Source: a virus. From it: a DNA stretch of 36,355 nucleotides. The position numbers and the translations under genes are program-made. The stretch covers positions 1-36,355 of the IMG/VR virus record IMGVR_UViG_3300021399_000307; one strand, given 5' to 3'. Shown here one piece after another: positions 1-36,355 of this stretch. The notes below the pieces were generated by a model. The model had not been told where the DNA came from. It made no database searches and was given only the letters and a program-made list of their open reading frames with translations. How positions within the stretch are numbered: the stretch's first letter is position 1; each line of letters begins with the position of its first letter.

Positions 1-839
1 TCATATACTTTTTCATCTTTTTCATCCCATTCTGCGGACTTCTGCTCTTTCTGCTTTTCACAGCTATAAAGTTCAAAGATAATTTTCTTAAACTCATCCC
101 AAGTTAGTTTTGCATATCTCTTTCCATTTTCAACCTTAGCGTGAGATGCAAATTGGACTTGGATTGCTGAAAGCAAATGTTCATTATCAAGAACTTGATG
201 ATTTGCTCCAAGATGGTATCCATAACATACAGCGGTTTGCATCAAATCCCAAGTAGGCTCGGAATTATACTCCTTTACACCATCAACGTAGTCTTGTGCA
301 ATTTCATCTAAATCCTTATCTTTGTCTTGCGGAAAAGTCAAATCCCGTCCAAGAGTTTTTTCCGGAGCATCAGAATTATTCTGGTGCTCTTTCTGCTTTT
401 CCGAAGGGATTTCGCACCATTTAGAAATACCATTATGGCAACGATAGTCCTCATCATCATACACACTAACATCCCAACCCTCACCATCATACCTCGCAAG
501 TAAGGTGTTACCTAATTTATCCTTTGCAAGAACCTCCCTTCCGTTATCGGGTAAAGAATTGGCCGTTTTGTGCCACCTATTCTCACATTTTGCGTCTGAC
601 GCGCAATCTGACGAAATAAAATCGGCGGATTTGGAATTCTCTTTCTGCTTTTCGAGATAGTTTAGATACTCCTTCTTATGTGGCCAGTTGGTACATTCTT
701 TAATCATATCAATCAATTCTTTCCTTATCTTCTCGTCCTCGCTCTCCTTGAGTTCAGGAGCAAGCGCTTCAAGGATTTCCATTGTCTCTTTCGGCAAACT
801 CATTTGCCGTATCTTTTTGATTGCTTCTGTTCTTCCCAT
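1..839 (-). CDS. modular accessory protein, 5' part (DUF551-like segment, EKQKE linkers); runs off the left edge
   Basis: Own minus-strand translation: ATG at 839 lies one nt after the upstream stop (841-843) and the frame is open to nt 1. It is absent from the ORF track because no stop lies inside the window. In the circular form it continues in frame at 36228. Confidence 0.6.
   Translation of the reverse strand, partial: MGRTEAIKKIRQMSLPKETMEILEALAPELKESEDEKIRKELIDMIKECTNWPHKKEYLNYLEKQKENSKSADFISSDCASDAKCENRWHKTANSLPDNGREVLAKDKLGNTLLARYDGEGWDVSVYDDEDYRCHNGISKWCEIPSEKQKEHQNNSDAPEKTLGRDLTFPQDKDKDLDEIAQDYVDGVKEYNSEPTWDLMQTAVCYGYHLGANHQVLDNEHLLSAIQVQFASHAKVENGKRYAKLTWDEFKKIIFELYSCEKQKEQKSAEWDEKDEKVY
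94..220. repeat. 127-nt exact copy of the window's right end (36229..36355)
   Basis: Identical in a base-by-base comparison. There is a mismatch immediately outside (93 c vs 36228 a). The flanks 31-93 vs 36173-36228 are only about 85 percent similar, with a 6-nt indel. Confidence 0.95.
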
Positions 840-840
840 A

Positions 841-1128
841 TCAAAACAGTCTTCCGGTTTGTTCATCAAGCGGTGCGGGGATGGTGGCCAGCACGTCCTC
901 GTTGGCGGTGAGGAAGGTGGCGCGCTCCTTCGTGATCGGGTCTAAAGCTGTCTTCACGATACGGACGAGGCCAAGGTCACGCAGCTCTGCAACTCTGCGG
1001 CAGATGGTAGCGCGCTCGATGCCCAGGCACCGGGCGATCTGCATCCGGGTGTAACCCTCCGGATTCGGGGAGCGGAGAAGGTTCAGGACCCTCTTCTGCT
1101 GGGAAAGGATGGTTTTCTGTGGTAACAT
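841..1128 (-). CDS. winged-helix DNA-binding protein (MarR/ArsR-like)
   Basis: Track ORF of 95 aa. YTRMQIARCLGIERATICRRVAELRDLGLV reads as an HTH plus wing. The gene is tightly packed between its neighbours. Confidence 0.55.
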   Translation of the reverse strand: MLPQKTILSQQKRVLNLLRSPNPEGYTRMQIARCLGIERATICRRVAELRDLGLVRIVKTALDPITKERATFLTANEDVLATIPAPLDEQTGRLF

Positions 1129-1131
1129 GTC

Positions 1132-1521
1132 CTATTGGTTTTTGTTGAGTCGTTCGAAGGTGTATCCTCTATAGTCTTTCCCTTGTCGAAGGGCGATGCC
1201 GACGGTGGAGTGGGAGCAGCCGAGGATCTTGGCCGCAACGGAGATGCTCTCGCATTCGGTTCTCTTTTTGCCGCGGATGATAGCCACTGGGATGGTCCAG
1301 GAATCCTTGGCTTTCTTGCACCTGGCGGCGGCGAGTTCTCTGCGTAGGCATCCGCAGGACTGTGTCTGCCCGGAACGGAGGGAGAGTGCTCGGGTGACGA
1401 AGACGGTCCCGCAGTCGCAGCGGCATTTCCACATTGTGTTGCCGTGTTCGTCGTAGTCGGCGAACTCGAGGACGGTCAGGCGCCCGAAGCGGTGGCCGGA
1501 TAGGTCTTGGAAATGTTTCAT
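1132..1521 (-). CDS. Cys-cluster / NUMOD1-like HTH DNA-binding protein
   Basis: Track ORF of 129 aa. It has FGRLTVL..WKCRCDCG..SCGC and a C-terminal ISVAAKILGCSHSTVGIALR. The ATG overlaps the methyltransferase stop (ATGA). Confidence 0.5.
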   Translation of the reverse strand: MKHFQDLSGHRFGRLTVLEFADYDEHGNTMWKCRCDCGTVFVTRALSLRSGQTQSCGCLRRELAAARCKKAKDSWTIPVAIIRGKKRTECESISVAAKILGCSHSTVGIALRQGKDYRGYTFERLNKNQ

Positions 1522-2726
1522 GCTTTTTCTATTGCTTGGAAGATTCTATACATGACTTGCGGGACGATTGCGTTGCCGTAGGCTTTAAGGGATTCAAACC
1601 GCCACCTTGTCGGAGGAATGGTAAGGTCGTCCAAAGAAAAGGGAAGCCCATCATCTCCTCGGTGAACAGGGGAGACAGTCGGAAAGCTGGCCCATCGTTC
1701 GTCGGGGCCCATTCGGTTGGAATTTCTCCAGTCACGATACGCTTGGTAATCGAGTCGTTTCTCCTCCCTTGGCTCACTGGAATCGAGGCATTCGTCGAAT
1801 CGTTGCAGGTCGGTGTCGTAAGCAGTCGCATCGCCGCAAGGTCGTTCAACTCTATCGTGTAACCCTGCTCCATCTTCCGGGCAGTCGGAGTCGGAAGCAT
1901 AAACCCCCTCTTCTCCACGTACCCGCTCGCTATTTCCTGCGCCAGCGTTCCGCTCGTCCCGGAAATTCCCTTGCTGACCATCCTCTCCGATGCAGGGTCC
2001 ATCGCAGACGGCGTCTTCAATAATCCCTTGAACCTCGGATCGTAGTTGATCTGCGACTCCAGCGAGCCGTACTTCGTCCCGTTCTTGTACCCCTTCACAC
2101 ACACACTCTCTCTCATCCGCTCCGGATCCTCTTTCGTCATCACTGCGGTGGGCGTCAGCATCATGGGCAAGGATGACGATTCGGTCTCGTCTGTGGGGCG
2201 CTCCGACAGCCGCAGCCGGAATAAGCACCGGCTGGACGGAATATCCGATACGTTCGAGGTCCGAGCAGATTCTCTCGATGGTGAAGGACTGCCGGAGCAT
2301 GTATCCGTGAACGTCGTCACCCTCGTCGAAAAGAGAGGGACTGCCTCCCATGTCAGTGAGTACCCCGCCTTCGACCATAGTGGTGAGGCCAGCAACGTTC
2401 TCACCAACGACCCAAGTAGGCCGGATTTCGTCAATAGCACGGAGCATCTGCGGCCAGAGGTAACGCTCGTCTTCTCGACCTCTCCGCTTACCTGCGTAGG
2501 AAAAAGGCTGGCAGGGGAAGCCTCCGGTGAGGACGTCAATGCGGCCTCTCCATTCCGTGAAGTCTGTCTTTGTGATGTCTTCATAACTCTTGCTTTCCGG
2601 GAACCAGTAATCCAGGACGGCGCGTCCGAACGGGTTGATCTCGCAGTGGAATGCGTTTTTCCATCCGAGCATCGCAGCGGCCACTTCAGGACCACCTATA
2701 CCAGAAAAGAGGCTCGCGTGTGTCAT
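1518..2726 (-). CDS. DNA (cytosine-5)-methyltransferase with conserved motifs distributed over two reading frames
   Basis: The 402-aa frame carries FSGIGG (motif I), GFPCQPFS (IV), ENV (VI), GAPHRRDRIVILA (VIII) and GNAIVPQV (X). Its central ~155 codons are D/E/R/G-rich. The +1 frame (track ORF 1529..2695) reads MLTPTAV, LLKTPSAMD, MLPTPTARK and LLTTPTCND, which is typical of a target-recognition region. Confidence 0.75.
   Translation of the reverse strand: MTHASLFSGIGGPEVAAAMLGWKNAFHCEINPFGRAVLDYWFPESKSYEDITKTDFTEWRGRIDVLTGGFPCQPFSYAGKRRGREDERYLWPQMLRAIDEIRPTWVVGENVAGLTTMVEGGVLTDMGGSPSLFDEGDDVHGYMLRQSFTIERICSDLERIGYSVQPVLIPAAAVGAPHRRDRIVILAHDADAHRSDDERGSGADERECVCEGVQERDEVRLAGVADQLRSEVQGIIEDAVCDGPCIGEDGQQGNFRDERNAGAGNSERVRGEEGVYASDSDCPEDGAGLHDRVERPCGDATAYDTDLQRFDECLDSSEPREEKRLDYQAYRDWRNSNRMGPDERWASFPTVSPVHRGDDGLPFSLDDLTIPPTRWRFESLKAYGNAIVPQVMYRIFQAIEKA
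1689..1712 (-). repeat. 7-nt direct repeat (GGCCCAT x2, 17 nt apart) at the second frame change of the methyltransferase
   Basis: The copies lie at 1689-1695 and 1706-1712. Each is read as TGG GCC in a different frame. Skipping 17 nt joins ..GEIPTEWA to SFPTVSPVHRGDDGLP..GNAIVPQV. Confidence 0.8.
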
Positions 2727-2881
2727 TGTTGTTTTCTCTTTGCTTTCTTGATGACAAGTTGCGCCTTGTCTGCGTGGTTAATGATTCTCCTCCATCTTTG
2801 GTTCTTGCCGCCGGCCTCGATGCGTATGGTCTGGAGGGAGATCTCGAGGTCCTTGACCTGGCGGTCGGATAGTGTCAGCAT
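2723..2881 (-). CDS. small basic protein (52 aa)
   Basis: Own translation: MLTLSDRQVKDLEISLQTIRIEAGGKNQRWRRIINHADKAQLVIKKAKRKQQ. Its TGA overlaps the methyltransferase ATG. It is below the ORF-track size cutoff. Confidence 0.4.
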   Translation of the reverse strand: MLTLSDRQVKDLEISLQTIRIEAGGKNQRWRRIINHADKAQLVIKKAKRKQQ

Positions 2882-2984
2882 TTTCGTAGTATTTCTTGTG
2901 CTTGTGCCCGCCCCCGGTCATCGGATTCCCGTCCGGCTTCACGTAGCCGTGGGAGTGGTTCTTGATTGTCGGTCTAATTTCCAT
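2778..2984 (-). CDS. hypothetical small protein, 3' end doubtful
   Basis: Track ORF; the true ATG is at 2984 (the track start at 3008 is TTG). The first ~35 codons look protein-like. The P/R/G/H-rich tail overlaps 2723..2881 in another frame. Confidence 0.25.
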   Translation of the reverse strand: MEIRPTIKNHSHGYVKPDGNPMTGGGHKHKKYYENADTIRPPGQGPRDLPPDHTHRGRRQEPKMEENH

Positions 2985-3034
2985 ATCCTGTTGTGTTAAT
3001 TGTGTCAATTCTGCCGTATTCCCTTATAATGTTG

Positions 3035-3050
3035 TCTAAAACTCGATTTT
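3035..3050 (-). promoter_or_regulatory. Box B copy (minus strand AAAATCGAGTTTTAGA)
   Basis: One of four near-identical copies (3035, 14578, 20154, 23085). It lies just downstream of the ArdC terminator hairpin and upstream of the 2984 start. Confidence 0.4.
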
Positions 3051-3061
3051 AGGGGATTAAA

Positions 3062-3086
3062 GGGGGCGGGCGGTATTCCCACCCCC
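3062..3086 (-). terminator. hairpin after ardC
   Basis: gggggcggg / cccaccccc forms a 9-bp stem with one mismatch and a 7-nt loop. It lies 9 nt past the ArdC stop and is followed on the minus strand by TTTAAT. Confidence 0.4.
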
Positions 3087-3094
3087 GGAATCAT

Positions 3095-4009
3095 TTAAGC
3101 GGCCTGTACGGGCTTTTGTCCGAGGATATACCGGGCGGCTTTCTCGGCCCGGCCAGCGGCCCAGACAATCATCTTGGGGTCGTTTTTCAATTCCTTGAGC
3201 CAGCCCTGTATGTAGGCCACCGAATTGCGGAAGGCTTTGGCGGAATCAATCCCGGAGTTTGAGCAGAGCATCGCCGCGCCCATCTCGGCCACAAGTTCCT
3301 CGCGGGAGTACTCGGGGTTGCCGAAGAATGACCGCTTATTGTCAGCCACCCGGTTGCAGCGGGATTTCTTCATCGTGGAGTGGACAAGTTCGTGGAAGGT
3401 CGTGGAGTAGTACTCGGCGGCGATGTCGTACTGCCCCAGCATCGGAACGACCACCTTGTCCTTGGCGGGGGAGTAGTAGGCTTCCACGGATGGCTTGTCA
3501 TTGAAGAATTTGAGGTCGGCTTCGCGGGTCAAGTAGCCGAGGATGGTGGCTTCTGCTTCGGTAATCGGGTCAAGGGTCTTGACTTCCTGCTCCCGGGTCT
3601 TGACTTTCTGCTCCCGGGTCTTGACTTTGGATTCAATCCCTTCCGTCTGATTGATGTGCCATACATTGTAGTAGCGCAGCAGGGGGTAGGATTTGAGTAC
3701 TTCTTCGCCCGTCTCCGGGTCTTTCTCCTTGTACTGGGTCTGCTTGAAGAAAACCACCATCCGGGCCTTCTCGCCCTTCTTGATGTGGCCCTTCCGCTCT
3801 TGGATTTGGTTGAAGGTAAGGTACTCGCCCGGCTCGCCGAGCAGCCACTGATTCAGCACCGAGTACGCCCGGCGTGTGGTGTAGGAAATGGCGCAGTCCT
3901 CGCCGTCGGAGAGGGTGTTGAAGTGCCACGGCTTCTGCCACGGAATGATGCCCTTGTTCAGCATTTCACAGATGCGGTCGGTGACCATTTGATAAACGTT
4001 GTTATTCAT
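3095..4009 (-). CDS. ardC: ArdC-family antirestriction protein (N-terminal ssDNA-binding domain plus HExxH metalloprotease domain)
   Basis: Track ORF of 304 aa. It has IPWQKPW and YNVWHINQTEG (DUF1738-type N-domain) and FHELVHST in the C-terminal zincin domain. Confidence 0.85.
   Translation of the reverse strand: MNNNVYQMVTDRICEMLNKGIIPWQKPWHFNTLSDGEDCAISYTTRRAYSVLNQWLLGEPGEYLTFNQIQERKGHIKKGEKARMVVFFKQTQYKEKDPETGEEVLKSYPLLRYYNVWHINQTEGIESKVKTREQKVKTREQEVKTLDPITEAEATILGYLTREADLKFFNDKPSVEAYYSPAKDKVVVPMLGQYDIAAEYYSTTFHELVHSTMKKSRCNRVADNKRSFFGNPEYSREELVAEMGAAMLCSNSGIDSAKAFRNSVAYIQGWLKELKNDPKMIVWAAGRAEKAARYILGQKPVQAA
3574..3630. repeat. 21-nt tandem repeat, about 2.7 copies, inside ardC
   Basis: gggtcttgactt[c/t]ctgctccc occurs at 3574-3594 and 3595-3615, with a partial copy at 3616-3630. 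It encodes KVKTREQ KVKTREQ EVKT in the inter-domain linker. Confidence 0.9.
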
Positions 4010-4035
4010 AAGGTATGAGTGTTAAGGGTTAATTA
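4007..4035 (-). promoter_or_regulatory. conserved intercistronic element (copy 1 of 4)
   Basis: The minus strand reads TAATTAACCCTTAACACTCATACCTTATG. Near-identical strings precede the ATGs at 11129, 30702 and 31997. Confidence 0.5.
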
Positions 4036-4329
4036 TTAAAATTCTGCAAGTTCCGGGTGGAAGGAATCAAAGGGGACACCGAGGATTTCCAGCATATTCC
4101 AAAGGGCGGTGCGGAGGTGGCGTACATTGTCGGCGTGTTCACGGGCTTTCAGTTCCTCTCCCTGTGCTTGTTTCAGCAAGTTCTCGGCCTGTTCCGGGTG
4201 TTCCTTGCCGACCTCAAAAGCCTTGTTCCAAAGTTGGCGTTCCATCTCGGAGTGGATGTTTTCAAGTTTGATTTCCGCAAGGAGGTTTCCTTTGATTGCG
4301 ATTGCGATGTTTTTGTAATTCGTATCCAT
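4036..4329 (-). CDS. hypothetical protein (97 aa), first gene of the ArdC cassette
   Basis: Track ORF trimmed to MDTNYKNIAIAIK (ATG at 4329). The longer track start would lie inside the promoter. Confidence 0.55.
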   Translation of the reverse strand: MDTNYKNIAIAIKGNLLAEIKLENIHSEMERQLWNKAFEVGKEHPEQAENLLKQAQGEELKAREHADNVRHLRTALWNMLEILGVPFDSFHPELAEF

Positions 4330-4362
4330 TTTGTTTTGTGTTTTGTTGTTTGTTTTCGTATG

Positions 4363-4393
4363 CAAATATATAACCATTTTTTGAATATGCAAA
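4363..4393 (-). promoter_or_regulatory. Bacteroidota-type sigma-A promoter (TTTG-N19-TATATTTG)
   Basis: On the minus strand TATATTTG is at 4370-4363 and TTTG at 4393-4390, with an exact 19-nt spacer. The -7 box ends 33 nt upstream of the ATG at 4329. Confidence 0.65.
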
Positions 4394-4471
4394 ATATTTT
4401 CAGAAAAATCTGCAATTTATTCAAAGTTACTTCGCGGAATACGAAAAATCCTTGAATTATGCAATAGAAAT

Positions 4472-4564
4472 AGCCCGCAACCTCGCGGCTACGGGCTTCC
4501 CCTTTAGGCCCTTCCGGGCCGGCCTTATAACATATTGTAAGGCTGATTAATTGGCTCAGCCTTA
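4472..4564 (-). terminator. terminator region of the late operon (three hairpins)
   Basis: Three hairpins downstream of the 4659 stop: agcccg/cgggct (4472-4497, followed on the minus strand by ATTTCTATT), ggccc-ttcc-gggcc (4507-4520), and taaggctga/tcagcctta with a 9-bp stem (4538-4564). Confidence 0.45.
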
Positions 4565-4658
4565 TGAAGCCTCTGCGCATCTCCTACCGAGGTAGAAGCC
4601 AAATCGAAAAATCTTTTCCAAGTCTGGTTAATCAAAGGTACGAAACTTCTTTGAATAA

Positions 4659-5177
4659 TCAAAGATTCACCCTCAATCCTACGACAATTCCGACACCGGG
4701 GGTCACGTTGTCCATCCCGGGTTGCCAAAAGACACCCGGCCCGGCACTCACGCCCCAGCCTATCCGCTTCCATCTTTGGGGAGAAGGGACGGGGACTTGC
4801 TGTTGGATGGTTATTGTCTTGGGGAAAACTTCGACCCAATCTAAACAGGGTTCAATCCCCGACACTTGGGCCTTGTAATCTTCTCCTTCATAGCCCTTTA
4901 CCTCCCGCTCCATCGCCACATACAGGGTGTCTTTCAAACGGAGGGTATCGGTCACCTTAACCAACTGCACCCGGTCAACATACTTGGTCACAAAAACGGG
5001 CTTTTCAAGGCGGATTGTGTCGCGCCTAATAACTACTACCGAATCGGTCTTTGTGGCCGCAGAAACGAGTTTTAGAGCGTGTTTTCGGCCAAAGACGAAA
5101 CCAAGCGCAGCAAAGGATAACATAGCCACGCCTACCCCAACCCCGAACAGCCACGATGTCACTCTATCGTTATCCAT
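4659..5177 (-). CDS. N-terminally membrane-anchored protein, last gene of the lysis cluster
   Basis: Track ORF trimmed to MDNDRVTSWLFGVGVGVAMLSFAALGFVFG (ATG at 5177). It has one TM helix followed by a beta-rich domain. Confidence 0.55.
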   Translation of the reverse strand: MDNDRVTSWLFGVGVGVAMLSFAALGFVFGRKHALKLVSAATKTDSVVVIRRDTIRLEKPVFVTKYVDRVQLVKVTDTLRLKDTLYVAMEREVKGYEGEDYKAQVSGIEPCLDWVEVFPKTITIQQQVPVPSPQRWKRIGWGVSAGPGVFWQPGMDNVTPGVGIVVGLRVNL

Positions 5178-5635
5178 ATCTCCTCCTTTCTCTGATAGGC
5201 TGGCCAAATGTAAAACCGCATCAAATCCTCCCACGCCAGCACCGAATCGAATATCCGACCCCTCAGACCACTATGCAGCATACCCGGCAAGATGCAACCA
5301 GCAGTGTCCTCCGGGCGATTGCCGGGGTGTATCATTACCCCGCTGAATCCCGGAACATCACACAGGTACGGGAACTTCCCACCATACGGCTTGGCATACC
5401 ACTTGTCCTTGAACTTCGGAGACACCCGCAACTGGATGCGATATGTCCCCTTCGGTATTGCCGTCTTACCCTTAATCTTGATGCGCTCTATCTGAGGTAA
5501 TGCCATCTCTTGGTGCAAACCCCTGTCCTCCGGCTCTAACGACCAGCACAAGAATCCACCCTCATCGGTACGCAGCCGGCCGTGGGTAAACCCCGCCCCG
5601 CTCTCGTAGGGGTTGCGTGTCAGTACTATCCTCAT
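5159..5635 (-). CDS. DUF5675-like protein with an H-x-G-N...G-C motif (possible cell-wall hydrolase)
   Basis: Track ORF of 158 aa. It has GVMIHPGNRPEDTAGCILPG and sits between two membrane proteins. ATGA overlap with the upstream gene. Confidence 0.5.
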   Translation of the reverse strand: MRIVLTRNPYESGAGFTHGRLRTDEGGFLCWSLEPEDRGLHQEMALPQIERIKIKGKTAIPKGTYRIQLRVSPKFKDKWYAKPYGGKFPYLCDVPGFSGVMIHPGNRPEDTAGCILPGMLHSGLRGRIFDSVLAWEDLMRFYIWPAYQRKEEIWITIE

Positions 5636-5928
5636 ACCTTTGCCAGCAAGTTCTTGACCTGCCCCCGCAGCTCGTTAATGTCCTCCGTGTTCCGCTCAAT
5701 CTGCGCCTTCAACTTCTCGTTCTCCAACTTCAAATCCAAGTTCTCGCTCCGCAGTTCATCAATCTTCTTCTCAAGGTCGGCGTTCCGGGTGCGGGTCTCG
5801 TTGTAGAGACTCTGCCATTCCTCGTTGCTGGCCTTCTTGTCCTCTCGGCGTTGCACTCGCCAAGTGGCAAGCCAGCCACCCCCGAAGATGACCGCAAGCG
5901 CGGAAGTAATTATCGTTGTCCAATCCAT
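5632..5928 (-). CDS. TM plus coiled-coil protein (holin/spanin-like)
   Basis: Track ORF of 98 aa. It has an N-terminal TM (TIITSALAVIFGGGWLATW) followed by a heptad-rich LEKKIDELRSENLDLKLENEKLKAQ. Confidence 0.55.
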   Translation of the reverse strand: MDWTTIITSALAVIFGGGWLATWRVQRREDKKASNEEWQSLYNETRTRNADLEKKIDELRSENLDLKLENEKLKAQIERNTEDINELRGQVKNLLAKV

Positions 5929-5978
5929 ATTTTTTGTATCTTTGTGTATCGCATTTTCCCCGGTAGCTCCGGATGGCT

Positions 5979-5999
5979 GGGTGGCTCACAAGGCCACCC
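5979..5999 (+). terminator. hairpin with its T-tract on the plus strand
   Basis: gggtggc-tcacaag-gccaccc is followed by ttatttttt on the plus strand. On the minus strand the A-tract precedes the hairpin instead. Confidence 0.35.
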
Positions 6000-6046
6000 T
6001 TATTTTTTGCCCCAAAGTGTCCGCGTTAGGGGTTAAAGTGTGATGG

Positions 6047-8392
6047 TTAAACGGATGCCCCGGTGGCATCTACCCAACCGCTCCCGGTGTACCAAATGGG
6101 ACGGGCCGGAGATAGTGCGCTATCGAAAAATTGCATCCCGACATACAATCCGTCTGTCGGTCTTGTAGTCCCTGCGGGGAGATTGGCCGTTGGTTGTGGA
6201 TAAACAAAAGCCGTGTTGTTATTCGGATAGAATATGATAAAAGCAAATCCGTTAGGAGATACCGATATATTTGCCCCGGTTACGCAAGTAAAATTTTTTG
6301 CGTATCCGCTGATTTTGTGCCGAAAAACTATTGGAGAATTGGCGTTTTTGTTTTTCACTATTATAATGAGCGGTGCATCATTATTTGGATATGTGTAATT
6401 CAAATCCAACGCATCCAAATTTTGGTTGTTCCCGTCGTCGGTTGCTTTTGAAATACGCATATAATTATTCCCGGTCCATTTCAATAGTGTATTAGATGGC
6501 GTGTAATCTTGATAATTAAAGATAAAAGTATCAAGTCTTTCCGTACCAACAATAACATCGCCAAGTGTGCGATATGTTTTATTGTTGTACCCGGTCAAAC
6601 TACTACCTCCGGAATATTTGCTACCTGCGGTTATTGTTCGCACCCTGCCCCCCGCAGTATCGTAAACATCCAAGTCCATATCCGTCAAGATTTCCGCATT
6701 GGGAAGCATAGCAATACGGAAAGGACATTTGCCGGAATCGTAGGATGCGGATGGATAGAATTTCAAATCCCTAATACATAAATCATAGATATAGTAGAAA
6801 TCAAGCGGGAAATAATCAATGGTTGATTGACCGGGCCTTGGGTTCACGAAAATACGGCAAGAATCCATAATAAGGTGTACCCAATCGGATGATGAATTGT
6901 TGCAATCAAATATGACCCCGTGCGATTCCTCAATGTTGCAATTAGCCATTTGCATAGTGCATCTTTCACCACGGACTTTTAAGAAAGTATCACCACCGAT
7001 TCCGTTAAAGTTTGTGACAAGTCCGGAACAATTATAGAATGTGGCCAAACACTCCCCGCCCCAAACATAGTCAAAAGAGTTGGTAATACTATTCATATAA
7101 TAGAATCCGTACCCGGCGGGCGCATCAACTCCGACATCCCCAAATGTGTTGTTAAAAAACAGGTTGTCCCCTCCGCTACCTTTCCCGTTTGTTCCACAAT
7201 AGAAACAACTACCGGATGTGGATTTTACCCGCAAGTTCTTAAATACTGAACGATAAACATTGTTCGGCCAATTAGAAGAATTGCTATTGGCAAAATCGAA
7301 CGCGTGTCCGTCTGTTTCAATATCAAGATTTTCAAATACCATAGATGAATAATACCCGGCAGTATCAAACACAAATCCACGGGATAAAAAAGTGATTTTG
7401 CGACGCACACCACCAATTCCGCGTATTTTCGCGCCGTTTGTTCTTATATAGATAGGCGAAGAAAGCGAAATATTGTCAATGTCAATAAAAACAGGGCACC
7501 CCGCATCTATAAGCATTTGAATAGCGGAACCGATTCTTGCTTGTGTTTTTACGAAAAAGGATAGCGGATAGTTGTTTTTTGCCGGGTTTGTAAAATCACA
7601 ATCAATTCCCGGCCCATCAATCCCGCACACGTTCAAGTCCACATCCCCATTGCTCAAACTACCGCCCACGAATTTAAGCACACACCGTGCCGGGATGGTC
7701 ACGGATGCGCCGCCAAGGTCGAAAGCGTAGCGGATTTCGTAAACAGTATCGCTATCTGTAATTTGGCTTGCAAAGGTTGCATCCGTTCGCAAAATCTTAT
7801 ATCCAATCCCGTTTGTGTTCGGTCTATTTGCAAATTGGAGTTTACCCTGTGCGTTTGTGTCTATATCCTCCCCGTTACCCTCCGATGGTTCATATATTGA
7901 ACCGCTATCACTCCAAACGTTCCCGTCAAAATTGTAAATAGAAAAAGGAGAACTTGCGCCAACATAGGCGTATCCGGGGTCGTCCCCTGCGGGAAGGTCT
8001 GCCACATCGTCAATAAATCCGTAGAATTTGCCGAGAGCCAACCCGTCTATTTTTTGGCCTAACGCGGACACTTGCGCGGCGGTGGCTGCCCCGGTGACCT
8101 CCTTGCTCCAGCTGCCGTTGTACTTCAGCACGGCCACCTCGCCGTCTGCCACGACAAGGCCTCCGAAGTTCGTGTATGTTCCCGCCTCCGTTGCAATAAC
8201 GAAGATATTGGCATCGGAAGTGATTGCCGGGTCTCCGGGATGAGCGATGCCTTTGTATAGGTAGCCGCCTGCGATTATCGTGTCTATGACCTTCTTGATG
8301 GCGTTGTTGACCATCGGTGCGGTCACTTGGTTTGCGTGGTTTGAGTAGACTTGCGTATCAATGTACGCCTTTGCGTTTGCGTAGTTGCTCAT
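6047..8392 (-). CDS. tail fibre / tailspike with a probable right-handed beta-helix
   Basis: Track ORF of 781 aa. The centre is rich in G/N/S/T repeats. The C-terminus GTTRPTDGLYVGMQFFDSALSPARPIWYTGSGWVDATG matches the common fibre-tip motif. Confidence 0.7.
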   Translation of the reverse strand: MSNYANAKAYIDTQVYSNHANQVTAPMVNNAIKKVIDTIIAGGYLYKGIAHPGDPAITSDANIFVIATEAGTYTNFGGLVVADGEVAVLKYNGSWSKEVTGAATAAQVSALGQKIDGLALGKFYGFIDDVADLPAGDDPGYAYVGASSPFSIYNFDGNVWSDSGSIYEPSEGNGEDIDTNAQGKLQFANRPNTNGIGYKILRTDATFASQITDSDTVYEIRYAFDLGGASVTIPARCVLKFVGGSLSNGDVDLNVCGIDGPGIDCDFTNPAKNNYPLSFFVKTQARIGSAIQMLIDAGCPVFIDIDNISLSSPIYIRTNGAKIRGIGGVRRKITFLSRGFVFDTAGYYSSMVFENLDIETDGHAFDFANSNSSNWPNNVYRSVFKNLRVKSTSGSCFYCGTNGKGSGGDNLFFNNTFGDVGVDAPAGYGFYYMNSITNSFDYVWGGECLATFYNCSGLVTNFNGIGGDTFLKVRGERCTMQMANCNIEESHGVIFDCNNSSSDWVHLIMDSCRIFVNPRPGQSTIDYFPLDFYYIYDLCIRDLKFYPSASYDSGKCPFRIAMLPNAEILTDMDLDVYDTAGGRVRTITAGSKYSGGSSLTGYNNKTYRTLGDVIVGTERLDTFIFNYQDYTPSNTLLKWTGNNYMRISKATDDGNNQNLDALDLNYTYPNNDAPLIIIVKNKNANSPIVFRHKISGYAKNFTCVTGANISVSPNGFAFIIFYPNNNTAFVYPQPTANLPAGTTRPTDGLYVGMQFFDSALSPARPIWYTGSGWVDATGASV

Positions 8393-8394
8393 AT

Positions 8395-8853
8395 CTAAAC
8401 TATTTCAAAATCGGTTGAGAAAGACGACGAGAAGTCGGGGAACAGGTCGGGACAGAGGTCGCCGCCGGGCACTACCAGTCGTACTGAGGCAAAGACCCCG
8501 GCACACTCGTCGGCGAATCGCTGGTTGAAGGTCTGGGCGGTCCACATCGTTCCGGGAAAGATACCCAAATCATCCAAACTGCGGAGAATATTTCCCAAGG
8601 TCTGCACCCCGACACTCTGCACCTCAATCTCGTTTCCCTTGTCGGCGGTTAATCTGTCCACGTAGAAAAAAGTAAACGCGAAGGTCTGCAAGTCCTCCCG
8701 GATTTCGTGCTGGCCCTGCGTCCAAGCGAAAACCCCGTACTTGGCATTGGGGATGGTGTTGAGTCGAAAGACATCATTCCGCACAATCATATTGACGGAT
8801 GGCTGGCGGCTGGCCACGCCCTCGAAGATGCGTATGGTTTCCAAGAGTGTCAT
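8395..8853 (-). CDS. virion-associated hypothetical protein (152 aa)
   Basis: Track ORF trimmed to MTLLETIRIF. Its ATG at 8853 shares one nt with the upstream stop (TGATG). Confidence 0.5.
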   Translation of the reverse strand: MTLLETIRIFEGVASRQPSVNMIVRNDVFRLNTIPNAKYGVFAWTQGQHEIREDLQTFAFTFFYVDRLTADKGNEIEVQSVGVQTLGNILRSLDDLGIFPGTMWTAQTFNQRFADECAGVFASVRLVVPGGDLCPDLFPDFSSSFSTDFEIV

Positions 8854-9407
8854 CAGCAGCACCCTCCCTTCTTGATTTGCTTCCCGCGTGGGCCTCCTAA
8901 AAAGACCCCACAAGTGGCGGCAGAATAGAGGTTCGCCTTGATTCGGTTGCAGTCGCACTCATCCAACTCCGGGAAACTTGCCCGGCGGTCGTAGACCCAT
9001 TGCTGCAAGAGCAGACAATGCGCGTCGGCCTTCGATTGGTAGTAATACTGCTGCCGAGCCAATTCCTCCACACTCGCCACATACAGGTTCTCGTCCTGTG
9101 ATTTTGAAAGCCCGAAGTTCCCGACCTTGTAACTGACTTTCGGTATCAGTTCCACGATGGTTTGATAGGCCAAAAAGTATTGGCACTCATCTACCAAGTC
9201 CTTGTACTTCTCGTTCCCCTCGTTCCCGATTGTTCCCTCCTTTACCAAAGATTTGATGGCATCAAGAAGGCAACTTCCGAGGATGCCCCGGAGGTTGATT
9301 TCCTGCGCTTCCCGAATGGACGGCTGGATAAACTTCCCGGCAACGTTGTCGGAGATATTCGTCACACTCTTGACGAATTTCTCGCTGGTAAGAAGAACCT
9401 CTGCCAT
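8853..9407 (-). CDS. putative head-tail connector/adaptor protein
   Basis: Track ORF of 184 aa, immediately after the portal gene (TAATG overlap). IREAQEINLRGILGSCLLDAI resembles connector-family N-termini. Confidence 0.45.
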   Translation of the reverse strand: MAEVLLTSEKFVKSVTNISDNVAGKFIQPSIREAQEINLRGILGSCLLDAIKSLVKEGTIGNEGNEKYKDLVDECQYFLAYQTIVELIPKVSYKVGNFGLSKSQDENLYVASVEELARQQYYYQSKADAHCLLLQQWVYDRRASFPELDECDCNRIKANLYSAATCGVFLGGPRGKQIKKGGCC

Positions 9408-10495
9408 TACTGCACGCTTTGCTCCGCGCCTTCAAGGGTGAAGGGCCGGATGGTTAACACTTCCTCGCCGTAGATATACTTGAACTCGTCGGCGATGTCC
9501 CGCTGGACGGGACGGATAGCGGTTCTATTGTAGAGCTTGAAGGCTTCGGAAAATTCCTGTTCCGAGAACCCGGTGCTTTCGTTCATCAGTCCAAACAGGG
9601 CCGGAATCGCTCGATAGGCCGTGAAAATCTGCTGGCGGCTGAACTTGGAAAGGGCATCATACCGCTCCCCGAAATTCTCCACCTTTAGCGGCGTTATCGT
9701 GGTCATCGTGTCCTTCGATTCATTCCAGCTGAACATCATTCGCATCGCGTTCTGGTGGCCGGAGAACTTCTCCGTCATATCCCGCTCGATTTCCTTTTGC
9801 ATTTCTTCCGTCGGACGGCCTTGATTAAAGTTCACCAGCACCGAACCCGTGAAGCAGTTTTCCAGCGCATTGAGGTGATAGTCCGCAATGCCCCTTTCGA
9901 TTTCGCAGTCCTTGACGGCAGACTGAACCGGGGAGATAGGGTAAGTCCCCGCGCCCACGTTCTTCACGAACAGGATGGAACTCGCGTGGCGGTTCTTTTC
10001 CTCATCCTCCAGCGCGGCCCATTCCTCCGGCTTGAAGGGGTAGAACTTGGGATATACCACGCAATCCCGTGCACCCTTCCCCCATTTCTCGGAGTAGTAG
10101 AAACTCTCGTTGTCCTCATCGCTGCGGATATACCGAACGGGCAGGGGGTGGGTTTCCGCTATCCCTCCGTCCCGGCTGCGGATAATTTGGTAACACCTAC
10201 CTCCGTACAGGAAGGAATCAAGCCCGAGGGCCTGCACCATCTTGCGCGGGGCGTCCCCGTTGATTCTCCGGGTGGCCAGCACATCGTCCCCGGCCACGAA
10301 CTTCGCCGAACTCTCCACGATGGTTTGCAGGGTCGTGACATTGAGGTACAAGTCCCACAGATAGTCCGGGTACTTGTTCAGTTCTCCCCAATCCACCCGG
10401 TTGCCGTGCTTGCGCTCCACCGGGGTCACGATGTTCTGCTCCAAGTACGGGTCAATCGCCGCGAAGGTCAGCCGCTTAACTTCCGTATTGCTCAT
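9407..10495 (-). CDS. portal protein
   Basis: Track ORF of 362 aa. Its size, acidic composition and strings such as GNRVDWGELNKYPDYL and FSWNESKDTMTTITPL fit portal families. Confidence 0.7.
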   Translation of the reverse strand: MSNTEVKRLTFAAIDPYLEQNIVTPVERKHGNRVDWGELNKYPDYLWDLYLNVTTLQTIVESSAKFVAGDDVLATRRINGDAPRKMVQALGLDSFLYGGRCYQIIRSRDGGIAETHPLPVRYIRSDEDNESFYYSEKWGKGARDCVVYPKFYPFKPEEWAALEDEEKNRHASSILFVKNVGAGTYPISPVQSAVKDCEIERGIADYHLNALENCFTGSVLVNFNQGRPTEEMQKEIERDMTEKFSGHQNAMRMMFSWNESKDTMTTITPLKVENFGERYDALSKFSRQQIFTAYRAIPALFGLMNESTGFSEQEFSEAFKLYNRTAIRPVQRDIADEFKYIYGEEVLTIRPFTLEGAEQSVQ

Positions 10496-10775
10496 ATTCT
10501 ATCGTTTTCTCAAATTCCGTCCTGTCCGGGGTGTAATCGCCCTTGATTGCCAACCCCTCGGATATGATTTCTTCTCCGGCCATCAGCCTGTAAGTGTACT
10601 CCCCTTCCGGGAGGTCGAAGGCCATCTGCCCGGAAAAATAGAGCGGGCCTTCCGTCAGTTCGACGGCCTCCGAATAGACCTGCAACCCGACATTGTTCAC
10701 CAGCACGAAGCGGTCTGCCGACGGGGCTTCCCACGGCTTCGGAATGTACAGGGTATCGGAATCAAGGTATATCAT
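10476..10775 (-). CDS. hypothetical structural protein (99 aa)
   Basis: Track ORF, preceded by Box A 5 nt upstream of its ATG. It overlaps the portal start by 20 nt. Confidence 0.5.
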   Translation of the reverse strand: MIYLDSDTLYIPKPWEAPSADRFVLVNNVGLQVYSEAVELTEGPLYFSGQMAFDLPEGEYTYRLMAGEEIISEGLAIKGDYTPDRTEFEKTIEYEQYGS

Positions 10776-10780
10776 ATCTT

Positions 10781-10859
10781 TTCCGTGAAATAGACTTGCC
10801 GCCGAATTTGTTATTTAGGCCGATTTGAGGGCCTTGAAGGCTTCCGGGGTATAATTTAT
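10781..10859 (-). promoter_or_regulatory. late upstream region: Box A (10781-10793), degenerate Box B, Box C (10830-10859)
   Basis: The minus strand reads ATAAATTATACCCCGGAAGCCTTCAAGGCC ... CTATTTCACGGAAAAGATATG. Box C matches 20172-20201 at 27 of 30 positions. Confidence 0.45.
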
Positions 10860-10900
10860 TGGGAAAAGGTTTGAAGGCCGCAGAATCGAAAAGTAGCACG

Positions 10901-10924
10901 AAAAAACCCGACCTTGCGGGCCGG
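10901..10924 (-). terminator. small intrinsic terminator closing the moron
   Basis: The minus-strand RNA reads CCCGCAAGGUCGGG followed by UUUUUU, about 30 nt after the 10950 stop. The stem is only 4-6 bp. Confidence 0.4.
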
Positions 10925-10949
10925 ATTGCAGATTGGAAAGGGAGAAAGG

Positions 10950-11129
10950 TCAGTCTTTGCTATCGAAGCGAATGCAGCACCAATCGTCGGAGTATAGGGA
11001 GTTGGTTTTCCGTCGGCAGTACCCGGCGTGGCTTCCATCGCTCCGGGGTGTCCAATTCCGACAGGCGCGGCAGCAGATTTCGGTATCTCCGGGGAGCATC
11101 CCTTCGCGGATAATGTCTTGCAGTTTCAT
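10950..11129 (-). CDS. Cys-rich small protein (59 aa)
   Basis: Own translation: MKLQDIIREGMLPGDTEICCRACRNWTPRSDGSHAGYCRRKTNSLYSDDWCCIRFDSKD. It is preceded by the intercistronic element and is below the track cutoff. Confidence 0.5.
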   Translation of the reverse strand: MKLQDIIREGMLPGDTEICCRACRNWTPRSDGSHAGYCRRKTNSLYSDDWCCIRFDSKD

Positions 11130-11152
11130 AAGGTATGAGATTAAAGGGTTAT
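11127..11152 (-). promoter_or_regulatory. conserved intercistronic element (copy 2 of 4)
   Basis: The minus strand reads GATAACCCTTTAATCTCATACCTTATG. It contains the upstream stop codon and the downstream ATG. Confidence 0.5.
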
Positions 11153-11313
11153 CGGATTGCGGTAATGATTCGGGATTTCAGTTCAACAGCCTGTGCCGGA
11201 GAGAGGTGATTGGTGGCAGAGAGAACCGCGACCGCCATTCCGACGGGTGTGCAATCAAGAACCATCTTAACCCCCAAGTAGGTCAGTTTGTCAAAATTGA
11301 TTTCGTGTTTCAT
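11149..11313 (-). CDS. small protein (54 aa)
   Basis: Own translation: MKHEINFDKLTYLGVKMVLDCTPVGMAVAVLSATNHLSPAQAVELKSRIITAIR. It is the first gene behind the 11343-11373 promoter. Confidence 0.45.
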   Translation of the reverse strand: MKHEINFDKLTYLGVKMVLDCTPVGMAVAVLSATNHLSPAQAVELKSRIITAIR

Positions 11314-11342
11314 AAGGCGTTGTTTGTTTTTGTTTTCGTATG

Positions 11343-11373
11343 CAAATATACAAACAATAATTGAATATCCAAA
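11343..11373 (-). promoter_or_regulatory. Bacteroidota-type sigma-A promoter (TTTG-N19-TATATTTG), duplicate of the ArdC-cassette promoter
   Basis: The -7 box is at 11350-11343 and TTTG at 11373-11370, with a 19-nt spacer. The 20 nt tgttttcgtatgcaaatata are identical to 4351-4370. Confidence 0.6.
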
Positions 11374-11416
11374 ACTTTTTCAAAAAAATGTGAAGATTTT
11401 TTTCATATAACGGAAA

Positions 11417-11438
11417 GACCCCAGCCGAAGCCGGGGTC
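11417..11438 (-). terminator. intrinsic terminator after the tube-like gene
   Basis: The minus-strand RNA reads GACCCCGGC-UUCG-GCUGGGGUC (9-bp stem, one mismatch, UUCG loop), followed by UUUCCGUU. Confidence 0.55.
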
Positions 11439-11459
11439 AATCGCATAGAAACGCAGCTT

Positions 11460-11972
11460 TTACAGGAGGTCGGAGATGATGGATTCCTCCACCTCGAACG
11501 GGAGTTCCGCGCTCTCGTCAATGAGGGTGACATCGTACCCGTTGCGGTCGGCGCGGGCCGTGCCGGACAGGGCGGCACCAGCGGACAGGCGAAGCGGGGC
11601 ATCCTTGCCGAGATACCAGTACTTGCCGTTCATATCCTCCACGATAGCCACGAGGTCGGCCTGTGCCAGCGCGACAATCGCGGCCCGCTTGGCGGTCTCC
11701 ATTCGGTTGAAGGCCATAACGAGGTCGGTCTGCACGTAGTTGCTTGCGCCCGTGTCGGACACTTGGTAGTTGGAGGAAATCGAACCCGTGTTCGGGCGGA
11801 AGTTATACTCCAGGAACTTCTTGCTGGCGGTCATCGTGATAGCCGTGATGATATTGTCGGTCACGGCCACGGCGGTCACATCGTCGAAGTTGGCGAGAAG
11901 AACCCGCTTAATGCCTCCGAGGTTGGATTCGCAATCTTTCGGGATTGCGGAAAGGACTTGACTACAAGACAT
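11460..11972 (-). CDS. putative major tail/tube protein (170 aa)
   Basis: Track ORF trimmed to MSCSQVLSAIPKD (ATG at 11972). It lies after the capsid gene. The call rests on weak similarity: beta-rich with GTARADRNGYDVTLIDESAELPFEV. Confidence 0.4.
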   Translation of the reverse strand: MSCSQVLSAIPKDCESNLGGIKRVLLANFDDVTAVAVTDNIITAITMTASKKFLEYNFRPNTGSISSNYQVSDTGASNYVQTDLVMAFNRMETAKRAAIVALAQADLVAIVEDMNGKYWYLGKDAPLRLSAGAALSGTARADRNGYDVTLIDESAELPFEVEESIISDLL

Positions 11973-12000
11973 ATCTATTAACTTTTTTGTGTTATCGAAG

Positions 12001-12029
12001 AAAAAGGGACGGGCGTTGCGGCCCGCCCC
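12001..12029 (-). terminator. intrinsic terminator/attenuator directly after the major capsid gene
   Basis: The minus-strand RNA reads GGGGCGGGC-CGCAAC-GCCCGUCCC (one mismatch), followed by UUUUUCUUCG, 24 nt past the capsid stop. Confidence 0.6.
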
Positions 12030-12052
12030 TCTTGGTTTCGGTTTCGGTGTGC

Positions 12053-12964
12053 TTAAGCCGTACCGAGGACGATCTGTGCCGGGAAGTAGTAGGCCACGCC
12101 GGAAGTCCACTTGACCTGCCACTTGAACAGGCGGTCATCCTGCGACCACCACAGGTCAACATCCACCTCGTCACCATCCACATCGGTGAGATAGGTGAGG
12201 TTGTCGGCGAACGTGCCCACGATGGCGTTGCTGCCAGCGAGGCCCGGGGTCCTTGCGATGACCACATCGCTGCCGGGGAACACGAAGGTCTCCGGGGCGG
12301 CATCGTTCGGGCCGGCATAGTGGTAGTAGTTCTTCGCCACCATCGCCTGGAGGAAGGCGCGGTAGTTGGCCGGGGAGATGAAAATCATACCGCCGCGGTC
12401 AAGGGTCTCATCCGGCATCGCCATATAGACATTCTGCACGGACTCATAGATGTCATTGCCAGCGGTGGCGGTGAGGACATCGGTGTCGCCCGCGAACTGC
12501 GCAAGGAAGCCGTTGAGCATGGCCATGTTGCCCTGCCCGCTGGTGGTGTTGCCCTGCCAGATGAGGTTCTCGATGACCTTGTTGACCTCGCGGCCCATCA
12601 CGTCCATCAGGTACGCCTCATACGGAAGGTCGTTCTCGGTGGCGTTGATGCGGACGAGGTACTCGGCGTACTTGCCCAGCAGGGTCTCGGGGCAGAGCTG
12701 GCCGTCGTGTTTGAGTGCCCGGACGGTGACAGTCTTCTGCGAGAGGGTGGCTTCGTCCAGCGGGTTGAAACCGCAGCCGGAGCCGTCCTGCAGGACGAGG
12801 TTGAAGTCGAGGAAGGGAAGGCGCTCGCCGGACTTGATGCCCGTGCGCAGACCGATGCGGCGGCGGGTGTCAGAACCTACCAGCGCAAAGTTCTTGATGA
12901 TGAGGTCACGATTCTCCTTTACATAGGCGGGGAGGGAGGTGACGAGGAAATTGGTAACTGCCAT
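12053..12964 (-). CDS. major capsid protein (HK97-fold type)
   Basis: Track ORF of 303 aa, positioned after the protease-scaffold gene. It has Box A upstream and a terminator downstream, and its composition is typical of capsid proteins. Confidence 0.7.
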   Translation of the reverse strand: MAVTNFLVTSLPAYVKENRDLIIKNFALVGSDTRRRIGLRTGIKSGERLPFLDFNLVLQDGSGCGFNPLDEATLSQKTVTVRALKHDGQLCPETLLGKYAEYLVRINATENDLPYEAYLMDVMGREVNKVIENLIWQGNTTSGQGNMAMLNGFLAQFAGDTDVLTATAGNDIYESVQNVYMAMPDETLDRGGMIFISPANYRAFLQAMVAKNYYHYAGPNDAAPETFVFPGSDVVIARTPGLAGSNAIVGTFADNLTYLTDVDGDEVDVDLWWSQDDRLFKWQVKWTSGVAYYFPAQIVLGTA

Positions 12965-12990
12965 ATCTTTTCAGTTTTTGAGTGATTTCT

Positions 12991-13002
12991 GCCGTGAAAT
13001 AG
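12991..13002 (-). promoter_or_regulatory. Box A copy upstream of the capsid gene
   Basis: The minus strand reads CTATTTCACGGC, 26 nt before the ATG. The start context AAAAGATATG is identical to that of the 10775 gene. Confidence 0.45.
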
Positions 13003-13028
13003 AGTTGTAACACCGAGTGTTAAAAAAC

Positions 13029-14516
13029 CTACTTGCTCATCAGTTCGGCCACGCGGTCAAGGCCCTTTGCCCCGGTCTTGCGGAAGGACTGCTCCTTCAC
13101 TTCTTCGTGGGCGGGCTTGGCGGCGGGCTGGGCTTTCAGTTCGGTCACCTGTGCCCGGAGGGATTCGACCTCGGCTTCGAGGGTAGCGGACTTGGCCTGT
13201 TCCTGCTGGACGGCTTCAACTCCGGCGTTGCGCACCTTTTCGAGGTCGGCTTCAAGGGCGGCGTTCTTTGCCCGGAGGGATTCGACCTCGGATTGTACCT
13301 TTGCGCCGAAGGCGGCGGAATCGTCGAAGTCCATAGGCACGAAAGCCTGCCGGCATTCCACACCCTCGCCGACATTTGCGCTGCCGTCCTCGTTCCAAGT
13401 CACGGCGTAGCGGTAGTACTTGTCGGAGTAGTCCTCGTCGTTCCACACATCGGCGACGGCGAAGTCATCCCCGGCGGAAACGATATACGCGCCCTCGTTG
13501 GGGGAAAGCCCGGCGTTGACGGCTTCGGAAATGCGGCGTGTCTTCTCCTCGTAGGACGCCTCGAACTTCTGCTTACGGGCGAGGTGTTCCGCCCGGCGGG
13601 CTTCCTGCTCCTCGCTGGGTTCGGGCGAAACCTCGGCTTCCGGGTCACGAATCTCCGAGACCTTGCCGTCCACGACCACGATGGTCTTGCCGTCCTCGGT
13701 CTTGTAGTCCCCGTCGGCGGCGGCTTCGAGGGTGTCATCCTCGGTGACGACCTCCACGGAATCACCTTCCTTCAAGTCCTCCTCGCCGGGCCATTCGATG
13801 ATGCCCTTGTCGGTGGTTACACGGCCAAACTTCTGCTCGGCCCTCTGCTCCGCTTCCAGCCGGGTGCGGAGAAGTTCTAAAATGCGTTCAATCTTTGCCA
13901 TAATCGTATTCTTGGTGTCTTTGTTTGCTGCTGAAAATTCCCCGGCCAGCCCGTCCACGATTTCGTCTATGTCCTGCTGGTTGGGTTCGGTGGCGAACCC
14001 GAAAACGCCTTCAAGGGAGAAGCCTTGATAAGTGCCGTCCTTGATTGCGGCCCACACGTCGTCATTGGTAACGTGGAACTCCGCGAACAGGGAGCCGTCC
14101 GCGATGTCGTCGAAGCCCTCGGGATTGATACCCTTTGCGGAATCCTTGATAAAGAACTGCACCATCTCCACGCCGTCTACCTCGTTGCCGTCGTGCATCG
14201 TGTCCACGTTGTTCTGCCGGGATTCGGCAAGGTACTTCTCTGCCATTTCCCGGATGGTGTCAGCCCGGTAGATGATATAATACTCGCCGCCCTTGTTATC
14301 CACTCGATAGATAGGGAAATCGGCCCGCATCACCACGCCCCGGACAAGTCTCTGTTCCTCGTCCTGCACGGCGTACATCTGTATCTTCTTGAAGGTCTGC
14401 CAGCCGGAGAGAACCGCCGGGGCATCCACAAGGGAAATCCGAATCATCCCGCACTCCTCGTCGGAGAGCAGGGCTTCGTATACGGGGATTCCGTCAATAG
14501 TAGAGGTCTTTGCCAT
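13029..14516 (-). CDS. prohead protease (XkdF-like N-domain) fused to a coiled-coil scaffolding domain
   Basis: Track ORF with its ATG at 14516 (the track start is TTG). The N-terminal ~190 aa (VQDEEQRLVRGVVMRADFPIYR, DTMHDGNEV, GFSLEG) resemble XkdF. The C-terminal half is E/A/K coiled coil. Confidence 0.6.
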   Translation of the reverse strand: MAKTSTIDGIPVYEALLSDEECGMIRISLVDAPAVLSGWQTFKKIQMYAVQDEEQRLVRGVVMRADFPIYRVDNKGGEYYIIYRADTIREMAEKYLAESRQNNVDTMHDGNEVDGVEMVQFFIKDSAKGINPEGFDDIADGSLFAEFHVTNDDVWAAIKDGTYQGFSLEGVFGFATEPNQQDIDEIVDGLAGEFSAANKDTKNTIMAKIERILELLRTRLEAEQRAEQKFGRVTTDKGIIEWPGEEDLKEGDSVEVVTEDDTLEAAADGDYKTEDGKTIVVVDGKVSEIRDPEAEVSPEPSEEQEARRAEHLARKQKFEASYEEKTRRISEAVNAGLSPNEGAYIVSAGDDFAVADVWNDEDYSDKYYRYAVTWNEDGSANVGEGVECRQAFVPMDFDDSAAFGAKVQSEVESLRAKNAALEADLEKVRNAGVEAVQQEQAKSATLEAEVESLRAQVTELKAQPAAKPAHEEVKEQSFRKTGAKGLDRVAELMSK

Positions 14517-14525
14517 CAATTCACT

Positions 14526-14592
14526 TTCCGTGAAATAGACAAAGACCCCTTTTTGTTAAAACGCCCCGTTTTTGCCGTCTAAAACTCCGTTT
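14526..14592 (-). promoter_or_regulatory. late upstream region: Box A (14526-14538) and Box B (14578-14592)
   Basis: The string tttgccgtctaaaactc at 14571-14587 is identical to 23078-23094. Box A lies 9 nt from the ATG at 14516. Confidence 0.45.
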
Positions 14593-16516
14593 CTCGCACC
14601 TTAACGCGCTGGGCGGTATTGGCTATTTCAAGGTCGCTATAAACGAGGAATACGCGCTGATTTTGGTACAATCGTTCTTCCTCCCTTTGCCCGGTCACAT
14701 TTCTTACTTGGGCCACATACGGGGAGAAGGCCGGGGCGGGCACGGCTGCGCTGTAGGAATCATTCCCTACCTTGACTGAGTTCATTTGCTTCACCTGTGC
14801 GTACCCGGCTGCGAGGACGGCGGCGGCGTTCATCGGGGCGAGGACTGCCTTGACCGAGAGGGGCAGTTCGGCCGCAGACCAGGTGGAGGTGAAGGCGGAT
14901 ACCGCTCCATTGATAGTAGAAAGGATGGCACTCGCAATCTTGAACCCCTTTGCCTTCTTCGCGGCGGCTTCGTCCGCATCGGCATCGGCTTCGTAGATGT
15001 CGGCAATCGCCCCGGACAAATCGGACAGGGTGGAGGTGTAACCCATAAACGTAGCCAGCCGCTCCCGCTTGATTCTCTTTTCTTCTTCGAGGGCGTTCCA
15101 CTCGGCATCCAACTCCGCTTGCAGGGTTTCCGTCACCACATCCAGTTCGCTCTCGTTCAACTGCTCCAAGAAATCAAAGAATTGTTTGTCATTTTCCTCT
15201 TGCAGCTTCCGGGCATCGGCCAGCAGGGACTCCCGGCGCTTCCGCTCCTTCTCCAAGTCGTCCCAAGTGGCAAGGGTAATCTTCGCCGCTTCGACCTCCT
15301 TCTCTGCCGTCTTTATAGCCGTGGACTGCTGCTCCCGGAGGGTGGTTTCGATTTCCCGGTTCAGCCGTCGGCGGGTCTTGGCAAATTCACTCCGCTTGCG
15401 GATATAGTCGGCTTCGTACTGCGCGAGTTTGTCGTTGACCTCCTTGCTATTCTCGGTCAGTTGGGACTCCTGCAGTGCGAGTTGCCAGCGGCGGTAAGCC
15501 AAGTCCACTTCGTTCTGGAATATCTGTTCTTCCTTCGCGGCGGCATCCCGCAGCATCTTCTCCCGCTCCTTTGCCGTGTGTTCGGTTTTCTTCGCGGCTT
15601 CCGCCCGCAATTCGTCCGCTTCCGCTTGGAGCCGGGCATTGGCCACCATATACTCCCGGTTCAGTTTCGTAATCTCCTGCGATTCGTTCTCCATCTGCAT
15701 CCGGGCATCGGATAACTCCTTGTTGAGAAGTCCCCACTTGATAAGCAGATTTCCTACCCATTCCACCACGCCCGCGATGGCGTTGGCGAAGGCTTGCAGG
15801 GTTCGTTGCGCGGCATCCGCGAGTGGCTTAAAGGCGGCAAGGGCCGTATTGAATCGGTTGGTAGCCCCTTCGCTGGAGGACATCGCCTCCATCACCTTGT
15901 TCAGCACATTCGCCAAAAGCCCCAAGATAGCGATGACCGGGGTAGCAGACAGGGCCTTCAACCCGGAGGTCATATTGGCAATCGGGTTGATAACCGAACC
16001 AGCAGCCCCGGCGGTCTTTTTGAATCCGTCGGATATACCATCAAGCGCGGATTTATAGTTACCCACGTTGCGCCCGAACTTGCCCCGGTCTTCATCAAAC
16101 TGCTTTAAAGCAGAATTAATGGACTGTATTTGCTCCCCGAGGTCTTTGCGCTTGGTGGCATCCTCCGTGGCCCGGAACTCTTGGTCAAGTTCGGCCATCT
16201 TCTTGACCAGCCCGTTGTAGGAGTAGTTCATATCCTTAACGAGCTTATTCTGCGAATCAAAGACAATATTCGCACCCTTCGCCGCGCGGACGACTTCCTC
16301 CATCGAAGCGGAAGTCCCGTACATCGCATTCTTCAGCGCGGCTTGGTTGGCCTGTAAATCGGAGAGAGTGCTCTTATATTTCTCCGAACCGATTTCAAGT
16401 TCAGCAAGTTGGTCCTTATACGCCTTGATATTATCTTTCAGTTCGGCGATATTTTTGACCGCATCCCGAGTGCCGTCATCGTTGACTTGTACCCGGAGAA
16501 TAGTTACATCTTCCAT
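14579..16516 (-). CDS. tape-measure-like / internal coiled-coil virion protein
   Basis: Track ORF of 645 aa. It has long heptad-rich helices plus hydrophobic segments (PVIAILGLLANVL, AVLAPMNAAAVLAAGYA). Confidence 0.55.
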   Translation of the reverse strand: MEDVTILRVQVNDDGTRDAVKNIAELKDNIKAYKDQLAELEIGSEKYKSTLSDLQANQAALKNAMYGTSASMEEVVRAAKGANIVFDSQNKLVKDMNYSYNGLVKKMAELDQEFRATEDATKRKDLGEQIQSINSALKQFDEDRGKFGRNVGNYKSALDGISDGFKKTAGAAGSVINPIANMTSGLKALSATPVIAILGLLANVLNKVMEAMSSSEGATNRFNTALAAFKPLADAAQRTLQAFANAIAGVVEWVGNLLIKWGLLNKELSDARMQMENESQEITKLNREYMVANARLQAEADELRAEAAKKTEHTAKEREKMLRDAAAKEEQIFQNEVDLAYRRWQLALQESQLTENSKEVNDKLAQYEADYIRKRSEFAKTRRRLNREIETTLREQQSTAIKTAEKEVEAAKITLATWDDLEKERKRRESLLADARKLQEENDKQFFDFLEQLNESELDVVTETLQAELDAEWNALEEEKRIKRERLATFMGYTSTLSDLSGAIADIYEADADADEAAAKKAKGFKIASAILSTINGAVSAFTSTWSAAELPLSVKAVLAPMNAAAVLAAGYAQVKQMNSVKVGNDSYSAAVPAPAFSPYVAQVRNVTGQREEERLYQNQRVFLVYSDLEIANTAQRVKVRETEF

Positions 16517-19140
16517 CAGTATTGATTCTTGTAGTTAGCAATGTCACGAACCTGTACGAACTCGCACTCCGCAGGGTCGAAGGTGGTCAGCGAGTAGTTG
16601 GAGATTTTATTGAGCATCCAAAGGCTTCCCCGATACCAGTAGAACTTCCGCAATGCTTCCGGGCCGGGGCGGTCAATCCACGCCTTGCAGGTCATCACCT
16701 TCCCGTGAACGTTCAGCCTGTCCCGGATATACTGCTGCCACGCCTGTTCATAGATGTTATAACCCGCCGCGTATCGGATGCCCGGAATATCCACCTCCCG
16801 CGGGAATCCGAAGTCCAGCAGCAACTCCGGGTCTTGCCCCCGGTGGGTGTACCTTGTGAATTGGGGAATATCCAACCCGTACTCGTTGAAGGCCGCAATC
16901 CAGCACGGCCCGCCGTTCACGGCATCCATCACCGGGAGGTCATCGGACAATCCGAAGTGCGGGTAGTTCAAAGAGTAGTTGAAGAACAGAAGCACATCTG
17001 CCCCGTCTATCCCCTTGTTCTCGCCGTCCCGGAACTCGGCCCGGCTCACAAGGTCATACCCCGGATAAGTGGTGTTCAGCGGGTCAAGGCTCGCCCCGGC
17101 GGGAAGGACAATATCGGTGTCCAGATTCTCGCTTCCGTTCCATAGGGTATAAGTCCCGCCGTCAATGAACGGGGACGGATAGAAGTCGTTATTATCCAAG
17201 ATGGAGTACCAATACTTGCCCCGGTCTTGCACCGCTGCGCATGATTTCAGCACCAATCCCGCGAGAAGGTCTTTGACTTCCGCGTCGAAATCATAGCCCG
17301 TGTCCACTCGCTGGATGCCGTACTGCACCCCCTCGGTATTGAGGTATTCTTCCTCGAATCTCCCCCCGACACTCTCCGTCTTGAACTCGTACCATTTGGA
17401 ATCGAAGGCCACGGGATTGATAACCACAGAATCGGCATCTATCCTGTCCGTCAAGTCCTCGGTTTCATTCACGAAGAAGGATTTGCGTTTGAGGATGGTG
17501 ACTTGCTTGGTGGCACTATCCGCGAGGATATACAACCCGAAGGACTTACACAGGGCAAGGAGGTATTCTGCCGGAGTTCCGGAGGTCGAAAGGAGCATCC
17601 GCTTGGTGATATACGCGCCGCTCCGCAGGGTTTCGGTCGAAGTGCTGGTGGCGGTACAACTGCCCTCCGTTGCCGCCCAAGCATCGGGGTTGTAGGCATT
17701 CGCGGAATCATACCACAGGATAGTCCCGGAGCCGGTTCCGCCCGCGAACGAATAGACACCGCCACCCAAGAGAATATAGGCGCGGTATGCCGTGACCTCA
17801 ATGTCAATCCGCGCAATGTTCACCCCGGTTATCTCGCACTCCAAATCCCGCTGCCGGACATAGTAGCCATTATCCAGCGAGTAGGAATGGTCAACATCTG
17901 CAGAAGCGAAGCCCGCATTCCCTTTCGGGATGAACCCAAAGGCGCTTGCAAGGGTTTCGGCATCGGCCACATTCGCGCTCTTGTAGTACGCCTTGACCGG
18001 GCCAGCGGCTACCTGTGTGTTATCGCTTGCATATCCTACCGCTTGCACGAACAGGACTTGCTGCTCAATCCCGGCTGGGACATACGACTGCGCCCGCTTC
18101 TCATCCCAAGACCGCAGGGGCGTTCTCGGCGATGCCCCCGGCACAGAATAACGCAGATTGCACCTGACCCGGGCAGTCACTTCCGCTCCGCTGGGGACAT
18201 TCGCCAGCGCAAAACGCCCGATAACGTTCCCGGAGGAATACTGCACGAAAGTCCCCGTGATGGATTCCGTCATTTGCTTATAAGTCCCCAAACTCGGCAG
18301 CAAAGGCCGGGTTATCCAAGTGTCAAGATATGGCACATCGGAGAGGTCGGAGAGGTCAACACTCCACCCGCCGTTATTATTCCCGTCCGCGATGGCGTCC
18401 AGCAGTTTCCGAACCGAGAGGACGGGCCGCTGGAGGTAGGAACGGAGGTCTTTCGCCGCCCATTCGTCCACATTATCGGGATAATTAATCAAGCATACCC
18501 CGTTGTTGGTGGTATAGGTCTTGCCGTCTTTGGTTATTGAACTCTGCAGCCCAAAAACACTTGGTTCTGCCACGGCCTTATCAGCGGAGAAGTTCTCCGG
18601 GATTCCGTTATAGCAGGGCGCGAAGTTGATAACGTCCCACTTCTCCGGCTTGCTGGCATCTCCCTCCAATCGCGCCCACGCATCTGCGACGGCTTCCTTG
18701 TTGATAACGAAGTCCAAGTCCACGCCGTAGTCCAAGTCCGCAAGTGTCATCTTCTCCCCGGACGGGGTGAAAGACAGATTGTAGATGAAATCCCCAAGCC
18801 CCCCGAACAGGGACACGGAGTAGGTGTCTTTCGTGACAGAGTTGAGTTTCAGATAACCCGCGTAGATTATTTCCCCGGAATCGGCATAGAGGGCAAAGGA
18901 GGTTCTTTGTGATGCGTTGAACTGCGCACCCGTGCCGCCACCCCCGGCCAGCCGGTCGGCGCGGAAGGAGTGCCCGAATATCCTGTCATTCGCTGGGGTC
19001 GCGGGGAGGTCTATATCCTGCGTCCAAGAGTTCTTCAAGACCGCCGGATTGGTGAGGTCAGTAATGGCGTAGTTCAAGAGAACGAACCCGTCCTCCGTCA
19101 TATCCGCCTTCTGACCTCCGATGTAAAGTGTCAATCTCAT
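16516..19140 (-). CDS. large tail-associated structural protein (874 aa)
   Basis: Track ORF. It is beta-rich, sits between other tail genes and overlaps the upstream stop (ATGA). No catalytic motif was recognised. Confidence 0.5.
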   Translation of the reverse strand: MRLTLYIGGQKADMTEDGFVLLNYAITDLTNPAVLKNSWTQDIDLPATPANDRIFGHSFRADRLAGGGGTGAQFNASQRTSFALYADSGEIIYAGYLKLNSVTKDTYSVSLFGGLGDFIYNLSFTPSGEKMTLADLDYGVDLDFVINKEAVADAWARLEGDASKPEKWDVINFAPCYNGIPENFSADKAVAEPSVFGLQSSITKDGKTYTTNNGVCLINYPDNVDEWAAKDLRSYLQRPVLSVRKLLDAIADGNNNGGWSVDLSDLSDVPYLDTWITRPLLPSLGTYKQMTESITGTFVQYSSGNVIGRFALANVPSGAEVTARVRCNLRYSVPGASPRTPLRSWDEKRAQSYVPAGIEQQVLFVQAVGYASDNTQVAAGPVKAYYKSANVADAETLASAFGFIPKGNAGFASADVDHSYSLDNGYYVRQRDLECEITGVNIARIDIEVTAYRAYILLGGGVYSFAGGTGSGTILWYDSANAYNPDAWAATEGSCTATSTSTETLRSGAYITKRMLLSTSGTPAEYLLALCKSFGLYILADSATKQVTILKRKSFFVNETEDLTDRIDADSVVINPVAFDSKWYEFKTESVGGRFEEEYLNTEGVQYGIQRVDTGYDFDAEVKDLLAGLVLKSCAAVQDRGKYWYSILDNNDFYPSPFIDGGTYTLWNGSENLDTDIVLPAGASLDPLNTTYPGYDLVSRAEFRDGENKGIDGADVLLFFNYSLNYPHFGLSDDLPVMDAVNGGPCWIAAFNEYGLDIPQFTRYTHRGQDPELLLDFGFPREVDIPGIRYAAGYNIYEQAWQQYIRDRLNVHGKVMTCKAWIDRPGPEALRKFYWYRGSLWMLNKISNYSLTTFDPAECEFVQVRDIANYKNQY

Positions 19141-20099
19141 CGCCTGTACTGCTCCCGGGCCAGCCGGGCATTGAAAGTGTAGTTGGTGAACCTATCCCTG
19201 TACTCGGTGTCCGTGTTTTCAAGGTTGACCGGGATAAATACTTGTTCCTCCAAGTCGTAGAGGTAGACGAAAGGAGAGTTTAGAAGATGGTGCATCTTGT
19301 CCCCGCAGGTCAGCCAATCGGTAATCAATTCCCACGAAGGGGACACCTCGACGGCGTAGTCCCTCGCGCCCCGGTTGGACGGGTCGCTGTTGTCATAATC
19401 GTACTTCGTGGTGTGCCGGGTGAGGTTATCCGTTCTCTTGCCGTGGGCCAGCACCAGCGAATCCCAGCCGCCGTAGGCGTTGATATAATAGACCGCATAC
19501 CGGGCGCACGTTTTCTTGACTTGATAAGTGATAGTCCCCACTTGAACGGACACCAGATTATCAAAGGGGGCGAGGTCTATGATAGCAGCCCCGCCGATTG
19601 CGCTGGATGCTTCCGTGGAAAAATCCTCGTTGAAATCGTTATTGAAGTCTGCCGTCCTTTGGATGGGTCTTACAACCTGTGCGCTTGTTCCGTCCCCGAA
19701 GTAGAGGGTAGCCGTTATCTGCGTCCCCGTGATCGCGGAGAGGATGAGCGGCTGGCGGGAATCAAGCGCCCCCAGCGGAACGGACAGGGGCATCGTGTCC
19801 GGGTCGAAACTGAAATCGTAAGACCAGTCGTTGTAGAAGATAATAGATTCCACCAAAGTTCCCCCGACGTAGATGTCGAACTGCTGCGCCATTGCGAAGG
19901 GCGTGAACCCCTGCCCCGGCGGCAGGAGGTGTGCGAGGTAGTCAGCCGCGATGTCGTTTATCTTGACCCGGATGGTGTCCTCATCGGGACGGAGGTAGGC
20001 CCGCCCGGAGAAGATGACCGCCCCGTACACTTGCACCTCATAGTCCCGGGCCGCGTTCGCTCCAAGGTCAATGTAGTAGTCCTTCCAAATCGGTTGCAT
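19137..20099 (-). CDS. tail-associated structural protein (320 aa)
   Basis: Track ORF trimmed to MQPIWKDYYIDLG (ATG at 20099). The 114 upstream codons of the track ORF overlap the previous gene and the regulatory region. Confidence 0.5.
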   Translation of the reverse strand: MQPIWKDYYIDLGANAARDYEVQVYGAVIFSGRAYLRPDEDTIRVKINDIAADYLAHLLPPGQGFTPFAMAQQFDIYVGGTLVESIIFYNDWSYDFSFDPDTMPLSVPLGALDSRQPLILSAITGTQITATLYFGDGTSAQVVRPIQRTADFNNDFNEDFSTEASSAIGGAAIIDLAPFDNLVSVQVGTITYQVKKTCARYAVYYINAYGGWDSLVLAHGKRTDNLTRHTTKYDYDNSDPSNRGARDYAVEVSPSWELITDWLTCGDKMHHLLNSPFVYLYDLEEQVFIPVNLENTDTEYRDRFTNYTFNARLAREQYRR

Positions 20100-20110
20100 A
20101 TCGTAGTCTT

Positions 20111-20201
20111 TTCCGTGAAATAGAAAACGAGCGCAAATCGTTTCCGAATGCGCTCTAAAACTCGATTTCCCGGCCTTGAAAGGTTCGGGGGTATAATTTA
20201 T
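20111..20201 (-). promoter_or_regulatory. late upstream region: Box A (20111-20123), hairpin (20127-20153), Box B (20154-20168), Box C (20172-20201)
   Basis: The minus strand reads ATAAATTATACCCCCGAACCTTTCAAGGCCGGGAAATCGAGTTTTAGAGCGCA..TGCGCTC..TCTATTTCACGGAAAAGACTACGATATG. Confidence 0.5.
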
Positions 20202-20221
20202 CGTCTTTTGCTTTAAGGCCG

Positions 20222-20713
20222 CTATTTGGCCACTATTTTGCGGATATAGTCTTTCATATCGTGGCCCAGAGCTTCCGCAATTCTCTGCCTGTATCTCTCC
20301 GTCACGTTCATCTTCGCTTCTGTGAGGTCTGCCCGGCCCTTCGTCCCGAACTGCTGAATCTTGTGGGCCAGCGCGTAGGCGAGTGACCGCTGCTCCGGGA
20401 GGGTTGCCGGGCGGGGGAATCCCGGCTTGATTTGAATCCACTCCAGCAGTTTGCTGACGGGCGGGAACTTCCTTCCCGGATTCCCGGTGTACCAGCCCTT
20501 CGTGCCGTATTCAATATACTTCCAGTACTCCTTCAAGTTCAGCACCACCTCAAAGGCGTTGTCCCCGTACTCCACGCGGGCGGTCATCGTGTTAATCAGT
20601 TCCCCGGACGCGGGACGGCCATCCATTTCGAGGTTGGCGATGTACTCCTGCCGGACGGCTTCGGCGTATTCCTCCAAGACTTCCCGGAGGTTGTCAAGGT
20701 TCATCAGTTCCAT
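20222..20713 (-). CDS. HK97 gp10-like head-tail joining / tail completion protein
   Basis: Track ORF of 163 aa. SGELINTMTARVEYGDNAFEVVLNLKEYWKYIEYGT fits the gp10-family pattern. Confidence 0.5.
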   Translation of the reverse strand: MELMNLDNLREVLEEYAEAVRQEYIANLEMDGRPASGELINTMTARVEYGDNAFEVVLNLKEYWKYIEYGTKGWYTGNPGRKFPPVSKLLEWIQIKPGFPRPATLPEQRSLAYALAHKIQQFGTKGRADLTEAKMNVTERYRQRIAEALGHDMKDYIRKIVAK

Positions 20714-20716
20714 ATA

Positions 20717-20998
20717 TCAATGATTCTTTTTCCACTTCTCAATCTTGGCCTTTTCCTCGGCCTGCTTGTCCCTCCGATACGCAAGGAGGTTCAGAAACTC
20801 CAGCGCTGGCAGATTCCATACCTTGTCCCACTCGCAGCGCAGGGTCTCGCTGACCGCATCCACGCAGCTTATCCATCCCCATCTTTTCGCAAAAGGGCTG
20901 ACATCTTCTTCCTCCGTTTCGGGTTGGTCTCCCGCTTGATTGTCCTCTCCAAAGAGCGTCGGGTAGTTATGATTAACTCGGCGGACTTGTTCAAAAAA
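20717..20998 (-). CDS. -1 frame extension of the 20869..21468 gene (predicted trans-frame product of about 250 aa)
   Basis: Own translation from the U9 run: FEQVRRVNHNYPTLFGEDNQAGDQPETEEEDVSPFAKRWGWISCVDAVSETLRCEWDKVWNLPALEFLNLLAYRRDKQAEEKAKIEKWKKNH. Its stop lies 3 nt before the next ATG (20713). Confidence 0.55.
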   Translation of the reverse strand, partial: FFEQVRRVNHNYPTLFGEDNQAGDQPETEEEDVSPFAKRWGWISCVDAVSETLRCEWDKVWNLPALEFLNLLAYRRDKQAEEKAKIEKWKKNH

Positions 20999-21468
20999 AA
21001 AGCCGACAGATTCAGCGCGTCTTGCACGGATAGGTCCTCCCGGATGGCGTTCTGTACTTCGACCACATCATAGCCGTCATTGTACTTCATCCCCTCCGGG
21101 ACAAGGAAGCAGGACAGAATCTCCACAAGTTTTTTATCCCCCTCCGTGGCGAGGGTCTGGAAGTCCATGTACTGCGCCGTGGTTATTTTCCGCAAGTCCC
21201 CGGTCGGGATAAGGGTGAACTTCCCGGCGTGGTACTTCGATGCAATCCTCCCTGTCTTGGTCACGGGCGTTTGCAGGTAGTTGGTCTTTGCTGCGAGTTG
21301 GGAGTACTCCGCGATTGGGAGGTTCAGCAGTTCTCTTTCAGACAGGCCCGTGAGGATGGACAGGACGGCTACTTGGCGGTCGATGTCGCTCTCTATCGAA
21401 TTGGCCTTGATGATGTCCTCGTACTTTCCGAGGGACAGGTCTTTATAGTTATCGATGCAAGGTATCAT
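20869..21468 (-). CDS. 0-frame product (199 aa), possible tail-assembly-chaperone-like protein
   Basis: Track ORF with its ATG at 21468 (the track start is TTG). Without a frameshift, 155 nt would be left non-coding downstream in an otherwise gap-free operon. Confidence 0.6.
   Translation of the reverse strand: MIPCIDNYKDLSLGKYEDIIKANSIESDIDRQVAVLSILTGLSERELLNLPIAEYSQLAAKTNYLQTPVTKTGRIASKYHAGKFTLIPTGDLRKITTAQYMDFQTLATEGDKKLVEILSCFLVPEGMKYNDGYDVVEVQNAIREDLSVQDALNLSAFFLNKSAELIITTRRSLERTIKRETNPKRRKKMSALLRKDGDG
20993..21001 (-). other. U9 slippery run (GCU UUU UUU UUG) - candidate -1 frameshift site
   Basis: There are nine A on the plus strand. In the 0 frame the run reads T TTT TTT, a perfect X XXY YYZ heptamer. 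Confidence 0.6.
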
Positions 21469-22663
21469 ACGTTCTTTGTCTTGATGCAAAACCGATGGTA
21501 TAGTTCCCGGTGTTTTTCCCGGCGAACTGCGTGTAGAGGGCGTACCTCAAAGCATCCGGGCCGTGTGACCATTCGTGTATCGGATAGTCGGTAAGGTTCC
21601 CGTCCTTGTCCTTCTCGAAGCAGTAGTTTCGGAGGTCTTTGATGAGGTCAAGGGAATCCTTCGTGACAAATAATTTCCAGCCCTGCATCCACTGGATTTG
21701 AAACTTCCGCTTGTCACTTCTAACAGGGGCAGATTTGTCGCAGGGCCTTATCTTCAACCCGGTGGCATCGCCGATTTCCTTGATGCTCTTGGGGTCTTCG
21801 CAGTCGGCCCAGATATTCACATACCTCCCCGGCGGGTCGGATACCAACTTGGCCGTGATATGCTCGTTCTTCATCGCCCGCTCGTAGCACTTCTGTTGGA
21901 CATAGGCAACTTTCCGTCCGGGGTCGGCCAGCACCTTGACAATCGCCGTAGGGTCTTGAAAGCCGAAGTCCATTCCCCATACCTCCGTCAAGTCCTCATT
22001 CTCCGGGAGTTTGTCAATGAGTTGGAAGTCGGGGTAGATAAGGCCCTCCAAAGAACCCACAAGCCCCAAACCATACACCCGCCACCAATTCGCGTCCCCT
22101 TGATTGGCTTCGATTTCCCGCACCTGCTCCGGGGAGAGAAAGGAATTGTCCTTGTAGGTGGAGTGAATCGTGACGCACTCCTGCCGGGATTCTATTTGCT
22201 CCTGCACCCAGCCTTCGTGTGTAGGGTTGTAGTCCATCAGCACCAGCCCACGGGTACGGACAAATAACTGCCGGGCGATTTCCCACGGGATATTCTGTAC
22301 CTCATTGAGGAAAAGCCTGTCACGGGCCGGGCCGTGCACCTTCGCCGGGGCATCTGCCGAGAAGAACTCAATCCGGCTTCCGTTCCGCAGGGTGTAGATG
22401 CTCTCTCCCTTGCTCCAGCAGTCCTCGTCCCATAAGTCACCCAGCACCTCCCGGAAATCACGAATCGCGCCACGTTTGAGGTGCGGGAAGGTCTCGGACA
22501 CTACACTCGTTATCGTGGGCCGGGTATCGGACAGGGCCAACTTGAAAATGAACTGCAAGGCGGCGAAGGTCTTACCACTTCGCGTGCCGCCGCAGGACGA
22601 AACAAACCGCTCCGTCCTGCCGACTGCATCCACCAGCCTGTCATATACCGGGGTCGTGGTCAT
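21449..22663 (-). CDS. terL: terminase large subunit
   Basis: Track ORF. It has a Walker A motif (GGTRSGKT) and nuclease-half strings (WGMDFGFQDPTA, HGPDALRYA). The ATG at 22663 overlaps the TerS stop (ATGA); the track start is GTG. Confidence 0.9.
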   Translation of the reverse strand: MTTTPVYDRLVDAVGRTERFVSSCGGTRSGKTFAALQFIFKLALSDTRPTITSVVSETFPHLKRGAIRDFREVLGDLWDEDCWSKGESIYTLRNGSRIEFFSADAPAKVHGPARDRLFLNEVQNIPWEIARQLFVRTRGLVLMDYNPTHEGWVQEQIESRQECVTIHSTYKDNSFLSPEQVREIEANQGDANWWRVYGLGLVGSLEGLIYPDFQLIDKLPENEDLTEVWGMDFGFQDPTAIVKVLADPGRKVAYVQQKCYERAMKNEHITAKLVSDPPGRYVNIWADCEDPKSIKEIGDATGLKIRPCDKSAPVRSDKRKFQIQWMQGWKLFVTKDSLDLIKDLRNYCFEKDKDGNLTDYPIHEWSHGPDALRYALYTQFAGKNTGNYTIGFASRQRTYDTLHR

Positions 22664-23058
22664 TCGCCTTTCTTCCACTTATTGAAGGCTTCCTGCTCCT
22701 CCTTCGATACCAGCACCGGGACTTCCTTCGTGAACCCGATTTCGGACACCTGCTTCGGCTTCCCGAACAAGCGGTCAAGGATGTCACTTGTGTAGATGCC
22801 CGCCGTCTTACCCATCATCCCCTTCGCGTACACCTGAATCAAGTAACCGAACTCCGGGAGTTCCTCGGCGGTCTTGTTCAGGTACTCCGCTGCCGTCTTT
22901 TGGTCGGGCAGGGTCAACGCGTGGTACAGGGCCGCGTACACCTTCTCCCGGGCATCGGGCGGGATGGACTTTAACTTGGGCTTCCTGCCCGCCCCGGCTG
23001 GCTGATTCGTGGCCGAAAAGCGGTTGCCAATCTTGTTCCCTTTTTCAAATCGTCCCAT
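22660..23058 (-). CDS. putative terminase small subunit (DUF5681-like N-terminus)
   Basis: Track ORF of 132 aa. It has KGNKIGNRFSATNQPAGAGRKP at the N-terminus and lies directly upstream of and coupled to terL. Confidence 0.5.
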   Translation of the reverse strand: MGRFEKGNKIGNRFSATNQPAGAGRKPKLKSIPPDAREKVYAALYHALTLPDQKTAAEYLNKTAEELPEFGYLIQVYAKGMMGKTAGIYTSDILDRLFGKPKQVSEIGFTKEVPVLVSKEEQEAFNKWKKGE

Positions 23059-23077
23059 CGTAGAAAAATCGTTGATA

Positions 23078-23099
23078 TTTGCCGTCTAAAACTCGATTT
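23078..23099 (-). promoter_or_regulatory. Box B copy upstream of the packaging genes
   Basis: The minus strand reads AAATCGAGTTTTAGACGGCAAA, 20 nt upstream of the ATG at 23058. Confidence 0.4.
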
Positions 23100-23107
23100 A
23101 CCGGGCC

Positions 23108-23487
23108 TTAAACCTTTTCCTTAATAAGTTCCCGGGCGGGCTGCAAAAACTCGTTCCTGGCGCTTATTTCCTCCTTAAAGATGCCCGTCAATTTACAGGT
23201 GCTCATCTTGCCCGGCTTTCTTGCTCCGCGCATTGTCTTGCAAAGGTGTTCCCCTTCCATTAGCAGGGCGATTCCAAGCGGCGGGTTTTCCGTACCCAGC
23301 ACCCCGGCGATGTCCTCCACGATGTCAGACACCAGCCGCTCTTGAATTTGCAGTTTGGCGGCATGATAGTCCACTACCCGGCCAATCTTGGATAGGCCGA
23401 GAATCTTTCCGTTCTCCCCTGCGAGATAAATTTCCTTTCATCGAATACATAGGGCCGGGAACTTGTCCCGGCGAGATAGAGATTCAT
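23108..23487 (-). pseudogene. folE: N-terminally truncated, frame-disrupted GTP cyclohydrolase I (FolE) fragment
   Basis: YLAGENGKILGLSKIGRVVDYHAAKLQIQERLVSDI...EGEHLCKTMRGARKPG...GIFKEE..R.EFL aligns with the C-terminal ~105 aa of FolE. The CEHH zinc motif is absent. The ATG at 23487 (ATGA with the ParB stop) is in another frame, 50 nt out of register. Confidence 0.7.
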
Positions 23488-24059
23488 ACCACCTTGCACC
23501 CGGGCCAATCCTGCAAGGTTACTTCGAGGGCTGCAGAAATATCGCCCAACTTATCCTCATAGGCGGCGGGAATTTCGACCACGACCTTGATGGGCTTGGG
23601 CTTCCCCTCTCCGGCCTCCTCAAATAGGGCATCCAGCGCACCGGGGTCTTCCGGCTGGCCCGTTATCCACTCCGGAACGCCCCATTCGGCAAGATGCCCG
23701 TTATCCCATTCGTTGGCGAGCTGGTCAATATCCCACGCCCCGAAAGAGCCGTTATCCTTGATTACGATTTCCTTCATTTTCTCCACGGGGGTGTTCTCCG
23801 GGAACAGGATTACCGGGGCTTCCTTGTCCTTATTCTTTCGCGCCCCTTCGTAGCGGAGGTTCCCGCCGAGTATAACCTTCTGCCCTTGATACATCACGGC
23901 GATGATAGGCCGGGCTTCAAAGAGTTCCGGGGTTTCTTTGAGGGATTTGGCTATCTTGTCCACATCGCCCTTCGTCCATTGGCGGGGGTTGGACGGCAAG
24001 CCGGGAATCTGCCCGGTGTTCGGGGTGAGTTCCGAGAGTTTGAGTTTGAGAATCTGCAT
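23484..24059 (-). CDS. ParB-like nuclease domain protein
   Basis: Track ORF of 191 aa. It has LPSNPRQWTKGDVDKIAKSL...PIIAV...VILGGNLRYEGA (ParB/Srx N-domain pattern). Confidence 0.65.
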   Translation of the reverse strand: MQILKLKLSELTPNTGQIPGLPSNPRQWTKGDVDKIAKSLKETPELFEARPIIAVMYQGQKVILGGNLRYEGARKNKDKEAPVILFPENTPVEKMKEIVIKDNGSFGAWDIDQLANEWDNGHLAEWGVPEWITGQPEDPGALDALFEEAGEGKPKPIKVVVEIPAAYEDKLGDISAALEVTLQDWPGCKVV

Positions 24060-24072
24060 TATCGTTTTATAT

Positions 24073-24459
24073 TTATGCTTTACTTTTCGATTTCCCGGCC
24101 CTTCCGGGTTTCTTGGGGGAATTATCCACCTTCGCCTTTAAAGCCGCTTCTCGGGCTTCTTTTTCTACGAAGTAGAGCCGCCCGGCCTTCTGCAAGATGG
24201 AGAGGACACAGGACGCGCAGCCGGGGTTGAACCGGGGCAGCTGCTCGGTTTCGTGTACGATGTCGTAGATGCCTTGCAGGGCGCTTCGTCCGGGGTTGCG
24301 TGCCCAGCCGGAGCGGACGGCGGTACGGAGGTTATCTTCGTACTGGCTTAAGTAGTTGAAATCGCGGTCAGTCATAATTCGGTAATTTTTGAAGTATCGA
24401 AACGGGGATATAGTAGCCATCATAGATAGCGGTACGTGAGAGGCGAGGGTCGGGGTCAT
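24073..24459 (-). CDS. hypothetical protein (start uncertain; an alternative ATG is at 24375)
   Basis: Track ORF of 128 aa with a basic C-terminus. Confidence 0.45.
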   Translation of the reverse strand: MTPTLASHVPLSMMATISPFRYFKNYRIMTDRDFNYLSQYEDNLRTAVRSGWARNPGRSALQGIYDIVHETEQLPRFNPGCASCVLSILQKAGRLYFVEKEAREAALKAKVDNSPKKPGRAGKSKSKA

Positions 24460-24519
24460 TATCGTAATAGACCAACGAAGCGCCGGGGAGTTTTGTCCCG
24501 GCTTTTACTCGCCGCCACC

Positions 24520-24825
24520 TTATTTCTTGGTTACAAATTCTGTCCATATTTCCTGTTCTTGTTCATAGCCGGGGGTTTCAAGCCAGCCCGGTACTTTTTT
24601 TCGGTAGTGGTTTATCGTGGAGTGGTCAACACCGAGGGCGTTGCCGACTGCGTGTTCTGTCCATCCCTCCATCAGCAGCCGGAAGGCTACCATCGCGCGA
24701 CCCGTTGCTACCCATCGCTTCCGGGATTCCTCGGCGGGGTCATACCCGGTCAGGTTGTGCATTTCCCGGCAGAGTTCCCGCGCCCGGTCGAATAGTTGCG
24801 ACGATACTGGTATTCGCTCATTCAT
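24520..24825 (-). CDS. DnaA C-terminal-domain-like HTH protein
   Basis: Track ORF of 101 aa. RAMVAFRLLMEGWTEHAVGNALGVDHSTINHYRKKV resembles DnaA domain IV. Confidence 0.5.
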   Translation of the reverse strand: MNERIPVSSQLFDRARELCREMHNLTGYDPAEESRKRWVATGRAMVAFRLLMEGWTEHAVGNALGVDHSTINHYRKKVPGWLETPGYEQEQEIWTEFVTKK

Positions 24826-25136
24826 TCCGGTAGACGATTAAAGAGCCACAACGTCCACTCACGAATAAATAGCAGCGCGGCGGCGATTGTTACGGAGAGC
24901 AACGAGAGCGCAGCGGATTCAGCAACGGCGAGCAGCGAGAAATCCACGCAGATAGAGTAGATAAGGCATACCCACCACGTCATACATTGGCCGCAGTCAA
25001 AGGGCTTCAGCGGCTTTAATTCCCGGACTTTGAGTTTCCGGGCGAGGGCATCCCGCCACGACTGCGTGAAGCCGGACACATCCACGATATAAACGACAAT
25101 CGCGGCCACGATAGGAAGTTGTGCGTAGATGGTCAT
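24822..25136 (-). CDS. multi-pass membrane protein
   Basis: Track ORF of 104 aa with three hydrophobic helices and a PFDCGQCMTWW motif. ATGA overlaps at both ends. Confidence 0.55.
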   Translation of the reverse strand: MTIYAQLPIVAAIVVYIVDVSGFTQSWRDALARKLKVRELKPLKPFDCGQCMTWWVCLIYSICVDFSLLAVAESAALSLLSVTIAAALLFIREWTLWLFNRLPE

Positions 25137-25414
25137 ATCTCATAGATATAGTCCCACTTGTGATAGCCCCCGATAAGGGTCAGCCGCTTAATTTCCTTCT
25201 CGGGGATGAAGTAATCATTCTCGGCCTTCCCGAAGGCGTAGTTCAGAGTACCGAGTTTGTCCCGGTTCGTGGGTTCGATACAACCGGCATCCTGCTTTCG
25301 GGAAAGGACATAATCAATCAAGTCCCCGGTGGTGAATCCGGGTTTAAGGATTGCCCGGAGTTCGCACGTTCCGTCCCCAAATTCGCGGATATGTTCAACT
25401 TCAAATGGTCTCAT
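25133..25414 (-). CDS. hypothetical protein (93 aa)
   Basis: Track ORF. ATGA overlap with the sigma-4 ORF stop. Confidence 0.5.
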   Translation of the reverse strand: MRPFEVEHIREFGDGTCELRAILKPGFTTGDLIDYVLSRKQDAGCIEPTNRDKLGTLNYAFGKAENDYFIPEKEIKRLTLIGGYHKWDYIYEI

Positions 25415-25707
25415 AATCGTTCCTTAATTTCCTTTGCAGTCATTTCGTAGTATTCAGTAAGTATCTTCTCCTTGATTGGGTCAAGTACCCGCTTGACACT
25501 CCCGTAGGACATCCCCAATCTTTTCCCCAAATCCCGCAGACTTCCGCAGTCGGCGTACAGGAGGATAAGGGTGCGCTCCACTTGGTCAAGCCTGTTCAGC
25601 ACGATTTCCTTAATCCGTCGTACCTTGTCCGGCTCTGCGTTGAAGATAGAATCGTCTATCTCGAAGTCCTTGCGGATTTCCTTGTAGTCCCGTAGTACAT
25701 CATTCAT
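25411..25707 (-). CDS. sigma-70 region 4-like protein (second half of a split ECF-type sigma)
   Basis: Track ORF of 98 aa. LDQVERTLILLYADCGSLRDLGKRLGMSYGSVKRVLDPIKEKI matches the region 4.2 HTH pattern. Confidence 0.6.
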   Translation of the reverse strand: MNDVLRDYKEIRKDFEIDDSIFNAEPDKVRRIKEIVLNRLDQVERTLILLYADCGSLRDLGKRLGMSYGSVKRVLDPIKEKILTEYYEMTAKEIKERL

Positions 25708-26005
25708 CGGCGAAGTCTTTGTCCGTTATGTCGTCTGTCCGGGATGAGAATCGCCGGATGACGGCGTGGTAAGGGGAGCGCGGGGAGCGCAGTTGGTTAA
25801 CGATAACCCTTGCCAAGAAGAAGCGGATTTGCCCCGATTCCCAAAGGTCTATGATTTTGTCCTCATCGTATTCCAGCAGGATAAGGTAGACCATTTGGCA
25901 GAGGTCTTTGAGGTTCTGGGATAGGCGGGTATGGGCGATGTTGCAGACCATCTGCTCCACCACCCTGTCCCGAGCGAGTGCCGCGCCTATCTCCATCTTC
26001 GTCAT
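25700..26005 (-). CDS. sigma-70 region 2-like protein (first half of a split ECF-type sigma)
   Basis: Track ORF trimmed to MTKMEIG (ATG at 26005, 8 nt after the NinG stop). DLCQMVYLILLEYDEDKIIDLWESGQIRFFLARVIVNQLRSPRSPY fits regions 2.1-2.4. The stop overlaps the next ATG (ATGAATGA). Confidence 0.55.
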   Translation of the reverse strand: MTKMEIGAALARDRVVEQMVCNIAHTRLSQNLKDLCQMVYLILLEYDEDKIIDLWESGQIRFFLARVIVNQLRSPRSPYHAVIRRFSSRTDDITDKDFADE

Positions 26006-26012
26006 CTCGCTA

Positions 26013-27326
26013 TTAAATAGACTTTCCCTGCATCTTGTCAACTTCCTGCTGGTAGTGCTTGATAAGGAGTTGCAGTTCAAACGCGCTCCACTTCTTTGTC
26101 ATCCGTCCCCTTGCTAATAGCATATCCACGCGGTCTTTCCCGATTTTGGCTTCGAGGTTGCGCTGGTAGGCGATAATGTGGTCAGCGGAAAAGCGGTTGC
26201 AGTTGTGCATCATATACCCGTTTGCGATAAAAGTGTGGGTGCTGGTTTCCATTACCACAATCTCCTGTATTCCGGCGGGCGTAATTGATTTAACCTTCGT
26301 GTCGTACTTCGAGCGAATATCTCCAAGTTTATCTATGTCCAGTTTCTTTAATTTATGCGGGCGCAGTTTCATAAGAAATTGCACCTTTTCGATATTCGAC
26401 CCGGTTATAAGGAATTGCCACGTCTGTACCTTTGAATTTATCGCTCCGTTTCTCGGCTTTTCCATCCATTGGCGGCAGGGTTTATGATTTCCCGTAAAGC
26501 GTTCCATCCATTTCACGATGTCAGCGCAAATCTCCGGGTAGGTTTCGCTTTGAGCAATCCCAATACGAAGGCCATAGCGGATTGAACCGTCCGGGCCGTG
26601 GATATTCTGCTGGCAGAGGTGACCATCGGCATCAATCATTCCGGCAAGCCATCCGGCTTCGTAGGACTTCTCCTGCTGGTAGACCATTATCGGCTTACAT
26701 ACCATCGTGGTAGTTTTCTCGGTATGCGGCCCGGTCTTTTTCTTGCCGTGGAGGTTATACCCGTTTATCCACATTTCCTGCGTTTCCACCCAGCGCGTAC
26801 CACATCTTGACCGAACGAGCCATTTATGCTCGGCGGTGGTTTTGATATGGTCTCCGTTTTCAAGTTCTACATCATATACAGGGCTGGTGGCGCGATGTAT
26901 ATGGGTCACGATGCTTTTCTTCCAATGGCGGCGTTCTCCGTTCCGCCCGTGGCTTTCCTCGGTGAATCCAAACAACTCATCGCCTTCCTTTACATCCCCG
27001 AGAGGAATCCAGCGAAGGTCAGCGGTTAAGATAAGGGCATCCGGGGTAAGGCAAAACCTGCACTCCCCGTGTGCGTTTTCCTCATCGAACCGGGTGGCTT
27101 GGTGCGTCCGGGAAATGAAGTGCCCGCAGTCCATTTGCTCAAAGGGTTTGATTTGCCCGCAGGAGATACAACGGAAGTACTGGTAGTTGTACGCAGCCGA
27201 ATCCCGAAGCCGGATAAAAAGGGAGAAAACCTTATCCAATTTCCGCACAAGGGCGGCGGTACTGGGTTTCCTTTCCTTGATACCCGACTTCGGGGTTTTC
27301 GGTTTGCGCTTGATATAGTAGGGCAT
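26013..27326 (-). CDS. ninG: NinG/Rap-like recombination protein interrupted by an intein (437-aa precursor, 153-aa extein)
   Basis: KLDKVFSLFIRLRD, CISCG, DCGHFISR and RFDEENAHGECRF, then the insert, then CNRFSADHIIAYQRNLEAKIG. The ATG at 27326 overlaps the upstream stop (TAATG); the track start is further upstream. Confidence 0.8.
   Translation of the reverse strand: MPYYIKRKPKTPKSGIKERKPSTAALVRKLDKVFSLFIRLRDSAAYNYQYFRCISCGQIKPFEQMDCGHFISRTHQATRFDEENAHGECRFCLTPDALILTADLRWIPLGDVKEGDELFGFTEESHGRNGERRHWKKSIVTHIHRATSPVYDVELENGDHIKTTAEHKWLVRSRCGTRWVETQEMWINGYNLHGKKKTGPHTEKTTTMVCKPIMVYQQEKSYEAGWLAGMIDADGHLCQQNIHGPDGSIRYGLRIGIAQSETYPEICADIVKWMERFTGNHKPCRQWMEKPRNGAINSKVQTWQFLITGSNIEKVQFLMKLRPHKLKKLDIDKLGDIRSKYDTKVKSITPAGIQEIVVMETSTHTFIANGYMMHNCNRFSADHIIAYQRNLEAKIGKDRVDMLLARGRMTKKWSAFELQLLIKHYQQEVDKMQGKSI
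26202..27053 (-). mobile_element. class-1 intein with LAGLIDADG homing-endonuclease domain (284 aa)
   Basis: It begins CLTPDALILTADL, has IKTTAEH and GWLAGMIDADGHL, and ends THTFIANGYMMHN followed by Cys+1. The insert is in frame and no stop interrupts it. Confidence 0.8.
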
Positions 27327-27592
27327 TATTCCTCGTTCTCTGCCGTCTGCTTTTCGTTTTCCGAGGCTTGTTCGGCAATCGGGAATAGTTTCTCCATCAT
27401 CAGGTCTGCGGCCTTCATAGACCATTCTACGGCCTGTTCCGCGGTCATCCCGAGGTTGGGGTTGTGTACCAGCCCGAACAGGATGGAGGTTGCGTACTGC
27501 TCCCGCTTTTGGGAGAGGAAACGGAGGATTTGGTTTTTCTTTTCCTCCGGGGTGAGGGGCTTCGGCCCGCTCGGCTTCATAGATTTGTTCAT
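27326..27592 (-). CDS. hypothetical protein (88 aa)
   Basis: Track ORF with an acidic C-terminus, coupled to ninG. Confidence 0.5.
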   Translation of the reverse strand: MNKSMKPSGPKPLTPEEKKNQILRFLSQKREQYATSILFGLVHNPNLGMTAEQAVEWSMKAADLMMEKLFPIAEQASENEKQTAENEE

Positions 27593-27735
27593 ATCTGTTT
27601 ATCTTGATAGTTTATCTTGGTAGTTAATCCTTGCGGCGGGAGGGTTTCGTACCTCCACCTCCTCGCGCCCGCCGAATGAAGTCTCCCAATTTTACCACAT
27701 AGAACGATTGTTGGGGACGGGCCGGGGTGCTGCAT
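27589..27735 (-). CDS. possible small basic protein (48 aa)
   Basis: Own translation from the ATG at 27735: MQHPGPSPTIVLCGKIGRLHSAGARRWRYETLPPQGLTTKINYQDKQI. It fills an otherwise 160-nt gap and ends in an ATGA overlap. The composition is weakly protein-like. Confidence 0.3.
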   Translation of the reverse strand: MQHPGPSPTIVLCGKIGRLHSAGARRWRYETLPPQGLTTKINYQDKQI

Positions 27736-27755
27736 CTGACACCGCGCCGCTTGGA

Positions 27756-27938
27756 CTATTTCGTTAAACTTTGGAGTTCGTTTTTGGTGTTCAGTAGTTC
27801 GGATCGCAAGCACCCCTGTTCCACGTATCGGTCAACGGCTGCGACCATCTTCTTGGATGCTTTGAGCAGAGCGGCGTACCGATCACGGAGGACGGAGTTC
27901 TCCAGCTCAATCATTGAAGGGTTATTGTATCCGGGCAT
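27756..27938 (-). CDS. hypothetical helical protein (60 aa)
   Basis: Track ORF. Its ATG lies 3 nt after the upstream stop. Confidence 0.5.
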   Translation of the reverse strand: MPGYNNPSMIELENSVLRDRYAALLKASKKMVAAVDRYVEQGCLRSELLNTKNELQSLTK

Positions 27939-27941
27939 AGG

Positions 27942-28211
27942 TCAGAAGGGGAGGTCGTTATCGTCTTTCTCGGTGTGGTGCTGGGCGGGCTGCTGGTCGT
28001 ACTCTTTGAGTTGTGCCCGGCCAATAAAGCACGGGCCGTCCGTCCGCTCCTCCTTCGGGATGAAGGCGGCGATGTAGTGGTCGTAGCCATCCCGGTCTGT
28101 CTGCTTCCGGGGGCGGATGATTGCTTTGAGGTACTTCTTGCCGTTTGCGGCGGTTTTGATTCTCTCATTCGGAATATCGGAGAGGCAGATGTCAAGATAA
28201 AGGTTTGCCAT
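27942..28211 (-). CDS. putative ssDNA-binding protein with an SSB-type acidic C-terminal tip
   Basis: Track ORF of 89 aa. It ends ...TEKDDNDLPF (compare bacterial SSB ...DDDIPF) and lies in the recombination/replication module. Confidence 0.45.
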   Translation of the reverse strand: MANLYLDICLSDIPNERIKTAANGKKYLKAIIRPRKQTDRDGYDHYIAAFIPKEERTDGPCFIGRAQLKEYDQQPAQHHTEKDDNDLPF

Positions 28212-28215
28212 AATG

Positions 28216-28338
28216 TCATGAATTTGAATTATTGTCTTTTGCCCCGAGGGCGAGTAATACGATGATGGTTACAAGAGTTCCGCCGATAAGGAGCACCAGC
28301 CCCGCGAGGACGGCGAAGATAATTTCTACGAGGTTCAT
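28216..28338 (-). CDS. small single-pass membrane peptide (40 aa)
   Basis: Own trimming of the track ORF to MNLVEIIFAVLAGLVLLIGGTLVTIIVLLALGAKDNNSNS. ATGA overlap with the upstream stop. Confidence 0.45.
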   Translation of the reverse strand: MNLVEIIFAVLAGLVLLIGGTLVTIIVLLALGAKDNNSNS

Positions 28339-28691
28339 ACATCCAGCCAATAGAGTTTGTACCTGCCGTCTGCGGCCCACTCGGCGCGGAAGGTGTACTG
28401 CGGATATTGTCGCGCGATAATCCTCCGGGCTTCGCATATTCGCGTGTGGAACTCGCTGGTATCGAACTCGGATTCATCCTTGTAGGACAGGGTTCGCCCG
28501 GCGATGAGAGCGGCCACCACCTTCCGGGTGGAGGAATAGTGGTCGAGGACTTGCTGCCGCGCCTGTTTTGCGCTCCCGCTATTGAGCAGGAGGTAGATGC
28601 GGTCGCAGCGATTAAGGACTTGGTTTCTTCTCCCAATCGGGAGAGTCTGTGCCGATTTGCGGAGGACGGCGAGGGCTTCGGTGGTGTTCAT
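28335..28691 (-). CDS. hypothetical protein (118 aa)
   Basis: Track ORF with ATGA overlaps at both ends. Confidence 0.5.
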   Translation of the reverse strand: MNTTEALAVLRKSAQTLPIGRRNQVLNRCDRIYLLLNSGSAKQARQQVLDHYSSTRKVVAALIAGRTLSYKDESEFDTSEFHTRICEARRIIARQYPQYTFRAEWAADGRYKLYWLDV

Positions 28692-29179
28692 TTGGTATAA
28701 GTGTTAAGTAACATTTGTCCTGCATAGGATTCCAGCATCGCCCCGGGGGCGGATGCTTTCAGTTGGGCTTTCCGTTCAGCGGCCCGGCGTTCATTGGCCT
28801 GCTGCTGGGCGTAGTGCCCTTCGCCGACACAATAGGCTCGGACTGCTTTGTACAGGCTGGCCACGTTAATTCCGTACATCTCGGTGGAAAGGATGGACCG
28901 GCGAATGGCGTAGCCGATTTCTTCAACGGAGATATTCTTCGTTCCCACTCCGTCATCATCCAGCATCAGCTCGGTATACAGGCCGTGCGCGACAAGGGTA
29001 AGGTCTGCGGGTTGGTATTGTCTGCCCGTATAGGTGTAGGCCATTGCGACGATACCCTGCAAGCGGTGCTGGGCCGTTTCTTGGTCAAGGGTGGCCAGCC
29101 GGGGGAATCGTCTGGAATCGGCCCGCATATCCACAAGGGAAACGTTCTGCGGCTGCTGGTAGATAGTAACTTCGTTCAT
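28688..29179 (-). CDS. hypothetical protein (163 aa), replication module
   Basis: Track ORF. ATGA overlap with the upstream gene. Confidence 0.5.
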   Translation of the reverse strand: MNEVTIYQQPQNVSLVDMRADSRRFPRLATLDQETAQHRLQGIVAMAYTYTGRQYQPADLTLVAHGLYTELMLDDDGVGTKNISVEEIGYAIRRSILSTEMYGINVASLYKAVRAYCVGEGHYAQQQANERRAAERKAQLKASAPGAMLESYAGQMLLNTYTK

Positions 29180-29940
29180 TGCTCGTCGGGTTTAGGGCCA
29201 AATATCTCCGACCATACTCGGGCGTTATGCTCATAGACGGATTCCTGCCGGGGACGGGGGGCTTGGGGGGTAGGGGTTTTCGGCTGCATCCATTCCGCCT
29301 TGAATCCACGCCAACTGCGCTCGGCGGCGGTACGGATGCATTCTTCTGCTGGTAGTCCTGTTTTGTTTATTTCCCGGACAATCCCCTCAAAGGCTACCTC
29401 AGTATTCGCGGCCCGGTTCATCTTGCGGACGGCCAGCCACGCATCGGCGGTCTTTTCCGAAACACCAAGCATCAGTAATTGAGAACGGAAATCGAAATCT
29501 ATAATATTATTCTTTTTACTACTATCTTTTCTATTATCTTTATTCCTATTATCTATAGATTTACCGGATTCAACAAATCCATTTCTTGATTCAACAAATG
29601 GATGACACATATTCGACAAATGGAAAAGTTGAATCGCGGAATCGTTCAGCGAGTACCAAGTGGCCTTGTACATAGAGGTGCTGGAGAAGTCCCCCTTGAC
29701 GATAAGCCCCCGGTCAATAAGGTGCTGGATGGCGGTGCGGACATTCGCGTCGGACAGGTACGGGAAAACCTCGCGCATTTCCTTGACCGAGCGGAAGAAC
29801 CACACCCGCCCCTCCCGGTGCATATCCGGGAGGTTACAGGCGCGCTGATGCCAAAAGTAGAAGTGCTGGAGCAGGATTGCTTCGGTCAGCCCTACCATCG
29901 TGGCAAGTTCGACATTAAAGGAGTGGGAATCTGCGCTCAT
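29176..29940 (-). CDS. putative replication initiator/organiser (N-terminal winged helix, DnaD-like C-terminal part)
   Basis: Track ORF of 254 aa. It has LATMVGLTEAILLQHFYFWHQ and VRTAIQHLIDRGLIV, and sits next to the annealase gene. Confidence 0.45.
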   Translation of the reverse strand: MSADSHSFNVELATMVGLTEAILLQHFYFWHQRACNLPDMHREGRVWFFRSVKEMREVFPYLSDANVRTAIQHLIDRGLIVKGDFSSTSMYKATWYSLNDSAIQLFHLSNMCHPFVESRNGFVESGKSIDNRNKDNRKDSSKKNNIIDFDFRSQLLMLGVSEKTADAWLAVRKMNRAANTEVAFEGIVREINKTGLPAEECIRTAAERSWRGFKAEWMQPKTPTPQAPRPRQESVYEHNARVWSEIFGPKPDEQ

Positions 29941-29943
29941 CGT

Positions 29944-30702
29944 TTACAGGATTGCTTGCCCGGCCTGTGCGGCCTTGAAACCTTCGACATCAGCATCAAA
30001 CTTCTTAATTTCGTCCTGTGAGGGCGCGAAGTTCTGAATCCAATACTGGCGGTAATCCTCCCCGGTCTTGGTTTTCTTTCCCCCGGCGTAGGCCCGCACC
30101 ATCTTCCAATAGACTTCATCGGTCAGCTTGCCGCCGACTGCAATGGGTTCGACCTTCTCCGCTTTCGTTGTCCGGGATTCCCCCGTCCCAAGTTCAAAGC
30201 GGGTGTTCCCGTTCCTGTCCACGATAACCAGCCGGGAGATATTTCGCTCGGCATCGTAGGCAATCTGCTTAACAGAGAACGTGGCCCATACTTGAATCCG
30301 TCCGTTATTATCCCGGTACTCGGAGTTATTAAGGGAGACCTGAATCTTGGGGGCGGTGTAGAGTTCGCGGCCGATACCCCAATTAAACCCGGCCCGCTTG
30401 AAGGCATCGGACGCCTGTCCCTTCTCCGGCTCGGTGTTTGATTCCGTCCCGACATCCTGCTTGGCAATCCAGCAACCTTTCTCGGCGTCCCATACTTCGA
30501 TGGTGCAGTAGAGCCTGTCCCCGATAAGTTGGTGGCTGCGCTGCCAGCCTTTCGGGCCGTAGAGTTCATCCAAGATTTTCATATCCACCCGCGCATCTTT
30601 GTAGAGCAGGAGGTTAACCTTGACCACGCCGTCGTAGTTGGTGGTCTGCGCTACCCGGACATCAATCTCGTCCGAAGTCAGCAAGCGAATTTCTTTTTCC
30701 AT
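29944..30702 (-). CDS. Rad52-family single-strand annealing protein
   Basis: Track ORF of 252 aa. DVGTESNTEPEKGQASDAFKRAGFNWGIGRELY is the Rad52/Sak signature. Confidence 0.8.
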   Translation of the reverse strand: MEKEIRLLTSDEIDVRVAQTTNYDGVVKVNLLLYKDARVDMKILDELYGPKGWQRSHQLIGDRLYCTIEVWDAEKGCWIAKQDVGTESNTEPEKGQASDAFKRAGFNWGIGRELYTAPKIQVSLNNSEYRDNNGRIQVWATFSVKQIAYDAERNISRLVIVDRNGNTRFELGTGESRTTKAEKVEPIAVGGKLTDEVYWKMVRAYAGGKKTKTGEDYRQYWIQNFAPSQDEIKKFDADVEGFKAAQAGQAIL

Positions 30703-30728
30703 AAGATATGAGTATTAAAGGGTTAATA
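30700..30728 (-). promoter_or_regulatory. conserved intercistronic element (copy 3 of 4)
   Basis: The minus strand reads ATTAACCCTTTAATACTCATATCTTATG. Confidence 0.5.
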
Positions 30729-31103
30729 TCTGTTGTATCCAGCCATTCGGTAGTCACTCCGTGACCCGCCGGGGAGGTGGTCGGGATTCCCGCCGTATTG
30801 CCCGCTATTTTTCGATTCTCCGGGCCTTGAATACCGCATCGGTATATTTCCCCAAGCGGACGGGTAATGCGTCTCTATGGCGGGTTTTCGCACATCTTGG
30901 TGCTCCTGCTGGTCTTTCTGTCCCTGCCGGAAGTCGGCCATCGCTTCAAACAGGAAATTGAAGTGATGCTGCTCCCATTCAAGGGTGTCGTAGTTAAATC
31001 GGGTAACGATATAGGACGGCTCGTTCTCGGCCAGCCATTCATTCATCGCAGTCTCAAATTCGAGGTCACTGCGGAATTGGTATCTTGACGGGGCGTAGTT
31101 CAT
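30723..31103 (-). CDS. hypothetical protein (126 aa)
   Basis: Track ORF. ATGA overlap upstream. Confidence 0.5.
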   Translation of the reverse strand: MNYAPSRYQFRSDLEFETAMNEWLAENEPSYIVTRFNYDTLEWEQHHFNFLFEAMADFRQGQKDQQEHQDVRKPAIETHYPSAWGNIPMRYSRPGESKNSGQYGGNPDHLPGGSRSDYRMAGYNRY

Positions 31104-31624
31104 TTTGCGTGGTTTGCTTTGTGGGTTTCGACTGCCCGGGAGATATTCTTCTTCCCGGTTTCGGCTTTCTTTAATTCGTAGGCTTCCCGGCGGGCCTGTA
31201 CGACCTCGGGAAGTTCATCGGATTCCGAACCGCTGGCAAAGGAGTTCATCTTCATCAGCGCGGAGCGGTAGAACAGGTAGGCTTCCTCGCCCTCCGGGGT
31301 AATCTGCTGACCGAGTTCGATAAGGTTCTGCAGACCTTCGAGGGTGTCTCGGAATCGGGCCGGGGAGGAATTAATTAGCAGGGCGTTGTTTCTTACCTCC
31401 GTGCGGAATCTCTTAAATAACTCCACTTGCTCGGTCATTCCCGGATAGACGGCTTCCAAGAGGGTGTCCAGCACCTTCGTAGTGGTGGAGGGCCGGAAAT
31501 CCCCGCCCTTGAAGGGCTTTCCGGGAAGTCGCATTGTGATTTCCTCGGTCTGCCGCCCGGCCTTAATAGTGAATACTATCGAGCGCATCCCGTCGGCGGG
31601 GGCTATATTGGTGCAGGTTCTCAT
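31100..31624 (-). CDS. hypothetical protein (174 aa)
   Basis: Track ORF. ATGA overlap upstream. Confidence 0.5.
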   Translation of the reverse strand: MRTCTNIAPADGMRSIVFTIKAGRQTEEITMRLPGKPFKGGDFRPSTTTKVLDTLLEAVYPGMTEQVELFKRFRTEVRNNALLINSSPARFRDTLEGLQNLIELGQQITPEGEEAYLFYRSALMKMNSFASGSESDELPEVVQARREAYELKKAETGKKNISRAVETHKANHAK

Positions 31625-31830
31625 AAGACAATCTGGAGGTGCGGGTTATTAATGGCTTGGATGGTGAAAACGCAAGTGCGGTCGTTCTTCCGTGCGAGGT
31701 CTGCGATCTCCTTCGCGGCGTACCCGGCGATGGCGTAGCAGTCAAGGTTCACAAGGATATTCCCGCTCTTTTCCTCAAAGGAAATGTTATCCGCTTGCCC
31801 GGCAAGGATTCTTCGTATCTCGTTTTTCAT
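31621..31830 (-). CDS. hypothetical protein (69 aa)
   Basis: Track ORF with its ATG at 31830 (the track start at 31836 is TTG). Confidence 0.45.
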   Translation of the reverse strand: MKNEIRRILAGQADNISFEEKSGNILVNLDCYAIAGYAAKEIADLARKNDRTCVFTIQAINNPHLQIVL

Positions 31831-31832
31831 TT

Positions 31833-31997
31833 TCAATACTTTTCAATCCAATGCGTATTTATCTTAATGAGGGAGATTGCACCTGCGTACAGGAGCGGGA
31901 AGGCAACCAGCCAAACGACCCACCAGCGGGCGATGACGGAGAGGGCAAGCCCCGCAATGATTGCGAGAACTGCGAGAGTGTTACAAATCTTTTTCAT
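31833..31997 (-). CDS. small two-helix membrane protein (54 aa)
   Basis: Own translation: MKKICNTLAVLAIIAGLALSVIARWWVVWLVAFPLLYAGAISLIKINTHWIEKY. ATGA overlap with the upstream stop. Confidence 0.45.
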   Translation of the reverse strand: MKKICNTLAVLAIIAGLALSVIARWWVVWLVAFPLLYAGAISLIKINTHWIEKY

Positions 31998-32251
31998 AAG
32001 GTATGAGTATTAAGGAGTTGTGCTTTTCTTGTGTCCTCGGCCTTGCAAGCGAGGATGTCCGCGACCCGGTAGAACTTCGTCCCGGCGTGGCCTTTCTCCG
32101 TGTGTACAGGGGTGATTCTTCCGGCCTTGACGAGTTCCACAAAGTAACCCCCGTAGACCTTTTTGGCCTGCCGCTGGGACATTTCCCCGGCAGTTAATCC
32201 CAGTTGTTCAAGGACAACTGCCACCACCTGTGCAACCTCGGAATTATTCAT
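31994..32251 (-). CDS. HTH_17 / excisionase-family DNA-binding protein
   Basis: Track ORF of 85 aa. LTAGEMSQRQAKKVYGGYFVELVKAGRITPV...KFYRVADI fits the MerR-like Xis/AlpA pattern. Its last codons are copy 4 of the intercistronic element. Confidence 0.4.
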   Translation of the reverse strand: MNNSEVAQVVAVVLEQLGLTAGEMSQRQAKKVYGGYFVELVKAGRITPVHTEKGHAGTKFYRVADILACKAEDTRKAQLLNTHTL

Positions 32252-32426
32252 AGCGGTTTACGATAAACGTGTCACCCTTCTTGCTGACCGAGAAGGTCTT
32301 GTCGCAAAGGTTGGCGATAGTCGAGCAGGTGTTCCGCAAAGTCCCTTCGTGGACACCCCGGAAGATAATCTGCCCGCCCTTCTGCAAGGCGATTATCTGA
32401 CTTCTAATCGAGTTCGTTTTTCTCAT
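32244..32426 (-). CDS. first early-leftward gene (60 aa), possible Cro-like regulator
   Basis: Track ORF trimmed to MRKTNSIRSQ (ATG at 32426). It lies directly behind the 32457-32487 promoter and is divergent from the repressor gene. Confidence 0.4.
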   Translation of the reverse strand: MRKTNSIRSQIIALQKGGQIIFRGVHEGTLRNTCSTIANLCDKTFSVSKKGDTFIVNRYE

Positions 32427-32456
32427 ATTTTTTCGTATCATTATGTATTGACAATG

Positions 32457-32487
32457 CAAATATAATTATATTATTTGGAAATCCAAA
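32457..32487 (-). promoter_or_regulatory. early leftward promoter (TTTG-N19-TATATTTG)
   Basis: The -7 box is at 32464-32457 and TTTG at 32487-32484, with a 19-nt spacer. It lies in the 129-nt divergent region facing the repressor gene. Confidence 0.6.
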
Positions 32488-32555
32488 CAACCTTTGCAAA
32501 GAAAATTTGGAAAAATTTGCCCTTATTCGCATAAACGCCATAAAATCAATTCATT

Positions 32556-32939
32556 ATGTCACACGAAGAAAGATTAGAAATTTTGACTTCCATCTATCGG
32601 AAGGCCCTGGGGCTGGGGGTAGTTAAGACAGTCAAGGAGTTTGCAGAGGCTCTTGAAATGAACGTGTCCGGCATATCGTCGGCGCTGAATGGCTCGGAGA
32701 AACATCTAACAAAATCCCTTATCACAAAGGCCCAGCGGTGGGAAGAACGTACCTTTCCCGGCGGGGAACTACCCAAGCAGGAGAAGCGGCCCGATGTCGT
32801 TATCCCCGCCGAAACTCTGGACTTGTATAACAATATGGCGCGGGCCATCGCTGACCTTTCCGATATTCTCCGCCGGGCTGGTATCTCGGTCGGGGTCGGG
32901 TCGAACTTGGAAAAAAACTTCTATCGTAATGGAAAGTGA
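32556..32939 (+). CDS. CI-like lysogeny repressor (XRE-type HTH)
   Basis: Track ORF of 127 aa and the only sizeable plus-strand gene. VKEFAEALEMNVSGISSALNG reads as an HTH. It is divergent from the early operon and adjacent to the integrase region. Confidence 0.6.
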   Translation: MSHEERLEILTSIYRKALGLGVVKTVKEFAEALEMNVSGISSALNGSEKHLTKSLITKAQRWEERTFPGGELPKQEKRPDVVIPAETLDLYNNMARAIADLSDILRRAGISVGVGSNLEKNFYRNGK

Positions 32940-33057
32940 ATCACCCCTCGAAAGGGCCATCCTGGAGTGCCCCGACATTGAGCAACACCCCGAACTCATC
33001 CTCCGTCTGGTAGACCTCCTGTTCCTCCTATCCGATAAGGAACCCGTACAGAGTTAA
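32929..33057 (+). CDS. possible small protein (42 aa) coupled to the repressor
   Basis: Own translation: MESESPLERAILECPDIEQHPELILRLVDLLFLLSDKEPVQS. Its ATG lies inside the last codons of the repressor gene and hairpin 1 follows 3 nt later. Confidence 0.35.
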   Translation: MESESPLERAILECPDIEQHPELILRLVDLLFLLSDKEPVQS

Positions 33058-33060
33058 CGA

Positions 33061-33088
33061 ATACGGGCCGCATCACTGCGGCCCGTAT
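33061..33088 (+). terminator. hairpin 1 (12-bp stem, TCAC loop)
   Basis: atacgggccgca-tcac-tgcggcccgtat, immediately after the plus-strand operon. Confidence 0.5.
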
Positions 33089-33151
33089 CGATGAGAACAA
33101 TCTTAAAAATAAAATGGCTAAACCATTAAGGTTCATTATTAAATAGAACAA

Positions 33152-33171
33152 GGGTCGCATCCCTGCGACCC
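33152..33171. repeat. hairpin 2 (8-bp stem, TCCC loop)
   Basis: gggtcgca-tccc-tgcgaccc, preceded by ttaaatagaac, as hairpin 3 is. Confidence 0.6.
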
Positions 33172-33230
33172 CTGCCATCGAAACCTAAAAAACAATCCAC
33201 AAATGAAAAAGTCTTCATCTTAAAATAGAA

Positions 33231-33256
33231 CCGGGGGTGCATCGCTGCATCCCCGG
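33231..33256 (-). terminator. hairpin 3 (11-bp stem with one G-T pair, TCGC loop), about 85 nt past the integrase stop
   Basis: ccgggggtgca-tcgc-tgcatccccgg, preceded by ttaaaatagaac. Confidence 0.45.
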
Positions 33257-33339
33257 ACTATAACCAATCTAACCCATTAAAACAATGAGAAAAGAAATTC
33301 CCCTGCTTCTATCCATAAATAGACCTTGACCCGATTTTG

Positions 33340-34575
33340 TTACGGCCAGCGGAAAGATTCTATCACCTTCCTGTTCGCGGCGTTCATCAAGTCGAAATCT
33401 CTTTCCGCATAAATATCCGTCATCCGATAGTCCCCAACGTGGCACAGGCACTCATCTATCGTGGCCTTTTCTACACCAAGTTTCCGGGCAATCGTAGCCC
33501 ACGTTTTCCGGGCCGAATAGAAGGAGATATGTTCCGTGTCAGGGAGGTGGTTTTCCGTGGCCCATTCTTTCAACCCGGCGTTCACCCGTGCGGTGCAGCC
33601 GTTACAGGTGGAGTACCGATGCAGGGCCGGGAGCCACCAGCCCGCCGGGCCAGCCTGCAACCTCACAATAATCCCAGCTACTTCGCCGGGCAAATCCACT
33701 TTCATAATCGCCCCGTCTTGTCGCCTGTGTTCAGTTTTGCGGCGGTTATAGACCCAGCGGGATAGTTGGGGTTTGGCGGCGTACATATCCGCGAGATTCG
33801 CGCCCATTGTGGCAAAGGAAAGGAGAAAGATGTCGCGGGCGAAGTCCGGCCCGGAATCAATAACCATCTGCAATTCCTCGGAGGTTAGCGCCCGCGCACC
33901 CTCGGACGGCGGGACGGGCTTGGGGATGGCATCGAACGGGCTGCGCGGAATCAGTATCTTGTCATCGTCATTGTACCTTTGCTTGGCTGCATTAAACAAG
34001 TGGGAGAGTTTGGCCAAGTGCCGGGAACTCGCGCCGCCCTTCCTCGGTTTCCCGGTATCAATCCATTCCCCCGTCCGGGGATTGTATTGCATCTTGGTCT
34101 CCGCGTCGTTCTTCTCCACGAAGTCCAGCAGCAGGGCTTTCGTGATGTCGTTTATATCTATCTCCCTTCTCCCAAGAAACCGCTCGAAGGCCCGGAGTGC
34201 CATATCGTAGGCCCGCCGGGTGCTGGGTGATTTCCGGGACAGGTACGAATCGCTCCACGCGAAGAAGTCCAGCGCGAAGTTTTCCTCCCGCAGTTTGGTA
34301 TGTATGTGCGCCACCACCCTGTCCACATCCCAGCCCTCAATGACGAAAGGGGAGAGGTCGGACACCGTCGCCCGCATCTCCTTTATCAGTTCGTTTGCCC
34401 GGTTGAGTATGTCCGGGGACTTGATATGTAATGACCGGGAAAGGTCTGTCTGCCGGGCTACAAGTGTTGTGGCCAGCCGCCGGGTCTTACCCCGGAACGT
34501 GACGCGAATTTTGACGGGGTATGTGCCGTCCTTCCGGCGGTTGCCGGGGATTACGATGGGTTTGAAGGTTATCAT
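33340..34575 (-). CDS. int: tyrosine recombinase / phage integrase
   Basis: Track ORF trimmed to MITFKPIVIPG (ATG at 34575). It has an arm-binding-type N-terminus (RKDGTYPVKIRVTFRGKTRRL), FYSARKTWAT (H-x-x-R box equivalent) and the C-terminal catalytic context MTDIYAE. Confidence 0.85.
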   Translation of the reverse strand: MITFKPIVIPGNRRKDGTYPVKIRVTFRGKTRRLATTLVARQTDLSRSLHIKSPDILNRANELIKEMRATVSDLSPFVIEGWDVDRVVAHIHTKLREENFALDFFAWSDSYLSRKSPSTRRAYDMALRAFERFLGRREIDINDITKALLLDFVEKNDAETKMQYNPRTGEWIDTGKPRKGGASSRHLAKLSHLFNAAKQRYNDDDKILIPRSPFDAIPKPVPPSEGARALTSEELQMVIDSGPDFARDIFLLSFATMGANLADMYAAKPQLSRWVYNRRKTEHRRQDGAIMKVDLPGEVAGIIVRLQAGPAGWWLPALHRYSTCNGCTARVNAGLKEWATENHLPDTEHISFYSARKTWATIARKLGVEKATIDECLCHVGDYRMTDIYAERDFDLMNAANRKVIESFRWP

Positions 34576-34800
34576 TCTGACAAAATAGTGATAAATTTTG
34601 AATCCATCAAGGGTCACTTTCCCGATTCGGATGGACGGCCATAGGATGGTAGAATAGGATTCCGCGCACGCGCACCCGGGCGCGGGGGAGAGATTAGGTT
34701 AGAATTGCGTTAGCACCCTGCCGGGAGGTTGGGTGCTAACTATTTACGGATTTCGGGCTGGAGAAGTATGACATCATCGTGACCAAAACTGCAAAGAACA

Positions 34801-34830
34801 AGCGGGGCGAACCTCCCGGCCCGGCCCGCT
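34801..34830 (-). terminator. GC-rich hairpin plus T-rich tail after the accessory operon
   Basis: agcggg...cccgct with a GC-rich interior, about 25 nt past the 34854 stop. The minus strand continues TGTTCTTTGCAGTTTT. Confidence 0.4.
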
Positions 34831-34853
34831 CTTTCCTTTAACACTCTCGCGCC

Positions 34854-35081
34854 TTATGAATTACGCGATGGCGCAAAGGTAGTCATTTCTTTTGAATCCG
34901 GCAAGTACCGCCGGAGGAAGGCGTCTACCATCCCGTTGACATCTATTCCGGCATCCCGGAGGTGTTCTCTTGCTTCCCAGCCTTCCGGGGTCAGCATTAT
35001 CGCGGCGGCTTTCTTTCGTCCTGTTCCTTGCAGGGGTCGGCCCGCTCCGGGCCGTGCGCCCCCTCGTTTTGTCTTGCTCAT
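34854..35081 (-). CDS. hypothetical protein with a KRGGARPGAGRP N-terminus
   Basis: Track ORF of 75 aa. Confidence 0.5.
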   Translation of the reverse strand: MSKTKRGGARPGAGRPLQGTGRKKAAAIMLTPEGWEAREHLRDAGIDVNGMVDAFLRRYLPDSKEMTTFAPSRNS

Positions 35082-35120
35082 TTACTTGTCCTCCTTGATT
35101 ATGATTACGCGCACTTTGTC

Positions 35121-35351
35121 TCAATTATTGAACTTGTCAAGGGTGTCGCACCATTCTGGTTCTTTGATATAGATTGAGTTATGGAATCCGCTTTGACCGA
35201 CACGGCCTTCTATCGCATCCTCCAGCATCTTGGCTTTCTGCCACTCCGCTCCGGCGATGAAATCTTCGGCTCTTGTCCCGAAGGGTATTTTATAGATGTT
35301 CTCTGCTGCTTCCTCCAGCCCTTCGGGGAGTTTCTTTTCTGCTTGCGTCAT
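35121..35351 (-). CDS. hypothetical protein (76 aa)
   Basis: Track ORF. It has a FIAGAEWQKAKM motif, common in small Bacteroidales accessory proteins as far as I recall. Confidence 0.5.
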   Translation of the reverse strand: MTQAEKKLPEGLEEAAENIYKIPFGTRAEDFIAGAEWQKAKMLEDAIEGRVGQSGFHNSIYIKEPEWCDTLDKFNN

Positions 35352-35355
35352 ATCC

Positions 35356-35442
35356 TTATTTTTTCAATTGGTCAACAATGTCATCAAGTTTGAGATAAAT
35401 AAGAAATAGCCCACACGCTATTGCGCCAAGTAAAAGTTCCAT
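35356..35442 (-). CDS. possible 28-aa membrane peptide
   Basis: Own translation: MELLLGAIACGLFLIYLKLDDIVDQLKK. It exactly fills the gap between two genes. Confidence 0.3.
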   Translation of the reverse strand: MELLLGAIACGLFLIYLKLDDIVDQLKK

Positions 35443-35446
35443 ATCT

Positions 35447-35815
35447 CTATCTTTTTAAGTGTTCAGCACCCCACTCCGCGAAGTGGCGGGCGCATTTTGT
35501 CATTTGCGTGAATGGCTCAAACTGAATGTCGGCAGCGTGAATAGGCTCAAGATACCTATTGATTTCTTCCTCCAGACTCTTGTTGGGTTCTTCCTCTACC
35601 CTAACACTACAAGCAATCGTGCAATCTCCACACTTCTGCTTGCTGGGAGCTTCTCCATCATAAAGGCATACAGGTTCTTCCGAAAGGGTGTCAAGGAAGG
35701 AAAGGAGGTCATCCAGTGCCCAAATATAACCCTCTGCATTTTGGTAGTTATATTCGCTCGGATTTGTTGATTTCAACCGTTCAATCTCCTTGCGTATCTT
35801 TTCTATCTTGTCCAT
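35447..35815 (-). CDS. hypothetical Cys-containing protein (122 aa)
   Basis: Track ORF. It has CGDCTIAC and a C-terminal ARHFAEWGAEHLK. Confidence 0.5.
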   Translation of the reverse strand: MDKIEKIRKEIERLKSTNPSEYNYQNAEGYIWALDDLLSFLDTLSEEPVCLYDGEAPSKQKCGDCTIACSVRVEEEPNKSLEEEINRYLEPIHAADIQFEPFTQMTKCARHFAEWGAEHLKR

Positions 35816-35817
35816 AT

Positions 35818-36069
35818 CTACATCAGTTTCTTGAGGTTAGCATAAAGATTGGCAAGGAAGTCTGCCATATCATCACAATAATCTTTACGCAATGCTGCTA
35901 TAATAGACGAGAGTCTATCCATCTGCTCCTCGCTGGGCTTCCAAGAAGGACGGAGGGATTTGAGGAAATTAGAATAAGGTGATTTTACAATATCATAATC
36001 TCCCTCCCAACCGCTGACTATTTTGATACACTGCTCCAGTTTGTCCTCATCCTTCTCGCTCCACTCTGC
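35818..36069 (-). pseudogene. out-of-frame 3' continuation of the modular accessory gene
   Basis: Own translation in the -1 frame: AEWSEKDEDKLEQCIKIVSGWEGDYDIVKSPYSNFLKSLRPSWKPSEEQMDRLSSIIAALRKDYCDDMADFLANLYANLKKLM. Its stop lies 2 nt before the ATG at 35815, and it has no start codon of its own until 34 codons from the end. Confidence 0.55.
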
Positions 36070-36355
36070 TTTCTTGCATAGGCCATATTTTCGGGATGAG
36101 TAACTACTTCCTTCTTCCCATCTTCAAACGCTTCGTTTATGTTTTTGAATTCTGATTGAAGTTCGCTCCACTCTGCGGGCTTCTGCTCTTTCTGCTTATT
36201 ACAGCTATAAAGTTCAATTTTCTTAAAATCATCCCAAGTTAGTTTTGCATATCTCTTTCCATTTTCAACCTTAGCGTGAGATGCAAATTGGACTTGGATT
36301 GCTGAAAGCAAATGTTCATTATCAAGAACTTGATGATTTGCTCCAAGATGGTATC
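36018..36355 (-). CDS. modular accessory protein, 3' part in the frame continuous with 94..839 (5' end runs off the right edge)
   Basis: Track ORF 36018..36311, and the frame is open to 36355. The offset of 36135 nt to the left copy is divisible by 3, so the frame matches 1..839. Confidence 0.6.
   Translation of the reverse strand, partial: YHLGANHQVLDNEHLLSAIQVQFASHAKVENGKRYAKLTWDDFKKIELYSCNKQKEQKPAEWSELQSEFKNINEAFEDGKKEVVTHPENMAYARKQSGARRMRTNWSSVSK
36229..36355. repeat. 127-nt exact copy of 94..220 (circular closure overlap)
   Basis: See feature 94..220. Confidence 0.95.

Follow-up and report, generated by a model that had tools for sequence, protein, structure and literature searches.

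Two overlapping phage genes as the probable halves of an ECF-type sigma factor

Results

Two overlapping ORFs lie ahead of the packaging genes

We analyzed a 36,355-nucleotide stretch of viral DNA, here called the window, and focused on two adjacent ORFs on its minus strand. The first, which we term the N-ORF, runs from an ATG at 26005 to a TGA at 25702-25700 (26005..25700) and encodes a product of 101 aa (MTKMEIGAAL...DKDFADE*). We favored this ATG over a longer version starting at TTG 26080 because homologues begin at the equivalent Met. The second, the C-ORF, extends from an ATG at 25707 to 25411 (98 aa) in the +1 frame relative to the N-ORF, and its start overlaps the N-ORF stop by 8 nt (ATGAATGA, 25700..25707, minus strand). 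The coordinates, the frames, and the ATGAATGA overlap all agree with the original prediction, which had described two overlapping ORFs in different frames. A single frame change separates the two. Stop/start overlaps of the ATGA type are also usual for the genes that follow (25414/25411, 25136/25133, and 24825/24822). The overlap is therefore general in the operon rather than peculiar to this pair, and coupling is no specific evidence that the two products are partners.

The pair belongs to the end of a long early/middle block on the minus strand, shortly before the packaging and structural genes, with a NinG homologue upstream and the large terminase downstream. In relatives, the pair likewise precedes GP3_package and terminase genes. 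A terminator-like hairpin with a 7-bp stem, 6 GC pairs, and a weak T tract (23454..23472, minus strand) closes the early/middle operon that contains the pair. The nearest host-type promoter match is found at 32457-32487, placing the pair ~6.5 kb downstream; its position and strand suggest that this match drives the early/middle block. An Rfam scan of the window returned nothing.

The C-ORF resembles sigma region 4

Profile matches divide the C-ORF (25411..25707, minus strand) into a conserved head motif and a sigma-4 domain (region 4.1/4.2 HTH). The original prediction had assigned sigma regions to both ORFs and proposed Sigma70_r2 and Sigma70_r4 profiles as the check. The C-ORF falls just short of the Pfam Sigma70_r4 cut-off (E=4e-5, 23.5 bits versus 24.1), whereas the N-ORF fails the direct Sigma70_r2 comparison. 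The C-ORF also matches r4_2 (20.8 bits), TIGR02937 (E=4.5e-5), and phrog_1740, annotated as "RNA polymerase sigma factor" (E=4.8e-6). A profile of the C-half family aligns to the SigW sigma-4 structure 6jhe (E=0.0036), and PF04545 and PF08281 are precomputed on close homologues. Generic HTH families (HTH_50, HTH_58, DUF2089, and TyrR-type HTH) score with the C-ORF as well. In hhalign comparisons, the C-half family aligns to aa 107-169 of a fused family, its C-terminal domain, with a probability of 92% (E=6.6e-7), which places the sigma-4 core at C-ORF aa 26-88 (25444..25632, minus strand). These borderline but consistent similarities suggest that the C-ORF is a sigma region-4 domain.

The preceding head, aa 1-25 (25633..25707, minus strand), appears to be a linker-derived motif. 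It is conserved in all C-halves, with the consensus VVKEFRQIKxEYxFDPxIF (also given as VxEYKxIRxDYxFDPxIF), and AF2 gives pLDDT >=90 for aa 111-130 of the concatenated model. The exact C-ORF sequence occurs on 32 contigs.

The N-ORF is linked to sigma region 2 through fused relatives

The N-ORF (25700..26005, minus strand) gave no meaningful direct match in Pfam, PHROG, or NCBIfam, where Sigma70_r2 was absent even at E<=10. Accordingly, the N-ORF does not reach the Sigma70_r2 gathering score, and only 2 of 49 members of its family attain E<=0.1 with that profile. A weak ArlX match seen in 44 of the 49 was judged spurious. The N-half family profile found no matches among PDB sequences, and a Foldseek search with the N-half model alone returned nothing significant (best E=7.6; SigW ranked third). 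Because the direct test fails, the identity of the N-ORF had to come through fused relatives.

The N-half family aligns to a family of single-chain, ECF-like sigma factors of 170-178 aa with a probability of 99% (E=5e-18, hhalign). This single-chain family matches TIGR02937 over its full length (E=9.7e-10) and also matches Sigma70_r2 and the PDB sigma-2 domains of SigR, SigH, and SigE. Its aa 28-79 block, which matches Pfam Sigma70_r2 at E=0.0024 and the SigR sigma-2 structure 1h3l at E=0.0034, aligns to the conserved core of the N-ORF, aa 30-81 (DLCQMVYLILLEY...FFLARVIVNQLRS; 25763..25918, minus strand), and the core motifs (DLxQxxY..., F/WxxARxxxNQ) are kept in the N-half. Furthermore, the N-half profile matches aa 1-100 of P0159, a natural fused protein, with E=7.5e-26, and P0159 passes the curated TIGR02937 cut-off (43.2 versus 42.9 bits) over aa 15-184. 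Homology carried through proteins that satisfy this curated ECF model identifies the N-ORF as a sigma-2 domain, and family-profile alignment depicts it as a stand-alone sigma-2-like polypeptide (regions 2.1-2.4) with a short variable tail. Its 90% cluster has 39 members, 98-104 aa in length, from many contigs, and its AF2 model is a helical bundle (pLDDT 83.8).

The tail, aa 82-101 (25703..25762, minus strand), is probably the part of a former sigma-2/sigma-4 linker that was left on the N-half. An SPFHxxFRKF stretch is still conserved; beyond it, length and sequence vary among relatives, and the last ~12-15 residues are non-conserved and of low confidence in the model. We also considered whether the N-tail and the C-head could be paralogous copies of a duplicated linker, and rejected this, as a C-head HMM scored N-tails no better than shuffled tails.

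Natural fusions join the two halves

Rare natural N+C fusions occur within the family (P0121, P0130, P0159, and P0254). They consist of N and C simply joined, giving proteins of 192-226 aa. In P0121, aa 122-205 align to C-ORF aa 2-85 with 40% identity (E=2e-21), and the C-head motif is found inside the fused chain at aa 122-135. Joining the two ORFs of the window raised the TIGR02937 score from 23.1 to 31.4 bits and covered model positions 12-163 of 165. The AF2 model of the concatenated chain has a pLDDT of 88.8, with disorder at the junction only (~50-60 over aa 81-110 and >=90 over aa 111-130). The top PDB entries in a Foldseek search with this model were almost all sigma factors, mostly ECF, over ~190 aligned columns, none of them statistically significant (best E=0.2). 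The linker region of the split pair totals ~45 aa, versus ~27 aa in the 170-aa fused family.

The split recurs across a large family

The original prediction had proposed that related phages be surveyed for fused and split versions. The halves are adjacent, separate ORFs in different frames at all 37 related loci surveyed (+1 at 21 and -1 at 16), so that neither there nor in the window do sigma-2 and sigma-4 share one polypeptide; the rare fusions described above also exist. Overlaps measure 4 nt (n=14), 8 nt (n=6), 11 nt (n=7), 16-23 nt (n=5), or 44-65 nt (n=3), with a gap of 1-2 nt instead at two of the 37 loci, and each C-half starts from an ATG of its own, located at or close to the N stop. 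Homologues from two protein searches (100 and 118) were all 89-143 aa long. The N-half profile matches at least 1287 clusters at 50% identity, almost all stand-alone (<=133 aa in 145 of the best 150), and these clusters are unannotated and missing from Pfam and PHROGs. Hundreds of clusters retain both halves intact, at 40-60% identity, and the two-ORF arrangement recurs on dozens of independent contigs.

The presence of the split in 37 of 37 relatives, with differing frames and junction sequences, argues that it is ancient. On this sequence evidence, the split is old and belongs to a large phage family of the gut and rumen. A search of phage GenBank with the region returned essentially no relatives. 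A GTDB genome search for the host found no integrated prophage in a reliable genome; its six matches were all MAG contigs of mutually inconsistent taxonomy, probably mis-binned phage contigs.

A repeated box precedes late genes

According to the original prediction, the late operons lack host-type promoters. This is only partly true, as the coding strand carries four Bacteroidota-type matches, three of them inside the structural region. The minus strand also carries a repeated box, AAATCGAGTTTTAGA. One copy (23085..23099) sits 27 nt ahead of the ATG that opens the first packaging-operon ORF, a putative small terminase by position, with no family match. A second exact copy (20154..20168) is followed by TCTATTTCACGGAAAAGA and an ATG, a third (14578..14592) has 2 mismatches, and a fourth (3035..3049) is exact. 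With up to three mismatches allowed, the box has five matches (four on the minus strand) versus 0.92 expected, and five were reached in none of 100 shuffles.

Both the AAATCGAGTTTTAGA and the TCTATTTCACGGAAAAGA elements occur exactly in one relative, L144, at 13118 and 13161. The 5-kb loci of the relatives end short of the late region, and the comparison rests on relatives examined over a longer range, among which only L144 has the box; it is not in L145. Outside the contig of the phage itself, an exact search across IMG/VR turned up isolated single matches only, which are presumably due to chance. The boxes show no clear -35/-10 architecture. We regard them as candidate target promoters or regulatory sites.

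Alternative readings of the pair

The junction itself can be read in other ways. The original prediction pointed to a direct repeat there and proposed a fission, in which a 49-nt insertion flanked by the AA[A/G]GACTTCG repeat split a 181-aa ancestor equal to the deletion product. The repeat is present and slightly longer than had been noted: an upstream copy (CAAAGACTTCG, 25711..25721, minus strand) and a downstream copy (CAAGGACTTCG, 25662..25672, minus strand) are identical at 10 of 11 positions, lie 49 nt apart, and are read as K-D-F in both ORFs. Removal of the 49 nt does restore the frame and yields a 181-aa product, whose linker of ~28 aa is near the 27 aa of the 170-aa fused family. However, the downstream copy and most of the proposed insert belong to the C-head: the 49 nt encode MNDVLRDYKEIRKDF (C-head peptide MNDVLRDYK), part of the conserved motif that all C-halves keep and that is also found inside the natural fusion P0121. 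The natural fusions measure 192-226 aa instead of 181, and the 37 relatives are split at other junction sequences and with both frame offsets. The upstream copy sits in the non-conserved N-tail and is probably a chance match. Shuffling produces a 9/10 repeat that restores the frame in 5.3% of cases within +-80 nt of the junction and in 14% when any distance is allowed; some such repeat occurs in 8 of 29 relatives, at unrelated positions and distances of 13-140 nt, and none of the 29 has a bypass or insertion repeat with conserved geometry. The direct repeat is strong evidence of nothing, and a recent insertional origin is hardly credible. The same repeat could instead mark a programmed +1 frameshift, or a bypass between the two K-D-Fs like that of T4 gene 60, which skips 50 nt; a single-chain sigma factor would then be made, alone or beside the halves. 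The matched "take-off" and "landing" sequences 49 nt apart, and a stop codon three codons past the first, fit this scheme, whose bypass product would have the junction peptide ...DITDKDFEIDDSIF.... We nevertheless consider recoding very unlikely: the relatives would need a shift of +1 at 21 loci and -1 at 16, their junctions range from overlaps of 4-65 nt to gaps at two loci, each C-half has its own ATG at the N stop, and a bypass would leave out the conserved C-head motif. Among the homologues, we found no conserved slippery site or matched-codon pair, and no recoding signal with a conserved frame. Finally, since one frame change is all that separates the ORFs, an assembly or sequencing indel, or a dead sigma pseudogene, could in principle look the same. 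The probability of this is negligible, as the same ORFs were assembled independently on at least 32 contigs (JGI, ENA, and Logan), which excludes the artefact that the original prediction had named as its own refutation, and both halves remain intact at 40-60% identity across hundreds of clusters.

A different objection accepts the sigma ancestry of the ORFs and questions their joint function: the C-ORF might act independently as an HTH activator or repressor, and the N-ORF as an RNA polymerase-binding modulator or a sigma-2 decoy directed against the host sigma factor. The scores of the C-ORF with generic HTH families and the divergence of the N-ORF past direct Sigma70_r2 recognition are in agreement with such roles. 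So is the construction of synthetic split ECF sigmas in which intein ligation rejoins the pieces into a single chain (PMC7090010), which fits the possibility that an intact linker may matter. Against this stand the strict adjacency and stop/start junction at 37 of 37 loci, the repeated occurrence of both parts as a single polypeptide (a Rosetta-stone argument), the retained sigma-2 core motifs, and the B. subtilis SigO-RsoA pair, which shows that a split sigma factor can work (PMC8103513 and PMC7826278). We therefore regard independent roles as unlikely.

Discussion

A proposed two-piece sigma factor for late genes

The two ORFs are likely to specify a single ECF-type (group IV-like) sigma factor whose halves are produced as separate chains and which serves as a late-gene regulator. 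We base this reading on two ORFs that are conserved as a split pair, are homologous to single-chain ECF-like sigma factors, and lie at the boundary between the early/middle and the late genes. In lambdoid phages, this slot holds the late-gene regulator.

We propose that the gene was cut in the long, disordered linker between sigma-2 and sigma-4, in an ancestor of the large phage family, and that the conserved 25-residue head ahead of sigma-4 would derive from this old inter-domain linker. The fission point in the linker is visible because the family has natural fused members. With their stop/start overlap, the halves would be co-transcribed, translated separately, and probably translationally coupled, and would therefore be made together. 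The sigma-2 domain of the N-ORF would bind the beta' clamp helices of RNA polymerase and recognize and melt the -10 element, and the sigma-4 domain of the C-ORF would bind the beta flap and recognize the -35 element. Both halves would load onto the host core RNA polymerase and act jointly as its sigma factor, redirecting it to phage late promoters, for which the AAATCGAGTTTTAGA boxes are candidates.

More tentatively, an obligate two-subunit ECF-type sigma factor may serve a large family of temperate phages of the gut and rumen, whose hosts are probably Bacteroidota. In this factor, the C-head motif would replace the covalent linker as a docking element or "sigma finger", and the family would have switched between the split and the fused state more than once. 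The sigma-2/sigma-4 linker of ECF holoenzymes threads the RNA exit channel and active-site cleft of RNA polymerase and is believed to contribute to initiation and promoter escape. Switching between the two states, if true, would amount to a natural experiment on the purpose of the ECF linker. A widespread natural family with a cut linker, and with fused and split forms side by side, would offer a direct comparative system, which could show how a two-piece sigma factor can work and why it might be favored in phage. The N-half family, with its at least 1287 clusters, can now be annotated as the putative sigma-2 subunit of a phage sigma factor; this bears on the interpretation of late-gene regulation in many phage genomes from gut and rumen.

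Comparison with known systems

Single-chain ECF sigma factors (group IV; TIGR02937 and phrog_1740, some of them phage-encoded) likewise consist of sigma-2 and sigma-4 with no sigma-1.1 or sigma-3. The phage pair differs from them in carrying these domains on separate polypeptides and in its ~45-aa linker region with a conserved motif, compared with ~27 aa.

Two-protein late regulators are familiar from other phages. In Bacillus phage SPO1, gp33 and gp34 are two polypeptides jointly needed to direct the host core RNA polymerase to late promoters. T4 gp55/gp33, the analogy drawn in the original prediction, has been called a "split sigma factor" (PMC12867686 and PMC13627669). There, too, two small phage proteins replace the host sigma factor for late genes, with gp55 taking the part of sigma-2 and gp33 binding the beta flap like sigma-4. 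The analogy is a loose one, since gp33 lacks a DNA-binding region 4: it reads no -35 element, T4 late promoters consist only of a -10 element, and activation needs the gp45 sliding clamp. In contrast, a region-4 HTH is still recognizable in the phage C-ORF, and homology to single-chain ECF sigmas extends to both halves. Neither ORF of the pair matches the gp55 or gp33 families in Pfam or PHROG, which gives no ground for placing the pair among T4-type factors.

The closer, and in our view closest, functional precedent is B. subtilis SigO-RsoA (YvrI-YvrHa), whose adjacent, co-transcribed genes together provide one sigma factor according to reviews (PMC8103513 and PMC7826278, the latter citing MacLellan 2009). 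In both systems, sigma-2-like and sigma-4-like domains reside on separate polypeptides encoded by adjacent genes. SigO-RsoA is cellular, whereas the present pair is phage-encoded. In the operon, written yvrI-yvrHa, the sigma-4 protein comes first, whereas the phage order is sigma-2 followed by sigma-4, collinear with an intact ECF gene. The likeness is functional (no NCBIfam match bears a SigO or RsoA name), and the phage family also includes natural fused members. The phage pair would thus work like SigO-RsoA rather than be a member of its family. If the obligate two-subunit reading is true, it would join SigO-RsoA as only the second genuine split factor of the sigma-70 family found in nature with a sigma-4 that reads DNA.

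Reading frames of the probable split sigma factor

Strand reading and the ORF listing confirmed the two overlapping ORFs and the direct repeat described in the original prediction. On the minus strand, the sigma-2-like N-ORF runs from the ATG at 26005 to the TGA at 25702-25700 (101 aa), and the C-ORF, the sigma-4 half, from the ATG at 25707 to 25411 (98 aa); they share the stop/start overlap ATGAATGA, with the C-ORF in the +1 frame. ATG 26005 is favored over the upstream TTG 26080 because homologues of N-ORF begin at the equivalent Met (M-x-K-x-E-I). ATGA overlaps also occur at the next three gene junctions in the ORF listing, indicating that tight stop/start overlap is the style of this operon.

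Homology of the two halves

The region-4 signals of C-ORF are borderline in strength but agree across tests. Pfam Sigma70_r4 matched with E=4e-5 (23.5 bits; cut-off 24.1), Sigma70_r4_2 with E=3e-4, the C-terminal third of TIGR02937 (sigma70-ECF) with E=4.5e-5, and phrog_1740 ('RNA polymerase sigma factor') with E=4.8e-6, and the profile of the C-half family matched the SigW sigma-4 structure 6jhe in PDB (E=0.0036). The proposed Sigma70_r2/r4 profile check was therefore borderline for C-ORF but failed for N-ORF, which had no direct match in Pfam, PHROGs, or NCBIfam and, by profile, none in PDB; only 2 of 49 N-half family members touched Sigma70_r2 at E<=0.1. Had this direct HMM test of the N-half stood alone, we would have counted the finding as refuted.

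What N-ORF is likely to be was decided by its relatives, among which the suggested survey found both split and fused versions. Scanning IMG/VR with the N-half family returned 37 split loci and seven others, L038-L044, that each have one ORF of ~170 aa instead. This single-chain family (P0101-P0117), for some members of which JGI gives the name 'RNA polymerase sigma factor (sigma-70 family)', has a full-length match to TIGR02937 (E=9.7e-10, 38.3 bits; aa 6-165 on model 5-163 of 165) and also matches Sigma70_r2 (E=0.0024) and the PDB sigma-2 domains of SigR, SigH, and SigE. Profile-profile comparisons aligned residues 30-81 of the N-half family with residues 28-79 of the fused family, in its N-terminal domain (99%, E=5e-18), and residues 26-88 of the C-half family with residues 107-169, in its C-terminal domain (92%, E=6.6e-7).

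Run exhaustively with HMMER (E<=1e-3), the N-half profile matched 1287 clusters at 50% identity, and 145 of the best 150 of these are <=133 aa long. Four matches are in-frame N+C proteins: P0121 (210 aa), P0130 (226 aa), P0159 (192 aa), and P0254 (219 aa). P0159 clears the curated TIGR02937 threshold (43.2 vs 42.9 bits, aa 15-184). Three contigs, assembled from no fewer than two sequencing runs, carry P0121, which occupies the slot that holds the split pair in related phages; its loci include L136 3001-3633 and L137 1318-1950 (Logan SRR14298102 and SRR14298101). As a natural fusion in a related phage, it offers a useful partner for experimental comparison. When joined, the two window ORFs scored 31.4 bits on TIGR02937, against 23.1 before joining, and covered nearly the whole model. 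Together, these single-chain relatives support the predicted sigma-2/sigma-4 identity of the halves by homology that is transitive but strong.

AlphaFold2 predicted a helical bundle for the N-half alone (pLDDT 83.8) and two confident domains for the N+C concatenation (pLDDT 88.8, pTM 0.51), in which the low-confidence segment, aa 85-110, is the junction; the models support two folded domains. Foldseek gave no significant E-value (best 0.2), although the top matches, over ~190 columns, were almost all sigma factors (SigB, SigW, SigL, SigE, SigH, RpoE, CnrH, sigma-E, and AlgU).

Conservation and origin of the split

The exact C-ORF is present on 32 contigs (JGI, ENA, Logan), with ~30 near-identical variants of 98-100 aa, and the 90% cluster of N-ORF holds 39 members of 98-104 aa; two IMG samples reproduce the window junction (L004 and L005). 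In 37/37 split loci the adjacent ORFs lie in different frames (21 at +1, 16 at -1), and every C-half starts from an ATG of its own, placed at the N stop or slightly ahead of it. The junctions comprise overlaps of 4 nt (ATGA; 14 loci), 8 nt (6 loci), 11 nt (7 loci), 16-23 nt (5 loci), and 44-65 nt (3 loci) and gaps of 1-2 nt (2 loci). Recurrence on many contigs and intact adjacent ORFs at every split locus argue against an assembly error or a pseudogene, and the mixed frames and junction types, together with an own ATG per C-half, against a conserved recoding event. The pattern favors translation that starts separately on each half and is probably coupled; judged by these sequence comparisons, the split is genuine, ancient, and conserved.

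The original prediction proposed that this split arose through a 49-nt insert flanked by the direct repeat, deletion of which would give one canonical sigma of ~181 aa. The minus-strand copies, CAAAGACTTCG at 25721-25711 and CAAGGACTTCG at 25672-25662, are 10/11 identical and spaced 49 nt apart. As evidence the repeat is statistically weak: shuffling produced a frame-restoring 9/10 repeat near the junction 5.3% of the time, or 14% without a limit on distance, and 8 of 29 distinct relatives carry some such repeat at unrelated positions. Within the 49 nt lie the codons for the end of the variable N-ORF tail and for the first 15 residues of C-ORF, which belong to a motif found in every C-half (consensus VxEYKxIRxDYxFDPxIF). 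Because this motif also lies within the single chain P0121 (C-ORF aa 2-85 vs P0121 aa 122-205, 40% identity, E=2e-21), we interpret the segment as ancestral coding sequence and reject the insertion. Neither does the 181-aa product fit as the ancestral form, as the natural fused proteins join N+C end to end and none corresponds to it. The simplest reading of the repeat is a chance match, since its downstream copy sits in the conserved motif and its upstream copy in the non-conserved tail. We also rejected the tail of N-ORF and the head of C-ORF as duplicated linker copies, their similarity being no greater than that of shuffled controls.

In a rough sigma-2 neighbor-joining tree without bootstrap, the ~170-aa family and P0254 fell close to the base, with P0121 and P0130 nested within the split forms; this layout is only suggestive of a fused ancestor that split once, long ago, and of re-fusion now and then. 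In one relative (L025 675-1514, IMGVR_UViG_3300033463_004921), the frame of the sigma-4 half stays open into a domain that resembles HNH-type homing endonucleases, and the ORF reaches 280 aa (...WKPIPGYDCYEVSDQGDVRSL...HRLVAAAF...); a mobile endonuclease seems to have inserted immediately after the sigma-4 gene.

Genomic context and candidate late promoters

Directly upstream of the pair lies a gene of the lambda NinG family (26013-27425, minus; PF05766 E=3.3e-18), interrupted by a ~280-aa intein that starts with CLTPDALIL..., carries the LAGLIDADG-type motif LAGMIDADGHL, ends with ...YMMHN followed by C, and matches Pfam Intein_splicing under the cut-off (E=1.6e-6). Five small ORFs follow the pair; a terminator-like GC-rich hairpin (23472-23454, minus) comes directly after the last gene of this early/middle operon, and a ~350-nt non-coding stretch separates it from the first late box. 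The large terminase is at 22678-21449 (minus), and in relatives, too, the split pair precedes GP3_package and terminase genes. An integrase and an S24-peptidase repressor occur in at least one relative with a split sigma, L145, so the family is temperate; L145 also encodes a pentapeptide-repeat protein from a 15-nt tandem repeat array (these features at L145 1-1853 and 6667-7386). Window positions 27-220 repeat at 36168-36355 (140 nt at 99% identity, 50 nt at 92%); the assembly is therefore circular or terminally redundant, and the window runs a little past one genome length (~36.1 kb). Minor differences between the copies point to a mixed population.

Upstream of structural and packaging operons, a box, (TTnAAGG-N6)-AAATCGAGTTTTAGA, recurs on the minus strand at 23099-23085 (27 nt ahead of the packaging operon's first ORF), 20168-20154, 14592-14578, and 3049-3035, and more weakly near 10805-10847. 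Allowing <=3 mismatches, five matches (4 minus, and 1 plus at 5062-5076) were found vs 0.92 expected, a number reached in 0/100 shuffles. At three sites TCTATTTCACGGAAAAGA follows after ~35 nt, then an ATG start codon. Both elements are exact in the relative L144 (13118-13175), whose C-half is only 64% identical, and were not found in L145. The box, a candidate late promoter or leader, showed no clear -35/-10 layout and no Rfam match.

Primary-sigma promoters of Bacteroidota follow the pattern TTTG-N17-21-TAnnTTTG. We found four coding-strand matches to this consensus vs 0.30 expected (four reached in 0/100 shuffles), all minus: 32487-32457, 11373-11343, 4663-4633, and 4393-4363. They suggest a Bacteroidota host, and the claim that the late operons lack host-type promoters does not hold for parts of the structural region, which have such matches.

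Proposed role and comparison with known systems

The feature is probably a two-subunit sigma factor, widespread in uncultivated gut and rumen phages, with an unannotated N-half. We consider it probable that the halves act together as one sigma factor, and give even chances to the late operons being its targets. In a plausible cascade, each functional step of which we infer, transcription of the early/middle operon, with the split sigma at its end, would start from a host-sigma promoter near 32.5 kb; both halves would next associate with core RNA polymerase of the host, and the resulting enzyme would activate the box-associated late operons.

Our search of open-access text turned up neither an account of this phage family nor one of a natural phage ECF-type sigma in two pieces; phage ECFs and split ECFs were both missed by the census behind the ECF re-classification, as its authors state (PMC7826278). 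Synthetic split ECFs have been reconstituted via intein ligation (PMC7090010). The likeness to T4 gp55/gp33 drawn in the original prediction is loose: that pair is also described as a split sigma (PMC12867686, PMC13627669), but gp33 reads no -35 element and the T4 system requires the sliding clamp. The closest functional precedent for the phage pair is SigO-RsoA of Bacillus subtilis, in which sigma-4 and sigma-2 likewise reside on separate proteins that jointly activate transcription (PMC8103513, PMC7826278).

Follow-up and report, generated by a model that had tools for sequence, protein, structure and literature searches.

The inteins PI-SceI (VMA1), PI-PfuI and TliVMA contain a Hint fold, in which an endonuclease is nested between the two splicing halves, together with the Cys1, T-x-x-H, His-Asn and Cys+1 residues; they are inserted in a catalytic motif of a DNA-metabolism host. 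Their endonucleases act as monomers: two motifs share one pseudo-dimeric domain of about 200 aa, to which a further DNA-recognition region is often added. Textbooks describe the LAGLIDADG enzymes of inteins as two-motif monomers. The I-CreI, I-CvuI, I-MsoI, I-Vdi141I and I-CeuI enzymes contain one LAGLIDADG helix, an alpha-beta-beta-alpha-beta-beta-alpha core and metal-binding Asp residues. Enzymes of the I-CreI type are free-standing, intron-encoded and about 150–170 aa long, and the pseudo-palindromic sites cut by the homodimers of the I-CreI family are imperfectly symmetric. An engineered chimera of I-CreI and a mini-intein, which Fitzsimons Hall and co-workers are said to have described in J Mol Biol in 2002 (cited in PMC3943268), was reportedly bifunctional and provides a precedent for an architecture that both splices and cuts. 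Compact inteins of about 260–290 aa with a single W(L/I)(A/G)G..D(A/G)(D/E)G domain are present in terminase, polymerase and VWA-type hosts of phages; Cali gp243 and Trinitium gp258 (C1-cluster mycobacteriophages), Ralstonia TerL and a PolB of IMG/VR contain inteins of this family. The inteins of actinophages, according to two surveys, are scattered in presence and absence and spread locally (PMC5050341; 10.1101/2025.01.02.630785).

In our study, a ninG/rap gene interrupted by an intein was found in a stretch of viral DNA of 36,355 nucleotides, the whole of which is called the window here. The NinG intein is ordinary in mechanism and anatomy, being a standard class-1 LAGLIDADG intein; its host gene and its phage clade are new. 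It shares the Hint fold, the nested endonuclease, the splicing residues, the insertion in a catalytic motif and the DNA-metabolism host with PI-SceI, PI-PfuI and TliVMA, whereas its single half-domain measures about 120 aa and the whole intein only 284 aa. The compact phage inteins named above belong to the same family (25–40% end-to-end identity) and have the same length range and single domain, but the NinG intein is found in another host gene, NinG/Rap, and in another clade, the Bacteroidales phages of gut and mouth. The helix, the core and the metal-binding Asp residues of the endonuclease are those of the I-CreI group; unlike these enzymes, it is shorter and intein-embedded, with a target of no detectable symmetry, and its structural similarity to them is moderate (TM 0.5–0.6). 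It would be a natural counterpart of the engineered chimera. The population behaviour of the NinG intein resembles that reported for actinophage inteins in the surveys (PMC5050341; 10.1101/2025.01.02.630785).

No published description of NinG as an intein host was found, in agreement with the initial annotation of this DNA, according to which none had been described; failure to find one in the searched literature does not prove novelty. In their main text, neither the two actinophage intein surveys (PMC5050341; 10.1101/2025.01.02.630785) nor a survey of prokaryotic inteins (PMC4760082) nor a study of gut phages in which inteins are discussed (PMC7886860) mentions NinG. The list of intein hosts gains NinG/Rap, a recombination nuclease of the His-Me-finger group, and phage intein biology, well documented in the actinophages, is extended to temperate phages of Bacteroidales from the human gut and mouth. 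The understanding of inteins remains unchanged by this addition, unless the dimeric endonuclease or the zinc gating considered below is true.

The ninG/rap precursor gene and its intein-free allele

The ninG::intein precursor gene was found at 26013..27326 on the (-) strand and contained 437 codons followed by a stop codon. The reading frame was uninterrupted. An alternative ATG at 27425 gave a reading of 470 aa, but the start at MPYY was backed by the homologues and by the gene call of a sister phage. The 437-aa translation and all the motifs listed in the initial annotation were reproduced exactly. The N-extein (residues 1–91; 27054..27326, (-)) was assigned from Pfam NinG, phrog_5034 and the alignment with lambda NinG; it contained the N-terminal helix of NinG, the first CxxC (C53, C56), the catalytic DCGH69, N84 and, in the second knuckle, C89. 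The C-extein (residues 376–437 and the stop codon; 26013..26201, (-)) was assigned from the invariant C376 and N377, the identity with the intein-free sister genome L001 and the lambda NinG alignment. Its first residue, Cys+1 (26199–26201), supplies the second Cys of the CxxC knuckle; N377 and then H383 of the His-Me finger come after it.

In the precursor, the match to Pfam NinG (PF05766) consisted of two separated stretches. When the insert (residues 92–375) was removed in silico, a single contiguous PF05766 match of 76.2 bits was obtained (cutoff 25.4; E 4e-21), and the E value of phrog_5034, the PHROG family 'NinG/Rap DNA junction specific endonuclease', changed from 6e-37 to 8e-43. An insert that splits the NinG match, which becomes contiguous on its removal, is far beyond chance. 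Lambda NinG aligned with the spliced extein at E 1e-15 and 28% identity, with NIHKQCVVCNQ over NAHGECRFCNR, and the alignment ran through the CxxC, GH, N, CxxCN and H/N motifs; the insertion point proposed in the initial annotation, with ECRFCN as the equivalent of lambda QCVVCN, was borne out. NinG/Rap is classed as a His-Me-finger nuclease for which a full treble-clef zinc site is predicted (PMC5714182). From this class and the position of lambda C-V-V-C-N over C-R-F-C-N, it follows that the intein directly precedes the second Cys of the second zinc knuckle, and the Cys+1 of the intein is a presumed zinc ligand of NinG. By its family score and motifs, the predicted spliced extein is NinG/Rap (PF05766), with a predicted activity of branched-DNA cleavage. 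It shares its motifs and its neighbourhood, between the replication and the late genes, with lambda NinG/Rap (PF05766; His-Me finger group 24), whereas the N-terminal region of about 80 aa of the lambda protein is absent and the gene of the window allele is interrupted by the intein.

The intein (284 codons, residues 92–375) was located at 26202..27053, (-), on the evidence of an exact indel relative to L001, a TIGR01445 match above cutoff and the Hint fold. The alignment with L001 ended at window position 27051 and restarted at 26201, and the empty site in L001, GAGTGCAGGTTT/TGCAACCGC (the slash marks the insertion point), corresponds to the window gene minus 852 nt. Both ends given for the insert in the initial annotation are therefore exact relative to this allele, as an in-frame insertion of 852 nt, and alignment with intein-less NinG homologues confirmed the insertion point. 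In a search with the predicted spliced product, a 153-aa NinG protein (P0121) was found to be 100% identical to it, followed by about 20 more intein-free entries with 92–99% identity. P0121 is encoded on L001, a 36.5-kb contig of the same phage lineage as the window, with 94–98% nucleotide identity across most of the genome. The exteins of the window and L001 contained only five differences, all of them synonymous, and none was present in the 189-nt C-extein. The GC content was 49.5% in the intein and 51.3% in the extein, which is a small contrast of composition.

A permanent, non-excised accessory domain of a NinG variant (Hint/BIL-like or DNA-binding), or a chimera of assembly, is an extremely improbable alternative for the 284 aa. 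The intein-free alleles are exact in protein and DNA, and since they are up to 100% identical in extein, the 284 aa do not form a fixed domain of NinG, which the initial annotation had named as one outcome against an intein. The insert splits a CxxC zinc knuckle within a catalytic His-Me finger, the splicing nucleophiles and the His-Asn at its end do not vary, and many samples, IMG/VR and a cultured strain together supply more than 110 independent alleles. A non-splicing BIL/Hint domain and an assembly artefact were both considered and rejected.

The splicing region

The N-terminal splicing (Hint) region (residues 92–213) was present at 26688..27053, (-), and was supported by invariant residues, hits to DnaE mini-inteins and a beta-rich AF2 model. 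It contained Cys1 (27051–27053, (-)) and block B T164-x-x-H167 (26826–26837, (-)). The C-terminal splicing region (residues 337–375; 26202..26318, (-)) contained invariant E360, T361, H374 and N375, and the His374-Asn375 pair (26202–26207, (-)), which forms the C-terminal end of the intein, was invariant in 50 alleles. In the alignment of these 50 alleles (43–74% identity), C92, T164, H167, H374, N375 and C376 were invariant, and so were C89 and N377, while the residues −1 and −2 varied freely. The C-terminal splicing region (Hint-C) was the most conserved segment, with a mean pairwise identity of 72%.

The insert matched the NCBIfam model TIGR01445 (intein_Nterm) with 35.9 bits (cutoff 24.5), and the intein part of an intein-containing radical-SAM model at 5e-16; the sequence profile search matched it to DnaE inteins, including mini-inteins. 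The AlphaFold2 model of the precursor had a mean pLDDT of 86.6. In Foldseek, its best PDB matches were TliVMA, PI-SceI and PI-PfuI (E 1e-8 to 1e-7), the top 50 were inteins or Hint domains, and mini-inteins were covered at TM 0.75–0.81. The Hint domain anticipated in the initial annotation was thus recovered by TIGR01445 and by Foldseek, but not by two other profiles, as Pfam Intein_splicing (30 bits; cutoff 35.8) and TIGR01443 intein_Cterm (11–14 bits; cutoff 15.6) both stayed below their curated cutoffs. The claim of an intein was upheld by the Hint fold together with the invariant class-1 residues and the exact intein-free alleles. The insert is supported as a class-1 intein by the Hint fold, the splicing residues and the exact in-frame insertion, and splicing is predicted. 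A class-3 intein was rejected, as Cys1 is present and the WCT triplet is absent.

It is very probable, in our view, that a class-1 intein with a homing endonuclease entered ninG/rap in a temperate Bacteroidales phage of lambdoid style. The 437-aa precursor would be translated with its nuclease active site split. Cys92 (Cys1) would undergo an N-S acyl shift, followed by the attack of Cys376 (+1) on the thioester; Asn375 would cyclise with the help of His374 and release the intein, and an S-N shift would give the native E-C-R-F-C-N peptide. The four-Cys zinc site would be restored in this way, giving an active 153-aa junction nuclease of the Rap type.

In the precursor, Cys1 takes the fourth zinc-ligand position (C89-x-x-C92), and zinc or redox state could therefore hold back splicing. 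The intein may in this way have been co-opted as a conditional switch, in which zinc or redox delays splicing and so times the activity of Rap; the proposal is compatible with a homing intein, and we regard it as improbable. The invariance of C89, C92 and C376 at the junction in 50 alleles, the conservation of Hint-C above every other segment, the full zinc site predicted for NinG (PMC5714182) and the reversible inhibition of the splicing of other inteins by zinc (PMC7360933) speak for such a switch. However, intein-free alleles are abundant and interleaved with the others, which indicates that the intein is dispensable for NinG function; selfish inteins generally insert at conserved catalytic motifs, and the free variation of the −1 and −2 residues also argues against a switch.

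The endonuclease half-domain

Between the splicing halves of the homing intein, a single LAGLIDADG half-domain (residues 214–336) was found at 26319..26687, (-), from its topology, its profile and fold matches, and the Pfam matches of the family. The GWLAGMIDADG motif was located at 26622–26654, (-), and its core was at least 90% conserved in 50 alleles. In the AF2 model, residues 222–328 formed a single alpha-beta-beta-alpha-beta-beta-alpha-alpha unit. A profile of the endonuclease domain alone matched I-CvuI (8.5e-6), I-MsoI and I-CreI. Pfam LAGLIDADG_3 was matched by 28 of the 32 family members and LAGLIDADG_1 by 20, while the endonuclease domain of the window alone gave no Pfam LAGLIDADG match at E <= 1, so that the assignment of this copy needed the family alignment. 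The LAGLIDADG assignment of the initial annotation therefore stands on the family profile and the fold, and not on a Pfam match of the window's own domain. When the domain was modelled separately (pLDDT 89.9), the Foldseek top 50 consisted of LAGLIDADG enzymes only. The best of these were the homodimeric single-motif enzymes I-CvuI, I-Vdi141I, I-CreI, I-MsoI and I-CeuI, with TM 0.5–0.6 normalised to the query, whereas of two-motif monomers, for instance I-OnuI, just one half was covered by the model. Model, profile and fold agree that the one clear LAGLIDADG motif seen earlier reflects the true architecture, with one half-domain and not two.

Both Asp residues of DADG, Q239/Q240, R254, Q259 and K314 were invariant in an alignment of 32 endonuclease domains. 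Relative to the closest intein-bearing allele (L004), the endonuclease domain contained 18 synonymous and 9 nonsynonymous codon differences, compared with 29 and 17 in the whole intein and 22 and 1 in the exteins, respectively. The ratio of 18:9 points to purifying selection on the endonuclease domain, weaker than on the extein but real. By profile and predicted fold, the domain is a LAGLIDADG homing endonuclease half-domain of the I-CreI/I-CvuI type, and DNA cleavage is predicted.

As each chain contains one half-domain, pairing with a second copy would be needed to cut both strands, and the half-domain probably has to dimerise to cut DNA. When the two-fold symmetry of the empty site was scored, the best value was 6/11, which is also the modal best score in shuffles, and no symmetry beyond chance was found. 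Dimeric cleavage is thus inferred from the domain, and the target sequence adds no support to it. An asymmetric target is unexpected for a homodimeric enzyme.

In the homing cycle that we propose, the freed 284-aa intein, or the precursor, would bear one LAGLIDADG half-domain, which would most probably use the LAGLIDADG helix to pair with another copy, in the manner of I-CreI and I-CvuI. In a phage or prophage present in the same cell, the paired endonuclease would cut the intein-free ninG at GAGTGCAGGTTT/TGCAACCGC or close to it. Recombinational repair, aided by the Erf/Sak-type annealing protein of the phage, would then copy the intein in.

A further proposal joins both peculiarities of the locus: a natural 'half-site' intein endonuclease, of which two copies, as intein molecules or as unspliced precursors, would have to come together on an asymmetric target, combined with zinc- or redox-gated splicing and Rap activity. 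We hold this combination to be rather unlikely. No paper that discusses single-motif LAGLIDADG domains in natural inteins was found in the literature searched. If the half-site part is true, the textbook statement on two-motif monomers would be revised, and very small self-splicing meganuclease scaffolds would become available. The compact single-domain endonuclease, and the zinc-ligand Cys that serves as the +1 nucleophile and is mimicked by Cys1 in the precursor, are both testable.

Alleles, mobility and distribution

More than 110 intein-bearing NinG alleles, with 42–96% identity, were found in the protein collection, and their inteins were mostly 282–290 aa long. Among 241 sequences sorted, 113 were intein-bearing and 115 were intein-free alleles, and both kinds were interleaved in extein space. 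In seven lineages, the intein-bearing extein was at least 97% identical to an intein-free extein. Nearly identical inteins were present in diverged hosts, with 97.5% intein and 52% extein identity in P0095/P0102, and 98.6% and 62% in P0059/P0066, respectively. The reverse was found in P0037/P0046, P0104/P0110 and P0095/P0108, where the exteins were 96–99% identical and the inteins 57–60%. Five independent in-frame deletions (P0060, P0080, P0091/P0101, P0105 and P0114) had removed part or all of the endonuclease domain; all five were confined to this domain and kept both splicing halves. From presence and absence together with the incongruence of intein and extein, the NinG intein is apparently still mobile. 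Read from these sequences, the population pattern is one that covers the whole homing cycle, from invasion and fixation to endonuclease decay and loss. The empty site, the full intein, the five endonuclease deletions and the near-identical inteins in diverged hosts form a natural series of alleles. The 323-aa members of the cluster of 3,209 sequences described below resembled recent endonuclease deletions; they turned out to be unrelated proteins.

In a three-way comparison, the extein of the window clustered with the intein-free alleles, and position −38 was the sole site shared with L004. No clear co-conversion tract was found in this comparison of one intein-bearing and three intein-free close alleles. 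A recent gain of the intein in the window lineage and a loss in its relatives both fit these sequences.

The allele data also bear on a different account, in which the intein splices genuinely while the endonuclease of the window copy is inactive or only a nickase, and the element is maintained by vertical descent and ordinary phage recombination in place of active homing. A lone half-domain cannot make a double-strand break, and the target lacks dyad symmetry, although imperfectly symmetric sites are cut by homodimers of the I-CreI family. The account also agrees with the absence of a visible co-conversion signature, with the missing Pfam LAGLIDADG match of the window copy alone and with the endonuclease deletions, which mark the domain as dispensable. 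In the phage lineage of the window, moreover, the intein is in the minority, as P0001 and the window stand against about 22 near-identical intein-free entries. Against this, the LAGLIDADG core and the residues of the putative active site vary little or not at all, the synonymous to nonsynonymous ratio of 18:9 indicates constraint, and without site-specific invasion it is difficult to account for near-identical inteins in hosts of only 52% identity. We therefore regard an inactive or nicking endonuclease as unlikely, though worth keeping in view, and prefer a homing intein.

With positions 81–220 repeated at 36216–36355, the window represents a complete genome of about 36.1 kb. The phage is temperate; its genes include those of an integrase, an Erf/Sak-type annealing protein, an O-like replication initiator and NinG, and also those of a sigma-like regulator, a ParB-like nuclease, a large terminase, a portal and a protease. 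Megablast of the locus against GenBank phages gave no match, and the relative MT840030 was found by protein search only. Full-length alleles were present on 64 IMG/VR contigs, and copies were found in the prophage of a Bacteroidaceae MAG and in that of Hoylesella (Prevotella) shahii DSM 15611 (NZ_BAIZ01000025.1); other alleles came from metagenomes. One 90% cluster contained 3,209 member sequences, for which the sole name from any source was 'hypothetical protein'. The NinG intein is thus not rare: with more than 110 alleles, it is common yet unannotated in Bacteroidales phages. The alleles are publicly unnamed or named 'hypothetical protein', and annotation can be led astray by the split Pfam matches.

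When the intein alone was used as the query of an exhaustive search, 2,616 representative clusters were obtained, and many of the best 150 of these aligned end to end over about 255–290 residues. The nearest non-NinG hosts of the related inteins were PolA, DnaE, PolB, helicases, RNase H-like exonucleases, portal, ERF and UDG; related inteins also occur in TerL. The number of clusters and the variety of hosts indicate that the compact single-domain intein is widespread, with NinG as one further host, and the search suggests that hundreds of compact phage inteins have the single-domain architecture. Mycobacterium phage Trinitium and Ralstonia phages had appeared as NinG-like hosts, from tblastn matches that apparently began within the N-extein; on translation their exteins were unrelated (VWA-like in Trinitium, TerL in Ralstonia), so that the overlap with the N-extein was spurious. 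The prophage copy of H. shahii DSM 15611 was found to contain an intact 437-aa ORF, and as this is a cultured type strain, the system is tractable.

Alleles of the NinG intein

Among the homologous proteins, five independent in-frame deletions of the NinG intein were found, present in P0060, P0080, P0091/P0101, P0105, and P0114. The deletions were located inside the LAGLIDADG domain only and their endpoints differed from one another. The deleted forms were mini-inteins, in which the splicing blocks were intact and the length ranged between 179 and 239 amino acids. An intact intein-bearing NinG of 437 amino acids, with all the splicing residues present, was found in Hoylesella shahii DSM 15611 (NZ_BAIZ01000025.1; locus L008, 5956-7269). 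The host is a cultured type strain, and the prophage that carries this copy provides a ready experimental system for the intein-bearing NinG.

The nearest intein-bearing ninG allele (locus L004, 75-1388) contained three synonymous changes relative to the N-extein of the window (27054-27326, minus strand), at positions -9, -6, and -5 counted from the site of intein insertion, where GAG TGC AGG was substituted by GAA TGT CGG. Because of these changes, the presumed homing site differs among the intein-bearing lineages. The gene calls of P0115 (246 amino acids, on a 467-kb contig), P0118, and P0120 were found to start within the intein (MWVNGVNLHGK...). P0115 lies on a long bacterial contig, where such a start may indicate that the prophage copy is disrupted or in decay, rather than cut off by the end of the contig.

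The ninG reading frame of the window can be extended upstream through nucleotides 27327-27425 (minus strand) to an ATG at 27425, giving 470 amino acids, and this form would overlap the preceding gene of 88 amino acids. The reading of 470 amino acids was devoid of support from homologues.

A related intein in a DNA polymerase

A family-B DNA polymerase of 1,280 amino acids (IMG/VR contig UViG_3300047160_019164; locus L075, 2116-5958) was found to carry a related intein (CLTPDHKVL...ADGYPMHN|C) with 37% identity. Like the NinG intein, it contained a single LAGLIDADG-like domain. The polymerase intein was directly preceded by a Cys-rich stretch (CPGCGEKHEHSARECMRRY).

Genome ends and other modules

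A direct repeat of 140 nucleotides, 99% identical between its copies, was present at 81-220 and 36216-36355 of the window. Since the second copy forms the very end of the window, at a spacing of 36,135 nucleotides, the window is a complete phage genome of about 36.1 kb, circular or terminally redundant, with the sequence running slightly beyond one unit. The match to the intein-free sister genome L001 continued across the ends of the window.

In the interval that separates the nin region from the packaging genes, L001 contained about 5.3 kb (11890-17214), including PAPS-reductase/DUF3440 and glycosyltransferase genes, whereas the equivalent position of the window held 2.6 kb (21493-24053). This stretch is a variable module, as megablast found no match between the two segments.

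An AT-rich repeat of 73 nucleotides (TTTGTTTTCGTATGCAAATATA..., 81% identical) was present at 4349-4421 and 11329-11401 of the window, both copies in apparently intergenic positions, and may represent a Bacteroidetes-type element, either a promoter or a regulatory sequence, that is repeated in the genome. The genes encoding a DNA methyltransferase and an 'anti-restriction protein' (phrog_7245) were found at 1518-2726 and 3095-4009 (both minus strand), respectively, and their close spacing suggests an anti-defence module.
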